Positions 1 to 64,000 are shown, numbered from the stretch's first letter. The stretch is DNA of 64,000 nt from an uncultured Gammaproteobacteria bacterium (GCA_963714975.1 CAVQQD010000002.1:1056001-1120000); one strand, 5' to 3'. Notes: a model not told the origin generated them from the sequence alone. Numbers and translations: made by a program.

Positions 1-1
1 A

Positions 2-940
2 TTTGGCCGCTGTATTGCGCAACAAATCAGAGAAATATTAGAGCATTTAGGATCAGGCGATATTTTGGAATTTGGCGCAGGGACTGGCCAGCTTGCGATT
101 GACATTTTACTGTCCCTAGAACAGTCTTCTACGCTGCCAACGCATTATTACATCATTGAATTAAGCGCTGATCTGCAGCAAAGGCAAAAAATCCTGATTA
201 ACCAATCCATCCCCCACTTAGCCGATAAAGTCATTTGGCTGACGTGTTTACCCACTGAATTTAGTGGAGTAATCATCGCCAATGAAGTTTTGGATGCCAT
301 GCCAGTGGCAAAGTTTCGTTACCAGCAGCACCAGCACTACGAATGTGCCGTGCAGGGGCAAGTGAATGCTTGGGTGGAATGCACGCAACCCCTCTCTGCT
401 GCTGAATTAGAACAACAGCTCGATCAACTCGAGATTCGCTTCACTGAAGGCTATACATCTGAAGTAAATTGCGTTCTTCCTGGCTGGTTAGCTAGTTTAA
501 GCCAGCTGTTAACACAAGGCCTAATTTTGCTCATTGATTATGGCTTTCCGCAGCATGAATATTATCATCCCCAGCGCAGCATGGGTACTTTGATGTGTCA
601 CTATCAGCACCTTGCCCATGATAATTATTTCTGGTGGCCAGGGTTGCAGGATATTACTGCCCATGTCAATTTTACTGCTGTAGCCCAATCTGCTTATGAG
701 CAAGGCCTAATGCTCGCAGGCTATACTTCACAAGCACATTTTCTTTATAGCTGTGGTTTAGAGAAAATGACCAGTTCTGTAACAAGTTCTGTGATGAAAC
801 AATATCAAATTAGTCAACAAATTAAAAAATTAATTCTTCCTACTGAAATGGGGGAACTATTTAAAGTAATGGCACTTTGCAAAAATTTTTCCCAAGCATT
901 ATTAGGGTTTAAATTATATGACATGCGAGGAAAACTTTGA
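2..940 (+). CDS. SAM-dependent methyltransferase, MidA/NDUFAF7 family (5' end outside window)
   Basis: Open frame from the window start; motifs EFGAGTG, IANEVLDAMP, IDYG, QDITAHVNF, EMGELFKV. Confidence 0.9.
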   Translation, partial: FGRCIAQQIREILEHLGSGDILEFGAGTGQLAIDILLSLEQSSTLPTHYYIIELSADLQQRQKILINQSIPHLADKVIWLTCLPTEFSGVIIANEVLDAMPVAKFRYQQHQHYECAVQGQVNAWVECTQPLSAAELEQQLDQLEIRFTEGYTSEVNCVLPGWLASLSQLLTQGLILLIDYGFPQHEYYHPQRSMGTLMCHYQHLAHDNYFWWPGLQDITAHVNFTAVAQSAYEQGLMLAGYTSQAHFLYSCGLEKMTSSVTSSVMKQYQISQQIKKLILPTEMGELFKVMALCKNFSQALLGFKLYDMRGKL

Positions 941-1428
941 TGGCACACACTACCATAGAAGTTTACGAAGAGAGCTTAAGATTTGAAGTGGCACATTTTA
1001 CCATTTTTTCGCCTACTTCTCGCGAACGTTTACATGGCCACAATTATCAACTCTATTTTTCGATGACAGCAACTGTGGCAGAACTTGGAATTACTTTTGA
1101 TTATGATATTTACAAACAAAAATTATGCTCTCTATGTAATTATTTAGATAAACATCTGCTATTACCGGGACAATCTCCAGTATTAACCATTCAAGAAAAA
1201 CCACCCTATTACTATGTGCATTTTCATGAAGAAGAAATGCATTTTTTAATTTCTGATTGCCTAATTTTACCAATTCGAAATATCAGTTTAGAGGAATTAT
1301 CGCGTTGGTTTTTAGAGCAATTACTTCTAGAGAAAAATAAAATCGCGACACACAATATTCAAGAGCTGGTCATTAAAGTTTCTAGCGGCCATGGTCGCAG
1401 TGCTTCTTCAAGTTGGTGCAGCTCTTAA
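940..1428 (+). CDS. queD: 6-pyruvoyl/6-carboxy-tetrahydropterin synthase family (QueD-like)
   Basis: AHF...ERLHGHNY zinc-binding His motif; start overlaps the upstream stop. Confidence 0.75.
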   Translation: MAHTTIEVYEESLRFEVAHFTIFSPTSRERLHGHNYQLYFSMTATVAELGITFDYDIYKQKLCSLCNYLDKHLLLPGQSPVLTIQEKPPYYYVHFHEEEMHFLISDCLILPIRNISLEELSRWFLEQLLLEKNKIATHNIQELVIKVSSGHGRSASSSWCSS

Positions 1429-2508
1429 GCTAGCAGCAATTAATTGCACTCTCTGCTTACGCAAGGCTTGACCCAAGGCAATCCCTGATAAGCCGGACTG
1501 TATTAATGGAGCGGAATCAACTGATTTTGCTGCTGCATAGCTTTTTCGTAACCTCTCAGCCTGGCACAAATAGGATTCTGAATAAATAGCGGTGCAGGCA
1601 ATAGAAAACTGCTCGAGACGTTCTGGCCTACGAAAAGCATCCAAAGATTCAAGAAGCTTAAATAGTTCTTCTGCTGAGGAATTCAGGAGCTGCTGAAAAT
1701 GGGTTTGATAACGCGATACCAATAATGCCAATTCAGTATAATCTCGAGGAAAACGATACTGCTGGGATAACGCACTAATTTGATGCGGCGGTAAATGATG
1801 CAAATAAGCCGCTAACCGAATCTTGGCTGAGCAAGAAAGTGTTACCGCCTGTTTTAATGCAACTTCATCAACACGATTTTCCCACAATTGTGGGAATAAG
1901 ATTGCTAATGCTCCACAAGCTGTTAGAACATGAAAGAAACGGCTTGGGGTGGATTCACGCATCGCCCTTACCCACTCTTGCCAGACGCGCTCTGGAACTA
2001 GCGCATTGACCTCTCCTTGTTGTACCATTTGCTGCATTAAATACAAGGTATCGGAATGAATAGAAAAATCGGGGAAACGTGCGGCCAATCGCGCCACACG
2101 CAAAATTCGTACTGGATCTTCAACAAACGCCGCCGAGACATGGCGTAAAATCCGCTGTTCCAGATCCGCTTGCCCGCCATAAGGATCGATGAGCCCGCCT
2201 TCCATGGTTTGCGCCATCGCATTAATAGTTAAATCGCGACGTTGCAAATCTTCTTCTAAGCTCACATCGGGTGCTGCATAAAAATGAAACCCTTTATATC
2301 CCGGAGCTGTTTTACGTTCCGTACGCGCTAAGGCATATTCCTCGTGTGTCACCGGATGCAAAAATACCGGAAAATCTTTTCCAACCGGTTGGTATCCTAA
2401 CTGTAACATCAACTCTGGCGTCGCCCCGATGACCACCCAGTCGCGTTCTATAACGGGAAGTCCTAATAATTGATCTCGCACCGCCCCACCTACTAAATAA
2501 ATTTCCAA
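1408..2508 (-). CDS. cca: tRNA CCA-adding nucleotidyltransferase (short form, no HD domain seen)
   Basis: YLVGGAVRD, ERDWVV, GKDFPVFLHP, RRDLTINAMA, EDPVRILR. Confidence 0.95.
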   Translation of the reverse strand: MEIYLVGGAVRDQLLGLPVIERDWVVIGATPELMLQLGYQPVGKDFPVFLHPVTHEEYALARTERKTAPGYKGFHFYAAPDVSLEEDLQRRDLTINAMAQTMEGGLIDPYGGQADLEQRILRHVSAAFVEDPVRILRVARLAARFPDFSIHSDTLYLMQQMVQQGEVNALVPERVWQEWVRAMRESTPSRFFHVLTACGALAILFPQLWENRVDEVALKQAVTLSCSAKIRLAAYLHHLPPHQISALSQQYRFPRDYTELALLVSRYQTHFQQLLNSSAEELFKLLESLDAFRRPERLEQFSIACTAIYSESYLCQAERLRKSYAAAKSVDSAPLIQSGLSGIALGQALRKQRVQLIAASLRAAPT

Positions 2509-2594
2509 CGAAAATCCTCAAAAATCTTTGTGACAATTCTTACCCTGAGTATTATACTCTCCTCTCCTTAAATTGATCCAGAGGAGTTCCATTA

Positions 2595-3254
2595 ATGAAG
2601 CATAGCCGATTGACATTGAACATTTTACTGAGCATCGGCTGCATTTTCGCATCTTCTTTGGCTTATGCAAAATGGTCTGTCGAAGTCGCAACGGGTATCC
2701 CTTATAATTTTCCAATGCCACTGCTAATTCAACAAGATGATGAATTAGACATTAATCTTACTGCACACTATGAAACACGCCCTTTCCAATCCCCGTTTTA
2801 TTACAATATCCGAATTGGTAAATGGCTGGGCAATAAGGCCTGGGAAGTAGAAACCATCCATCATAAAATTTACCTGAGAAATACCAATGATGAGGTGTCA
2901 CATTTTTCTATCTCGCATGGCTACAATATGTTTACCTTAAATCGGGCTTGGCTGGATACAAGAAATTTAATTTGGCGCATTGGTGGCGGGGTGATCATTG
3001 CCCATCCAGAGTCAAAGGTCCGGGGCGAAACTTTTGATGAACGTGGCGGTACTTTAAATAATGCTGGTTACTATTTAGCAGGACCCACTGCCATGGCTTC
3101 TGTAGGAAAACGTTTTTATCTCACCAAAAGTTTCTTTCTGGAATTGGAAGGCAAACTAACCGCCTCGTATGCTTATGTAAAAGTAGTGGATGGACATGCG
3201 GACGTGCCTTTAGTTGCTATACATGCTGATTTTGGCTTTGGCTATGATATTTAG
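2595..3254 (+). CDS. Exported protein, probable outer-membrane beta-barrel
   Basis: Signal peptide ending LAYA; alternating aromatic beta-strands; C-terminal FGFGYDI. Confidence 0.6.
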   Translation: MKHSRLTLNILLSIGCIFASSLAYAKWSVEVATGIPYNFPMPLLIQQDDELDINLTAHYETRPFQSPFYYNIRIGKWLGNKAWEVETIHHKIYLRNTNDEVSHFSISHGYNMFTLNRAWLDTRNLIWRIGGGVIIAHPESKVRGETFDERGGTLNNAGYYLAGPTAMASVGKRFYLTKSFFLELEGKLTASYAYVKVVDGHADVPLVAIHADFGFGYDI

Positions 3255-3479
3255 CTTTAAGATTGCAGACTTTATAGGTGAGGCAATGAATCCCATCCTT
3301 GCAAGTGATAATTCCTTTTCCGGCTGGCTATCCCCCTCCTTTGAGAATAAATCCGTTTAGGAAATCACTGCCTCTGTGTAGCCGACCCGTGCATTAAACA
3401 GCAGTGGTTGGTAAATGGATGCAGTCCTATTAAGGTAAATTTTGTAGGCAAGAAACCCTTTATCCTTTATTGTCGGTTC

Positions 3480-4025
3480 TTAGCTCGAGGGGCCTGGGCT
3501 ACGGAAAGCCTCTTCCTGTTCCTCTGAAAGCGTTTGGAAGGATAAACCTTGTTTTTGGCATAGTTCTCGCACTTTTTCTTTAAACTCCTGAGGAGCACGA
3601 TCTGGAATTGCAATAGTAGTACATCCGCTTGCTTTTGCCAAGGCAACCGCTGCTTCAGGATCATTAGATATAATTCTAAGTCTTACTGAACCCTCGCTAT
3701 TAGTGATAGTATCCAGGGTTGCTGAGGTTTTGCTGCCATCTGCTTTAGTAAATTCCGCTTGAAATGTTTTACCACCCGTATCAAATAAGCCTTCTGCTGA
3801 GGTAATAGCCTCATCAATATTATTACCAGGGCTTTGCCAACTCTGTGTCCTAGGCATCTCGGTAACTGTTATGTCAATAATTCCCTCAGGCAATTGGCCT
3901 GTCTGACGTAGTTCATTAAAACCATCAACCAAACTCTGCTTATTAATAACTATGGCTTTTTTCCGACGTTCTGCTTCTTCTAAATCTGCAGTTTCATCAG
4001 TACGATTACTATTCTGTTGAGACAT
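3480..4025 (-). CDS. Hypothetical protein (orphan, acidic C-terminus)
   Basis: 181-aa ORF with GAGG RBS; no recognised motif. Confidence 0.6.
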   Translation of the reverse strand: MSQQNSNRTDETADLEEAERRKKAIVINKQSLVDGFNELRQTGQLPEGIIDITVTEMPRTQSWQSPGNNIDEAITSAEGLFDTGGKTFQAEFTKADGSKTSATLDTITNSEGSVRLRIISNDPEAAVALAKASGCTTIAIPDRAPQEFKEKVRELCQKQGLSFQTLSEEQEEAFRSPGPSS

Positions 4026-4095
4026 AAATATACCTCACAAATTATGGATTAGAATAATTAGAGTATCACTTTCATCTTAATAAAATATTAAGAAC

Positions 4096-5656
<1,561 letters not shown>

Positions 5657-5801
5657 AAAAATTATTTAATTTAAGCAATAAAATTTTAATTTTTATCCAG
5701 AAAATGTAAACTTCTTTTATCATAATGGTATACATCGCAGGTAAAATACCATAAAATTTGCGAACAATCTTCCGTTTTGCATTATTATTAAAAGTAAGCA
5801 A

Positions 5802-5877
5802 GCTGGCATAGCTCAGTCGGTAGAGCAACTGATTTGTAATCAGTAGGTCCCCAGTTCGAGTCCGGGTGCCAGCACCA
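5802..5877 (+). tRNA. tRNA-Thr (anticodon TGT)
   Basis: 76-nt cloverleaf: GCTGGCA/TGCCAGC acceptor stem, ACTGA-TTTGTAA-TCAGT anticodon arm, GTTCGAG T-loop, encoded CCA. Confidence 0.98.
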
Positions 5878-5925
5878 ATTAAATCAATGCGTTACGATGG
5901 GTTAAAGGCTAAGAAGGCTTAAGGA

Positions 5926-5945
5926 TGGGACAGTAGTGGGGCAGT
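5926..5945 (+). promoter_or_regulatory. Putative integrase arm-type sites (left)
   Basis: tgggacagt-ag-tggggcagt; matching pair tggggcact-ga-tggggcact at 11595-11614; IHF consensus WATCAANNNNTTR just after the tRNA. Confidence 0.6.
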
Positions 5946-5992
5946 CAAGAACAACAAACCACAATAAACAAGGAACATAATGAGGAGAAAAT

Positions 5993-6283
5993 ATGCGAAG
6001 GAAAATGTTTGCATCACTAACAATAGTCTTCCTATCCACGATCACTCTAATAGGTAATGCCTCAAATTATTCCACAGAACAGCTAACCTTCACCCAAGCT
6101 ACCGACAGCAGCTTTGCCTACAGCACACCCAAAACCACCTTAGTGGCCTTTAATCGAAACAACCCTATCCACGCAACCACATTACAGCAAAGCGGTTGCT
6201 GCTCTTGGCATCATGGCGCATGTGGCTGTGGCAGTACGGTAATCTGTTGTGATGGTAGTGCCTCTCCGACCTGTGGATGTTGA
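5993..6283 (+). CDS. Small exported Cys-rich protein
   Basis: GAGGAG RBS; N-terminal hydrophobic signal; C-terminal CCSWHHGACGC...CCDG...PTCGC. Confidence 0.75.
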   Translation: MRRKMFASLTIVFLSTITLIGNASNYSTEQLTFTQATDSSFAYSTPKTTLVAFNRNNPIHATTLQQSGCCSWHHGACGCGSTVICCDGSASPTCGC

Positions 6284-6377
6284 GCAAAGCTTATTTACTA
6301 TCTATCATTCATTTGTGGGTCTTGCTTACTTTCGAAAGGCAACTTTCTAAGAATTAAAAGCTCATCTGAGTGGCCTT

Positions 6378-6713
6378 ATGAAAAAAAACAAAAAAATACA
6401 AGAATTATCAGAAAGCTTGTACTGCTTGATATTCTCACCAGCTTGGTTGTCCTTTCTTATTTCAATGGGTTATCTAATCTATAAGGGATGGTTTTGGTTA
6501 AAAAATGGCTATTGGCCTTCTATTACGCTTAGAGACTCCTTAATTAGTGCAAATTTGATTAGCCCTGATTTCTATTTTTATTTGCCAACTTTCAAGGGTA
6601 TAGAGCAAGTATTAAATTCAACTTTAATCTCTTCCGCCATCTTTTTTTACCTTTGCATTTCTATAGTACTATTTTTAATCATCAATGCAATTTTAGAGAA
6701 GACTACCTTGTAA
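6378..6713 (+). CDS. Hypothetical membrane protein (2 TM)
   Basis: Two hydrophobic segments; island cargo. Confidence 0.55.
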   Translation: MKKNKKIQELSESLYCLIFSPAWLSFLISMGYLIYKGWFWLKNGYWPSITLRDSLISANLISPDFYFYLPTFKGIEQVLNSTLISSAIFFYLCISIVLFLIINAILEKTTL

Positions 6714-6912
6714 TTGAGAGAGCAAAAGTAGCTTTTATTTGCCCTTCAGTGCCCCTTAATCGCCCCTCACTAAAAATATTAAACCATAATATCTTGATTA
6801 AACTTAACTTTAAGTCAAGTTTAAACTGATTACATATCAGGTGTTGCTTCATTTGGTCATTTACTGTACAGTGCTGCCGATAACAATAATTTAACATAGG
6901 AAGCTGACTCAC

Positions 6913-7992
6913 ATGGCTAATATAGAAAAACGAGTTAACCAAAATCAGGAAATCACCTACCGCGTCAAAGTCAGATTAAAAGGCTTTCCCACCCAAACAG
7001 CTACCTTCACCCGATTGACTGATGCTCGACGATGGGCACAACAAACAGAATCAGCAATACGCGAAGGCCGACATTTTAAATCCACCGAAGCTAAAAAGCG
7101 CACCCTTTCTGAAGCTATCGAACGTTATAAAAAATCCGTCCTCCCTAATAAGCCCAAAAGTGAGTACGACCAAAGGTTGCAACTTAAGTGGTGGCAGGTA
7201 AACATCGGGCATTATGCCCTAGCCGATATCACCCCCGCACTAATTGCGGAACAACGTGATAAATTAGTCAGTTCCACTACTAAAAGAAAAAAGCCTCGCA
7301 CTCCCGCCACTATTAATCGTTATTTAGCGGCATTGAGCCATCTTTTCACCACAGCCATCAAAGAATGGGGCTGGCTAGATGAAAATCCTTTGCGAAAAGT
7401 CACCAAAATGAAAGAGCCACGGGGACGCGTACGAATTTTATCAGATGACGAACGCCAAAGATTATTAGATGCCTGCCAGAAAAGCTCAAGCCCATGGCTC
7501 TATTTGATAATAGTGCTGGCATTATCCACAGGCGCTCGTCGTATGGAGATATTGGGTTTGCGATGGGATGATGTTGATTTAAACCGCGCCATCATAACCT
7601 TGCACGAAACTAAAAATGGCGAACGCCGCATATTGCCGATCACAGGCCATGCTTTAGCTTTGCTAAAAGAACATGCCAAAGTTCGCTCTCTTCATACAGA
7701 TTTAGTTTTTCCAAGCAAAAATTTCAAAAACCCTATTGATCTGCGCACTCCTTGGGAAACAGCAGTTAAAAATGCAAGAATTGAAGATTTTCGGTTTCAT
7801 GACCTAAGGCATAGTGCCGCATCATATTTGGTAATGGATGGTGCAAGCTTGGCAGAAATTGCCGAGGTACTAGGCCATAAAACATTACAAATGGTCAAAC
7901 GATACGCACATCTATCGGAAGCACATACAGCTAAGGTGGTGGCTAGGATGAATGAGAAGATTTTTGGGGGAACAAATTATGCCAACAATTAG
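6913..7992 (+). CDS. Tyrosine recombinase/site-specific integrase
   Basis: TGARRMEI (R), TKNG (K), FHDLRHS (HxxR), LGHKTLQMVKRY (H, Y). Confidence 0.97.
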   Translation: MANIEKRVNQNQEITYRVKVRLKGFPTQTATFTRLTDARRWAQQTESAIREGRHFKSTEAKKRTLSEAIERYKKSVLPNKPKSEYDQRLQLKWWQVNIGHYALADITPALIAEQRDKLVSSTTKRKKPRTPATINRYLAALSHLFTTAIKEWGWLDENPLRKVTKMKEPRGRVRILSDDERQRLLDACQKSSSPWLYLIIVLALSTGARRMEILGLRWDDVDLNRAIITLHETKNGERRILPITGHALALLKEHAKVRSLHTDLVFPSKNFKNPIDLRTPWETAVKNARIEDFRFHDLRHSAASYLVMDGASLAEIAEVLGHKTLQMVKRYAHLSEAHTAKVVARMNEKIFGGTNYANN

Positions 7993-8749
7993 AATTAACC
8001 ATAATAGCGATGTTATTGCCTTATCAGATTTTATACAAAAATTAACAGATTTTAGAGTTAAAGAATATTTTGAAAAAACAACTAACGTTGGCACTGAGAA
8101 AGTAAAAGAAGTTAGGGAAAAAATTTCCTACGAAATTTCATCTGATCTTTGTAGCGCAATAAAAAACTATGACACACATGGTCCACAGCTCTTTCTGAGA
8201 AATAACTATACTCTAGCTCAATTAACCAGAGATGAAGTGCAATCAACTGATTTTGAAAAACTTTATGAGAATCTATTATATACCAGTGAATTGATAACGT
8301 GGTTTAAAAAATATAAAAGGGCTAACTTGGAATTTATTAGCGATAAAAATCAAGATTTGATAGAAAATAAAGTTGATAAATCAAGCGAACCAACTCAAAG
8401 TGATCCTGCAGGACACACAAAAGATCACCCCCTGTCTAGTCACATCAATAAGGATGAGAAGATTAGAAATGAGCAATTATTAAGGAGATCAGCGATTAGG
8501 AGTAATTATGACAAGCTTACTCAGGGTCAATGGCGAGGTATTTTTAATAAAGAAAAAGATAATGGTTTGGCTCAAATGGCCAAAGAATTTTCGGAAAAAA
8601 AGCCGACATATCGGCAACGTGATGTTGAAAATTGGTTGATTCAAGAAAATTACTATACTTGTCTAGAAATTGCAGATTTATCAAACCATCAACTTGTACC
8701 TAAAAACGAAGAAATTAATCACGCAAATATAGCGAACAGGCAATGGTAG
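7979..8749 (+). CDS. Hypothetical protein coupled to the integrase
   Basis: ATG at 7979 overlaps the integrase 3' end; AT-rich; no recognised motif. Confidence 0.7.
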   Translation: MPTIRINHNSDVIALSDFIQKLTDFRVKEYFEKTTNVGTEKVKEVREKISYEISSDLCSAIKNYDTHGPQLFLRNNYTLAQLTRDEVQSTDFEKLYENLLYTSELITWFKKYKRANLEFISDKNQDLIENKVDKSSEPTQSDPAGHTKDHPLSSHINKDEKIRNEQLLRRSAIRSNYDKLTQGQWRGIFNKEKDNGLAQMAKEFSEKKPTYRQRDVENWLIQENYYTCLEIADLSNHQLVPKNEEINHANIANRQW

Positions 8750-8938
8750 CAATCACTCCTAGCAGGTTTAGCCAGGTCCAAAGATGACTTTAATTGGACC
8801 AATGATGAATTTCATATAGCCTTTTAAGTTTCCATCATTCTATTTACTATCATTTTGAAAATCCCTCTACCATTTCCTCTTACGGTCTGAGTTGATGACT
8901 TGCCAATTTGCGATTAGAGTATCTAACATAAAAATTAA

Positions 8939-8980
8939 TCACAAAACCATCACCAAATGGTCACAAAATCGTCACAATTT
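8939..8980. repeat. Four TCAC-headed repeats at exact 11-bp spacing
   Basis: tcacaaaacca/tcaccaaatgg/tcacaaaatcg/tcacaattt at 8939, 8950, 8961, 8972. Confidence 0.6.
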
Positions 8981-9065
8981 AACTTTTTTAAAATAATCAT
9001 AAATACTCGCGATTGAAGACGAGCAATTACAGGTCTTCATTCATGTTATTTAATTGGAGTTATTT

Positions 9066-9275
9066 ATGATTAATAGTATTACTAAACGATTAGCGACGGT
9101 AAAACAAACCGCGGCTATATATAGTGCTTTTTCTATTTCATCTCTTCGTTGGCTTATTTTCAATGGTAAGCATAATGGTTTCGTGAAATGCATCAGAAAA
9201 ATTGGTCGAAAGGTTCTTATTGACCTTGATCAGTTTGAAAGTTGGGTTGATGAACAGCATGGGGGAGAAAAATAA
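9066..9275 (+). CDS. Small DNA-binding protein, excisionase/AlpA-like
   Basis: GGAG RBS; TVKQTA...SLRWLIF...RKIGRKVLIDLDQFESW winged-HTH pattern. Confidence 0.75.
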   Translation: MINSITKRLATVKQTAAIYSAFSISSLRWLIFNGKHNGFVKCIRKIGRKVLIDLDQFESWVDEQHGGEK

Positions 9276-9538
9276 TGTCTCCAAAAAGAAAAATTCACGA
9301 CAACAACCGGTATGAAATTGATGTTTTAAATCGCCTTCGTAAAGGAGCCTGTACATCCGTACAACTTCGGCATGAAATAGACTGTTTACGAGTTGCGTCA
9401 ACAATTTTCGACCTACGCCACAAGCATGGGTACAACATTTTAACCACTTGGTCATATGATCATAATCCAGGAGGTTCTCGCCATCGAGTGGGTTTGTACT
9501 CTCTTCTGCCAGGACGGTGGAATGAGGATAAATTATGA
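9275..9538 (+). CDS. Small helix-turn-helix protein
   Basis: VASTIFDLRHKHGYNILT...RVGLYSL pattern seen in satellite-like elements. Confidence 0.65.
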   Translation: MSPKRKIHDNNRYEIDVLNRLRKGACTSVQLRHEIDCLRVASTIFDLRHKHGYNILTTWSYDHNPGGSRHRVGLYSLLPGRWNEDKL

Positions 9539-10076
9539 AACTGGAATCAATTCAGATGCCCGAGGCTTGTGTATTAGCTCTATTGCAATGCTCAGGAATA
9601 TTCCTCAACCGCAATGGCGAGATGCTCTTGTGCAACTTAGCAGCACCAATAAAAGCGTATTAGATGGGAATTTGCGACATGTAGAAAATATGCTATTGAA
9701 TCAAGCTCATGCATTGGAGGCTATGTTTTATTCTTCCATTGAAAAAATGTGTTGCAGTAAATATGTAAATCAAGCACAGGTCTATTCTGAAATGGCGCTC
9801 AAAGCACAAAAGCAATGCCGTGACACATTAATTGCCCTAGCTGAGCTAAAAAATCCCAAACAAACAGCCTTTATCAAGCAGCAAAATAATGCCATTAACC
9901 AGCAAGTCAATAATCTTGAAAAAATTCAAGATAATAAATCAAACGAACTTTTGGAGGTTAAACCCTTTGACACAATGGACACCCGAACGCCGCTTACGGC
10001 AGTCTCAACTAATCCATCAATGGAAACCTTGGCAAAAATCCACAGGGGCGAAAACACCGGAAGGAAAAGCCATTAG
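9522..10076 (+). CDS. Hypothetical protein of integrative elements
   Basis: MLLNQAHAL...ALKAQKQCRDTL..LAELKNP...FIKQQNNA.NQQVNN; start uncertain. Confidence 0.7.
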   Translation: MRINYETGINSDARGLCISSIAMLRNIPQPQWRDALVQLSSTNKSVLDGNLRHVENMLLNQAHALEAMFYSSIEKMCCSKYVNQAQVYSEMALKAQKQCRDTLIALAELKNPKQTAFIKQQNNAINQQVNNLEKIQDNKSNELLEVKPFDTMDTRTPLTAVSTNPSMETLAKIHRGENTGRKSH

Positions 10077-10188
10077 TAAAATGAATGCTTATAAACATGG
10101 GGCTTATGATGCTAATAGCAAGGAGATCATGAAGAAAATTGCAGGCTATAAGCAAGCATTGCGCGATTTAACTAACTTAAGCGTGTAA
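9889..10188 (+). CDS. Small basic protein, HGGxSTG-like (overlaps the upstream ORF)
   Basis: WTPERR...WKPWQKSTGAKTPEGKAISKMNAYKHG motif; start uncertain. Confidence 0.6.
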   Translation: MPLTSKSIILKKFKIINQTNFWRLNPLTQWTPERRLRQSQLIHQWKPWQKSTGAKTPEGKAISKMNAYKHGAYDANSKEIMKKIAGYKQALRDLTNLSV

Positions 10189-10260
10189 TTTATATTGGAG
10201 GCTAAAAATACAAAACCCTCTTGCATGGCTCAGGTGTAAATGGTAGCTTAAATACCAGGA

Positions 10261-10390
10261 GCTACAAACTCCCAAAGGCGGTTAACTATGCCCGACAGTC
10301 ATGGTTTTTTCATGTCGGGGGTGTGCGGATAAAATACTCGAAAGGGGAAGAAGCACGCCGCGCCTTTGGCGGTTTGTACCCCCCGGCACC
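10261..10390 (+). ncRNA. C4/CI-like antisense RNA leader (ash-type region)
   Basis: Upstream tacaaac and ccaaaggc are complementary to downstream gtttgta and gcctttgg; outer stem 10313-10322/10378-10388; TTGCAT-17-TAGCTT promoter at 10221-10249. Confidence 0.55.
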
Positions 10391-10436
10391 TATCGGTGTT
10401 TCCTATGTTTCTACAAAAAACCAAAGGAGATAAATT

Positions 10437-10664
10437 ATGCAATATCACTCTAATATTAATCCCAACTCTGATTCGCTTTACCTAAAAGATCAAATCTTTG
10501 AAAAACTTCATAAGGCAAAAGCTGTATTAACGTGTATTATGTTTGCTGCGGAATTTGTGCGTGGTGAAACAGAGATAGATAATCATACGCTTTATCATGC
10601 GTTATGGGCGGTAGATGAATATTTAGAGCAGCTCGTAAAACTTTATGATTTAGCAGGCTCCTAA
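10437..10664 (+). CDS. Small hypothetical protein downstream of the C4-like leader
   Basis: AAGGAG RBS; 75-aa helical ORF; hairpin follows at ~10675-10705. Confidence 0.7.
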   Translation: MQYHSNINPNSDSLYLKDQIFEKLHKAKAVLTCIMFAAEFVRGETEIDNHTLYHALWAVDEYLEQLVKLYDLAGS

Positions 10665-10764
10665 GAATCTTGCAGTAAGCCCTTCTTATTGTAGCGGGGC
10701 TTACTAATCTAAAATAATTAAAAAGAGAAAAAAAGAAAAATCAATAAATTATGGAAATTAGACT

Positions 10765-11589
10765 ATGTTAACCCAAAAAATTGCAGTATTTAATAATAAG
10801 ACTATCCGACGCACACTGCATAACAACGAATGGTGGTTTGCAGTGGCTGATGTCATCTCAATTCTAACGGATAGCGCTGATGTGAAGCAATATGTTAAAC
10901 GAATGCGCTCCCGCGATGCTGAACTTAACAGCAACTGGGGTACAATTTGTACCCCCCTTGAATTAGAGGCTGCTGATGGAAAGAAAAGAGGGGTAACTTG
11001 CGCTAATACTGAAGGTATCTTTCGCATTATCCAATCAATTCCTTCTCCTAAAGCTGAACCCTTTAAACGTTGGTTAGCTAAAGTAGGCTATGAGCGTGTG
11101 CAAGAAATTGAAAATCCTGAACTAGCCACTCAACGCACTAGAGCAATATATAAGGCAAAAGGTTACTCTGATGCTTGGATTGAAAAGCGCATGAGAGGCA
11201 TTGCAGTTCGAGATGAGCTTACTGAGGAATGGAAAAAGCGAGGCGTACAGGAAACACGAGATTTTGCCATATTAACAGCAGAAATCTCCAAGGCTACATT
11301 TGGCATGACACCCAGTGAATATCAACAGCATAAAGGCTTAAAGCGAGAAAATTTGCGTGACCATATGACTGATTTAGAGCTTATTTTCTCCATGTTGGGT
11401 GAAGCCTCCACTACTGAAATTACTCGTCATCGCGATGCTAAAGGATTTAATGAGAATCGCAAGACTGCAAAAACAGGAGGAAAGATAGCTGGAGATGCCC
11501 GTAAGCAATTAGAAAAAGCCAGTGGCCAGAAAGTAATCAGCAAGAGTAATTATTTATCTAATACAAAAAAACTGGAAGAAAATCATTAA
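10765..11589 (+). CDS. Bro-N domain protein (phage antirepressor-like)
   Basis: WWFAVADVI, FRIIQSIPSPKAEPFKRWLA, ENLRDHMT. Confidence 0.9.
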   Translation: MLTQKIAVFNNKTIRRTLHNNEWWFAVADVISILTDSADVKQYVKRMRSRDAELNSNWGTICTPLELEAADGKKRGVTCANTEGIFRIIQSIPSPKAEPFKRWLAKVGYERVQEIENPELATQRTRAIYKAKGYSDAWIEKRMRGIAVRDELTEEWKKRGVQETRDFAILTAEISKATFGMTPSEYQQHKGLKRENLRDHMTDLELIFSMLGEASTTEITRHRDAKGFNENRKTAKTGGKIAGDARKQLEKASGQKVISKSNYLSNTKKLEENH

Positions 11590-11730
11590 TTCTTTGGGGC
11601 ACTGATGGGGCACTCACCGACAAATAATAGCAATAATGGACAACTAACCAAAGCAAAGCTCTTCGAATAACATACTGATTTTATTGCTGTTATTTGTCGT
11701 GAATTATTGTCGCTAATTGATTGAACCAGT

Positions 11731-11775
11731 TTTGTAATCAGTAGGTCCCCAGTTCGAGTCCGGGTGCCAGCACCA
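11731..11775 (+). repeat. attR: duplicated 3' part of tRNA-Thr
   Basis: tttgtaatcagtaggtccccagttcgagtccgggtgccagcacca, identical to 5833-5877. Confidence 0.97.
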
Positions 11776-12163
11776 TTGAATCAATCGGTTACGAGAGGAT
11801 GTAGAATTGGAAGTAATGATGGTGCTAGGATGGCGCTATGCTCAAGCTAAACGTTATAATAAAAAACTAGGCCTGTGACCTCTACCTTATGATCACTTTT
11901 CGCCATTTTTATTTCCCACCTGAACAATTGGTTCGTGAAATTGGGGCTAACTTAAGAAATAGACTTGGCGCTTATTTTATTCGCTTAATAAATATAAGCG
12001 ATTTTCACTATGAAATAGCCAATAAAATTGCCGAAGATGTAGGAATAACAATTAAGAAATTCAGCAGTTGCTTTAACTTAACTAGAACCTAAATAAGGGT
12101 GTATCCTCAATCCGAGGTGTCTTTCTAATGCGGAGACCGCTAGGATTTCTTATAGCTTCACCC

Positions 12164-13216
12164 TCATTTTCCCTTGAATGATTTAGCCTTGCTAATTTTT
12201 GACTCCACCCGCTGCAAAACCTGTAAGCTTTTTTCAAAATCCGCTTCTCCCACACTCTTTTCCTCAATTTGCCGCTGTTTAAACTTATCAAATTCCGCAT
12301 TAGCTCGCTGTAACGCATCATCATGTGTAATGCTACCCGCATGCGTCAAAACCTCCCGCTCACTCAAGCGCAAAAAATCATCTAACTTACGAGTCCAATC
12401 TTTCATATACATCGCACGACGATTTTTTGCCTGCAATTCTGCAAAATCCAAATAAAAAGCAACAATACGATTCAGAGTATCAATCTCTTCCTCGTTTAAA
12501 TAATTTTTAGCAATACCCACATCTGAGCGTTTAGGTGTTTTCCCCGAATGAAAAGTTAAACCCATCAGTGGTTTATTAGCATCAGCACGCTTAGCAATAA
12601 TCTCCGCAGCTGTGTGGCCATGTGCTGCCCAGTGCATTTTATTTTGAACAATTCGAAAAAATTGCTGCGAGGTTGTAGTATCTGGGTCATAATCAATGCT
12701 GGTAGCATAAATATCCAACACTTTCTTCCAAAATATTTTTTCTGAAGAGCGTATATCACGGATACGGGCGAGTAGTTCCTCAAAATAGTTGCTACCCTCT
12801 GCTCGCTTCAGGCGTTCGTCATCCATGGTGAAGCCTTTAATCAAGTATTCTCTTAAGCGCTGGGTGGCCCAAATACGAAATTGTGTACCACGATGAGATT
12901 TTACACGATAACCCACCGAGATGATGACATCCAAGTTATAATATACAATGTTACGTGTAACTTTTCGGATTCCTTCGGCTTGAACTGTCCGGAATTTCCG
13001 GACAGTTGCATTTTCTTCCAACTCACCTTCCTCAAAGACATTCTGTATATGCTCAGAAATGGTGCGCTTGTCTTTATCAAAGAGCCTTGCCATTTGTACC
13101 TGACTAAGCCACACCGTATCTTGTTGTAGTCGTACCTCTACCCTCGTTAGGCCATCTTCTGTCTGGTAGAAGATTAGATCACCTGTATCTTGCTCAGCAG
13201 GTAATTTATTAGTCAT
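12164..13216 (-). CDS. rhuM: Virulence RhuM family DNA-binding protein
   Basis: YNLDVIISVGYRVKS.RGTQFRIWAT, LLARIRDIRSSEK, QNKMHWA; probable ATG at 13216. Confidence 0.9.
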   Translation of the reverse strand: MTNKLPAEQDTGDLIFYQTEDGLTRVEVRLQQDTVWLSQVQMARLFDKDKRTISEHIQNVFEEGELEENATVRKFRTVQAEGIRKVTRNIVYYNLDVIISVGYRVKSHRGTQFRIWATQRLREYLIKGFTMDDERLKRAEGSNYFEELLARIRDIRSSEKIFWKKVLDIYATSIDYDPDTTTSQQFFRIVQNKMHWAAHGHTAAEIIAKRADANKPLMGLTFHSGKTPKRSDVGIAKNYLNEEEIDTLNRIVAFYLDFAELQAKNRRAMYMKDWTRKLDDFLRLSEREVLTHAGSITHDDALQRANAEFDKFKQRQIEEKSVGEADFEKSLQVLQRVESKISKAKSFKGK

Positions 13217-13647
13217 ATAAATCCTATGTATTGATTTCAACGATTTTTTTGATCCTGTTCGAACATGTACGTCCCTAAAAAAATCCAATAACTTTCAATT
13301 ATTTTTATAAATTTATAATCCCGTTAGAACTCGCACAATTAAGTTTCCTCAATTGTGCGGCGGGTTGGTTACCACCGATTCGCCCCGTTTTGACTCGTGA
13401 AGTCATGGCTCGGACTGATCGCGCCACATCGATGCCAGTCATCGATACCTATGGTTTTTCTATCTGTGCATTCCCTCCTATTCAAGTGAGTTAAAAAACA
13501 TTACAAGCTTTTAATATAAACCAAATGTTTATATCACATCATTTTTCATACGACGGTTGATGAGCCTTTCCCGTAGGATATTCACTTTAATTATTAACCA
13601 TATAAGTGAGATACGGAACGCGTTAAGGTGCGTTAATCCATTGCATT

Positions 13648-14040
13648 GTTTATACCGTATTTTTAGTCTTGTTGGCAAGTCTTTGTGCACGTTTTCTAGC
13701 TTGATAAAGTTCCGATTGCAATTGGTCGATACGTTTTTGCATCGCCTGGATTTTTATTTGTGCTACTTCACCATTTTTTTCTGCTGCACTGACAGCAGCC
13801 AAGTTTTCTGCTTGTTTTCTCGATAGTTCTGCATTCTTCTCAGCAATGTCATTGAGTTCTTTCTGCTTTTGTTATTCAAAGTGAGATTATTGCCTGGTTA
13901 AATCTTTTTGCCAATCATCTAACTGTAGCTGCTTCGTTTGCAATAATTGTTCAGCTTTATTCTGAGCTACTTTCAGTAAAGCTAAATAAAAAAAATAACC
14001 ACCGATTAAAAGGATCGATAACATAATCTGGAGAGTCCTA
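13648..14040 (-). pseudogene. Decayed membrane-anchored coiled-coil gene
   Basis: Minus strand reads a TM segment then a coiled coil (...AMQKRIDQLQSELYQARKRAQRLANK) interrupted by stops. Confidence 0.4.
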
Positions 14041-14058
14041 AGTTCGAGCCACAAATCC

Positions 14059-14286
14059 AGGATGTAGGAGAACGATTTTGGATTTAGGAGCTGGGGAGTG
14101 GCTAAGCAAACACGCTGTGAATACGTCCTTGTACGCTCGGAGGTTTCATCCCTGACTAATTTGTTTGGAACAAATTAGCCACGCGAAGCGACCCAAAGGG
14201 CGAAAACCATGGATGGTTTTCGATCAACCTACGGTTTGCTTAGCCACTCCCCAGCTCCTAAATCCAAAATCGTTCTCCTACATCCT
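14059..14286. mobile_element. MITE/REPIN-like element with perfect 53-bp terminal inverted repeats
   Basis: 14059-14111 is the exact reverse complement of 14234-14286; internal small hairpins; no ORF. Confidence 0.75.
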
Positions 14287-14509
14287 TAACTTTTAAGCGT
14301 TCTGAAACTTTTGTTAATCAAGCCTTAAAAAACGATTTAACGTGATCCCTTTTCTAATTAGAATAAGTTTTGAATTCGTTCACCAACGAAGAAAAATTAA
14401 AACACCAGCAGTACCCTAACCTTGCATCACTATGACCGTATTGGTTTGCTTAAGCCGTCAGTTAGACTGCCGAATGGCTATCGTGCGAACATTTAATTAG
14501 TGCCTGAAC

Positions 14510-14543
14510 GAAAACCACTCATTTTAAAAAATGAGTAGTTTTC
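14510..14543 (-). terminator. Hairpin after the amylase gene
   Basis: gaaaaccactcatttt/aaaatgagtagttttc inverted repeat right after the stop. Confidence 0.45.
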
Positions 14544-14545
14544 AT

Positions 14546-16189
14546 TCAGGCACTAATTAATAAAAATTTTGCGGATAATGCAGGCACATCAACAATAAAT
14601 TTTTTATTTTGTACAACATAACATTGATTAGCTAATAAATCACATATCTTTTTAGTATTTTTATTAAATAATCTCTCATTTATCTGAAAGGTTTGCGATT
14701 TTTTTGCAGTATTTAGAATAAAGACAATTTGCTCGTTAGAACTCGATTTTAGATCAACGTAATAATTTTTTCCGGAACCTAAATGAGTGCGGCTTCCACT
14801 ATATAAAGCAGGATGTCGTGCCTTAAGCTCCATCAGACGGGTTACATAATCTTTTAAGGAAATTGCCTCAGGGTTTAAATCTTTATTTTGTACGGTTACA
14901 CCGAGAATCTTGGCATCGGTACGCGATACATGATCGTCGCATTTATTTTCACTGAGACAATTATGAGTAATTTTTTGAGAAAAATTTGGAATACTATCTC
15001 CGATTTCATCCCCATAATAAATAGTAATTGGTCCTGAATAAGCCGTCAAAAAAGCAAATGCAAGTCGATGTCGTTGCCAATATTCGTGTTCACTTGGACT
15101 AGTAATTCGCGCACGTTGTAATAAATTACCAAAACGAACGGTATCATGATTACCGATCATAAGATTAGGAATAGCCGTGTTAGGATACATTTCATGCGAA
15201 GCAAAACCCGCTTCATTATTTAATATACTGGCTGGCTGTTGGCTTGCATTTTGAGCGTGACTGTGTTCTTGTGTTGCCAAAACCCTCATCAGACCGTAAC
15301 GTACAGGAAAATCAAATGCCGACATTACTCCCGGTGCTTGATTCGTGCCAAATGCATCTTGTTGGATACGTTTGGTCATTTCAGCAATACTCCATTCATC
15401 GCTCCAAATTTCCGCTACCATATAACCTAAATGATGTTGTTTTTTTGCTGCCATTTCAACCTGATGTTGAATAATGGCCCAATCACTTACAGGTACTTGA
15501 TAAGCTTGATCCAAACGCCAACCATCAATTCCAAGTTCATTAATCCAAAAAGTAGCTACCTCAATAAAAAAAGCGCGACTTTCTGGGTATTTTGCACACA
15601 AGCCAGGATAATTAGCAGGCAAATTCCTACAAGGTATTAGTACGGGAGTTTTTCCAGTGGGTGAAGGAACTACACCTGTTTTTTTCGCATGGCCGAATAC
15701 ACCATCTAAAAATACATACAAGCCTTTATCATGCGCTGATTTTACCAACTGCTTTGCTTGCGCTAATGTGCCGAAATGAGGATCTATTCTAAAAAAATCA
15801 TGGGCGAAATAACCTGTAGCATCAAGGCGTAATTGCTCACCTACATCGTGCTTCGCATCAGTATCAAAAATGGGAGTTAACCAAATCGCATTGACATTGA
15901 GTGATTTAATATAATCCAATGAATTGATAATACCTTGTAAATCACCGTGATGTTGACTAGATCCGTATCCTGCAGTAAATCCGCGTTTGTCAGCACCTAC
16001 AAATGACTCCACCATGATCTGATAAATACGCAAATTGCAAAATCTTTCTTCGCCATGGTTACAGGGGAGACGATCTTGAATTTTTTGTGCATGGTCAATG
16101 AGAATAATTGAGGGTTGGTTGGTTGCATAAGCTACCCAGCTAATAAAGCATATCAACCAAATTAACAAGATAGTAAATTTTTTAGGCAT
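14546..16189 (-). CDS. Secreted GH13 alpha-amylase family glycoside hydrolase
   Basis: Signal peptide; GDLQGI..SLDYI, DGWRLDQ (nucleophile), VAEIW, NHD. Confidence 0.92.
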   Translation of the reverse strand: MPKKFTILLIWLICFISWVAYATNQPSIILIDHAQKIQDRLPCNHGEERFCNLRIYQIMVESFVGADKRGFTAGYGSSQHHGDLQGIINSLDYIKSLNVNAIWLTPIFDTDAKHDVGEQLRLDATGYFAHDFFRIDPHFGTLAQAKQLVKSAHDKGLYVFLDGVFGHAKKTGVVPSPTGKTPVLIPCRNLPANYPGLCAKYPESRAFFIEVATFWINELGIDGWRLDQAYQVPVSDWAIIQHQVEMAAKKQHHLGYMVAEIWSDEWSIAEMTKRIQQDAFGTNQAPGVMSAFDFPVRYGLMRVLATQEHSHAQNASQQPASILNNEAGFASHEMYPNTAIPNLMIGNHDTVRFGNLLQRARITSPSEHEYWQRHRLAFAFLTAYSGPITIYYGDEIGDSIPNFSQKITHNCLSENKCDDHVSRTDAKILGVTVQNKDLNPEAISLKDYVTRLMELKARHPALYSGSRTHLGSGKNYYVDLKSSSNEQIVFILNTAKKSQTFQINERLFNKNTKKICDLLANQCYVVQNKKFIVDVPALSAKFLLISA

Positions 16190-16269
16190 AATCTAATCCT
16201 TAGTTATTTTTGCATGCGGGCCTAATCATTTTAATTACGCTCTCCCACAAGTGGGAGAAGGAATTTTTT

Positions 16270-16686
16270 TTACTCATGCAGGCTTTGAATGATTAAGATA
16301 GCCGTAGCCACAACACCTGGTAAGGATGCCAACAAAAGCCAACCCGCTCTAAATCCGTAATCAAAAACCCGAGTGCGTAATTCGCTGCGAATTTGCTCAC
16401 GCATCCCCAAGCGCTCTTTCACCGCAGACATATCTTTTTCTAAAGTGGAAAATCGTGAATTCATATCCACTTTAAGCTCTGAAATTTCTTTGTGCATTTC
16501 AGAACGAAGCCCACCGATTTCCAGATGAACTTCATGCCTTAATCCATGCAGTTCCTTGTGCATCTCTTGCTTTAAGCTCATGATCTGTTCGACCACACGA
16601 GTAATGGATTGATTCACAGACATATCTATTTTGGCCTCCATCATTTCAGTTTGCAGTTGAAACAAAGACGCTGAATCAGGAAACAT
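16270..16686 (-). CDS. Coiled-coil protein with C-terminal TM (DUF1640/Bdr-like architecture)
   Basis: 11-residue repeats (LKQEMHKELHG/LRHEVHLEIGG/LRSEMHKEISE); GGAGG RBS. Confidence 0.65.
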   Translation of the reverse strand: MFPDSASLFQLQTEMMEAKIDMSVNQSITRVVEQIMSLKQEMHKELHGLRHEVHLEIGGLRSEMHKEISELKVDMNSRFSTLEKDMSAVKERLGMREQIRSELRTRVFDYGFRAGWLLLASLPGVVATAILIIQSLHE

Positions 16687-16959
16687 TATACCCCCCTCCT
16701 ATTAGAAAAAGCAGTACCCGTCACAATAAAATCACACAGCGCAAGAGATTTACTGCCGTAATGCATCAAAATACTATCTTATTATCAGGTTGTGACTGCT
16801 TGTCGACGGTGTAATCCCAGCATAGATTGAGAGCCTGCTAAAGTCCATACCGTATAGTAAAAGGAATTAAGGCATAGTTAAACGTCTAAGTCGATGAAAA
16901 GAGCCTAGACTAAAAGTTTTTAGATGGTATGATGATGTTTTATTGAAAAGGAATGCAAC

Positions 16960-18102
16960 ATGATGGAAGATTCAAACTCGCAGGATCAACTTAAACCCAG
17001 TAACGATGATTCGAACACCGCTAAGCTTAAAAAAAATTCTTCCATAATCGCATTTGCAACAACAGGATTATTGGTACTAGCGATAATATATACCTTGTAT
17101 CTAGGCAAACAACTGCTGTTGCCCATTGCAATTGCCATCTTATTGAGTTTTCTTTTTGCCCCAATAATACGTATATTACGTAAAATTCACATTCCAAACT
17201 TTCTAGCTGCATTTCTAATAATTCTTATTCTTTTTTTAATCATCGTTTTTGGATTTTATAGTATATCCGGACCTATCAACAAATGGGCTGCAAATGCTCC
17301 TGAAAGTTTTTCTCAAGCATCCATTAAATTAAATCAATTAACCGCTCCAGTAAACCAATATGTTCAACGGTTTTTTAATATCCAAGAACAAATAGAAAAA
17401 TCAACCAATAAAGTTGTTCCACAAAAAACCGTACCAGAAGTAACTCTTAAAGCAGATAATTGGTTTAATATAATTTTTAGCAATACCTGGGAATTTTTTG
17501 TACAATTTGGTATTTTAATCCTTTTATTATATTTTTTTCTATCCTTCCATGAATTCATCTTACACAAATTGATAAAAATCCTACCTTATTATTCTGAAAA
17601 AAAAGAAGCTGTTATAATTATCAGGCAGATTGAGCAAAAAATTTCTTATTTTCTTGTGGTTAAAATTTTAATCAGTATTGGTTTGGCTATAGTAATTGGA
17701 CTAGTTATGATGCTTCTACAAATGCCTCATCCTTTCATATGGGGAATATTAGCCGGACTCTTGGAATTTATTCCTTATATCGGAGTCACAATAGGTACGT
17801 TTGCTATTACATTTTCAGCCTTATTAAATTTCGATACGATAGGCCATATTTTATTGGTTCCTCTAAGTTTTTTTATTATTTGCTCCATTGAAGGTAATTT
17901 AATTCTACCCTTAGTGTTGAATCGTGGTTTAATTCTACATCCCTTAATTATTTTAATTGGAGTAATTATATTCGGTTGGATTTGGGGCATTATGGGTGCT
18001 TTGATAGCCATTCCCATTATTTCGATATTCAAAATTATTTGTGACAACGTTAAACCTTTGAATAACTATGGACAATTTTTAGGAATCGACGGTCATGAAT
18101 AA
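16960..18102 (+). CDS. AI-2E family transporter
   Basis: Multi-TM; FIPYIG, EGNLILP, LHPL...WGIMGALIAIP. Confidence 0.9.
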   Translation: MMEDSNSQDQLKPSNDDSNTAKLKKNSSIIAFATTGLLVLAIIYTLYLGKQLLLPIAIAILLSFLFAPIIRILRKIHIPNFLAAFLIILILFLIIVFGFYSISGPINKWAANAPESFSQASIKLNQLTAPVNQYVQRFFNIQEQIEKSTNKVVPQKTVPEVTLKADNWFNIIFSNTWEFFVQFGILILLLYFFLSFHEFILHKLIKILPYYSEKKEAVIIIRQIEQKISYFLVVKILISIGLAIVIGLVMMLLQMPHPFIWGILAGLLEFIPYIGVTIGTFAITFSALLNFDTIGHILLVPLSFFIICSIEGNLILPLVLNRGLILHPLIILIGVIIFGWIWGIMGALIAIPIISIFKIICDNVKPLNNYGQFLGIDGHE

Positions 18103-18110
18103 TGGGGTTG

Positions 18111-18662
18111 TCACTGTGCCCTTAACACAACCCCACTGATAGCATCGCGGATTTCAGTAGGTTTTCCCAAGCCCCCCACTTTTCCCCTAACAATAACATC
18201 AATACCGGAAGGAAAAATAATGGCGACTTCATCAGCAGTTTTAGCAGGAGGTTCTTGAGACCTATTAGCGCTGGTCGAAACCATGGCGTGACCAAACTGT
18301 GTGCATAATTGCTGAACCACTGGGTGAGCTGTTACTCTCACCGCCACGGTGTCATAATCTCCACAAATCCAAGCCGGTACTTGCGAACTTGCCGGAAACA
18401 GCCAAGTGACTGGCCCTGGCCAGGTGCTAAGTACTTCTTGCATCCGCGGCACTGGAATCGGTGCAAGATAGGGTGTTAACTGGGTCAGCGATGCAGCAAT
18501 TAGTATCAGCCCCTTACTCACAGGTCGTTTTTTGAGCGCCAGCAAACGTTTGACTGCGTGTTCTTGTAAAGGATCGCAACCTAAACCATAGACAGCCTCG
18601 GTGGGATAGGCGATGATGCCACCTTGTCGGAGTACTTGTACCGCTTGCAATATTTGAGTCAT
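18111..18662 (-). CDS. tsaC: L-threonylcarbamoyladenylate synthase (YrdC)
   Basis: IAYPTEAVYGLGCDP, KGLIL, WPGP, STSAN. Confidence 0.95.
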   Translation of the reverse strand: MTQILQAVQVLRQGGIIAYPTEAVYGLGCDPLQEHAVKRLLALKKRPVSKGLILIAASLTQLTPYLAPIPVPRMQEVLSTWPGPVTWLFPASSQVPAWICGDYDTVAVRVTAHPVVQQLCTQFGHAMVSTSANRSQEPPAKTADEVAIIFPSGIDVIVRGKVGGLGKPTEIRDAISGVVLRAQ

Positions 18663-18665
18663 GCC

Positions 18666-19793
18666 ATGAATATACAACAAAAATTAACTAAGCTAGGAAA
18701 ATTTTATGGATTGCCGGAAAATTGGCTAGAAAGTCACCCGCATTTATTTGCTTCTTCTGTAGTGCACATCCCTCCAGCACAACTGCAAGCCATGCAGAAT
18801 ATTATTCAAGCTGTGGAGCAGGTGGTTCACTTGCCAGCTTATGCAACGCAAGTGTTAACTTGGGCCGAGCAGGCCTATGCCAAGTCTAAGGCCTTGGGCT
18901 TATTTATTGGCTATGACTTTCATTTAACTTCCGAAGGACCGAAGCTCATCGAAATCAACACCAATCCGGCAGGTTTTGCCCTCAATGCCTTATTAGCTTT
19001 AGGCAACAACACCTGGGAAGATGTGTGCATGTCGATATTTGAAGCAGAATGGCAGCGCTGTCGAGAGAATGGTACTTTACAGCGCATTGCCATTGTCGAT
19101 GACCAACCGCAGCAACAATATTTTTATCCTGAGTTTTTACTATTCCAAAAATTGCTGCATGACTACGGTATTGATAGCATTATCGTTGACCCCGCAGAAC
19201 TGAGTATTAAAAATAATTGTCTACAAGCCAGAGGTTTAGGCATCGACTTGGTTTATAATCGACTCACTGATTTTACTCTAACCACTCCAGAACATGCGCT
19301 ATTAAAAGCCGCCTATCTTGAAGATTTCGTGGTGTTGACGCCGAATCCCTATGTTTATTCTTTATATGCGAATAAAAAAAATTTAACTTTATTGTCTGAC
19401 CCTGATTTTTTGCAAAATTGTGAAGTACAAGAATCAGTTATTGCTGAACTAACTCAAGGCATTGCAAAAACTTGGCTAGTAGATGCTAAACAAGCAGATT
19501 GGTTCTGGCAAAAACGTAAAGAATTATTTTTTAAACCTGCAACAAGCTATGCAGGCAAGGGAGTTTATCAAGGCAGTAAGGTGACACATAAAGTGTTTGC
19601 TGAGATTCTAAAAAATCCTTATGTCGCTCAAACTTTTATTCCTCCCAGCCAACAAAGGGGATTGAAAATGGACGTCCGGAGTTACGCTTATGCAGGACAG
19701 GTGCTTGGTGTTGCCGCCCGCCTCTACCAAGGGCAAACTACCAATTTTCGCAGTGCAGGCAGCGGTTTTGCTGTAGTGAATGTTAATATCTAA
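18666..19793 (+). CDS. Circularly permuted ATP-grasp / glutathionylspermidine-synthase-like ligase
   Basis: GYDFHL...PKLIEINTN, DLVYNR, FFKP..YAGKG, RLYQGQTTN. Confidence 0.65.
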   Translation: MNIQQKLTKLGKFYGLPENWLESHPHLFASSVVHIPPAQLQAMQNIIQAVEQVVHLPAYATQVLTWAEQAYAKSKALGLFIGYDFHLTSEGPKLIEINTNPAGFALNALLALGNNTWEDVCMSIFEAEWQRCRENGTLQRIAIVDDQPQQQYFYPEFLLFQKLLHDYGIDSIIVDPAELSIKNNCLQARGLGIDLVYNRLTDFTLTTPEHALLKAAYLEDFVVLTPNPYVYSLYANKKNLTLLSDPDFLQNCEVQESVIAELTQGIAKTWLVDAKQADWFWQKRKELFFKPATSYAGKGVYQGSKVTHKVFAEILKNPYVAQTFIPPSQQRGLKMDVRSYAYAGQVLGVAARLYQGQTTNFRSAGSGFAVVNVNI

Positions 19794-19842
19794 CACTTAC
19801 CTTAAAAGATTATCTTTCTCCCCTTGTGGGAGAAGGATAATC

Positions 19843-22301
19843 TTAGGATAAAAACGAGACTAAGCGCAGTAAATCAGCAAATATTCCGGCCGCAGTAACC
19901 TCTGCGCCAGCACCAGGGCCTTGAATGACTAAAGGCTGGGTATGATAGCGCTTGGTATGGAAAACCAACATATTATCCGTGCCTTTAAGTCCTGCAAACG
20001 GATGGTTTTGTGGAAACGATTCAATCGCTACTTGAATAGTTCCATTATCATCAATTGAGCCTACATAACCAATTTTCTCATGATTGGCATTGGCTTCGAT
20101 CACAAGTTGCTGCATTTGCTCATCGTAAAGCGGCAGTTTTGCCAAAAATTCTTCCACACTACAGGATCTTAATGGCTCCGGAACTAAATTATGCACGTTG
20201 ACATCACTGAAGTTGACCTCAAAGCCAATTTCGCGTGCTAAACATACAAACTTGCGCGCTACATCCATCCCTGATAAATCCTCTCGTGGATCAGGTTCAG
20301 TATAACCACGTTGTTTAGCCTCTAATACTATTTCTGAAAATTTTCTATTTTTTGCTAGCTCATTAAAAATATAACTTAAAGTTCCTGAGACAATGCCGGC
20401 AATTTTTTCTACCTGATCTCCAGTTTTAATTAGGTCTTGCAAGGTATTGATGACGGGCAGCCCCGCGCACACTGTAGCTTCATAAAGGTAATGACTGTTT
20501 TTTTTATGGGCTAATGAATTGTAATGTTTTGTAATAACTTAAATCTCCCGCATTCGCATGTTTGTTGGGAGTGATTACGTGAATGCCTCGCTCAAGTAAT
20601 TGAACATATTGTCCAGCAATCGCTTTATTGGCGGTGCAATCAATGATAACAGCATGAGGCATATCATCTACCAAAATATGATTAGCAAATTCTTGCAAGT
20701 TAGCTTTTTTATCTGTCTGGTTCAGTTGTTCTTGCCAATGATTTAAATCAATGGCTTCATGTGAAAGCAACATTTTCTTGCTGTTCATAATCCCTCGCAC
20801 CATCAGATTAGCCTGTGATGTTTTTTTCAATGATAATAGAGCACCATTAATTTGACTTAATAAAGCGGAGCCAACTTGCCCAGGCCCAATAATCCCAATA
20901 GAAATAGTTTCACGCGAAAGATAAAACCCAGCATGGACTGCCTGTAATGCTTTATTAATATCCCGACTATTGATTACCACGGAAATATTACGTTCTGAAG
21001 ATCCTTGAGAAATAGCGCGAATATTGATGTTTGCTTTAGCTAACGAACTGCATAATCGATCGGAAATACCAACAGCCCCAATCATTGCTTCGCCAACTGC
21101 AGACAAGATTCCACAGGATTTGTTGCTAGAAATTTTTTGAATTTGCTGATATTCAATTTCAAATTTTAAATCTTCATTTAACGCGGCTGTAGCTTTGTCA
21201 GCATCTTGATCTGAAATTGCAAAACAAATTGAATGCTCGGAACTTGCTTGAGCAATTAAAATGACAGAAATATTTTCCTGATACAGAATACTAAAAACAC
21301 GTGCTGCTATTCCAGAAACCCCAATCATCCCAGTCCCTCAATATTAATAAGGGCCACATGATCAACAAAAGTTAAGCCTTTAATGGGATAATTTGATTTA
21401 CCTGACAGTGGCTGAAATATAAGTTCCTGCGCTTTTTGGATTGAAGCTATTTTTAATGTATAAGGGTATTTTACGCTCAAATACAGGAGCAATGGTCATT
21501 GGATGTAATACTTTGGCGCCAAAATAAGCGAGCTCTAGAGCTTCTTGATAAGAAAGAGAGTCAATGACAAATGCGGAACGTACTCTACTCGGATCAGCAG
21601 TAAATATCCCATCAACATCCGTCCAAATCGTTAAATCTTTCGCTTTAAATAATTTGGCAAAAATAGCGGCAGAAAAATCACTGCCATTGCGTCCTAGTAT
21701 GCTACGCCTACCTTCTTTGTTGCTTGCAATAAATCCAGTAATGACAATTTGATCAAAAGTCTTGTCTCGTAAAAATTCATCTAAGGCCGCTTGACTTCTG
21801 ACCCAATCGATACACACGATGCCATTTTTTTCAAAGATAAATAACACCGTAGAGGCATCTAAATATAAAACTCGATTAAATGTTCTCCAAATAACCCACC
21901 AAAATTTGGCTTGACCATAATTCACCATAGCCCAAAATAATTTCTTGGATTTCTTTAGAATAGCAATGGGTTAACTGTACTGCATGTAAGATATCTTTAA
22001 TTGCAGAAAAATCTTTTTGCAAAGAGACAATAAGCTGATCTTTTTTACGGTGAATAATTAAACTCTCAATAATATCGAAATGCAGCGTTTGCAGATTATC
22101 TAAGCTTGGCAAATAAGGGTCGCCTGTTTTCGCTGCATCGAGGATGCTTTGTAATATGGAAGTAGTTCCATGCAAGGCTGAAATGACTATGATTTCGTTT
22201 TTACCAGACAATAACGATTTTAGTGCAACAATACGATCGACATTTGCGACACTACTACCTCCAAATTTATGTACAGAATACTGATGATTAATGTTTTGCA
22301 T
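19843..22301 (-). pseudogene. thrA: Bifunctional aspartokinase/homoserine dehydrogenase, frameshifted
   Basis: Four collinear fragments: KFGGSS; LGRNGSDFSA/WTDVDG; ACT+GPGQVG; GYTEPDPREDLSG/GPGAG; frame breaks near 21880, 21400, 21335, 20519. Confidence 0.88.
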
Positions 22302-22312
22302 AATTATGTTCT

Positions 22313-23629
22313 CTAAATCTTACAGACCTTTCTGGTAATTTCAGCCAACTGGTCCAAAGTGTCGTCCTCCATAGTGAGTGGCGGCAGCCAATAAATAGTA
22401 TTACCCAAGGGTCGCAAGAACGCGCCTTCCGCCACGGCTTTTTGAAATATTTCAAATCCCCGCCGTCGTCCTTTTTCAGCACAAACAACCTCAGCCGCTA
22501 CGATAGCACCGATATGCCTGACATTCGTCAATTGCCCAGTGTCTTCTGCAATCGCTCGCATTTTGCTAGCCATTTTGTTGCCCAACGCTACTGCTCGCTG
22601 ACAGATGTGTTCCTCTTTTATAATAGCCAAAGCCTCTAAGGCGACTGCTACTGCTAAAGCATTTCCTGAATAGGTATGGGAGTGTAAAAATGACTTCCCT
22701 TCACTATAATCCGCATAAAAAAGTTGGTAAATCTCCTCGCGCATTAAAACTGCGCTCAAAGGCAACCAACCACCCGTTAATCCTTTGCCTAAACAAAGTA
22801 AATCTGGCTCGATTCCACTATATTCACAGGCTAACATCTTACCGGTACGACCCAGACCTGTCACAAGCTCATCGGCAATTAAATGAACCCCATGAGCGTG
22901 AGTCCACGCACGTAGACGCTTAAGAAAGTCCTGACTATAGATTTGCACATTGCCCGCGACTTGTACTAGCGGCTCTACGATCAGAGCGGTCGCTGACTCT
23001 GCATAAGGGGCTAATTTTTTTTCCGTAGCTTCCCAATACGCTCCACAATCATCCCATAGCGGATCCTGGGTATTACTAACATAGGGAATGTCGGTAATGA
23101 AATAGGCATCGAAGAGCATGGCCTGATAGGGATCACGATAAATGCCTAAATCAGAGACACTCAAGGCTCCTGCCGTCTCACCGTGATAGGCATTTTTTAG
23201 AGCGATAAATTTTGTTCTCTTGGCTTGGCCTTGAATTTGCCTGGAATGCAAGCTCATCTTTAAGGCAATTTCTACCGCAGAAGAGCCCTCGCTGGCATAA
23301 AATACCTTGGTTAAGGCAGGCATGAGTTGAGATAATTGTTGCGATAACTGGACGATCGTCTCATGCGTTGTGTTTGCTAAAATGACGTGCTCAAATCGGT
23401 CTACTTGTTTCAACAAAGCCGCTTTTAACCGCGGATGGTTATGACCTAGCGACTTACACCACCAACTCGAAATCGCATCAATGATTTTTCTCCCATCGGC
23501 CAATTCCAAATAAGATCCGCGTGCTTTGTTGATGACTAAAGGGGGAAAATTTTCATAGTCTTTCATTTGTGAGCAAGGATGCCACAAATGTTGTAGATTT
23601 AATGTGATGAGTTGCTGCACCTGATCCAT
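22313..23629 (-). CDS. bioA: Adenosylmethionine-8-amino-7-oxononanoate transaminase
   Basis: WHPCSQM, DAISSWW, LIADE, LGKGLTGG, LRPLGN. Confidence 0.97.
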   Translation of the reverse strand: MDQVQQLITLNLQHLWHPCSQMKDYENFPPLVINKARGSYLELADGRKIIDAISSWWCKSLGHNHPRLKAALLKQVDRFEHVILANTTHETIVQLSQQLSQLMPALTKVFYASEGSSAVEIALKMSLHSRQIQGQAKRTKFIALKNAYHGETAGALSVSDLGIYRDPYQAMLFDAYFITDIPYVSNTQDPLWDDCGAYWEATEKKLAPYAESATALIVEPLVQVAGNVQIYSQDFLKRLRAWTHAHGVHLIADELVTGLGRTGKMLACEYSGIEPDLLCLGKGLTGGWLPLSAVLMREEIYQLFYADYSEGKSFLHSHTYSGNALAVAVALEALAIIKEEHICQRAVALGNKMASKMRAIAEDTGQLTNVRHIGAIVAAEVVCAEKGRRRGFEIFQKAVAEGAFLRPLGNTIYWLPPLTMEDDTLDQLAEITRKVCKI

Positions 23630-23707
23630 GCCATACCTCCAATTGACAGGCTCAAAAAACTAACATAAAGTTCGGTTTCAAGCAATCCCTATAACTACTC
23701 ATAAATT

Positions 23708-24886
23708 ATGGTAATTGACTCTCTCGACGATCTACTTGCTGTGCACCAACAAAAACAATTGCTGCGACAGCGTATTCCGATAAGCAACCGCAATGGAACT
23801 AAGATAAAACTTGATGGGAAATGGCTCATTAACTTTAGTCATAATGATTATTTAGGAATTGCCGACCACCCACAAGTGAAAGCAGCTTTTATCGAAGGAG
23901 TCGAGCAATATGGAGTTGGCAGTAGTGCTTCGCCTGTCTTAGCGGGGTTTTATCAAGCCAATCAAGAGCTAGAAGAAAAATTTGCCCGATTCATGCAAGC
24001 GGATCGCGCTATTTTATTCAACTCTGGCTATCATGCCAATCTGGGGGTTTTTACTAGCCTGGCTAATCGGCATTGCTTTGTGTTGGCGGATAAGCTTTGT
24101 CATGCCTCGATACTCGATGGCGTGCAGCTCTCGCGGGCCAAATTACTGCGCTTTCGTCACCAGGATTTACTCCATCTGGAAACATTATTAAAAAAAATCC
24201 AGCAGCCTTGCTTGATTGTGACTGAAAGCATTTTCGGCATGGAAGGTGCTATCTCACCAATCGACCAAGTAGCCAATCTAGCACAACGCTATCAGGCCAC
24301 ATTAATTGTCGACGATGCGCACGGAGTTGGTGTTCTCGGCCAGCAGGGTCGGGGCATTCGTGAATATTATCAGCTAACCCAAACGGAGATTCCCTGCTTG
24401 ATAAGCCCACTAGGCAAAGCTTTTGGCAGTTTTGGTGCGCTGGTATCTGGAACTGAAAATATCATTAACACCCTAACGCAATTTTCGCGAACTTATCTTT
24501 ACTCGACCGCATTGCCACCTGCTGTGGCGGCAGCAAGCTTAGCTGCTTTACAAATTATTGAGGAGGAAGGTTGGCGACGTGACAAGCTAGCATCCTTAGC
24601 CAAACAGCTGATTCAACAAGCCTGGAAGTGGCAGCTGCCACTCATGTCTCAGGCTTTAACCCCTATTAAGTCTATCCTCATTGAAGACATCAGCGCCAGC
24701 CTGGAAATCCAGCAGCAATTATTGCACAATGGCTTTTATGTTTCTTGTATCCGTCCTCCTACTGTGCCTGCAGGGACCAGTCGCATTAAAATTTCCATAA
24801 ATTGTCTGCACGAAGAAGAAGAAATAACGAGGCTTTTCGACTATTTGGGTCCACTTTATGAAAAATTCCGAAAAACAAAAACTTAA
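23708..24886 (+). CDS. bioF: 8-amino-7-oxononanoate synthase
   Basis: NDYLG, HASILDG, DDAHG, LGKAFG, IRPPTVP. Confidence 0.93.
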   Translation: MVIDSLDDLLAVHQQKQLLRQRIPISNRNGTKIKLDGKWLINFSHNDYLGIADHPQVKAAFIEGVEQYGVGSSASPVLAGFYQANQELEEKFARFMQADRAILFNSGYHANLGVFTSLANRHCFVLADKLCHASILDGVQLSRAKLLRFRHQDLLHLETLLKKIQQPCLIVTESIFGMEGAISPIDQVANLAQRYQATLIVDDAHGVGVLGQQGRGIREYYQLTQTEIPCLISPLGKAFGSFGALVSGTENIINTLTQFSRTYLYSTALPPAVAAASLAALQIIEEEGWRRDKLASLAKQLIQQAWKWQLPLMSQALTPIKSILIEDISASLEIQQQLLHNGFYVSCIRPPTVPAGTSRIKISINCLHEEEEITRLFDYLGPLYEKFRKTKT

Positions 24887-25706
24887 AGAATGCTTTAATA
24901 AGGCAGCCGCCTATTATGACCAGCAGTCCATACTCCAACAACGCATTGGCCAAAGCTTGTTGGAGCAACTTGTAGCCGTCGTCCCTGCAGTAACTGGCAT
25001 CCATGCCGGGACGACGGCTACAGTCCAGCGCATTATCGACCTGGGTTGTGGTACGGGAATTATTACCGAAAAATTGGCGCAGACTTTTCAGTATAGGCAG
25101 TTCTATGCCGTAGATATTGCAGAACAATTGTTATTACAAGCCAAAACTCGTTTATCACCCTTGGGTATCGAGGTTTTTAATGCTGATTTTGAGGAATATA
25201 TCGCAGGCACCCCATTGTTTAATCTAGCCTTCGCCAATATGGCATTGCAGTGGAGCTTTAATTTTGCGCACACTTTGCAAAAAATATCCTCGTTGCTTGA
25301 AACCAAAGGTTTGCTGGCTTTTTCGTTACCCTTGGCTGGCACCTTCACAGAACTTAGCCAAAATTATCCGATTAATAAATTCTATGCAGCCCAGGAGATT
25401 TTGGATTTTTTAAGTCAAGTACAGTTGACTCCTCTGACGTTTACGACTGAAACAATCCATCTACAATTTGCTTCCTTACAAGCAGCATTATGGTCGATTA
25501 AAGCGATGGGGGCTAATTATGTAAAGAAAGAAAGCCGACGGACGAAACCTAAAGCCATGAATGCCACACAGCTGTTACAACCGACTGGACTTACCTATGA
25601 AATCGGGTATTTTATTGCCCAGAAAGTCCCCTCTCCATCACAATCCTTCGACCTTATTCCTTTCTCCCACAAGGGGAGAAGGAATAATGAAGTCGAAGGA
25701 TTATAA
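24858..25706 (+). CDS. bioC: Malonyl-ACP O-methyltransferase with repeat-derived insertions
   Basis: FNKAA..YD, DLGCGTG, NMALQW; bio cluster position. Confidence 0.88.
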   Translation: MKNSEKQKLKECFNKAAAYYDQQSILQQRIGQSLLEQLVAVVPAVTGIHAGTTATVQRIIDLGCGTGIITEKLAQTFQYRQFYAVDIAEQLLLQAKTRLSPLGIEVFNADFEEYIAGTPLFNLAFANMALQWSFNFAHTLQKISSLLETKGLLAFSLPLAGTFTELSQNYPINKFYAAQEILDFLSQVQLTPLTFTTETIHLQFASLQAALWSIKAMGANYVKKESRRTKPKAMNATQLLQPTGLTYEIGYFIAQKVPSPSQSFDLIPFSHKGRRNNEVEGL

Positions 25707-25719
25707 AGAGGAATCATTT

Positions 25720-26400
25720 GTGACCACAAAATTTTTTATTGCTGGCACAGATACCGATGCTGGCAAAACCTATGTCAGCGTAGGGCTGCTTAAACGCTGG
25801 CAACAGCTGGGTTATACTACATTAGGCTTTAAGCCCCTGGCTTCTGGTTGTCATCGCAACCAACAAGGCCAGCTGCGTAACGACGATGCTCTGGCTCTGC
25901 AACAAGCTTCTTCGCTACAGCTACCTTACGAGCAAGTGAATCCCTTAGCTTTCGAACGCCCGATTGCCCCACACATTGCTGCCAGAGAAAACAATATGCA
26001 GTTATCGGTCGCACAGTTACAAAAACTTTGGGCGCCAAAACCCAATGCAAGCGCGGATATTTGGATTATTGAAGGTGTAGGCGGTTGGCATATGCCACTC
26101 AATGAGCACGAAACCATGGCCGATTTTGTTAAGCTCAATGATTTTGCGGTTATTTTAGTAGTAAGAATTCGCCTAGGATGTCTTAATCATTCCATTCTTA
26201 CTGTCAAAGCCATGCAACAAGCGCAAATTAAATTCTGCGGATGGATTGCTAATATTATTGACCCTGATATTGCGGAAATCGACAACAACATCCAAATGCT
26301 GCAAAGCTGGTTGAAAGCGCCAATGCTAGGTCAAGTGGGGTATCAACAAGCAGCGGAGAAGGGGTTGCTTCTAAATTCTAGAGGGGACTTACACCTCTGA
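25720..26400 (+). CDS. bioD: Dethiobiotin synthase
   Basis: GTDTDAGKT, KPLASG, IEGVGG, LGCLNH; GTG start after AGAGGA. Confidence 0.95.
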   Translation: MTTKFFIAGTDTDAGKTYVSVGLLKRWQQLGYTTLGFKPLASGCHRNQQGQLRNDDALALQQASSLQLPYEQVNPLAFERPIAPHIAARENNMQLSVAQLQKLWAPKPNASADIWIIEGVGGWHMPLNEHETMADFVKLNDFAVILVVRIRLGCLNHSILTVKAMQQAQIKFCGWIANIIDPDIAEIDNNIQMLQSWLKAPMLGQVGYQQAAEKGLLLNSRGDLHL

Positions 26401-27603
26401 GGGCACGAAATTCTGAGGAGATGGGAAGCGAGTTTCTGATGCAACGCTCTTATTTTCTGGAGGTCTTAAAAGTTTTGCTCCCAGTTGCGCGATTGTTTCT
26501 TCATCACGTTCCTCTAAACCAAACTCCCCCTGTTGGGAAGTTGCACAAGCACTACGAAGTTTTTGTATCAGCATCGTCATCAAACGCAGGGAATAATATA
26601 CTGCCACCACCGCAGTACACTTAAAGCCAAATTCCCCTACTTCCTCTGAGGCCCAATAATGTTGTAAATTTAAGGGCACACCCCCTGCTGCAACCAAGGA
26701 CATGCCAATAAAGCTTGTCCCACGAACGAAAAAATTAAGTAAACTTGAGTTATACGTTTGCTCAAGGTGAGCTTGAATTTGTATATTAATCTTAAGGTCC
26801 TCGTCAGTATTTACTCGAGTTTTGTCAGGTAAAAGTTTCCTTGTAAGCCCGTTATCAATTTCATTTAGGCGATTTACTTGAGCTGTAACAAAACCTCTCT
26901 CTTCTGGCAAAGTATTAGCTAAACAACGGACTTGAATCAATCCCAATAAAATATTACGCCTTCTCTCTAATTGTTCTTGATCTGGAAACTCCTCATCCTT
27001 GCGCTCCTCAAGCTTTTTCTGCAAATAGAGAACCTCATCAATACTATCCTTTAACCAACCTTCGAAACTCAGTCTTTGCTGATGGTTCCACAGCTCTACG
27101 CCAGAATCGATAAAATCGACCATCATCGCAACAGCAAAGGTCCAGCCTGCCCCAATGGTGCTTAAGGCGCCGGTTTCATCGCGGCAAATCCAGGGTGGGC
27201 AGCTGAATAACAATAATCCTAAGCCATCCAATGCATATAGCCCACCCATCCATTTAGCTTGTTTTTGATGGGGAGTATATCCTAGCAATTTTCTTGCGCT
27301 GGTACCCCAGGCTTGAACCCCATCAAGGAAATTCCAGGTTAGGGGATGCATTGAAGTACTAGCAGCACTGGGGGGAAACTGGTGAAAAGTAAAGCCAATA
27401 TAATTGAGGAGGGGCCCTTCGTTAGTAAAAAAAACAGCGGGTTTACTATTTAGAAAAGAACGTGCAGAATCGCTGAAAAACCGCAAGCGGGAGCGTGGGA
27501 TTTTAGGTTGTTTACCTCTATCTGTACCATCACTCTGACGATCATGAGTTAATGGTGTAGATTCTGATTTATTTATTATAGGTCGAGTCTCTTTATCTTC
27601 CAT
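26389..27603 (-). CDS. Orphan multi-TM protein, effector-like
   Basis: 404 aa; several TM segments, coiled coil, disordered ends. Confidence 0.65.
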   Translation of the reverse strand: MEDKETRPIINKSESTPLTHDRQSDGTDRGKQPKIPRSRLRFFSDSARSFLNSKPAVFFTNEGPLLNYIGFTFHQFPPSAASTSMHPLTWNFLDGVQAWGTSARKLLGYTPHQKQAKWMGGLYALDGLGLLLFSCPPWICRDETGALSTIGAGWTFAVAMMVDFIDSGVELWNHQQRLSFEGWLKDSIDEVLYLQKKLEERKDEEFPDQEQLERRRNILLGLIQVRCLANTLPEERGFVTAQVNRLNEIDNGLTRKLLPDKTRVNTDEDLKINIQIQAHLEQTYNSSLLNFFVRGTSFIGMSLVAAGGVPLNLQHYWASEEVGEFGFKCTAVVAVYYSLRLMTMLIQKLRSACATSQQGEFGLEERDEETIAQLGAKLLRPPENKSVASETRFPSPQNFVPSEV

Positions 27604-27730
27604 AGATTTGCCCTCTAGGATTATTTTTATTATTTTACGATATTATTATTAAGGCTTTATGAAGCAATCTGCTACTGCAACCTTTTTAATCCAATCCCTT
27701 CTCCCCTTGGGGAGAAGGGATTAAGAGAAC

Positions 27731-28789
27731 CTACCTCTGCCAACTATATTTCAACCAAGCATTTGACAAGGCCTTGGCTACAGAAGCTAAAGGAAGAGCA
27801 AAAAATACGCCCCAAAAGCCCCATAGCCCACCAAATATCAACACTGCAACGATGACCGCGACCGGATGGAGTTTCATGGTTTCAGAAAATAATAGGGGGG
27901 CTAAAACATTACCATCTACTACATTGATAATTACATAAATAATAGTTAAATAAAGCAAATGGGCATCAAAACCCCACTGTACATATCCCACAATAAATAC
28001 CGGAATAGTTACCAGCACCGCCCCCATATAAGGGATAATATTAGCAATGCCAACTAATACCCCCAGCAAAATGGCATAATTAATCCCCAACAACATAAAA
28101 GCAATCGTGGTAACAAATCCAACCAAAATAATTTCAATAACTTTACCTCGGATGTAATTACCAATTTGCTGATTTACTTCGCCCCATACTTCTCGTGCCA
28201 ACCCACGTTTCTCCGGCAAAAATTGCGCAGCCCAACGCAAAATAGCATCCCGATCTTTCAACAGAAAATAAACAATTAAAGGCACCACTACCAAATAGAC
28301 CACCAACATGACTAAATTCGAGATAGTGCTAATCGAATAAGACAAAGCGCTAGTACCCAAACGGGCTATGTCTGATTGAAAGGTAGTCATCCATTTTTGG
28401 ACTTGTGCCTTAGAAATATAATCAGGATATTCTTGGGATAGTTGAATAATATAACTTTCTGCCAGCTTGATTTTATTGGGCAATTCATTAAGAAGATTGA
28501 CCAGTTGATCCCACACTAAGGGTAATAAGAAAAATAAACCTACTACTAATGCACCTAGAAATAGCAAGAATACTAAATTCGCCGCAATAAAATGAGGAAA
28601 TTTCCATCGTTCTAAACGTCTAACGGTACCATCCAGCAAATAAGCAATCACAATGCTAACAAGTACGGGCGCTAAGATATTGCCAATCAACCAGATGGCC
28701 AAAATAATAACCAATAAAATTAAGGCCAAACTTCCTAATTCTGTTCCAATAAAACGACGCTGAAACCATTGTGATAAGGATTGAATCAT
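27731..28789 (-). CDS. perM: AI-2E/PerM family permease
   Basis: [27 protein letters not shown]...WGFWGVFFA. Confidence 0.85.
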
Positions 28790-29217
28790 ACAATTTGCCC
28801 CAAAGCATGTAGTGTATAAGCGCTATCTACAGCATCCCGACCTTTATGCCCATGTTTACCTCCCACCCGTTCCAGTGCCTGTTGTTCATTCTCCGTCGTC
28901 AAAACACCAAAAATGACTGGAATGTTATTTTCCAAGGCAACCTTTTGACAACCATAGCTCACCTGCTGACACACATAGTCATAGTGATCCGTTTCACCGC
29001 GAATCACTGCCCCCAATGCGATCAACACATCGTAATGATTCTGCCTTGCGAGCTTTTGAGCTATTAAAGGGATTTCAATTGCGCCAGGCACTTGCAGCAC
29101 TTTTTGTGCTTGATTCCCTAATTCCTCTAAGCGTTGTAGCGCCCCCTGGAGTAACCGAGTAGTAATTTCTTCATTAAATTGACTGACTACAATAGCAATT
29201 CTTGGATGGTGAGACAT
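28786..29217 (-). CDS. ribH: 6,7-dimethyl-8-ribityllumazine synthase
   Basis: [26 protein letters not shown]. Confidence 0.97.
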
Positions 29218-29280
29218 AACTTAACCTATCAACTATGGGGCAAGCCCGTGGATTCATGCCACGGGCGCAGTCTAAACAAT

Positions 29281-30498
29281 TTAGCTCACTAGAGATAATA
29301 AATGACCTAATTTTTTCCGCTTAGTGCGCAGGTAATGAATATTGTCTTCCGTGGGTTCCATTTCAATCGGTTCACGATTTTCAACTTTAATTCCATAGCG
29401 TTGAATTCCTTCAATTTTATTCGGATTATTAGTGAGCAAGCGAACAGACCCCACACCTAATTGCTTGAGGATTTGCGCAGCAATACCATAATCACGCATA
29501 TCTGCGGAAAAACCCAGGGAATGATTTGCTTCAACAGTATCCAAGCCATGGTCTTGCAAGGCATAGGCTTTCACCTTATTCACTAAACCAATGCCCCTGC
29601 CCTCTTGATTCATATATAACAATATTCCCCCTTCCTGCCCAATCTTTCGCAAGGAATATTCTAATTGCCAACCACAATCACAACGCGCAGAAGCAAAAAT
29701 ATCACCGGTGATGCATTGCGAATGGACGCGTACTAAACAAGCAGTCTCTGCGTTAATTTCCCCGCGTAATAACACCAGATGCTGGGTTTCATCAATTTCG
29801 CTTTCGTACACTTTCATATGAAAAGCGCCATAGGCTTTTAAAGGTAACAAAGCAGAGGCAGTTTCCTTCACCAGCATTTCGCGGTTAATACGATAGGTAA
29901 TTAAATCGGCAACCGAAAGAATTGCCAGTCCATGGGTTTCAGCGATCTTAATTAAATCCTCACGCCGAGCCATGGAGCCATCTTCTTTTAAGATCTCACA
30001 CAAAACCGCTGCAGGTTGAAACCCCGCTAACCGTGCCAAATCTACTGAAGCCTCGGTATGACCGGCACGCACCAAAACGCCCCCCTTTACTGCACGTAAA
30101 GGAAAAACATGGCCTGGCATTGATAAATCATCGCTAGTCGTTTGTGGATCAATGGCGACTTGTATGGTTCGTGCCCGATCCTGGGCAGAAATCCCAGTGG
30201 TAATGCCTCGTTTGGCTCCAATCGAAATAGTAAAGGCGGTATTAAATTTTGAGGTATTGCGCTTTACCATGGGGGGTAACTGTAAACGATCGATGATCTC
30301 ACCATCCATGGGCAGGCAGATTAAACCACGACCGTATCGGGACATAAAGTTAATTGCCGCTGGAGTAATCTTTTCCGCAGCAATGACGAAATCACCTTCA
30401 TTTTCACGATTTTCATCATCAATAATGATGACAAACTGACCTTGGCGAAATGATTCGATGGCTTGCTCAACTGTGACGAATAAATTAGGATTTTTCAT
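29281..30498 (-). CDS. ribBA: Bifunctional DHBP synthase/GTP cyclohydrolase II
   Basis: RENEGD, GHTEA, RVHSQC..GD...RCDCG, EGRGIG, LTNNP. Confidence 0.97.
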   Translation of the reverse strand: MKNPNLFVTVEQAIESFRQGQFVIIIDDENRENEGDFVIAAEKITPAAINFMSRYGRGLICLPMDGEIIDRLQLPPMVKRNTSKFNTAFTISIGAKRGITTGISAQDRARTIQVAIDPQTTSDDLSMPGHVFPLRAVKGGVLVRAGHTEASVDLARLAGFQPAAVLCEILKEDGSMARREDLIKIAETHGLAILSVADLITYRINREMLVKETASALLPLKAYGAFHMKVYESEIDETQHLVLLRGEINAETACLVRVHSQCITGDIFASARCDCGWQLEYSLRKIGQEGGILLYMNQEGRGIGLVNKVKAYALQDHGLDTVEANHSLGFSADMRDYGIAAQILKQLGVGSVRLLTNNPNKIEGIQRYGIKVENREPIEMEPTEDNIHYLRTKRKKLGHLLSLVS

Positions 30499-31208
30499 TT
30501 TCTTACCCCCTCTCCCCAACCCTCTCCCACCTTTCCCACGTCATCCCGAGGAGCTTGTGACGAGGGATCTCCAGCAACTGGCGGAGATCCCTCGCTTCGC
30601 TCGGGATGACGGGTGCTCGAGTGGGAGAAAGGGGATTTAATTACCTTGGCTATATAGTCATATTCTACATTGACCCATTCCCCAATACCTACATACGCTA
30701 AGTTAGTTCGATCCAAAGTTTCTGGGACCAGCATAACCTCAAAACTTTCGGCATTATCATCAATTTGATTGAGTGTTAGACTAACACCGTTGATAGTAAT
30801 ACATCCTTTAGGAATGAGAAATTGGCGTGCTTCCTGACGAACTCCAGTAAATCGACAAGCAAGGAAATCATGATATTCTTCTTTATCCTCAAGCTGACAA
30901 ACTTGATCGATATGCCCCATCACAAAATGCCCATGCAAACGATCCGTTACCCGCAAGGAACGCTCTAAATGCACTGCAATCCCCACCTGCAAATTGAGCA
31001 TATGAGTCACTTTTAGGGTTTCAGGAGATACATCGCAAGTAAACTGCCCACCTTGGCAGGCGCTAACGGTTAAGCATACACCATCAACCGCAATACTTTC
31101 GCCAATTTCCAAATCAAAATAGGGACATGCGAAGGAAATTTGCTTGCCCTTTCTACGGTTTTTGATTTCAGCCACCCATCCACAATAATCAATATAGCCA
31201 GTAAACAT
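30495..31208 (-). CDS. ribE: Riboflavin synthase alpha chain with repeat-derived C-terminal tail
   Basis: MFTG start, SIAVDGVCLT, GHFVMGHID, NGVSLT, VNVEYD. Confidence 0.93.
   Translation of the reverse strand: MFTGYIDYCGWVAEIKNRRKGKQISFACPYFDLEIGESIAVDGVCLTVSACQGGQFTCDVSPETLKVTHMLNLQVGIAVHLERSLRVTDRLHGHFVMGHIDQVCQLEDKEEYHDFLACRFTGVRQEARQFLIPKGCITINGVSLTLNQIDDNAESFEVMLVPETLDRTNLAYVGIGEWVNVEYDYIAKVIKSPFSHSSTRHPERSEGSPPVAGDPSSQAPRDDVGKVGEGWGEGVRK
30505..30636. repeat. Nested palindromic repeat inside the ribE 3' end
   Basis: cgtcatcccgag...ctcgggatgacg stem with inner gagggatctcc/ggagatccctc, flanked by ctctcccac/gtgggaga. Confidence 0.85.
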
Positions 31209-31214
31209 ACGCGC

Positions 31215-31655
31215 TCAGTCAGGTAAAAAATCTAAATTTAATGCCTTGGTAAAAGAAAAAGGGCATTTTTGCGGAAACTTGTCTTTACTCAAGCCTGTTT
31301 CAGTAGCAGCCATTAATAAAGCTTTATGATAGGCCCGATTGATTTTTTGCTGTAACTCTGGTTTTAAGCTGGGGCTGTCTTCTAATAATTCAGTGACCTC
31401 AAAGCGTTGTTCCTCAATCGTATATTTCCAACTATTACTTCGCCGTTCTGGTTGGAATTGCCATTTGAGTAAATGGGCTAATAATATAGCAAAACGATTA
31501 ATTAACTCACGCTTGTCGCTTCTACCCATGCTTTCAAGCTCCTCTGCCAAATGATCAATGTCGAGTTCAGAAAATTTCCGTTGGCGTATTAATACGGCAT
31601 TATGCAAGGTCCATTGATAGAAATCTTGATGATACTCGGACAGTTTCTTTGCCAT
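31215..31655 (-). CDS. DUF29 family protein
   Basis: Y..DFYQW, EELESMG, LLAHLLKWQFQ, SWKYTI.EQR, DSPSL, FP..CPF. Confidence 0.9.
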   Translation of the reverse strand: MAKKLSEYHQDFYQWTLHNAVLIRQRKFSELDIDHLAEELESMGRSDKRELINRFAILLAHLLKWQFQPERRSNSWKYTIEEQRFEVTELLEDSPSLKPELQQKINRAYHKALLMAATETGLSKDKFPQKCPFSFTKALNLDFLPD

Positions 31656-31686
31656 AATAAGCCCTCTTTATAAAATGAGGGTTATG

Positions 31687-32742
31687 TTACCAGAAATGTG
31701 CTTCACACACCACATCTTGGCCCATTGGCTGCCAATGCATGGTTCGAGCAGTTAAATTTAAGGCTTTAGTAAATGCAGACTGCGCCGATTGGCCCAAAAT
31801 TTTAGGAGAAAGATAAAAGAAGATGCGATGCGCTAGCTCTGCCTTCACGAATGACTGAACGCAAGTCCCACCTGCTTCTACCCATAAATCATGGGCCCCA
31901 TCTTGGCCAATAAAAGCTAATGCCGCGGCTAAATCTAAGTAATGATCTTGGGTTGGTATTGGCTGACAACGCACTCCTTTAGCCAAAAGTTGATCTAATA
32001 AAGGGGAAGTTAGCCCCTCACGATAAAAAATCGTCACCCGACTCGCCGTAGCAAAAATACGCGCAGTTGGAATGATCGATAAATGAGTATCCAAAATATA
32101 CACCGGTTTCTGATAAACCTCGTTCCCTAAGCGGACATTAAGTTGTGGATTATCATGATTAATAGTTTTTGCAGTAGTCAAAATAGCGTCTGACCGATAG
32201 CGCCATTGATGGGTAAAAAGCTGCAATTCTGCACCTGTAATGGCAACCGGCTCACCCTTCGGACCAGCAATTTTGCCATCTAAACTCAAGGCAATTTTAG
32301 CCGTAACCCGAGGACGACGCTGCAAAGTCCAATGATGATAACTGGAATAGAAAGCCTCTATTTCTGGCACCAAAATTTGCTGACAAGTAATTCCAGCCTC
32401 TTTGAGTTGCTGCTCCCCTTTACCCGCCACTACAGGATTAGGATCTTGATAAGCATAGAATACTTCCTTTACTTGACGCTGAATCAATAAATTAGTGCAT
32501 GGCGGTGTTCTGCCAAAATGGCAGCAAGGCTCTAGGCTGAGGTAGACAGTGGATTGACGAGACTGCTCGAGAGTTAATTTTTGCAAGGCCTCTACTTCAG
32601 CATGAGGACGCCCTGCAGCCCAGTGAAAACCTTCTGATAAAATAGCCCCGTCCTTAACGACTACCGCCCCTACCGCTGGATTGGGAGCACAAAATCCACG
32701 CCTTTGTTCCGCAAGCGACAAAACCCGCTCGAAATAACTCAA
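31687..32742 (-). CDS. ribD: Riboflavin biosynthesis deaminase/reductase
   Basis: PNPAVG, HAE, LEPCCH.GRTPPC, SLDGKIA, VEAGG. Confidence 0.97.
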   Translation of the reverse strand: MSYFERVLSLAEQRRGFCAPNPAVGAVVVKDGAILSEGFHWAAGRPHAEVEALQKLTLEQSRQSTVYLSLEPCCHFGRTPPCTNLLIQRQVKEVFYAYQDPNPVVAGKGEQQLKEAGITCQQILVPEIEAFYSSYHHWTLQRRPRVTAKIALSLDGKIAGPKGEPVAITGAELQLFTHQWRYRSDAILTTAKTINHDNPQLNVRLGNEVYQKPVYILDTHLSIIPTARIFATASRVTIFYREGLTSPLLDQLLAKGVRCQPIPTQDHYLDLAAALAFIGQDGAHDLWVEAGGTCVQSFVKAELAHRIFFYLSPKILGQSAQSAFTKALNLTARTMHWQPMGQDVVCEAHFW

Positions 32743-33509
32743 CGTGCAATACCTCGCTTCGAATTTCGGATAGCTTCTACAAAAGACTTAACCTCGGGAT
32801 ATTCCAGTGACATTCTTTCCAGCTCTATAAGCGCCTCTTGCAATCGCAGGTCTTGTCGATAAGTTAATGAGTAAGCGCGCTTAAAAGCACGGATGCTTTG
32901 ATCGCTAAAGCCATGGCGCTTTAACCCCACCAAGTTAATTCCTCTGGGCGCTCCAGGTATTCCAGTCACCAACATATAGGGCGGAATATCTTGACCCACT
33001 TTAGTGGCCCGACCCAAAAAACTATAAGCACCGATGGAGACAAATTGATGCACTGCACAAAATGCACCAAACCAGGCAAAATCTTCTACTTGCACATGGC
33101 CTGCTAAGCTGGCGTTATTCGCCAAAGTTACCTCATTGCCGACAATGCAGTCATGAGCAACATGAACATAGGCCATAAAAAAATTTCGACTACCAATGCG
33201 GGTAACACCTCCTCCTTGTACAGTACCCCGATGAAAGGTACAAAATTCACGAATAATATTATCATCGCCTATTTCCAAAAAAGTAGGCTCACCCTGATAG
33301 CCACTATGTTGAGGATCCCCGCCTAAAGCCGCAAAAGCCTCAATTTTGTTGTTACAACCAATTTTAGTATTGGAATGAATATAGACATTAGGACCAATGT
33401 AAGTTCCAGAACCTATTTCCACATTGGGACCAATAATAGCAAACGGCGAAATGCGAACATCACTGGCAATTATAGCGCTCGGATCGACTATAGCACGGGG
33501 ATCAATCAC
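32739..33509 (-). CDS. lpxA: UDP-N-acetylglucosamine acyltransferase
   Basis: Hexapeptide repeats; IREF.T.HRGT, HVAHDC, HQF; GTG start overlapping the fabZ stop. Confidence 0.95.
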
Positions 33510-33946
33510 TTTTTCCGTCTCCGCGTTTGCATCAATTCTGCCACACATGCCACTTCGCCATTCACCGTAGCAGTACCCTGAAATTTATATAAATCTTGTT
33601 TCGCACGTACCAATTCCACACGGAGCAATAATTGATCACCCGGTAACACCATGCGTTTAAAACGCGCATTATCAACACCTACGAATAAAAACAGATTGTC
33701 TTTATGAGACAAAGAAGGATTCGAGGTTAAGATGATAATGCCTGCGGCTTGGGCTAATGCTTCGAGAATAATGACTCCGGGCAGTACCGGTTGCTCAGGA
33801 AAATGTCCAGTAAAGAATGGCTCATTCACAGTTACATTTTTCAATGCTAATACTGACTTCTCATCCAACTCTAACACGCGATCGATCAATAAAAAAGGAT
33901 ATCGATGAGGCAAATATGCCATTATGTCTTGTATATCCATTGTCAC
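33506..33946 (-). CDS. fabZ: 3-hydroxyacyl-ACP dehydratase
   Basis: [22 protein letters not shown]. Confidence 0.97.
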
Positions 33947-34980
33947 GATAAGATTCCCTCTCTCTTTTCTAATTTCCGCAATCGACGCGCCATATCATCT
34001 AACTTGGTAAAACGGACCGCATTTTTTCTCCATTCCAGATTAGGATGAGCTGGGATACCCGAAGAATAAATTCCTGGATTTAAAATAGAGGAATGTACGT
34101 GGGTTCCAGCAGTTAAAATGACACGATCAGCAATTTCAAGATGTCCTGCAATACCCACTTTACCGCCAACCATGACATTTTTACCAATACGAACTCCTCC
34201 GGCAATTGCCACACAACCAGCAATGATAGAATGCGCCCCTATAATGACATTGTGCCCAATCTGAATCTGATTATCTAATTTAACCCCTGATTCGATTACA
34301 GTATCATTGAGAGCGCCTCGATCAATGGTGGTATTGGCGCCAATTTCCACATCATCGCCAACTTGCACCCCTCCTAACTGAGGAATTTTATACCAAGTTC
34401 CATTCTCATTTTCGAAACCAAAACCATCACTACCTAATACAGCTCCACTATGGATAATGACTCGATCACCTATTTTTACATCATGATACAAGGTGGCATT
34501 AGGCCACAACCAACAAACATCCCCGATCGTAACTGACTCTCCCAAAACGCAACCTGGACCAAGCACAGTACCTTCCCCGATGTGGGCATGATCTCCAATG
34601 ACACAATGTGGACCAATACTGGCTGTACTGGAAATGCTACAACATTCCCCTATCACCGCAGTAGGATGGATGCCAGGAGCTATAAAAGAGGGAGCTTGAA
34701 ATAAAACAGCAATCTTGGCAAAAGCCAAACGAGGATTTTGGGCAATGATTAAATTTCGATGAACTCCTGCATATTCAAGATCTTTGTGCGACAAAATAAT
34801 AGCAGAAGCATGTGTAGAAGCTAAAACATCCCGATAGCGTGGGTCATAAAAAAAAACCACATCCCCCTTTTCTGCGGCGTCTAATGAGGCTACTCCCTGA
34901 ATAAGACACTCAGGGTCACCTTGAAATTCAGCTTTTAAATACTGGGCTAATTCAGCTAATGTTACGTGTTTTTTCGACAT
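33943..34980 (-). CDS. lpxD: UDP-3-O-acyl-glucosamine N-acyltransferase
   Basis: [30 protein letters not shown]. Confidence 0.97.
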
Positions 34981-35074
34981 TTAATTTATACCTCGGGATT
35001 AATCCCTAACCCCTTCTCCCACAAGGGGAGAAGGAATAATGCCGCGGGTTTATGTAGAGGGGATGGATTATAAA

Positions 35075-35581
35075 TTACTTCTGCCCAAATGCACTACGCA
35101 CAGCACCTGTTATATCTGTGCCATCAGGAGCATAAGGAGCGACTTCAGCTAGAAGCACATAATCGTAACCGCTTGATTTAGCCACTTGGGCTACCTTAGC
35201 TTTGACCTTATCTAACAAGACATTAACTTGTTTACTTTGAGCAGCCACGTAGTCACGTTGAAAACCCATTTGCAGTTGCTTTAAATTTTGTTCTTCCTGG
35301 ACTAACCTTTGGGTAGCTGCCTGCTTACCTTTCTCTGTAATGGTAGCTACATTACGATTAAAGTCTTCATAGTCTTTCTTAAAAGCAGCTTGAGCTGACT
35401 TTATCTTGCTCTCTTTATCGGCAAAGTCTTTTTTCAAATTATCGCCAATAGCTTTCATTTCCGGCAAATTTTGCAATAAATCCTGCATATTCAAAATTCC
35501 GATTTTAACGTCAGCCCATGCTGTAGAAAATACAGTTAAGCAAATTCCTGCAAAACAGGTTATCAAAATTTTTTTCATCAA
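35075..35581 (-). CDS. skp: OmpH/Skp periplasmic chaperone
   Basis: Signal peptide, KIGILN, coiled coil, DIT; between bamA and lpxD. Confidence 0.88.
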   Translation of the reverse strand: MMKKILITCFAGICLTVFSTAWADVKIGILNMQDLLQNLPEMKAIGDNLKKDFADKESKIKSAQAAFKKDYEDFNRNVATITEKGKQAATQRLVQEEQNLKQLQMGFQRDYVAAQSKQVNVLLDKVKAKVAQVAKSSGYDYVLLAEVAPYAPDGTDITGAVRSAFGQK

Positions 35582-35776
35582 TTTCTCCTAATGTTAATTG
35601 TTTAGACTACGCCCGCGGCATAGCCGCTGGCTTGCCCAAGGGGGAGAACTGCATCTCTCCCCCTTGGTAATCCCCCATGACTTTGTCCATGGCTAATGGG
35701 TTTAAATTAAAATCCATCTTTGCAGTTCCAGATGAACAGCCCAGATGAAGGTTGTAGAGTATATATAAATATCAGA

Positions 35777-38068
35777 TTAAAAACTAGTTCCTACAGAAAA
35801 TTGAAACGCCTCTAATTGATCGTCGTCTCGAGAATTGATAGCCTTAGCCAAACTAAGCCGTAACAAACCCATAGGAGAAGCCCAATCTACTTCTATACCC
35901 GTTGAACAACGTAACTTACGGAAACTAAACTCATCGTGATACACATTACCCGCATCAAAAAATACCGAAGTACGTACCCGCTCACTAATTGGGTTAGGGA
36001 TAATTAAATTAAAACTTCCCACTGCTAAGACATTACCCCCAATAGGATTGTTATTAGAATCCCTGGGACCTAAACTGTTTCCTTCATAACCTCGAACCGT
36101 TCCCATGCCACCTGCATAGTAATTTTTAAAGAATGGCAACTGACTTAGATTACCGTAACCATTGCCATAACCCAAACCAGCATTTAATAACAAAATAACG
36201 CCCTTCCAAATCGGTTGATACAGGGTCGCATCATAATTCAATTTATAATAGTCCAGGGGGTGAGGGAGTAACGGGACACCCAGTTCAGCACCTACCCATT
36301 GGTTAAAGCCTTTGGTCGGAAATACGGCACGATCATAAGTATTGTGCATCCACCCCAGAAGGAATTTCACATTATTAAAATGATTACCATTATCCTCAAT
36401 AAATTCGGTGATCTGCTTTGACGGTGTTCCAGTTTTTACATGCAAATACTCATAACCATAGGAAAAATTAATCCGATCAAATTCGCTCATAGGTATCTGA
36501 TAAGTCATGGCAGTTCCTATAGAATCTAAGGTGTAAGGAGCAATATCCGTTGCAGCGCCTGGTGTGGTTTGTTGGTAAAACATGCTAAAACCACGACTTA
36601 TGCCAGAAAGAGTATAATAAGGATCAAAATAACTAAAGCTGTAGGTTTGTGCGTATTGGCTGTTATTAAATCCTAAAGAAACTGATTTACCAGTGCCCCT
36701 AAAGTTCTTTTGCACAATGCTAGCACCATAGAGAATTCCATAAGTATCTGAATACCCTACTTGCGCACTCGCCGTTGTAGAGGAAGCTTCCTTGACATTG
36801 TAATTGACATCCACCTGATCGAGCTTTCCTGGTACAGGTTGCATCGTCACTTGGATATTCTCCAAATACCCCAAGTTATTGAGGCGACGATTGGTTTCAT
36901 CTAATTTCGATACCGAATAAACCGCACCTTCCATTTGTCGGGTTTCTCGTCTCATCACATAATCGGCTGTTTTAGTATTCCCGGTATAATTGATATTTCT
37001 CACATAAATACGTTCTTTTAAACTGACAATAAAAGTTAAAAAGACTTGTTTGTGTATTTCATCAATGGTGGGTTCAGCATTTACCATGGCATTGGCATAG
37101 CCCTGATCACCATAATAACGGCCTATTGCACTATTAATGGCCAATACTTTTCTACGATCAAATACTTGATTAGGTTTAATGATCACTAATTTACTTACAG
37201 CTTGCTCTTGGCCTAACAAGTTACCGCCTAACGCAAACCCTTTGATCCGGTACACATCTCCTTCACTAACATGAATGGTAATATAAACGTCTTTTCGATT
37301 TGGAGTAATAGTGACTTGGCTGGAATCAATTTTAAATTTGATATAGCCCCGATCAAAATAAAATGAACGCAAATCATCTAAATCTTGTTGGAGTTTCTCT
37401 TGAGAATATTCGTCACGATCGCTAAAAAATTGCCACCAAGAAGTAGGAGTCATTGTCAGTTGACTTATTAACTTCTTACTGCTAAATACTTTGTTACCTA
37501 CAATATTAATTTCTTTAACTTTAGCAATATGCCCTTCATAAATATGGATGTTTAATTCCACGCGATTGCGGCTTTGCGGCTGTAGAGAAGTTTCCACAGT
37601 CGCATCATAACGACCCAATGCATAATATTGCTCAAGTAATGCCCGCTTCATTGCTTCTACGGTAGATTGGTCGAGCACTTCTCCTTCCTGGATGCCACCG
37701 CGTTTTAAAGCATCTTGTAAATCTTTGGTCTTAACCTTTTTATTTCCGGTAATCGTTATCAGACCAATCGTAGCACGCTCCATGACGTGAATGACTAAAG
37801 TGTTCCCCCGCCGCGATAAGCTAACATCGCTAAAAAAACCAGTCTTATATAGAGCATTAATAATTTCGCCAGTGTCCTCAGCATTGATAGTCTGCCCTTC
37901 ATGGATAGGCAAATATTCTAGGACAGTCTGAGAATTGATTCTTTGCAGGCCAACAACTTCAATCTTCTCCACTAAAAAACCGTCTGCGGCATAAGCGGAA
38001 AAAACCAGCAACCCAAACAACAACAATAATATAGCAGAGACTATATTCTTAATTTTATTTAGAAACAT
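35777..38068 (-). CDS. bamA: Outer membrane protein assembly factor BamA
   Basis: POTRA repeats; YAGGMGTVRGY; C-terminal FQFSVGTSF. Confidence 0.97.
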   Translation of the reverse strand: MFLNKIKNIVSAILLLLFGLLVFSAYAADGFLVEKIEVVGLQRINSQTVLEYLPIHEGQTINAEDTGEIINALYKTGFFSDVSLSRRGNTLVIHVMERATIGLITITGNKKVKTKDLQDALKRGGIQEGEVLDQSTVEAMKRALLEQYYALGRYDATVETSLQPQSRNRVELNIHIYEGHIAKVKEINIVGNKVFSSKKLISQLTMTPTSWWQFFSDRDEYSQEKLQQDLDDLRSFYFDRGYIKFKIDSSQVTITPNRKDVYITIHVSEGDVYRIKGFALGGNLLGQEQAVSKLVIIKPNQVFDRRKVLAINSAIGRYYGDQGYANAMVNAEPTIDEIHKQVFLTFIVSLKERIYVRNINYTGNTKTADYVMRRETRQMEGAVYSVSKLDETNRRLNNLGYLENIQVTMQPVPGKLDQVDVNYNVKEASSTTASAQVGYSDTYGILYGASIVQKNFRGTGKSVSLGFNNSQYAQTYSFSYFDPYYTLSGISRGFSMFYQQTTPGAATDIAPYTLDSIGTAMTYQIPMSEFDRINFSYGYEYLHVKTGTPSKQITEFIEDNGNHFNNVKFLLGWMHNTYDRAVFPTKGFNQWVGAELGVPLLPHPLDYYKLNYDATLYQPIWKGVILLLNAGLGYGNGYGNLSQLPFFKNYYAGGMGTVRGYEGNSLGPRDSNNNPIGGNVLAVGSFNLIIPNPISERVRTSVFFDAGNVYHDEFSFRKLRCSTGIEVDWASPMGLLRLSLAKAINSRDDDQLEAFQFSVGTSF

Positions 38069-38083
38069 GTTAATTGCCTATTA

Positions 38084-39388
38084 TTAGTATTCTTCAACTG
38101 CAGTTCCACCAACTACACTTCCTAAAGAAGCGCGAGTATACCTCAAGTTTTGCTTCGCTTCTACACGAGCTATAGCATCAGCTGCCAAAATAGCTTCTAA
38201 ATTTTTAGCAGCGTTTACCGAAACATTACTCAATACCTGCTCCACAATCACGGGAATATCCATAAAACCTATTTTTCGCTCTAAAAAGGCTTGTACTGCC
38301 ACCTCATTTGCAGCATTCAAGATGGTAGTGGCTGTCCCGCCTCTTTGCAAAGCCTGCAATGCCAACGCAAAGCAAGGGTAACGCTCCAACGACAGCGGCC
38401 TAAATTCAAAAGGCTGCGTTGTTAACAAATCTAAACTGCTTACACCGGAAACCATACGTTTTGGCCAGGCTAATGTTTGCGCAATGGGGGTACGCATATC
38501 CGGTTGCCCCAATTGCGCCAGCATGGAACCATCTACATATTCCACTAGAGAGTGAATAACACTTTGGGGATGTAATACTACATGGATATCGGGTTGCTTC
38601 ATCCCAAATAACCAACTGGCTTCAATCACTTCTAAGCCCTTATTCATCATCGTGGCGCAATCTACGGTGATTTTTTTTCCCATCAGCCAATTGGGGTGCT
38701 GACAGGCTTGTTCTGGTGTTGCTTCGGCTAAACGATCCAACGGCCAATCGCGAAATACCCCGCCAGAGGCAGTTAAAATGATCCGTTTGACTCCAGCACA
38801 AGGATAGCCAGGGTTAAAATCAGTCGGCAAACATTGAAAAATAGCATTATGTTCACTGTCCACAGGCAATAAAATAGCGCCACTGTTATGGACCGCCTCT
38901 ATCAATAATGCGCCTGACATCACCAAGGCCTCTTTATTAGCCAGGAGAACTCGCTTGCCTGCATTCGCTGCCGCTAAGGTGGGTAATAACCCTGCAGCTC
39001 CCACGATACAAGCCATAACAGTGTCCACCTCAGCATCACTAGCCACCCGGACTAAAGCATCTTCTCCTACTAATACTTGGGTTTCTTGCCCCTGTTGGTT
39101 AAGTTGCTTTTCAAGCACGGCAGCCGCATTTTCATCACGCAGTACGACATAGCGAGGATTAAATTCACGACATTGCTTTAATAGACATTCGATATTATTG
39201 TTGGCTGTTAGGGCAAATACCCGGAATTGCTCTGGATGTAATGCAATAACTTTTAAGGTATTGACTCCAATTGAACCTGTAGAGCCCAAAATAGTAATGT
39301 TGCTCGTGCCAGAAAAAACAAAGTCGCTTTGGCTTCCTGCGCCATGGACCCCTACTTCCTGCAGAGACGACGTGAGAGTAGTATTCAT
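38084..39388 (-). CDS. dxr: 1-deoxy-D-xylulose-5-phosphate reductoisomerase
   Basis: ILGSTGSIG, LANKE, PVDSEH, MNKGLE; ATGA overlap with cdsA. Confidence 0.96.
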   Translation of the reverse strand: MNTTLTSSLQEVGVHGAGSQSDFVFSGTSNITILGSTGSIGVNTLKVIALHPEQFRVFALTANNNIECLLKQCREFNPRYVVLRDENAAAVLEKQLNQQGQETQVLVGEDALVRVASDAEVDTVMACIVGAAGLLPTLAAANAGKRVLLANKEALVMSGALLIEAVHNSGAILLPVDSEHNAIFQCLPTDFNPGYPCAGVKRIILTASGGVFRDWPLDRLAEATPEQACQHPNWLMGKKITVDCATMMNKGLEVIEASWLFGMKQPDIHVVLHPQSVIHSLVEYVDGSMLAQLGQPDMRTPIAQTLAWPKRMVSGVSSLDLLTTQPFEFRPLSLERYPCFALALQALQRGGTATTILNAANEVAVQAFLERKIGFMDIPVIVEQVLSNVSVNAAKNLEAILAADAIARVEAKQNLRYTRASLGSVVGGTAVEEY

Positions 39389-40203
39389 TTTAAATGATAT
39401 TCTAACAACCAAACTCCAATAGCAAAAAATGGGGAGGCACTAATGAGGCTATCGAGACGATCTAAAACGCCTCCGTGGCCAGGCAATAAATTTCCGCTGT
39501 CTTTGACTCGGGCTTGCCTTTTTACCATACTTTCAAAGAGATCACCGGCAACAGTTACAAAAGAAATTAGTGCGGCAAGGAATAAAAAACCAACATATTG
39601 TTTTAAGCCAAAAGGAAAAAATAATCCCACAACTGCTGCAACAATCAAGGTAAGGCCAACGCCTCCAACCATCCCTTCAACTGTTTTACCAGGACTAATT
39701 GTAGGAGCCAACTTCTGTCGACCAAAAGAGCGACCAATAAAATAAGCTCCAGTATCAGCGCTCCAAACATAGATCAGTAAAATAATAAGATAAGCAGGAC
39801 CTAAATAGGAATCTTGAGAACGAATATAATTAATTGAATACCAGGCAATGCTGAGCAGCAATAACCCAAGCACCGATCTCAGCGGCCTATTAACCGACCA
39901 AATTTCGCCAAACATAGCGTAATTAAAAATAAAATAGCTGAGTATTAGCCAAAGTAATATTCCCACCAGCAACACCACCGGGGCTTGTATCTGATATATG
40001 ACACAAAAACCAAGAAACATGATTACTAAATAGGAACCTTGGGCTTTAATTGTTTCAAAGCCAATTAACTTGGCCCACTCCCAAGCAGCTACTAAAAAAA
40101 CGACTCCCACCATGGCCACAAACCAATACTGAGGCAAAAGCAAAATAGCTAGTAGTACTAGTGGGATTATTATGATTGAAGTGATAACTCGTTTGAGTAA
40201 CAT
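39385..40203 (-). CDS. cdsA: Phosphatidate cytidylyltransferase
   Basis: DTGAYF, SPGKT.EG, GDLFES..KR...KDSG..LPGHGG.LDR.DS. Confidence 0.96.
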   Translation of the reverse strand: MLLKRVITSIIIIPLVLLAILLLPQYWFVAMVGVVFLVAAWEWAKLIGFETIKAQGSYLVIMFLGFCVIYQIQAPVVLLVGILLWLILSYFIFNYAMFGEIWSVNRPLRSVLGLLLLSIAWYSINYIRSQDSYLGPAYLIILLIYVWSADTGAYFIGRSFGRQKLAPTISPGKTVEGMVGGVGLTLIVAAVVGLFFPFGLKQYVGFLFLAALISFVTVAGDLFESMVKRQARVKDSGNLLPGHGGVLDRLDSLISASPFFAIGVWLLEYHLK

Positions 40204-40229
40204 TGCCCCTCCTTGAAATCTCCCCTAAC

Positions 40230-40964
40230 CTAGGGGGGATTTGTTGTTTTAACTAATCCATAACGCCGCTGCCGTAAAGAAAATTCATATAATGCTTGTT
40301 CAAACTCTACCTCATTAAAATCTGGCCATAAAATCTCAGTAAAATACAGTTCAGTATAAGCCAACTGCCAAAGCAGAAAATTACTGATTCTTTGCTCACC
40401 ACTAGTGCGAATGAATAAATCAGGCAAGGGCAAATCCGCTAAGCATAAAAAATTCTGAATGTGCTGATAAGTAATTTCAACTGCTGTTAATGCTTTTTTG
40501 GCTATTTTCGCACCTAGTTTCTGTGTAGCCTGTAGTATGTCCCATTGACCGCTATAATTAAAAGCAATCACTAATGTCAGACCGGTATTAGCCTCAGTCA
40601 GTGTTTGCACATGTTCAATTTTGGCTAATAATTCCGAGCTAATTCTGGCGCGGTCTCCTATTACGCGAAATTGAATATTATTTTTTAAAAACTGTGCCGA
40701 TTGCTCATGTAAATTTGTTAAAAATAGATCCATTAAAAAATTAATTTCTTCCTCAGGTCTACCCCAATTTTCAATTCCAAAGGCAAATAACGTCAGCACT
40801 GAAATTTGTTTTTCCACTGCCACCTTAAGAATTTTTTCAATGCTCTTAACACCTGCTTCATGGCCAGCAACACGAGGTAAGTTGCGCGACTCTGCCCATC
40901 GTCCATTACCATCCATCACAATGGCGATATGTTTTGGCAAATTGTCAGTTGGAGTAGAATTCAT
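40230..40964 (-). CDS. uppS: Undecaprenyl diphosphate synthase
   Basis: HIAIVMDGNGRWA, RTSGEQRISNFLLWQ. Confidence 0.97.
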   Translation of the reverse strand: MNSTPTDNLPKHIAIVMDGNGRWAESRNLPRVAGHEAGVKSIEKILKVAVEKQISVLTLFAFGIENWGRPEEEINFLMDLFLTNLHEQSAQFLKNNIQFRVIGDRARISSELLAKIEHVQTLTEANTGLTLVIAFNYSGQWDILQATQKLGAKIAKKALTAVEITYQHIQNFLCLADLPLPDLFIRTSGEQRISNFLLWQLAYTELYFTEILWPDFNEVEFEQALYEFSLRQRRYGLVKTTNPP

Positions 40965-40971
40965 GAGGAAT

Positions 40972-41526
40972 CTAAACCTCCATTAATTCTGCTTCCTTAG
41001 CCGCCAATATCTTATCTAATTCAGCAACAAATTTATCGGTTAGCTTTTGCATTTCCGATTCTGCCCGCCGTGCTTCGTCCTCATTCACTTGTTTTTCTTT
41101 CAATAAATCTTTAACACTTTGATTCGCATCTCGGCGAATATTTCGTACCGCGACCCGTGCTCCTTCCGCTGCTTCTCGCACTATTTTCACCAATTCTCTG
41201 CGCCGCTCTTCACTTAAAGGTGGTAGAGGAACTCGTATCAGGGTACCAGCCGGCATAGGATTGAGACCTAATTCAGAAGCTGCGATAGCTTTCTCAATGG
41301 CCTGGACTTGCGATTTATCCCACGGCGTTACTAATAACATCCGTGCACTTTCTACAGAAATGCTAGCAACCTGATTTAAAGGAGTATCCGTCCCATAAAA
41401 AGAAACTTTAATATGATCCAACAAAGCGGGGTTCGCTCTTCCAGTACGTATTTTGGTTAGATCCTGACCCAACGCCTCAACGCTTTTCTGCATTCGCGTA
41501 TTGGCTTCTTTAATAATTGATTGCAT
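40972..41526 (-). CDS. frr: Ribosome recycling factor
   Basis: [22 protein letters not shown]. Confidence 0.97.
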
Positions 41527-41572
41527 AGTTATTACCTCAATATAAATCTGAGAGTGCTAGAACCTTAGCTTA

Positions 41573-41640
41573 CCCCTCATCCGCCAGCCTCCCCTGAGCC
41601 TGTCGAAGGGGCGCCTTCTCCCACAAAGGGAGAAGGAATA
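41573..41640. repeat. Dispersed ccttctcccacaaggggagaagg hairpin family
   Basis: Related copies at ~16240, 19810, 25655, 27693, 35011, 41573, 61357, 61460, 61610; intergenic copies could act as terminators. Confidence 0.85.
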
Positions 41641-41658
41641 ATGTCAAAAGAGGGGGGG

Positions 41659-42384
41659 TTACTTTACTAAAGTACCTTCCTCTTTCCCCAAAACAATCCG
41701 TAAGATTGCTCCTTCCTTATTAATATTAAAAATGCGCAGAATCATGCCATGATCGCGACATTGGCAAAAGGAAGCTAAATCCATCACTGCCAATTCTTTT
41801 TCCAGGGCTTCTTTATAAGTTAATTGGTGGTAGAGCTCTGCATCAGGATTTTTTAAAGGGTCGGCAGAATAGACACCATCTACTTGAGTTGCTTTCAAAA
41901 TGATGTCGGCTTCAATTTCAATGCCACGCAAACTAGCAGCGGAATCAGTAGTCACTAATGGATTGCCTGTCCCACCGGCAAACAACACCACCCGGCCTTT
42001 TTGCAAATGATGAATGGCCTTGCGGCGATCATAATGATCAACCACTCCAGACATGGGAATTGCTGATAAAATACGCGTCGGCAAACTAGCACGTTCAAAA
42101 GCATCACGTAAGGCTAAAGCATTCATGAGGGTGGCTAACATACCCATATAATCACTAGTCACCCGCCCAATTCCAGCTTTGGCTAATGTAGCTCCTCTAA
42201 ATAAATTACCTCCTCCAATCACCACAGCCACTTGCACCCCTAATTTAACCACCTGACAAATTTCTGCTGCCATGCGATCTAATACAGCTGGATCAATGCT
42301 ATTTTTTGTATGGCCTAGCAATGCTTCGCCACTCATCTTCAGCAAAATGCGTCGATAAACCGGCTCAGGTACTTCTTGCATCAA
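41659..42384 (-). CDS. pyrH: UMP kinase
   Basis: [26 protein letters not shown]. Confidence 0.97.
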
Positions 42385-43274
42385 TGACCTCCACCCACTT
42401 GCGTCATGACTTCTTTCGCAAAGTCTTCGGTCGGTTTTTCAATGCCTTCCCCTAATTCAAAACGTGCAAATGCCGTTACTTCCGCTTTGGCTTCACTCAA
42501 TAAAACCCCGACTGTTTTTGAGGAATCTTTCACGAAAGGCTGGCCAAGCAAACTAACTTCACTTAAATATTTATTAATTCGGCCCGCAATCATTTTTTCA
42601 ACAATTTCAGCAGGCTTATCGCTCTGGGCAGACTGGGCCGCAAATATTTCCTTTTCTTTGGCAATTAACTCTGCCGGAACATCTTTCTCAGCAATAGCAA
42701 TAGGATTGGCGGCTGCAATGTGCATCGCCAGATCTTTTGCTAACTCAGGATTAGCCACGGTGATTGCCGCTAGCGCACCAATTCGGCCCCCATGGACATA
42801 ACTGCCGATGATGCCACTTGCCTTAATAAGCGCTACCCGACGAATTTGAATGTTTTCTCCCAATTTACTAATAAGTTGTTGGCGGGCATGTTCAATGCTT
42901 TCTTGACTCGTCGTTGAGAGAGTTTGTTCTAACAAACGCGCAGGATCAGCCGCTTGCGTTTCTAAAGCGCGTCGCGCTACTTTGTCAACAAATTCGCCAA
43001 ATGAAGCATCGCGACCAACAAAATCAGTTTCGCAGTTAACTTCCACCAGTGCAGCCAAGTGACCATCGCTAGCAACATACGAGGCGATTCGTCCTTCTGC
43101 CGCAATGCGGCCCGCTTTTTTAGCCGCTTTAGCTGTCCCTTTTATTTTCATGGCTTCAATAGCTTCTTCGATATTACCATTGGCTTCTAATAATGCTGTT
43201 TTGCAATCCATGAACCCTGCCCCAGTCCTTTCCCGGAGCTCTTGTACCTGCGCTGCTGTAATATTAGCACTCAT
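42381..43274 (-). CDS. tsf: Elongation factor Ts
   Basis: [20 protein letters not shown]. Confidence 0.98.
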
Positions 43275-44182
43275 GACTTTTCCTCTTTAATTACGCTCTT
43301 CGCGGCATTTTTTGTCTCTGCAGAAGCTTGAGGTTGCTTTACCTCTGCTGCCGATTCTGCTTGCGGTTGTGCTTCTGCCTTTTCTTCACTGGTTCGCTTC
43401 TTTTCAACCTTTTTCACGACTACTTTTCTTTTTTCGCCTTCCTCAGCTTTGGGGGCAGCTTCAGCTTCCCCTTTACTTTGGGCGGCATTTTCTTCTGCGA
43501 TTTGTTGCTGCGCTTCCAAAATAGCATCAGCAAAAACCTGGCAATATAAACGAATAGCACGGGCAGAATCATCATTACCAGGAATGACATAATCCACATC
43601 ATCCGGACTATTGTTGGTGTCAACTATTCCGATGACTGGAATCCCAAGACGCCTGGCCTCAGCCACAGCGGTTTTTTCTTGGCCAACATCCACCACGAAA
43701 ATGCTATCCGGCAAAGCACCCATATTTTTAATACCGCCTAAACTAGCTTCTAGCTTGGTAAGCTCTCGCAACAGGTTCAAGCCTTCTTTTTTAGTGAGTT
43801 TTTCCAGGCTACCGTCATCGCGCATGGTTTCTAAATCACGTAAGCGTTTGATGGATTGACGAATGGTTTTGTAATTGGTTAACATCCCGCCCAACCAACG
43901 ACGATCAACAAAGGGCATCCCGCAGCGAAGAGCCTCTTCACGCACAATTGCTTGCGCTGCTGGCTTGGTGCCAACAAACAGGACCTTGCCACGACTTGCC
44001 GCAACACGATGAACTGCAGTTGTCGCTTCACGGAGCAAAGGCAGGGTTTTTTCTAAATTAACGATATGAATTCGATGACGTATACCAAAAATATACTCAG
44101 CCATCTTAGGGTTCCAGAAGCGTGTTTGGTGGCCAAAATGCACACCAGCTTCCAGCATTTGCCGCATAGTAATTGTAGTCAT
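43271..44182 (-). CDS. rpsB: 30S ribosomal protein S2
   Basis: [29 protein letters not shown]. Confidence 0.98.
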
Positions 44183-44194
44183 AATTTCTCCAAT

Positions 44195-44282
44195 GGGTTA
44201 AGCCTCCACATACCCCATATTTGAATCCTGCTGCACGAGGCAGGCAGAACACCCCAAATATGTGACGGCATGTGTGTGTTAA
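44195..44282 (-). ncRNA. t44/rpsB leader RNA
   Basis: Minus strand acacacacatgccgtcacatatttggggtg...aatatggggtatgtggaggcttaaccc directly upstream of rpsB. Confidence 0.75.
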
Positions 44283-44336
44283 GCGTCGTCTCCGCAAGGG
44301 ACGACACAATTAATAGATTGCACTTTAAGCGGGTGT

Positions 44337-44346
44337 TTTATACCAT
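44337..44346 (-). promoter_or_regulatory. Extended -10 promoter of rpsB
   Basis: TGGTATAAA followed by a GC-rich discriminator, as in the enterobacterial rpsB promoter. Confidence 0.6.
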
Positions 44347-44381
44347 AGAAAAACCCTCGCTAACAAGTGATTGCAAATACT

Positions 44382-45164
44382 ATGCCCATCAGCCTCAAAA
44401 CTCCAGAAGAAATTGTTAAAATGCGTACAGCTGGCCGGTTGGCCGCTGAGGTGCTAACCATGATTGGGCCTTATATTAAGGTCGGCGTCACCACCGATGA
44501 GTTAGATCGCATTTGTCATGAGTATATTGTCAACCAACAGCAAGCCATCCCAGCACCGCTTAATTACCGTGGTTTTCCTAAATCAATCTGTACTTCAGTC
44601 AATCATGTGGTTTGTCATGGCATTCCCGGTAATAAAAAATTAAAAGAAGGGGATATTATTAACGTCGATGTGACCGTCATTAAGGACGGTTACCATGGCG
44701 ATACCAGCAAGATGTTTTTTGTCGGCAAACCCGCAATTTTGGCGCAACGCTTAGTCAAAATCACTCAGGAATGCCTGTATTTAGGTATCCAACAAGTTAA
44801 ACCAGGCGCGCATTTAGGCGATATTGGCGCTGCTATCCAACAACATGCTGAAGCTCAGCATTTTTCCGTGGTCCACGAATATTGTGGCCACGGTATTGGA
44901 CAAATTTTTCATGATGAACCGCAAATACTGCATTATGGTACCGCGGGCACTGGCGAAGAGTTGAAAGCAGGTATGACTTTCACCATCGAACCCATGATCA
45001 ATACGGGTAAGCGTTTTGTTAAGTTACTGCCCGACCGGTGGACAGTTGTCACCAAAGACCATTCCCTATCAGCACAGTGGGAACATACCCTGTTGGTCAC
45101 AGAAACAGGGTACGAAATCCTCACTTGGCGACCTGAAGAAGAAATTCCTGCCATTTTCTGCTGA
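44382..45164 (+). CDS. map: Methionine aminopeptidase type I
   Basis: CHGIP, DVT..KDGYHGD, GHGIG, FTIEPM, QWEHT. Confidence 0.97.
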   Translation: MPISLKTPEEIVKMRTAGRLAAEVLTMIGPYIKVGVTTDELDRICHEYIVNQQQAIPAPLNYRGFPKSICTSVNHVVCHGIPGNKKLKEGDIINVDVTVIKDGYHGDTSKMFFVGKPAILAQRLVKITQECLYLGIQQVKPGAHLGDIGAAIQQHAEAQHFSVVHEYCGHGIGQIFHDEPQILHYGTAGTGEELKAGMTFTIEPMINTGKRFVKLLPDRWTVVTKDHSLSAQWEHTLLVTETGYEILTWRPEEEIPAIFC

Positions 45165-45281
45165 GGCCTTGGCGACACTATCTCCCTCGCAGTAGGTTTC
45201 TACTGCCGAATCTAGGTTTAATACTGCATTAAGTTTTAAAGTTTAAAATAAGCATATTCATTCATACTCATAGAGAATACT

Positions 45282-46223
45282 ATGGTTGATAAAGACAAGC
45301 GGCCTTTCGGGAAAAAGCCGTTCATTAAATTTCTCATTAATGTCCTCCTCCCCCCATTAGGAGCACTGTCTTCTTTACACGATTACGCGGAGGATGATCC
45401 AAATGGAGAGCATGAAAAGTATCGTGATAGATACGCTGCACTTATGTTCTACCTGCTTGGGACCACCCTATTGACAGCCATAGGAATGTATATGTGGAAT
45501 GAATATAGTTTTCAGCTTGGTACACAATCTATAACAGAGGCCCTTGGCTTGCCAATTTGGGATATTGGGATGAGTTTCGTTTATGCCATGGCTGCTTGTA
45601 CTGTAGTCAGGCTAATTGCCGGCATTCATTATTATGCGATCGACAACAGCACCCTCAAAGGGATTGCTAAAGGCGTTGGTAGAGGAGTTTTATTTGGACT
45701 CATTGGAAGTTCAGACAGCGACGTATATGATCTCTTTTTAAAAAAAGATGGCACTCCAGTAAATAACACAAATCGGCAAGTAAAAGTACGTAATCCAAAG
45801 CAACACAGAAATGATGTTCTAGAGGCTATGGGTGTTCCAGTTGCTGCTTCAGTGGAAGAAAGGCCTGTCAATTCTATCTATTCTTGGCTTGACCGACTTC
45901 GGTCTCCACATCAGCAACAGCCTCGATATCTACCTTTGAATCAGAGTACTGAAGAAAATATCACTACTGTAGAGCAAAATAGTATCTCCATTTCATCGCA
46001 AGGAACATCACAAATAGAAGAAGACATGCCTTCATTAAGCCGAAGCTTTGTGACAACTGCTTCTAAATTTGACTCTCCCATTTATTCCTCCAATAATCCT
46101 GACGTTACGATAGATATTGAATCCACCAAGAATTATCTCAATAATGATCCAGAAGTGGATCCTGATCCTGATCCTGAGGACAATTCAAAACATCCTCTTG
46201 TAGATATGCCCTATCAATCATAG
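45282..46223 (+). CDS. Orphan membrane protein with low-complexity acidic tail, effector-like
   Basis: N-terminal TMs; Ser/Asp/Pro-rich C-terminus (DPEVDPDPDPED). Confidence 0.65.
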   Translation: MVDKDKRPFGKKPFIKFLINVLLPPLGALSSLHDYAEDDPNGEHEKYRDRYAALMFYLLGTTLLTAIGMYMWNEYSFQLGTQSITEALGLPIWDIGMSFVYAMAACTVVRLIAGIHYYAIDNSTLKGIAKGVGRGVLFGLIGSSDSDVYDLFLKKDGTPVNNTNRQVKVRNPKQHRNDVLEAMGVPVAASVEERPVNSIYSWLDRLRSPHQQQPRYLPLNQSTEENITTVEQNSISISSQGTSQIEEDMPSLSRSFVTTASKFDSPIYSSNNPDVTIDIESTKNYLNNDPEVDPDPDPEDNSKHPLVDMPYQS

Positions 46224-46343
46224 CTATCCGTGCACACAACTTCATTGGATAACAGAGCAGCCTTCCCACAAAAGCATGGGGAAATATGTGCATCGGATAG
46301 CTGGGCAACATCCGCTGCACGGTGTGAGCTTCGATCCAAACAG

Positions 46344-47555
46344 CTAATACAAAAAACCAAAATAAAACAAAGGGATTGTAGTTTCATTCCCCATTAAAAT
46401 ATCATCTTTTACCACAATACAAGGCAATTGGGTTTTATTTGCCTGATTTATATTTTTATTTTTACCGCCAATTTCAAATAAATAGTTTGCTACCTGAAAA
46501 TCAGCATAATCATTACTAAACAGCTGTAATCCTGCATCCATCACAGATTGAGCAAAAAACAATTCTCGTTTAGTGCCTTTTTCAGCACTAATTCCCAAAT
46601 AATTATCTAGGGCGCAATGCAAGCTAGTATTATTCAAAAATACCTTTGATGGCTTATGCAACGCTTGTTTCCCCTTGGCATAAGGGGGGATAAAACGCAA
46701 TAATCCGGTATCCCGCAAGATAACCAAATAATTAAAAGTTGTTTTATCGTCAATTCCCAACTGTTTCGCAATACTATGCGTATTGATCGTACCAGGCGGA
46801 ATCGTAACTAAGTAATTTAAGATCGTTTTAAAATAATGTAAATTATTGGTTTTAAGCTGATAAAAATTAGCAATGTCTTCAAATATAGTTTTTTCAACCA
46901 CCCGACCTATTTTTTCATAATAAGAAACTTCGTTTTCAAACAAGAAAGGATAATAGCCATAACGAATATAATCTTTAAAGTGCCCAAGGATTTTAGTTAC
47001 TTGCGACAATTGTTGGCCTACCTCATAGCGGTTCTTCATTAAATCTTCCCACTGGATAGGTTGCAATTGGCTGCCCGTAGTAAAATTAAGATATTCTCGA
47101 AAGGATAGACCGTGCAAGTGGTATAGCCGAGCGCGTCGACTCAAATCACTACTGCCTTTCACTAAATCAATACTCGAGCTACCTGAAAAAACAATTTTTA
47201 CATCGGGAAACGAATCATAAATGTTTTTTAATTCCTGACTCCAATTGAGATATTTATGAATTTCATCAATAAAAAAAAATCGCACCCCATCAACTAAATA
47301 ACTATGGTTAATAAATTCTAATAATGAACCACTGCTAAAATAGAAATTATCGGCAGAAAAATATAAGACTGCCTTATTGGGGTAAAGATTGGCCTTGATG
47401 TATTGCAGCAATAAGGTAGTCTTGCCCACGCCGCGAGCACCAATTAGGCCAGTAAGACGGTCATCCAAGTTAAATAAAGGATATAAATATCGATGGGTGG
47501 TAAAGGATAACGCCTGAATTAACCGATGAAAGCTAGCTTGAATAAAATCGATCAT
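46344..47555 (-). CDS. AAA_14-type ATPase (DUF4143-associated family)
   Basis: Walker A GARGVGKT, Walker B FIDEIH, SGSS, DLSRR, GYYP, FEIGGK; probable ATG at 47555. Confidence 0.85.
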   Translation of the reverse strand: MIDFIQASFHRLIQALSFTTHRYLYPLFNLDDRLTGLIGARGVGKTTLLLQYIKANLYPNKAVLYFSADNFYFSSGSLLEFINHSYLVDGVRFFFIDEIHKYLNWSQELKNIYDSFPDVKIVFSGSSSIDLVKGSSDLSRRARLYHLHGLSFREYLNFTTGSQLQPIQWEDLMKNRYEVGQQLSQVTKILGHFKDYIRYGYYPFLFENEVSYYEKIGRVVEKTIFEDIANFYQLKTNNLHYFKTILNYLVTIPPGTINTHSIAKQLGIDDKTTFNYLVILRDTGLLRFIPPYAKGKQALHKPSKVFLNNTSLHCALDNYLGISAEKGTKRELFFAQSVMDAGLQLFSNDYADFQVANYLFEIGGKNKNINQANKTQLPCIVVKDDILMGNETTIPLFYFGFLY

Positions 47556-47771
47556 TTGGAGTACACTCCTAATTTCAGCGAGAATATCAGGAGTGTACTC
47601 CAAAATTGACGAAAATCCTAATGTTCCAAATCCTCTCTCCCGCTTGCGGGAGCTTCTGCCGTCATTGCGGAGGCAATGTGTGCATCGGATAGCTTGCAAA
47701 AAACTTAATTACCACTATAATGCTCTATAGTTTGAGCATTAACTCTTTCATTGATCAATTTATTGACTGTT

Positions 47772-48125
47772 ATGGCTAGAAAAAAGAGTGTAATTTTACC
47801 CTCCCTGCAGCGAATTTTAACTGAGGTAGGGGAAAATATTCGTCTTGCGCGCTTGCGCAGAAAAATTTCTGCAGTCTTGTTAGCGGAGCGTGCAGGGATA
47901 TCTCGCAATACCTTAAGAGCCATAGAGCAAGGGGACCCCAAAGTAACATTTGGTGCTTATGCTAATGTTTTACTGTGCTTACGCTTAGAAAAGGATTTGA
48001 AATTACTAGCACGCGATGACGAGCTAGGGCGCAAACTACAAGATTTGGGTTTAGCTACTAAAGTACGGGCACCCAAACTAAAATCGAGAAATAAAGATGA
48101 ATACAACACAAAAGCGATCGATTGA
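47772..48125 (+). CDS. XRE-family HTH antitoxin (HipB-like)
   Basis: GENIRLARLRR..AERAGISR.TL.AIE.G; overlaps hipA. Confidence 0.85.
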   Translation: MARKKSVILPSLQRILTEVGENIRLARLRRKISAVLLAERAGISRNTLRAIEQGDPKVTFGAYANVLLCLRLEKDLKLLARDDELGRKLQDLGLATKVRAPKLKSRNKDEYNTKAID

Positions 48126-49374
48126 AGTCTGTGTCCACTGGCGAGGTTTACCTCAGCCTAGCTTGCTGGGAATGCTTTATATTACTCCTTCCCGAGGTAA
48201 GGAAATTTTTTCATTTGAATATAACCCTGATTGGCTGAGTAAAAATCAGGGTTATACTTTAGATCCTGCATTGCAATTATACTCAGGAATACAGTATACG
48301 CCCCAGGGCCAGGATAATTTTGGTATTTTCCTTGATTCCGCCCCTGATCGTTGGGGACGCTTTCTCATGAATCGTAGAGAAGCGCAGTTAGCTCGAGAGG
48401 CAGGACGCAAAGAACGAAGATTGCTCGAATCAGATTATCTCTTAGGGGTATATGATGAGAACCGTATAGGCGCAATTCGATTTCGCACAGATTCTAATAG
48501 CCCCTTTCTTTATTATAATAAAGCTTATGCTTCACCCCCTTGGACTTCTTTACGTGAATTGGAGTACGCCAGTTTAAATCTTGAAAATGCGGATGCAGAA
48601 AACAATCCAAATTATTCCAAGTGGTTGCAGATGCTAATTGCCCCAGGCGGTTCTTTAGGTGGTGCGCGCCCAAAAGCCAGCGTTATTGATGAAAATAAAC
48701 ATCTGTGGATTGCCAAATTTCCAAGCGCAAATGATGAACATGATATTGGTGCCTGGGAAATGGTTGCATATAAACTTGCGCAGCGCGCTCAAATTATTAT
48801 GCCTGAAGCAAAAGTAGAAAAATTTAATAGTCGTCATCACACTTTTCTTAGCAAACGTTTTGATCGAACCGGATCGGATGAGCGAATCCATTTTGCTTCC
48901 GCAATGACTTTATTGCAGCGTTTAGATGGTGAAGATTTTTCTGCTGGCGCGAGCTATTTGGAACTTGCAGAATTTATTGCCCAACAAAGTGCGCAACCTA
49001 ACCAAGATTTAGAGCAATTATGGCGCAGGATAGTGTTTTATATTTGCATATCCAATGTGGACGATCACCTGAGAAACCATGGTTTTATTCTGCAAGAAAA
49101 TGGTTGGATATTATCACCGGCATTTGATATTAATCCAGTAGCCAGCGGAAATGGTCTTAAACTGAATATTTCTGAGACCGATAACTCACAAAGTTTAACG
49201 CTTGCAAAAGAAGTTGCAGAATTTTTTCGAATAAAACCGAACCAGGCAGACAAAATTATTCAAGAAATTACCACTGCAGTGAAATACTGGCGAAAGGAAG
49301 CCAATAACTTGCATATTCCAGTCAGAGAACAAAACAATATGGAGCGAGCGTTCCAGCCTAGAGGGAGCCATTGA
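48097..49374 (+). CDS. hipA: HipA family toxin kinase
   Basis: [39 protein letters not shown]. Confidence 0.92.
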
Positions 49375-50029
49375 GCAAGGTATAAGTTCGCTGCATCTTA
49401 GCCGCCAACGCCAAATCATGAGTAACAATAACAAAACTCGTCTTTAATCGTTCGTTTAAATCGAACATTAAATCGATCACATGCCCCGCCGTCACTTGAT
49501 CCAAATTTCCGGTCGGTTCATCGGCCAAAACACAGACTGGGCGGTTCACTAAAGCCCGAGCAATAGCAACTCGTTGCCGCTCTCCTCCCGATAACTCTCC
49601 CAAACGATGCGACAAACGATGGCTTAAGCCCACCTGCTCTAACATTTCTGTGGCTCTTTCTGCCGCTTGTTTAGCCGTCACGTCGGCAATTAATAACGGC
49701 ATGGCCACATTTTCTAGGGCGTTAAACTCAGGCAATAAATGGTGAAATTGGTAGATAAACCCTAAATCAGCATTGCGTAATTGACTTTTTTTGCCTTCCG
49801 ATAAGCCATGAATATCAACTCCAGCGACTAATACTCGGCCAGCAGTGGGCCGGTCTAGACCACCTAACAAATGCAGCAAGGTACTTTTCCCAGTTCCAGA
49901 AGCACCTACAATCGCGATACGCTCACCCGCTGGCACCGCCAAGTTGATATCGACTAAAACTTCAACTTTTAACTTCCCATCTTTGAAAGTTTTGGCCACA
50001 TGCTCGGCTTGCAAAACAATTTCACTCAT
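49358..50029 (-). CDS. lolD: Lipoprotein-releasing ABC transporter ATPase
   Basis: [34 protein letters not shown]. Confidence 0.95.
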
Positions 50030-51272
50030 AACGCAGGGCCTCCGCTGGCTGTGTACGAGAAGCCTGCCATGCCGGATATAACGTAGCTAACAAACTCAAG
50101 CCTAACGCAATCACGCAAACCTGCCAAACATCGGACACTTGAATGCGCGAAGGCAGATAGTCCACTACATAAATCGAGGAAGAAATAAACGAAACATGAA
50201 ACACGTGCTGCAGAAAAGCCACTACTTCGGTGACATTATGCGCCAAAAGAATGCCACCAATTAAACCCAACAAGGTACCGACGCAGCCTACCACCAGTCC
50301 TTGCACAATAAAAGTCGCCATAATGGTCCGAGGCGTAGCGCCAAAAGTGCGAAGAATGGCAATTTCCGCTCGTTTATCATTCACAACCATCACTAAGGTC
50401 GAAACTAAGTTAAAGGCAGCTATCGCGATGATCAGTAATAAAATAAGGAAGATCATAGTTTTTTCCATGCGGATCGCCTTAAAATAAGTGCCTAATTCTC
50501 GGGTCCAATCGGTAATTAGATATTCCGCTGGCAGAACCTGTTGTAACTGCTCGGCCACCACCGGGGCAATATACAAATCACTCACCCTTAACCGCAGACC
50601 ACTGACCGCACCCCCCATTTGATATAACAATTGAGCATCGCGTAAATTAATAAAGGCCATGCCACGATCCATTTCTTGCCGACCATCCACATGAAAAATC
50701 CCTGCTACGGTAAATTGCTTAAACCGGGGGATGATCCCTAACGGAGAGGCATTAGCCTGCGGAGTGAATAAAATCACTTTATCCCCCAAACCTAATCCTA
50801 AATTTTCGGCAATGCCTTCCCCAATCACGATGCCAAATGCCTGGGGCTGCAACGCATCAAAGCTCCCTTGCACCAAATGCGCTGCCAGTTGCGATACCCG
50901 CGCTTCTTCCTGCGGTAATATCCCAGTGACCAATACCGGCGCAGAACTACCTAAATGGGAAAGCATTCCCTGCGCGCTAACAAAAGGAGCAGCCGCTTTG
51001 ACATGCGGTTGCTTTTCAACTAATTGTTGCAGTTGACTCCAATTGGCCAACCGACCCTCCACATCACTTACGGTGACATGATTAGCTAAATTAAATAATC
51101 GATTGCGAATCTCGAAATCAAAACCATTCATCACCGACAATACAGTGATCAGCACGGCCACTCCCAAGGCAATGCCGATCATCGAAGCTAATGAAATAAA
51201 CGAGACAAATTGATTGCGACGCTTGGCGCGGGTATAACGCAAGCCAATATAAAGTGCTAATGGTTTAAACAT
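50022..51272 (-). CDS. lolE: Lipoprotein-releasing ABC transporter permease (LolC/E, single copy)
   Basis: [44 protein letters not shown]. Confidence 0.85.
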
Positions 51273-51473
51273 AAGTCCCTGTGCCGCTGGTGGAATATTT
51301 ATTTCAGCTACTGCTACTATTCATACTACTACTGCTCTGCTTGAATTTTTCTGCTTATTTTTTCTTCTAACTATTCAATATCAGGGCACATTCTAACTCA
51401 AATGGTTCGGATAATGCCAGCACCCAATCCAGGTCAGTGCGATATAATCTAGCCTGATCTCAGGGATCTATAT

Positions 51474-53486
51474 TCATTTCTTCAGAAAACAATCCAACAC
51501 CTCGCGCGCCACCTCCTCAGTCAAAGGCTTTTCTAGCACCCCATTAATACCCGCAGCCGCACATTCTGCTTGCACTTTTTCAACATTATGGGCCGTCAGA
51601 GCCACAATCGGCACTGGATTTTTTCGGCCTTTTTCTAGGGTGCGAATATGCTTTGCCACTGCCAATCCACTCATATCTGTTAGCCCAATATCAGTAATAA
51701 TCAGCACATATTTATCCAATTCAAAAATTTCTAAAGCTTTCTCACCTGTATCCACAATATCAACTGTATAACCTAAGTGCGTGAGAATCGATTCCACGCC
51801 TTTTTGAGCCATCCGATTATCCTCAACCAACAAAATACGCGGACCTATCTTCTCTTCCTCGCTGGCAGCATCCCCAAGCGGTGCTAGCTTGGTAAACTTA
51901 GGCTTCACTGCTCTCGGTTTCAGGAATGCCTTGGCGGGTAGAAAAGGAAAGGTGATGGTGAAGCAACTGCCCTTACCCACTTCGCTGTCCACATCAATTT
52001 TTCCTCCCATCAAAGTGACAAATTTATGCACAATATACAGCCCAATCCCATGACCCTCAAATTTGCCTTCATAAGAAGGCGTCAAACGCGTAAAGCGCTC
52101 GAAAATGCTAGCGATTTTTTCTTGGGGAATGCCCATGCCGGTATCACGAACTTTTAAACAAAGTTCCTCTTTTTCTTTGCCAGTGTCTTCATCGCGAGTT
52201 TTCTGTAAGAGAATGTCCATGCTTATCGAGCCTTCCTCAGTAAATTTAATCGCATTGCCTAGTAAATTTAAAATTATCCGATAAAATCCCGGCGCGCTGG
52301 CATACACCATTTCAGGAATAGCGGGATCATAAGTGGAATAAAATCCTAAGCCTTTTTGTTTCATGGAAGGGGTCAACATCTCGACAAGCTGATCCGTTAT
52401 GGTTTGGGGATTGAAATTTTCATTGCTAAGTGCCACCCCTTCGGTTTCAATCCGCCCCATCTCTAAACAATTCATAAAAAATTCTATCAATTGCTTGCCC
52501 GAATTTTTAATCATCTGCACATTTTCATAATTATCTTCGAGAGCATCGGGCTCCTCGAGTTGCGTGCCGATCCTGTGCGCCATGGAAATAATACCCGCCA
52601 GCGGCGTTTTGACATCGTGACTCATGTTTTGGATAAAATCCGTTTTAGCACGATCGGAAGCTTCGGCGGCTTCTAAGGCTTCTTTTAATTCCTTCTCCAT
52701 TGCTTTGCGTTCAGTAATATCAGTGGCATTTCCAATAATGCCAATAATTTTTTCTTTATTTTCGTCATATAGGGGGGCTTTGTGGGAGAGAAATATTCTA
52801 ATTTCGTTGTTTAATATACCTGTTTCTTCTACGACCATGGGAATTCCAGATTGCATAACCTCTAGATCATTTTGTCGTAATCTATTAGTTACCTCATCAT
52901 CCCAACCCAATATTTTTGCAAAATCAAAAATACTTTTTCCAATCATTTCCTTGCCAGTTTTAAGTCCATATAATTGAGCTTCAGCATCATTTGCACCTAA
53001 GGTGACGGAATTTTTGTCTAACCAATAAATAGGGTCGGGTAGATTAGTCAGGATATTTTCCAAATATACATTTGTTAACCGAAATTTCTCCAGTGCATCT
53101 GATTTGGCTGTATCTAATGCAAGCTCTAAACGTTTCCTATCGCTAATATTTATTAAGGTGCCCACCACCCCAACCACCTCATCTTCTGGAGTACATAATG
53201 GTCGCTCAGTGACCAAATAACAAATTAATAATCCATTATGTAAAAATTCTAGCTCAAAACTATTTTCAGTCCTTGTCTCTATAATGCTTCTAGTGAAGGA
53301 TTCTAACTCTTGTGCTTTCGAACACCAAGGTAATTCATAGTCAGTTCTGCCAACTAATTCATCCAAATTGTCAAAATTAACCATTTCCAACATTTTTTGA
53401 TTTCCACCCTGATATATGTTACCCATATCTTTCCAATAGGCAGATATAGGTAAAGAAAGAAGCAAATCAAAATTAGAAAATTTCAT
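51474..53486 (-). CDS. Cytoplasmic PAS-PAS hybrid histidine kinase/receiver
   Basis: Two PAS/PAC blocks; NMSHDVKTPL, NAIKFT, DTGMG, GIGL; REC LLVEDN...TDIGL...KP; no TM. Confidence 0.92.
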   Translation of the reverse strand: MKFSNFDLLLSLPISAYWKDMGNIYQGGNQKMLEMVNFDNLDELVGRTDYELPWCSKAQELESFTRSIIETRTENSFELEFLHNGLLICYLVTERPLCTPEDEVVGVVGTLINISDRKRLELALDTAKSDALEKFRLTNVYLENILTNLPDPIYWLDKNSVTLGANDAEAQLYGLKTGKEMIGKSIFDFAKILGWDDEVTNRLRQNDLEVMQSGIPMVVEETGILNNEIRIFLSHKAPLYDENKEKIIGIIGNATDITERKAMEKELKEALEAAEASDRAKTDFIQNMSHDVKTPLAGIISMAHRIGTQLEEPDALEDNYENVQMIKNSGKQLIEFFMNCLEMGRIETEGVALSNENFNPQTITDQLVEMLTPSMKQKGLGFYSTYDPAIPEMVYASAPGFYRIILNLLGNAIKFTEEGSISMDILLQKTRDEDTGKEKEELCLKVRDTGMGIPQEKIASIFERFTRLTPSYEGKFEGHGIGLYIVHKFVTLMGGKIDVDSEVGKGSCFTITFPFLPAKAFLKPRAVKPKFTKLAPLGDAASEEEKIGPRILLVEDNRMAQKGVESILTHLGYTVDIVDTGEKALEIFELDKYVLIITDIGLTDMSGLAVAKHIRTLEKGRKNPVPIVALTAHNVEKVQAECAAAGINGVLEKPLTEEVAREVLDCFLKK

Positions 53487-56400
53487 GTTAAAACCTCACT
53501 GGAATAGGTGGAAGGGGATAAATAGTAATATTTAGCACATTCAGCAAAGTCAGCGTGCTTTTGAGAAAAATTTTGGCCATGCTCTAATGAAGATAAACAT
53601 TCGTCCATAACTTTAGCCAAAAATTTCACGTTTGGTTCCTGAAACATACTTTCATGACCTCCAGGGACTAAATAAAGCTCTATTGGAAATGGGGAATATT
53701 GTTCCCAATGATTATATAGTCCGTCAATATTCTTAAATATTTCTACTGTAACAGTTGCTTTAAATAGGGTCAATTTCGTATTTAAGAAAGGTGTTTTATA
53801 AGCTCTAAACATTTGAGACCTATGCCACTGTAAAGCAAGTAAATGTTCGGCATTTGAAATTCCTTTGGCCTGAAATTTATTTTTCATTGCATTATACTGA
53901 CGTCGCATATTAGCCTCAAAAAAAGCGCGCTCTTCTAACATTTGAGGGAAAGCTGCCCAGCCATCTAACAAACCAACAAAACCCACTTCCTCTCCTAATA
54001 TTTGCAATTGTTTTGCAATTTCTACACTGATATTGGCGCCACCCGAAGCTCCAGCAATTAAATAAGGCCCATGTTTTTGGACAGAACGAATAATACTAAT
54101 ATAATAAGTAGCCATTTCCTCAACGGTATTAAATATTATATTTTTTGTATCAATGCTTGGGTCTTGAATGGCATATATTGGACGACCTTGCTGCATATAA
54201 TGAGAAAGAGAAATATACCAAAATACAGTTCCACCCACTGGGTGAATTAGAAACAATGGATTATTATTCTCTCCTGATCGCAGTGAAATTAAGCATCTGT
54301 GTTTTTGGTCTAAATCTTGATGAAGCACTTTTTCAAGAAGTTTTCTTTCTTGGGATGCGGTGCTGATTAATTCCGCCATACGAATAACTGTTGGCTCAAT
54401 CAAAAAATCCCGTATTACCAATTCCACATTAAAAATTTTTTGAATCCAGGATAAAATCTGCAATATCGACAGTGAATTTCCTCCCAATTCAAAAAAATTA
54501 TCACGAATGCCAATAGGTTTCTTTGTTTGGAGTACCTTTTTCCATAGATGAATAATATTCTTTTCCTCTTTCGATCGCGGGGGTTCAAAGACTCTATGAC
54601 ACCGATCTCCATGAACATGACTAGGTAACCCTTCTTTGTCAATTTTCCCATTTTTAGTTAATGGAAATTTTTCTATAAAAACAAATAACTTAGGAGTCAT
54701 GTACTCAGGCAAACATCGATTCATTGATCTGTACAACTCTTGTGCATTTAATGTTTTATTCTTCTTAATAACATAAGCAACTAACTGTTTATATTTGTAG
54801 ATATTTTTTACTAGTACCACAGCATTAACAACGAATGGATGAGATTTTATCATTCGCTCCACTTCTCCTAACTCAATACGAAAACCTCGGATTTTGACTT
54901 GACTATCCACACGCCCCATAAATTCTAACATGCCACCTGGAGACCAACGAACCAAATCACCTGTCTTATATAATTTCAGAACATTATTTTGTATTTTGAC
55001 AAAATTAAAATATTTTTTCGAAAGAGCGCCATTATTTAAATAACCTCGCGCCAATCCATAACCACCTATATATAATTCACCAATCACTCCAATAGGGACA
55101 GGTTGTAAATGTTGATTCAAAACATAAAGTGAAACGTTGTTTATTGCTTTACCAATAAAACAACGCTCATCCTGAAAATCACAAAAAGCCATTGTGGCAC
55201 AAACCGAAGCCTCTGTGGGACCATAAGCATTAACTAGATGATGTCTTTTTTTGGACCATTGTTTCATTAATTGTATTGAACAAGCTTCTCCAGCAACAAT
55301 TATAGTCTTTAGATAAGGATAATCTATAAATGAAACTGTTTCTAAGATAGAAGGTGGCAGGGTTACAACAGAAATTTCATTTTCCTTGATAGTGTTACTT
55401 AAGATATTTCCAGGTAATAACTGGTTTTTTTCTGTCATAACTAAATTAGCACCAATTAATAATGCAGTGTAAATTTCCCATACAGAAGCGTCAAAACCAC
55501 ACGAAGCAAATTGCAAAATTTTATCATGTTCTGTTAGGTCAAGTTGTTTGATGGCTGAGCTTATGGTGTTAGTGATACCTAAGTGAGATATCATTACCCC
55601 TTTTGGATTGCCAGTTGATCCAGAGGTATAAACAACGTACGCTAAGTCGTTTTTGTTTATCGTGGTAAGCAAATTATTCTTGCATTTTGTTTCAATATCA
55701 GGTTGCACTAAGTTGATACTAATGCAGACTGGTTTAAAGATTAATTTATTAAAAATTGGCTTTATCCTATTGATTAAATGATTTTGAGTGATTAAAAACT
55801 TAGTTTTACAATCATTTAAAATATATTCAATTCTTTGTAATGGATTAGAAGAATCTATTGGTAAATATGCCGCGCCTATTTTAATTACTGCTAACATGGC
55901 AATGACAATTTCAAATCCGGGGTCAATAGTTAGAGCGAATAAAGTATCAGCAACATTCTCTGTGTGATAATGAATTCTAAGTTGCTCTTGCAGATAATGC
56001 GCAAGCTGATTCGCTTTAGAGTTTAGTGTTGAATAAGTCATACTCTTACTCTGAAAAAAAATGGCATTATTATCAGGTGTTTGTTGAACTTGATATTCAA
56101 ACCAATCTTTTATGTTTTCATACTTTAATATCTCACGATTTTGGTTCCATTTAATTAAAATCTGGTTTTGCTCTTCGGCAGATAAAATATTTAAATTAAA
56201 AACAGACTCATGAGGCTTTATTAAACCTTCCTCAATTAGGTTCTGGAAATGTTCAACAAGTTGAGTTAACATAGTATGATTAATGCGACTAGCATCATAC
56301 GCAAATTTAAGAGAAATTTTTTCCTGAGGGATTACCGCTAAAGTAAGCGCGTAGTGGGTAGGGTCATAAATTTCAATTTCATCGAAAGATGTGCCTAAAC

Positions 56401-59400
56401 CAGATAAATTTCCTATAGGATAATTTTCAACAACAAGTAACGTTTCAAATAGTTCGTGGGAAGCTGACTTCGGTTTATTGGCAATCCATTCCTGAATATC
56501 ACTGAGCGAAGCATAGCTATGATCTAATATACCAAACATGTTTTTTTGCGCAGTCTGCAAGTATTCCAATACACTCATCTCCTTGGTGTAGTTAAGTCTA
56601 ACGGGCAAGGTATTAATGAGCAACCCTAACATCTTATTTACATCATTTATTTCGGCAGGTCGCAAGGAAATTGTGGTGCCGAATAGAATGTCATCCGCCT
56701 GTGTATATCGGTGTAACAATAATCCCCAAATTGATTGGAAAAATGCGCTTAAAGTAAGCTTGTATGTTTTTAAAAAACTTCTAATGGAATGAGATAATGA
56801 ATTCCCAAGATCAACTTCCTTGAGACAATACTTGATGGAATGAGATTGGTTTTGAGGAAATAATATTCCCACCTGACTTAACAATCCTGGATTAATACTA
56901 ATATTCTTTAAATAATCCTGCCAAAATTGCCGGGCTTTAAACCGATTTTGTCGTTGCAGCCAATGGACATAATCTAAGTATTTGGGTGATGGTTCCCATG
57001 TCAAAATTTTATTGTCCCCCAGAGCAGAATAACGAGCGGCAAGCTCATTCAGTAACAGTGACATGGACCAACCATCCAGAATACAATGATGAAAAGTGAA
57101 AACAAGTATTGAACTTTCAGGAGAGGTTCGAATTAAAACAGCACGCAATAAAGGCAATTTATCCAGGGAAAAAGAAGCTTCTCTGTCGGCTTGGAGAAAA
57201 TCATGGAGACGCTTTTGGTGTTCCTGCTCAGGAACCTCGGTCCAATCATATTCTTGCCACAGAAAATTACAGTGCTGTTCTACCACTTGTAACGCTTCGC
57301 TAACATTTTCCCATACAAAGCGAGTTCGTAAACTCTCGTGCCGAGCAATGATCTCAGATAATGTTTTCTGCAAGAAGGGTGTATTAATAAGCTGGTTGAT
57401 TTTCCAACTGTATTGGGCGATATAGGCTCCTGAATCCTGCGAAGAAATTGATTGGAAAAGTATGCCTTTTTGTAGAGGAGTTAATGGGAAAGAAAAGTTT
57501 TCTGGTTGCTTGCGGGGGAAATTGGCTATAAAACGTGTAATTTCATCACGATAACTTGTGGCCATTCCATGTATTGTTTTTGCACTGTGTAAATTGTTGC
57601 TGTATTCCCAATAAACATGCAATCGCTGGTGTTTTATCATAGCTTCAATACTAATAACATGTGTCCGTAAATTTTTGGCATAAGAAACAGGCTTAATCCA
57701 TTGTAATTGCAGCGGACTGCCTTGAGCAAAGACTTGATCAAACCTCCCCCAATAATTAAAACTGATCTCCTGAGAGTATTTTTTTGGTTTCCTTTTTTTA
57801 TTTAGATAGCGGAAAACTCCATAATCAATTCCATCATTGGGGATAGAGCCTAGCTCTTGTTTAATCTCTTCAAGATTCTTCATAAAATCATGTGATTGAT
57901 CATAATGCAGTTTTACTGGAAACAAACTGGTAAACCATCCCATAGTTTGTGAGTAATTTGAACCAAGGACTTCGGATCGTCCATGAGACTCCAGGTCGAT
58001 TGAAAATTCTATTGCTCCAATCCATTCTGAAACCACTTTAGCTAAAGCGGTCAATAATATTTCATGAACACGAGTATTATTCTGCTGGGCAATTTGAGTC
58101 AGTAGCTTGGTTTCTGCACTGGTAAAGCTGATTTCAACGCAACAGGTAGTATCGTACAGGTTTTCTCCAAGGTTAAAATCTTTTGGGATTGTGACTTGCT
58201 GATCCTCTATAGCCTTCCAATAGGACCCTAATTTATGGTTTTTATTTTGATAAACATATCCTTGTAATGATTGAGACCAAGATTTAAAACTTGAACCCAG
58301 CAAGCCTTGAACTGTACTCTTGGTTACATGGGCCGAATAAATTTTCTCCATATCTTCCAGAAGAACCCGCCAAGAGACGCCATCAATCAGTAAATGGTGG
58401 ATCACGATCAATAGATAGGATTCCAACGCAGGGTTATTCTTGATTAAGTAAAACTTAGCTAAAGGGCCTTTGCGTAAATCAAAACCCAAATGGGCTTGAC
58501 GGATTAAGCCATCAACCACCTTGTCCCATTGCGCTTTATCAGCATTTTTGGCTTTGACCATTTCTATTAAATCCTCTGCTTGCAGGGGATGGTCGTCATA
58601 ATATTGAGTCCAGTGACTGCCAATTTTTTCAAAGCGCAATCTAAGCGTATGGTAGGTAGAAATTAATAGTTCGATCGATTTTCGTATTTTACTTAGATCT
58701 AGGTGGGGCGATAACTTTAGCAAACAGGCTTGACTAAATTGCTCTTTTTTTGCTAGTGGTAAATTAAAAAACCAATGCTGGATTGGGGTCAATGCTACCC
58801 GACCTTCGGGTTTGACGTCATGAATGGATTGTGCGGATAATTGCACCTTATCGGCCAACATCTCGATGCTAGAGTTTTCAAAAATTTGTCTTACTTGAAT
58901 CGTAATACCGTATTTCCTGGCCGCCGCACAAAGTTGCATCGCTACAATAGAGTCCCCACCCAAAGCAAAAAAGTCATCGGTGATTTTCACGGGGGTTTTA
59001 AATGTTTCCTCAAATATCTGTTTTAATAACGATAAAACTCCAGGTTGCAATGATTCTTGAAAATGCTTATCGCGTGAATAGGCTGGAGCATCCATTTTAT
59101 AGAAATATTCCGCCCATCGCGCAAGCTGTTTTTTATCTATTTTCCCATTTTTATTAAGTGGAATTTTATTGAGGGTATAAATTCGCTGCGGAATCATGTA
59201 AGAAGACAACCAGCTTTTTAGGGTGATTTTGAGTGATTCTGCATCATTAGTGTGATTAGGATCTTGGCTCAACACGACAAAGGCGATTAATTGCGTCTGG
59301 TTAAACGGGGTGTTATAGGTGATAACGACAGCTTGCTGGACGCCCTTGACCTTCGTTAACGATTTTTCGATTTCTCCTAACTCAATTCGAAAGCCACGAA

Positions 59401-61438
59401 GTTTAATTTGATCATCGATTCTGCCAATATATTCTAAATTGCCATCAGGCAACCATCTCACTAAGTCACCGGTTTTATATACATTGACCAGCTCAGAATG
59501 AATCGATAGGTTTAAAAATCGTTGCTGAGTTTCTTCGGGTAAATTTAAATAGCCACGCGCAATGCCCGACCCGCTCAGATACAATTCACCGACAGCGCCC
59601 AGAGGAATAGGCTTTTGAGTGTGATCTAAAACATAGACAGCACGGCTAGCTAAAGGCTTTCCAATATTAGAGCAGAGTAAATTCCAGGGCTCTTTTTCGG
59701 TACTCTTTAGAAACGTGGCATGGATCGTCGATTCGGTGATGCCGTACATATTGACTAGACAAGGCGTATCAAAACCATGGCGCGCAAACCAGCTGGACAG
59801 CGCTGGAAATGAAAGCTTTTCTCCACCAAAAATGACATAGCGTAATGCAAGTTTTTCCTGCTTCACTCGATCTATTTCAGCAAATTGATAAAATGCCGTA
59901 GGTGTTTGACTGAAGACGGTAATGCCTCGGCTAATCACCACCTCGTACAATGTTTCAGCAGATTGAATTACTTCCTTGGGCAGGATAATTAACGAGCCCC
60001 CGTGCAATAAAGCTCCAAAAATTTCCCACACGGAGAAATCGAAATTAAAGGCGTGGACACAACTCCAGACATCAGACTCATTAAATCCATAAATTTTCTG
60101 ACTTGAATGAAAAGTTGCAACAAGATTACCATGCTCCACTAAGACCCCTTTGGGCTTGCCCGTAGAACCGGAAGTGTAGATGACATTAGCAAGATCATGC
60201 TCAGCAATATCAAGGCTTACATTACTTACATTATTTTCAGTAATCGCAAAAATCTCTTCAATATTAATGACGTTATTATGCAGGCCTGAAAGTTCATTTC
60301 CCAATTGCACCGCAAATCGACAGCCAGTATCTTGCAGTATCCATTCGATTCTGGCGGAAGGAGACTCAGGATCAATCGGCACATAAGCACCCCCCGCTTT
60401 TAAAATCCCCAAAATCCCAATAATCATTTCGATACTGCGCTCCATGCAAATCGCGACTAAAGTTTCAGCTACCACCCCTTGCTGACGTAAGTAATGCGCG
60501 AGTTGATTGGCTTGTTGATTAAGCTCGCGATAGGTGAGTGATTGATTTTCAAAGCACACGGCGATTTTATTGGGATGTTTTTGAACTTGTTCTTCGAATA
60601 ATTGCGGAATGGTTTTATCGCGTGGATAGTCGATGTCAGTTTGATTCCAATCAATTAAGATTTGCTGCTGTTCTTGAGGTGTAAGTAGCGCTAAATCGGC
60701 AATGGAAGTTTCTGGTTGCGTGGTAATGGCGGTTAATAGAGTTTCTAAATGGCCAGGCATTTGTTGCAGGATGGTTTTTAAGTAGGGTTCTTGTGCTAAG
60801 CATTTTTGATCGACGTGCCAAGATAAACTACGATCTTTGGCAGATATCATCAACACCAAAGCAGCATGAGATTTTTGTAGCTGCTCGACTTCTCCCATAA
60901 CAACGGCAGTAAATACCGCTTGTTTGACTTCGGTTAAAGTTGGATAACGATAAAATATATCGGGTAAATAACTGCTTTTTTGCTGCATGGCCAGTAACTC
61001 AGCTTGTAATTGGGACACTACTTGGCCGAAGTGTAATCCGTCTTGTAAGGCAGTGAAATACGGTAGTTCTAAACTCGTCCTGGCATGGATGCCAGGATCC
61101 AGATCACTAGGATGTGAAGCCTTTTGACAAGGTAATTGCAGCAACACCCCTACTTTGGGTTGATTACCGAGACGATAGAGGTAGACGAGCCAGAGGGCTA
61201 ACAGCAAGGTGTTGAAATCATGAGTAGGGTAATGTTGGTGTAATAATTTTTGTAAAGGGGTGGGGAGGGATCCATTGTTGTAAATACCCCCTCTCCCTAA
61301 CCCTCTCCCACCTTCCCTCGCTAACGCTCGGGCGGGGGAGAGGGGACTGGAGACTTCCTTCTCCCCTTGTGGGAGAAGGTGCCCCTTCGACAGGCTCAGG
61401 GTAGGCTGGCGGATGAGGGGTGGGTTCTGCAAGTTCAC
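53483..61438 (-). CDS. Non-ribosomal peptide synthetase A-T-E-C-A-T-TE (main body)
   Basis: Two YTSGSTG.PKG A domains; T motifs GGDS and GGNS; E domain HHLLIDGVSW, GWFTSLFP; C domain HHCILDGWS; TE GASGG. Confidence 0.95.
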   Translation of the reverse strand: MNLQNPPLIRQPTLSLSKGHLLPQGEKEVSSPLSPARALAREGGRGLGRGGIYNNGSLPTPLQKLLHQHYPTHDFNTLLLALWLVYLYRLGNQPKVGVLLQLPCQKASHPSDLDPGIHARTSLELPYFTALQDGLHFGQVVSQLQAELLAMQQKSSYLPDIFYRYPTLTEVKQAVFTAVVMGEVEQLQKSHAALVLMISAKDRSLSWHVDQKCLAQEPYLKTILQQMPGHLETLLTAITTQPETSIADLALLTPQEQQQILIDWNQTDIDYPRDKTIPQLFEEQVQKHPNKIAVCFENQSLTYRELNQQANQLAHYLRQQGVVAETLVAICMERSIEMIIGILGILKAGGAYVPIDPESPSARIEWILQDTGCRFAVQLGNELSGLHNNVINIEEIFAITENNVSNVSLDIAEHDLANVIYTSGSTGKPKGVLVEHGNLVATFHSSQKIYGFNESDVWSCVHAFNFDFSVWEIFGALLHGGSLIILPKEVIQSAETLYEVVISRGITVFSQTPTAFYQFAEIDRVKQEKLALRYVIFGGEKLSFPALSSWFARHGFDTPCLVNMYGITESTIHATFLKSTEKEPWNLLCSNIGKPLASRAVYVLDHTQKPIPLGAVGELYLSGSGIARGYLNLPEETQQRFLNLSIHSELVNVYKTGDLVRWLPDGNLEYIGRIDDQIKLRGFRIELGEIEKSLTKVKGVQQAVVITYNTPFNQTQLIAFVVLSQDPNHTNDAESLKITLKSWLSSYMIPQRIYTLNKIPLNKNGKIDKKQLARWAEYFYKMDAPAYSRDKHFQESLQPGVLSLLKQIFEETFKTPVKITDDFFALGGDSIVAMQLCAAARKYGITIQVRQIFENSSIEMLADKVQLSAQSIHDVKPEGRVALTPIQHWFFNLPLAKKEQFSQACLLKLSPHLDLSKIRKSIELLISTYHTLRLRFEKIGSHWTQYYDDHPLQAEDLIEMVKAKNADKAQWDKVVDGLIRQAHLGFDLRKGPLAKFYLIKNNPALESYLLIVIHHLLIDGVSWRVLLEDMEKIYSAHVTKSTVQGLLGSSFKSWSQSLQGYVYQNKNHKLGSYWKAIEDQQVTIPKDFNLGENLYDTTCCVEISFTSAETKLLTQIAQQNNTRVHEILLTALAKVVSEWIGAIEFSIDLESHGRSEVLGSNYSQTMGWFTSLFPVKLHYDQSHDFMKNLEEIKQELGSIPNDGIDYGVFRYLNKKRKPKKYSQEISFNYWGRFDQVFAQGSPLQLQWIKPVSYAKNLRTHVISIEAMIKHQRLHVYWEYSNNLHSAKTIHGMATSYRDEITRFIANFPRKQPENFSFPLTPLQKGILFQSISSQDSGAYIAQYSWKINQLINTPFLQKTLSEIIARHESLRTRFVWENVSEALQVVEQHCNFLWQEYDWTEVPEQEHQKRLHDFLQADREASFSLDKLPLLRAVLIRTSPESSILVFTFHHCILDGWSMSLLLNELAARYSALGDNKILTWEPSPKYLDYVHWLQRQNRFKARQFWQDYLKNISINPGLLSQVGILFPQNQSHSIKYCLKEVDLGNSLSHSIRSFLKTYKLTLSAFFQSIWGLLLHRYTQADDILFGTTISLRPAEINDVNKMLGLLINTLPVRLNYTKEMSVLEYLQTAQKNMFGILDHSYASLSDIQEWIANKPKSASHELFETLLVVENYPIGNLSGLGTSFDEIEIYDPTHYALTLAVIPQEKISLKFAYDASRINHTMLTQLVEHFQNLIEEGLIKPHESVFNLNILSAEEQNQILIKWNQNREILKYENIKDWFEYQVQQTPDNNAIFFQSKSMTYSTLNSKANQLAHYLQEQLRIHYHTENVADTLFALTIDPGFEIVIAMLAVIKIGAAYLPIDSSNPLQRIEYILNDCKTKFLITQNHLINRIKPIFNKLIFKPVCISINLVQPDIETKCKNNLLTTINKNDLAYVVYTSGSTGNPKGVMISHLGITNTISSAIKQLDLTEHDKILQFASCGFDASVWEIYTALLIGANLVMTEKNQLLPGNILSNTIKENEISVVTLPPSILETVSFIDYPYLKTIIVAGEACSIQLMKQWSKKRHHLVNAYGPTEASVCATMAFCDFQDERCFIGKAINNVSLYVLNQHLQPVPIGVIGELYIGGYGLARGYLNNGALSKKYFNFVKIQNNVLKLYKTGDLVRWSPGGMLEFMGRVDSQVKIRGFRIELGEVERMIKSHPFVVNAVVLVKNIYKYKQLVAYVIKKNKTLNAQELYRSMNRCLPEYMTPKLFVFIEKFPLTKNGKIDKEGLPSHVHGDRCHRVFEPPRSKEEKNIIHLWKKVLQTKKPIGIRDNFFELGGNSLSILQILSWIQKIFNVELVIRDFLIEPTVIRMAELISTASQERKLLEKVLHQDLDQKHRCLISLRSGENNNPLFLIHPVGGTVFWYISLSHYMQQGRPIYAIQDPSIDTKNIIFNTVEEMATYYISIIRSVQKHGPYLIAGASGGANISVEIAKQLQILGEEVGFVGLLDGWAAFPQMLEERAFFEANMRRQYNAMKNKFQAKGISNAEHLLALQWHRSQMFRAYKTPFLNTKLTLFKATVTVEIFKNIDGLYNHWEQYSPFPIELYLVPGGHESMFQEPNVKFLAKVMDECLSSLEHGQNFSQKHADFAECAKYYYLSPSTYSSEVLT

Positions 61439-61729
61439 CCCTCATCCGGCCTGCGGCCACCTTCTCCCACAAGGGGAGAAGGAATGAGGACTTATTTTCG
61501 CGGTGATTAAAATTCAGGAAGGGAATTTTGGCAGGCTCTATGGATTGCCATTGGGAAACCCAGTAGGCTTCATCGCCTCCTTCGCTCCAGCATAATCCTT
61601 CGACCTTATTCCTTCTCCCCTTGTGGGAGAAGGTGGCCGCAGGCCGGATGAGGGGTGAACCATCCAAGCTCCCCCTCTCCCTAACCCTCTCCCACCTTCC
61701 CTCGCTGACGCTCGGGCGGGGAGAGGGGA
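61287..61729. repeat. Cluster of five GC-rich palindromic repeat units inside the NRPS gene
   Basis: Direct copies ~61287-61346 and ~61671-61729; inverted pair 61433-61485/61608-61660; unit 61357-61421 matches 41573-41636. Confidence 0.92.
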
Positions 61730-62635
61730 TAAAGACACTGCATCACCTTCTAAGGTACAAATCTGCCGAATGGCAATGTCGTAACTAGCAGTTGCAACGC
61801 GCCAATAATCCGCAGTAGCAGCAACGATTGTTCCAGGAGCTGCAGTCGATGGCTCGGGTAATAGTTCTAATTGAGTGATAATAAATTCATCTTCCCAGCT
61901 TCTTTGCTGGGATGACAACTTAAATTTCGGACAAGTAAAACGATTAGGATAAGAGCCAAATTGAGTAGCACGAAATAATCGCTCAATAGCTTCGGCACTG
62001 GCATTCCAATCAATCCAGCCATCGCCAGCAGGTTTTTGATGCAGGCCAAAATAGCTACGTTGACTTAAATCTTGAGGCTGGCATTGGTAACTGTGCTTCG
62101 CCAAAAATTGCACTAAATCCGGGAAGCTTTGCAGCGCGGCTTCGTAGCATTTGAGGTTTAAACTCAATGCGGTTTCATCTTCAGTAATCGGCACCATTAC
62201 TTGCTGCAAAATATCACCGGCATCGACAGTTTCAGTAGCTACATGCCAAGTAATGCCATGGGTCTGTTCTTGATTTAAGATCGCCCAAGAAGTGGCATGA
62301 ACTCCGGCATAACGGGGTAACGGTGCATCATGAAAATTAATCGCCAATTGCCGAGGCAGATTGAGTATCGCCGCAGGCAAAATCTGCGCATTGACGATGC
62401 TAAATAAATAATCAAAGGGAGTTTTGTTGAGTGCTTCCTCGGCGGCTGCTAGAGAGACATAGTGAGGAATTCTCTGTTGCAAGGCCCATAGTTCTGCGGT
62501 TTCATACGCAGAAATAATACCTAGTATTTGCTGTCCTTGTTGTTGGATAATTTTGGCACATTCCAGATGGAGATTATCCTCTCCAATGATAAAACAAGTG
62601 AAAGTATCGGGAGACATAGAATTGAATGACTTCAC
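61538..62635 (-). CDS. NRPS N-terminal formyltransferase (F) domain, in the same frame as the NRPS body
   Basis: INFHDAPLPRYAG, HGITWH, DAGDIL; 62635-61438 is a multiple of 3. Confidence 0.88.
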   Translation of the reverse strand: MKSFNSMSPDTFTCFIIGEDNLHLECAKIIQQQGQQILGIISAYETAELWALQQRIPHYVSLAAAEEALNKTPFDYLFSIVNAQILPAAILNLPRQLAINFHDAPLPRYAGVHATSWAILNQEQTHGITWHVATETVDAGDILQQVMVPITEDETALSLNLKCYEAALQSFPDLVQFLAKHSYQCQPQDLSQRSYFGLHQKPAGDGWIDWNASAEAIERLFRATQFGSYPNRFTCPKFKLSSQQRSWEDEFIITQLELLPEPSTAAPGTIVAATADYWRVATASYDIAIRQICTLEGDAVSLSPLPARASAREGGRGLGRGGAWMVHPSSGLRPPSPTRGEGIRSKDYAGAKEAMKPTGFPNGNP

Positions 62636-62678
62636 GTTGGGGTTTTAAATTTTCCCTCCTTATTAAATTCCTAAAATT

Positions 62679-62841
62679 GTCATTCGAAGCAAGGCGAAGA
62701 ACCTCCCCTGGGCAAAATACCTGAATTTCAGGTATAAACCTAGATTCGGCAGTAGAAACCTACTGCCGAATCTAGGATAAAAAACTTCCCTGCTATGCTG
62801 CCACTTACAAAGGAGGCCCTTCAATTCGCTCAGAATAACGA
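62679..62841. repeat. Composite palindromic repeat upstream of the NRPS
   Basis: Perfect 17-bp stem cctagattcggcagtag/ctactgccgaatctagg (62739-62776, partial copy 45189-45216) nested in a degenerate gtcattc.gagc...gctcagaataac element. Confidence 0.65.
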
Positions 62842-62999
62842 TCGGTGGGCCGGTTGCACTTGCACCCTTACCTATCTAGGTCGACAGTTTACTAGCTTAA
62901 GGAAAAATTAACAAGTGTAGCAAAAGATTTATAAAAATATCCTCACAATGCTGCGTTAATGGGAAAGGATAGCCAATAGTAGCTCAAAAACCACTGCGG

Positions 63000-64000
63000 C
63001 TAAGCCCCCCTATCAATAACTTTCGCTGAGCTGCCATTTTCACAAGCAGTAATTAATTCATTTTGCAGGGGCATCAAATCTTGGCGATTTTTTTCACCCA
63101 GGGGAGCTGTTTGGTTGACTTCACTCAATGAGGTGGTGCTAGAGCAACTAGATCCAAAGAAAGCCGATTGACTGGCATGGAGAGAAGGAGGAGTGCTAAT
63201 CGATGATGGTATTGTAACTAGGGTTTGCTGTGTCTCCAGGCTAGATTGTGGCATAAGGTGGGTGCTTTCCTTTTTTTCTGGTTCCTTAGGCGTCTTAATA
63301 TCGGTGGGTCGCGTAGAGACAAATTGGCTGCCATCGTTTAGCTTTTTTCCAGTAGAAGAGTTAGGGCTAATACTAGGTTGCGCCGTTTTTTCTTTTACTT
63401 CACTCTCTTGGACGACTTGCCATAATTGATCGAGCTGCTTGACCAATAATTCAGCCTCAGGACGTTTTTCAGGTGCTTGCCAACACTCTTGAACAATCGT
63501 TTTAAATCCTGCAGGTGTATCAGGTGGAAAAGTTTCTTTCTTTCCACCTATAATCAAATCGACAAGCATACCTGTCACTTCTTTATAGGGTGCTTTACGG
63601 CTGGCTAACTCCCACAGTATCATACCTGCGCTATACACATCCGATTTTTTTGTGGACGGGTTACGTTGGAGAATTTCAGGAGCAGCCCACAATATACTGC
63701 CTTGAAAATCACTGCCTTGAAAATCTTCTTCAGGGATCGCTGCAGAGCTGGTTTTAAACTTTGCTGAGCCAAAGTCAGCTAATTTAGCACGACCATTACT
63801 ATTGAGCAGAACATTGGGGCTTTTTAAATCACAATGCAAAATATCTTTATTGTGTAAATCACGTAGACCAATACTGATATCTAAGCCAATACGATAACGG
63901 GTATCCCAAGAGATATTTTGTCTACTGTGTAATAAATCATATAAGTTACCTCCCGGCATATATTCCATCACCAAGCAATAATGTGGTTTTTCTAAGCTGA
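63000..64000 (-). CDS. Eukaryote-like protein kinase (TKL-like), 5' end outside window
   Basis: VMEYM.GG.L, HCDLKSPNVLL, DFG, WAAPE, SDVYS.GMILWEL, CW...PEKRP. Confidence 0.9.
   Translation of the reverse strand, partial: SLEKPHYCLVMEYMPGGNLYDLLHSRQNISWDTRYRIGLDISIGLRDLHNKDILHCDLKSPNVLLNSNGRAKLADFGSAKFKTSSAAIPEEDFQGSDFQGSILWAAPEILQRNPSTKKSDVYSAGMILWELASRKAPYKEVTGMLVDLIIGGKKETFPPDTPAGFKTIVQECWQAPEKRPEAELLVKQLDQLWQVVQESEVKEKTAQPSISPNSSTGKKLNDGSQFVSTRPTDIKTPKEPEKKESTHLMPQSSLETQQTLVTIPSSISTPPSLHASQSAFFGSSCSSTTSLSEVNQTAPLGEKNRQDLMPLQNELITACENGSSAKVIDRGA

Follow-up and report, generated by a model that had tools for sequence, protein, structure and literature searches.

A repeated cassette of a dimodular peptide synthetase and a soluble PAS-PAS hybrid kinase as a candidate signal and receptor unit in an uncultured gammaproteobacterium

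Introduction

The agrBDCA and comQXPA pherotype loci consist of conserved flanks around a hypervariable signal and sensor block. That is, the signal genes and the sensor half of the kinase are hypervariable, whereas the kinase keeps a conserved catalytic half. The variants of these loci are strain alleles, their signals are ribosomal peptides, and their kinases are membrane proteins. A cytoplasmic PAS domain that binds a small amino-acid-derived signal is found in VqmA of Vibrio cholerae, the receptor of DPO (PDB 6IDE, 6KJU, 6UGL). VqmA is a PAS-HTH transcription factor, and the DPO synthase is described as a dehydrogenase, not as a nonribosomal peptide synthetase (NRPS).

Several dipeptide-making or formylating enzymes are also comparable with the locus described here. 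LgrA of linear gramicidin (F-A-T; PDB 5ES5, 6MFZ) has an N-terminal formyltransferase (F) before its first A-T. Legionella "cluster C" is presented, on the basis of in silico analysis, as a monomodular F-A-T-Red NRPS (Tobias et al. 2016, PeerJ 4:e2720, PMC5126622). The word "kinase" is absent from the main text of that paper, and its supplementary files could list neighbouring genes. In the Legionella-type modules of cyclodipeptide synthase (CDPS) and PAS kinase, some of which include a receiver, the synthase is a tRNA-dependent enzyme and the kinase usually has transmembrane (TM) segments.

The window analysed in this study is a stretch of 64,000 nucleotides from the 2.56-Mb genome of an uncultured gammaproteobacterium, and all positions are counted from its first letter. 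EF-Tu gave no useful placement of the genome, reaching at most 81% identity to a mixture of beta- and gammaproteobacterial sequences. The window contains one copy of a lineage-specific two-gene cassette composed of a dimodular NRPS and a soluble PAS-PAS hybrid kinase. Like the pherotype loci, the cassette has conserved ends around a variable block, but its versions are paralogs in one genome, its putative signals would be NRPS-made, and its kinases are soluble. It resembles "cluster C" in its formylating start, its predicted small N-formylated product and the related bacterial group, but it has two modules with epimerization and thioesterase instead of one module with reductase release. Like the CDPS modules, it places a dipeptide-making enzyme beside a PAS_4 kinase, and the CDPS-module kinases are 32-37% identical to the cassette hybrid kinase over up to 700 aa. 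The extracellular autoinducer loop of lqsA/lqsS, with which the first-pass annotation had compared the locus, is not the closest model because the kinase is cytoplasmic.

Structure of the synthetase and kinase genes

All genes of the locus were called on the minus strand of the window. The NRPS gene has the following features, which were assigned with Pfam unless stated otherwise.

53483..61438, minus strand: NRPS ORF, 2651 aa, C-lobe remnant-A-T-E-C-A-T-TE
about 60656-61219, minus strand: weak C-lobe remnant between the repeats and A1 (sub-threshold Pfam match to the C-terminal half of a condensation domain)
about 59144-60598, minus strand: A1
58850-59029, minus strand: T1
57509-58804, minus strand: epimerization (E) domain (Pfam and PDB matches)
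56156-57490, minus strand: condensation (C) domain
about 54644-56071, minus strand: A2
about 54359-54556, minus strand: T2
53639-54259, minus strand: thioesterase (TE)

The Pfam content of this ORF was two AMP-binding, two PP-binding and three Condensation domains and a Thioesterase, and the C-lobe remnant scored 26.6 bits against a cut-off of 30.6. The domain after T1 was most similar to the solved epimerization domains of GrsA (5ISW) and TycA (2XHG). All core motifs were intact, namely A3-A10, the T serines, two HHxxxDG motifs and GxSxG. The gene thus encodes a dimodular NRPS with epimerization and TE release, with the complete set of A, T, E, C, A, T and TE.

The specificity codes derived from the alignment were DFWSIGMIHK for A1 and DAWTIAAVCK for A2, identical to those that had been read by eye in the first-pass annotation; the code positions were mapped by motif from the GrsA numbering. 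The code of A2 agreed at nine of ten positions with the Phe code of GrsA, which is given as DAWTIAAICK (PMC4831472). The code of A1 agreed at eight of ten positions with each of DFWNIGMVHK and DFWSVGMVHK, which are given among the Thr-type codes (PMC12283262). The genome contains one gene of the PPTase family (PF01648), and MbtH was not found in this genome, which is 93.75% complete.

The kinase gene directly follows the NRPS gene, to which it is translationally coupled, and its features are as follows.

51474..53486, minus strand: soluble hybrid histidine kinase, 670 aa (Pfam)
53127-53456, minus strand: PAS1 (PAS_4; Pfam)
52704-53063, minus strand: PAS2 (PAS_4; Pfam)
52443-52649, minus strand: HisKA (Pfam)
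51942-52292, minus strand: HATPase_c (Pfam)
51504-51836, minus strand: REC (Response_reg; Pfam)

The stop codon TGA of the NRPS gene (53483-53485) overlaps the ATG of the kinase gene (53484-53486), and a GAGG lies 7 nt upstream, so that the ATGA overlap and ribosome-binding site reported previously were both confirmed. The Pfam domains of the kinase scored above the cut-offs. H290 and D599 were invariant in an alignment of five paralogs, and from their motif positions we take them to be the phospho-His and the acceptor Asp, respectively. No TM segment was detected in the kinase, since no 19-residue hydrophobic window reached 1.6 (maximum 1.45); its earlier description as a TM-less PAS-PAS kinase is therefore correct.

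The PAS-PAS region was modelled with a pLDDT of 93.6. In a phmmer search, PAS1 weakly matched the VqmA-DPO structures 6UGL, 6KJU and 6IDE (E 1.2e-4). In the Foldseek comparison, 6UGL_B was superimposed on the sensor with an rmsd of 3.6 Å over 124 columns at 22% identity, VqmA ranked 39-49 (49 for 6UGL_B), and the top matches were generic tandem-PAS proteins (LOV-HK, DosP, NifL, FixL). The residues of VqmA that are reported to contact DPO, F67, F99 and K101 (bioRxiv 10.1101/2019.12.19.881847), are not kept in the window kinase, where L61, V92 and E94 align with them. The PAS type itself is abundant. That is, 8110 representatives matched at E<=1e-10 and 36,933 at E<=0.001, with up to 27 stretches in one protein and many multi-PAS proteins.

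Separation of the formyltransferase from the synthetase

The first-pass annotation had described a single F-A-T-E-C-A-T-TE protein. All of these domains are present, but they are not in one ORF, since F is a separate ORF with three stop codons between it and the NRPS.

61538..62635, minus strand: F ORF, 365 aa (Pfam PF00551 3.1e-18, PF02911 8.7e-8)
61193..61732, unstranded: F-to-NRPS linker, a 540-bp composite of dispersed palindromic repeat units (self-genome matches and paralog alignment)
61218..61667, minus strand: alternative-frame ORF, 149 aa (ORF call and paralog comparison)

Formyl_trans_N and Formyl_trans_C subdomains occupy aa 63-299 of the F ORF, and its C-terminal part of about 65 aa is translated repeat up to the first in-frame stop. 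Its start may be GTG 62635, as called, or ATG 62617, the position at which the paralogs begin with ATG in the alignment. The closest solved relatives were ArnA, FDH and Fmt (E 5e-18 to 1e-12), whereas the F domain of LgrA was detected at just 1e-6. At the Asn-x-His and Asp active-site positions, F and ArnA carry identical residues in the HMMER alignment; these residues are presumably catalytic in F. The dN/dS of the window F against its paralogs was 0.10-0.15, with 0.10-0.17 as the full range for F, and a search for F-domain relatives in genome contigs gave a single distant match at 29% identity. In comparison with LgrA, whose A domains were the best solved match of the window A2 (E 1e-163), the cassette F keeps both Fmt-like subdomains and is separated from A by a repeat-encoded linker of about 150 aa and the C-lobe remnant; in the window copy it is moreover a separate ORF.

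The repeat block has 83 matches within its own genome. In the window copy it brings two frame shifts and, within the dispersed repeats at 61287-61721, three in-frame stops (61538-61540, 61514-61516 and 61442-61444) between F and the NRPS. What the intact paralogs A and B translate as an in-frame linker is encoded here by the 149-aa ORF. Two possible starts of the NRPS, GTG 61438 and TTG 61432, follow closely on a repeat-borne GAGGGG run. The block is 98-100% identical to its counterpart in the paralog Fz, and its flanks are 77-95% identical; compared with the dS of 0.43 between the heads of the window copy and Fz, the stop-bearing block is far younger. These results indicate that a recent repeat insertion cut F off from the synthetase in the window copy. 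The N-formyl-D-(allo)Thr-L-Phe product proposed previously is consequently doubtful for this copy, because its F is severed.

Sequencing error as the source of the stops was rejected because Fz, 58 kb away, has the same block with indels of its own. Two contigs of 166 and 144 nt from the soil-metagenome runs described below matched 61679-61843 and 61495-61638 almost exactly at a depth of 2-3; they may stem from the source sample and are therefore not an independent confirmation of the stops. Two soil-metagenome DNA runs of one study contained 0.07-0.09 of the stretch's words, mostly as single repeat units in other contexts, and none of the RNA runs among the sequencing runs searched contained the stretch.

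Rickettsia palindromic elements and similar repeats are translated inside genes. The repeats described here resemble them in copies A, B and D, where dispersed short palindromes are translated as part of the F-NRPS linker and leave its frame open. They differ in Fz and the window copy, in which extra units cause frame shifts that disrupt the gene.

Comparison of the six cassette copies

Six cassette copies are present in the genome, and the window copy is called copy E below. Comparison of the copies divided the window copy into the following parts.

62636..62936, minus strand: conserved leader/promoter block 5' of F (blastn blocks and six-region upstream alignment)
60360..62936, minus strand: cassette head, made up of leader, F, linker, C' remnant and A1 to core motif A2 (84-90% nucleotide identity to five other copies)
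52722..60359, minus strand: variable core, from the A1 core through TE and the PAS-PAS sensor (blastn and per-domain amino acid comparison)
51478..52721, minus strand: cassette tail, the DHp-CA-REC of the kinase, ending at its stop codon (84-94% nucleotide identity to five other copies)

The six F heads are 86-100% identical in amino acid sequence, and from DHp onward the kinases are nearly invariant. In contrast, the variable core of the window copy could not be matched to the paralogs at the nucleotide level, and the middle (NRPS body and PAS sensor) is 19-53% identical in protein sequence among the copies. Comparing copy E with its paralogs domain by domain, the identity was 88-99% in the head but 28-51% in the body. 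Copies A, B and Fz have module 1 in common and diverge from the C domain through the sensor; in every copy the variable core includes NRPS module 2, TE and the PAS sensor. The sensor architecture itself varies: two PAS domains in copies E and A, another N-terminus in B, and one PAS in C and G.

The codes of the two A domains were DAWTIAAICK/DILQLGLVWK in copy A, DAWTIAAICK/DVQFYAEVVK in B, DAWTIAAICK/DFWNIGMIH(K) in Fz and DVLQLAIIYK/DFW..FDMVHK in D. Thus the specificity parts of the synthase and the sensor vary together, as seen in four complete pairs, all of which are kin. No two copies had the same sensor with a different NRPS module 2 and TE, or the reverse.

The F-NRPS ORF is unbroken in two copies, A (3030 aa) and B (3006 aa), where F and the first A-T form one polypeptide; this is not so in the window copy. 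The kinase lies directly 3' of the NRPS in A, B, D and E, that is, in four of the five copies that keep an NRPS body, with overlaps of 14 nt in A, 23 nt (by ORF call) in B and 4 nt in E and a gap of 23 nt in D. The fifth, Fz, has a frameshift towards the end of A2 and breaks off within TE. Of the six kinase copies, five adjoin an NRPS gene. Gene order common to the paralogs is not independent evidence, because these copies arose from one another. Decay is visible in C, D and Fz, with C and D in fragments. A trio of CDPS, kinase and receiver genes lies divergently upstream of copies A-D and is absent from the window copy.

Searches outside the genome

The first-pass annotation had proposed conserved NRPS-kinase synteny in related genomes as a check, and outside this genome it was not seen in the order or family or at distant kinase loci. 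The eight other genomes of the order or family all lacked a cassette kinase above 45% identity, and neither they nor the genome contigs and metagenome contigs yielded an orthologous cassette. The kinase profile detected eight loci in genome contigs of 185,579 species (at most 33% identity) and 78 loci in metagenome contigs (at most 34%); at none of these 86 distant loci was there an NRPS or F match. The E-domain region had at most 35% identity outside this genome. Only one F-NRPS of the family lies outside this genome; it has 3083 aa and about 27% identity, with no cassette kinase, CDPS or receiver nearby.

In a class-wide sample, a sensor match at E<=1e-35 was found in four of 399 other genomes, and an NRPS adjoined one of the six strong sensor homologues at loci outside this genome. 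In G163, a genome of an unrelated family in the same class, an A-T-C-A-T-TE NRPS of 2203 aa ends nine bases before a multi-PAS kinase (664 aa, 36% identity in the sensor), and an ankyrin protein of 1502 aa adjoins the pair; the order of G163 is represented by one genome. Homologous PAS kinases adjoin a CDPS in 19 of 20 loci. The literature searched contained no account of an F-NRPS/kinase or CDPS/kinase unit.

Possible functions of the cassette

The two-gene unit is a good and plausible candidate for a self-made signal and its receptor, because it occurs in six versions in which the specificity part of the enzyme and the sensing part of the kinase differ together. The earlier proposal of a signal synthase/receptor pair therefore stands in part: the six-copy unit, the co-varying core, the G163 pair and the VqmA match agree with it, and the outside synteny and the DPO contacts do not. 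We tentatively read the cassette as a make-and-sense unit, serving autoinduction or product feedback, whose copies would be separate chemical channels, and we give this reading somewhat less than an even chance. In such a unit, each synthetase would release a small dipeptide whose first residue is a D-residue and, where F is attached, is N-formylated. The predicted product of the window copy is a D-Thr(-like)-L-Phe, probably without a formyl group by now, or with one added only in trans; for copies A and B, N-formyl-D-Phe-Gly and N-formyl-D-Phe-Xaa are predicted. The adjoining kinase would bind the product, or sense its build-up, through its variable PAS sensor inside the producing cell, and the signal would pass through the near-identical DHp-CA-REC core to a shared phosphorelay.

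The cytoplasmic location of the kinase, the absence of a linked exporter, the absence of the VqmA contacts and the common PAS type with its generic tandem-PAS fold count against the make-and-sense reading, as do the failure to find an orthologous cassette in the searches outside this genome, the severed F of the window copy and the decay of C, D and Fz. In addition, the pattern of conserved ends could come from gene conversion alone.

A wider form of this reading, which is possible but which we regard as unlikely, is that each cassette is a private channel with its own (formyl-)D-Xaa-L-Yaa dipeptide and a tuned VqmA-like PAS kinase, all channels leading into one phosphorelay. New channels would then arise by exchange of the block of NRPS body and sensor through recombination in head and tail. 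Together with the CDPS trios, such channels would constitute an undescribed dipeptide signalling language of Legionella-type intracellular bacteria.

Alternatively, the kinase may be an ordinary cluster-situated regulator that responds through its PAS domains to another intracellular cue (redox, metabolite or host signal) and switches the NRPS operon or other genes; the core would then be an old paralog divergence whose ends were homogenised by gene conversion, with no ligand-receptor co-adaptation. We consider this explanation doubtful, although the abundance of the PAS type in multi-PAS proteins, the generic tandem-PAS sensors at the top of the fold matches and the lack of an NRPS neighbour at five of the six outside sensor homologues are in its favour. 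The dS of 0.16-0.46 in head and tail, compared with about 30-45% amino acid identity in the core, also fits conversion of the ends. On the other hand, sensor and module 2 with TE are never dissociated among the copies, and the sensor architecture itself differs. The tight NRPS-kinase junction of four copies, which recurs in G163, and the CDPS neighbours of homologous PAS kinases also speak against an ordinary regulator.

It is rather improbable that the window copy is a dying relic, in which the cut-off of F cost the synthetase its translation start or its capping, no functional product is made, and the open frames of 2651 and 670 aa just reflect recent damage. The in-frame stops and the out-of-frame linker would fit a relic, as would the same block in the frameshifted and truncated Fz, the fragmentation of C and D, the missing trio and a leader that is unlike that of the other copies over about 62700-62820. 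However, in DNA of 34-41% G+C, the NRPS frame stays open over about 8 kb and the kinase frame over 2 kb, all core motifs are preserved, and the F ORF is intact with its catalytic residues aligned. Translation could also begin at GTG 61438 or TTG 61432 behind the GAGGGG run, and the long, repeat-encoded and probably flexible linker of A and B suggests that F is loosely tethered anyway.

N-formyl peptides are ligands of hosts, and the known agonists of formyl-peptide receptors are unlike two-residue peptides with a D-residue at position 1. It is very unlikely that a eukaryotic host is the target of the dipeptides, be it through formyl-peptide mimicry, through chemoattraction or by inhibition of an enzyme, and that the kinase just times their production: the eukaryote-like genes around the cassettes and the ankyrin protein beside the G163 pair agree with it, but there is no linked exporter or secretion signal, the predicted peptides do not resemble those agonists, and the variation of the sensor alongside the synthetase is left unexplained.

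If the kinase reads the product as in the make-and-sense reading, the cassette would pair a dipeptide signal made by an NRPS with a receptor that is a cytoplasmic PAS kinase. Six diversified versions in one small genome would then be a natural specificity matrix, and conserved recombination handles could shuffle NRPS and receptor specificity together. Tiny, poorly understood NRPS products would be tied to two-component signalling in relatives of intracellular pathogens. The pairing is directly testable with two intact synthetases with predicted products and six sensor domains. Apart from function, the window copy is an example of a large synthetase gene split by a mobile palindromic repeat, the break lying in a linker that its sister copies translate in frame.

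Flanking genes and leader

The following genes flank the window cassette on its 3' side and lie outside it.

50022..51272, minus strand: lolCE (TIGR02212, 493 bits, cut-off 362)
49358..50029, minus strand: lolD (TIGR02211, 321 bits, cut-off 308)

Both scored above the NCBIfam equivalog cut-offs, so that they were rejected as a dedicated exporter and assigned to housekeeping Lol lipoprotein release. The statement that no transporter gene is adjacent was thus literally incorrect, but it holds for a dedicated exporter, since the adjoining ABC genes are housekeeping. Cassettes A, B, C, D and E are flanked by genes for eukaryote-like Ser/Thr kinases, most of which carry ankyrin repeats, and a macro-domain gene and a UvrD-like helicase gene likewise adjoin cassettes.

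The leader/promoter block is common to all six copies. Rfam gave no family for it at E<=1 except a chance miRNA match, and the promoter and terminator scan gave no terminator-like sites and weak promoter-like sites. An inverted-repeat search showed that the leader of the window copy has a perfect 17-bp palindrome of its own at 62739-62776.

Organization of the window locus

The genes of the window locus lie on the minus strand. Four of them, beginning with a Ser/Thr kinase gene, are consecutive, and lolCE and then lolD follow.

Genes of the window locus (window coordinates, strand, product)
63000 to past the window end, minus: eukaryote-like Ser/Thr kinase
62635..61538, minus: 365-aa ORF, formyltransferase (F); Pfam Formyl_trans_N and Formyl_trans_C
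61438..53483, minus: 2651-aa ORF, NRPS; Pfam AMP-binding (two), PP-binding (two), Condensation (three) and Thioesterase
53486..51474, minus: 670-aa ORF, histidine kinase; Pfam PAS_4 (two), HisKA, HATPase_c and Response_reg
51272..50022, minus: lolCE
50029..49358, minus: lolD

Both lolCE and lolD exceed their NCBIfam equivalog cut-offs. We therefore regarded them as a housekeeping flank and ruled them out as a dedicated exporter. A 425-aa ORF on the plus strand (48097-49374), which overlaps the lolD end on the opposite strand, matched the HipA/YjjJ family weakly, at an E of 2e-13 that is far under the cut-off.

Every core motif of the A, T, C/E and TE domains was found in the NRPS ORF. Among solved structures, the second Condensation stretch was closest to the GrsA and TycA epimerization domains. 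The first covers Pfam profile positions 250-456 only, where its score of 26.6 bits falls short of the 30.6 cut-off, and is a weak C-lobe remnant ahead of A1. The ATGA overlap of the NRPS and kinase genes, and the GAGG located 7 nt 5' of the kinase ATG, were as reported in the first-pass annotation. A search of the kinase for a hydrophobic segment found none.

Separation of F from the synthetase by a repeat insertion

The first-pass annotation had given an F-A-T-E-C-A-T-TE architecture and missed a break in it: stops at 61538-61540, 61514-61516 and 61442-61444 part F from the synthetase, even though the two share one reading frame. The three stops sit within a composite of short palindromic repeats (61287-61721), for which 83 matches were counted in the 2.56-Mb genome. 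The intact sister copies translate their homologous F-NRPS linker in frame. Extra repeat units on either side of it in the window shift the frame out and then back, and the window version of the linker sequence is found in another frame, as a 149-aa ORF (61218..61667, minus).

Compared with the corresponding block of another copy, Fz, positions 61193-61732 show 98-100% identity and the flanks 77-95%, and the dS between the F domains of the two copies is 0.43. These results indicate a recent disruption, copied from one of the two loci to the other.

Copies of the cassette in the genome

Six F domains, 86-100% identical in amino acid sequence, were found in the genome. From ORF maps and domain scans we compiled the following inventory.

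Cassette copies in the source genome (C2 and C3, contigs)
A, C2:14772-25935: F-NRPS unbroken, 3030 aa; kinase 694 aa, overlapping the NRPS end
B, C3:802990-814153: F-NRPS unbroken, 3006 aa; kinase 721 aa
C, C2:394976-395905: F remnant only; one-PAS kinase 20 kb off
D, C2:1226605-1216061: NRPS in four ORF pieces; kinase in two pieces
E, window: F severed, 2651-aa body; kinase 670 aa
Fz, C2:1176637-1168113: F severed, frameshift near the A2 end, truncated in TE; no kinase
G (seventh kinase copy), C3:489687-491285: kinase ahead of an A-T-TE gene

As shown in the table, the kinase lies directly 3' of the NRPS in four of the five copies that retain an NRPS body, and five of six kinase copies adjoin an NRPS gene. 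Kinase G shares its catalytic core with the cassette kinases, and its one PAS differs from theirs; 80 nt after kinase G lies a 973-aa stand-alone A-T-TE protein with the code DAWTYTCFGK (pair, G000:C3:489687-494287 = L017:3687-8287).

Divergently upstream of copies A-D is a trio, which consists of a 267-aa gene without a Pfam hit, a 465-aa membrane PAS kinase and a 131-aa receiver (at copy A, G000:C2:11328-13934 = L014:3328-5934). Fz has a trio fragment upstream, and the trio is missing from the window copy. A profile built from the 267-aa family matches solved cyclodipeptide synthases (5OCD, E 3e-80). At 20 loci of other genomes, namely records titled Legionella, Tatlockia, Coxiellaceae and Rickettsiaceae plus gammaproteobacteria, the cyclodipeptide synthase adjoins a homologous PAS kinase in 19, the 20th stopping at a contig edge, and a receiver is present at 13.

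Conserved ends and variable core

When the window cassette was compared with its own genome by blastn, two segments each matched five other copies: a head (60360-62936; 84-90% DNA identity) containing a 300-bp leader, F, the linker, the C-lobe remnant and A1 as far as core motif A2, and a tail (51478-52721; 84-94%) containing the kinase from DHp, the start of its conserved core, through the stop codon. Between them there was no DNA match to the genome. At the protein level, the head of E is 88-99% identical to its paralogs and every body domain 28-51%. In a collection of 5.8 billion proteins, the closest relatives of the E-domain are at most 35% identical. Thus, the bodies are about as distant from one another as from unrelated NRPSs.

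Copies A, B and Fz have module 1 in common up to and including the E domain (64-99% identity in windows of 100 residues). Over the stretch that begins with the C domain and takes in TE and the kinase sensor, identity among them is 19-48%, before returning to 80-95% in the kinase core. An alignment of five kinases also showed a sharp switch at DHp: the sensors are variable, differing in architecture too, and the sequence from DHp on is nearly invariant.

All six copies share the conserved leader, which matched no Rfam family. In the window leader alone, a segment common to the five other leaders is replaced by a perfect inverted repeat (62739-62776; arms of 17 bp, loop of 4 nt).

The specificity codes likewise vary from copy to copy. 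Their positions in the A domains were mapped via what we take to be the GrsA numbering. The A2 code of E, DAWTIAAVCK, agrees with the GrsA Phe code (PMC4831472) at nine of ten positions, and its A1 code, DFWSIGMIHK, with each of two Thr-type codes (PMC12283262) at eight of ten.

Occurrence of the pairing outside the genome

The cassette kinase is absent from all eight other genomes of the order (nine in all), where the best identity was 37-45%. The sole other F-NRPS found in the order, in a genome of the same family (G003), has no cassette-type neighbours. A kinase profile run against genome and metagenome contigs gave distant kinases only (at most 34% identity), and at 0 of 86 such loci was there an NRPS match.

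When 400 genomes were sampled from the class, a strong sensor homologue turned up in four besides the source genome, and one of their six loci has an NRPS neighbour. The genome with that locus (G163), of another family, encodes a 2203-aa A-T-C-A-T-TE NRPS with the codes DAFFLGVTFK and DVFVLACTFK, followed after 9 bases by a 664-aa multi-PAS histidine kinase without a receiver (G163:C41:11251-19866 = L231:3252-11867); upstream are a 1502-aa ankyrin protein and a 1790-aa protein without a Pfam hit. That is, G163 is an independent case of NRPS-kinase pairing, without F or E domains.

In the main texts of the literature searched, we found no description of F-NRPS/kinase or cyclodipeptide synthase/kinase units. 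Tobias et al. 2016 (PMC5126622) predicted that a monomodular Legionella NRPS makes an N-formylated product, and the main text of that paper does not mention kinases.

Possible function of the cassette

We tentatively read the cassette as a make-and-sense unit, a reading that may well be wrong: the soluble kinase would read a small capped dipeptide made by the synthetase. We favor it because the gene order has long been kept and is tightly coupled, because the synthetase body and the sensor vary jointly between conserved ends, and because homologous PAS kinases recur beside two kinds of dipeptide-making enzymes. The paralogs are kin, and the mosaic could come from gene conversion alone.

It is somewhat doubtful, in view of that joint variation, that the kinase is an ordinary regulator sensing another cue. 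The sensor model is a confident tandem PAS (pLDDT 93.6), and by fold it is closest to generic proteins (LOV-HK, DosP, NifL, FixL), with VqmA at ranks 39-49. By sequence, PAS1 (aa 11-120) matches 6UGL, 6KJU and 6IDE (E 1.2e-4), entries of VqmA, the DPO receptor of Vibrio cholerae (PMC8284805). VqmA residues F67, F99 and K101, reported to hold DPO (bioRxiv 10.1101/2019.12.19.881847), are replaced in the alignment by L61, V92 and E94 of the window kinase, and the PAS type of the window sensor is common. We therefore treat the likeness to VqmA as a lead and do not class the sensor with it.

The window copy is damaged. We nevertheless consider it unlikely that a dead relic is its main description: the F domain itself looks functional, its active-site motif positions aligning with those of ArnA and its dN/dS against the paralogs being 0.10-0.15. 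A product aimed at the host seems quite improbable.

Other genomic context

The genome has one PPTase-family gene (PF01648), no MbtH match, and Hpt domains in two places. A 290-aa frame with a receiver and then an Hpt domain (G000:C2:270917-271615) is a possible next phosphorelay step; its receiver is 46% identical to that of the cassette kinase. Paralogs of the eukaryote-like Ser/Thr kinase, most with ankyrin repeats, adjoin cassettes (window 63000-64000 and beyond; G000:C2:8594-10486, C3:796550-799228 and C2:385742-388420), with 67-77% nucleotide identity to the window copy. Copies B and A have a macro-domain gene and a UvrD-like helicase gene as neighbours. More large NRPS loci are found at G000:C2:230568-255484, C2:934672-951813, C3:739509-751046 and C3:186966-190178, and the NRPS load is heavy for a genome of 2.56 Mb.
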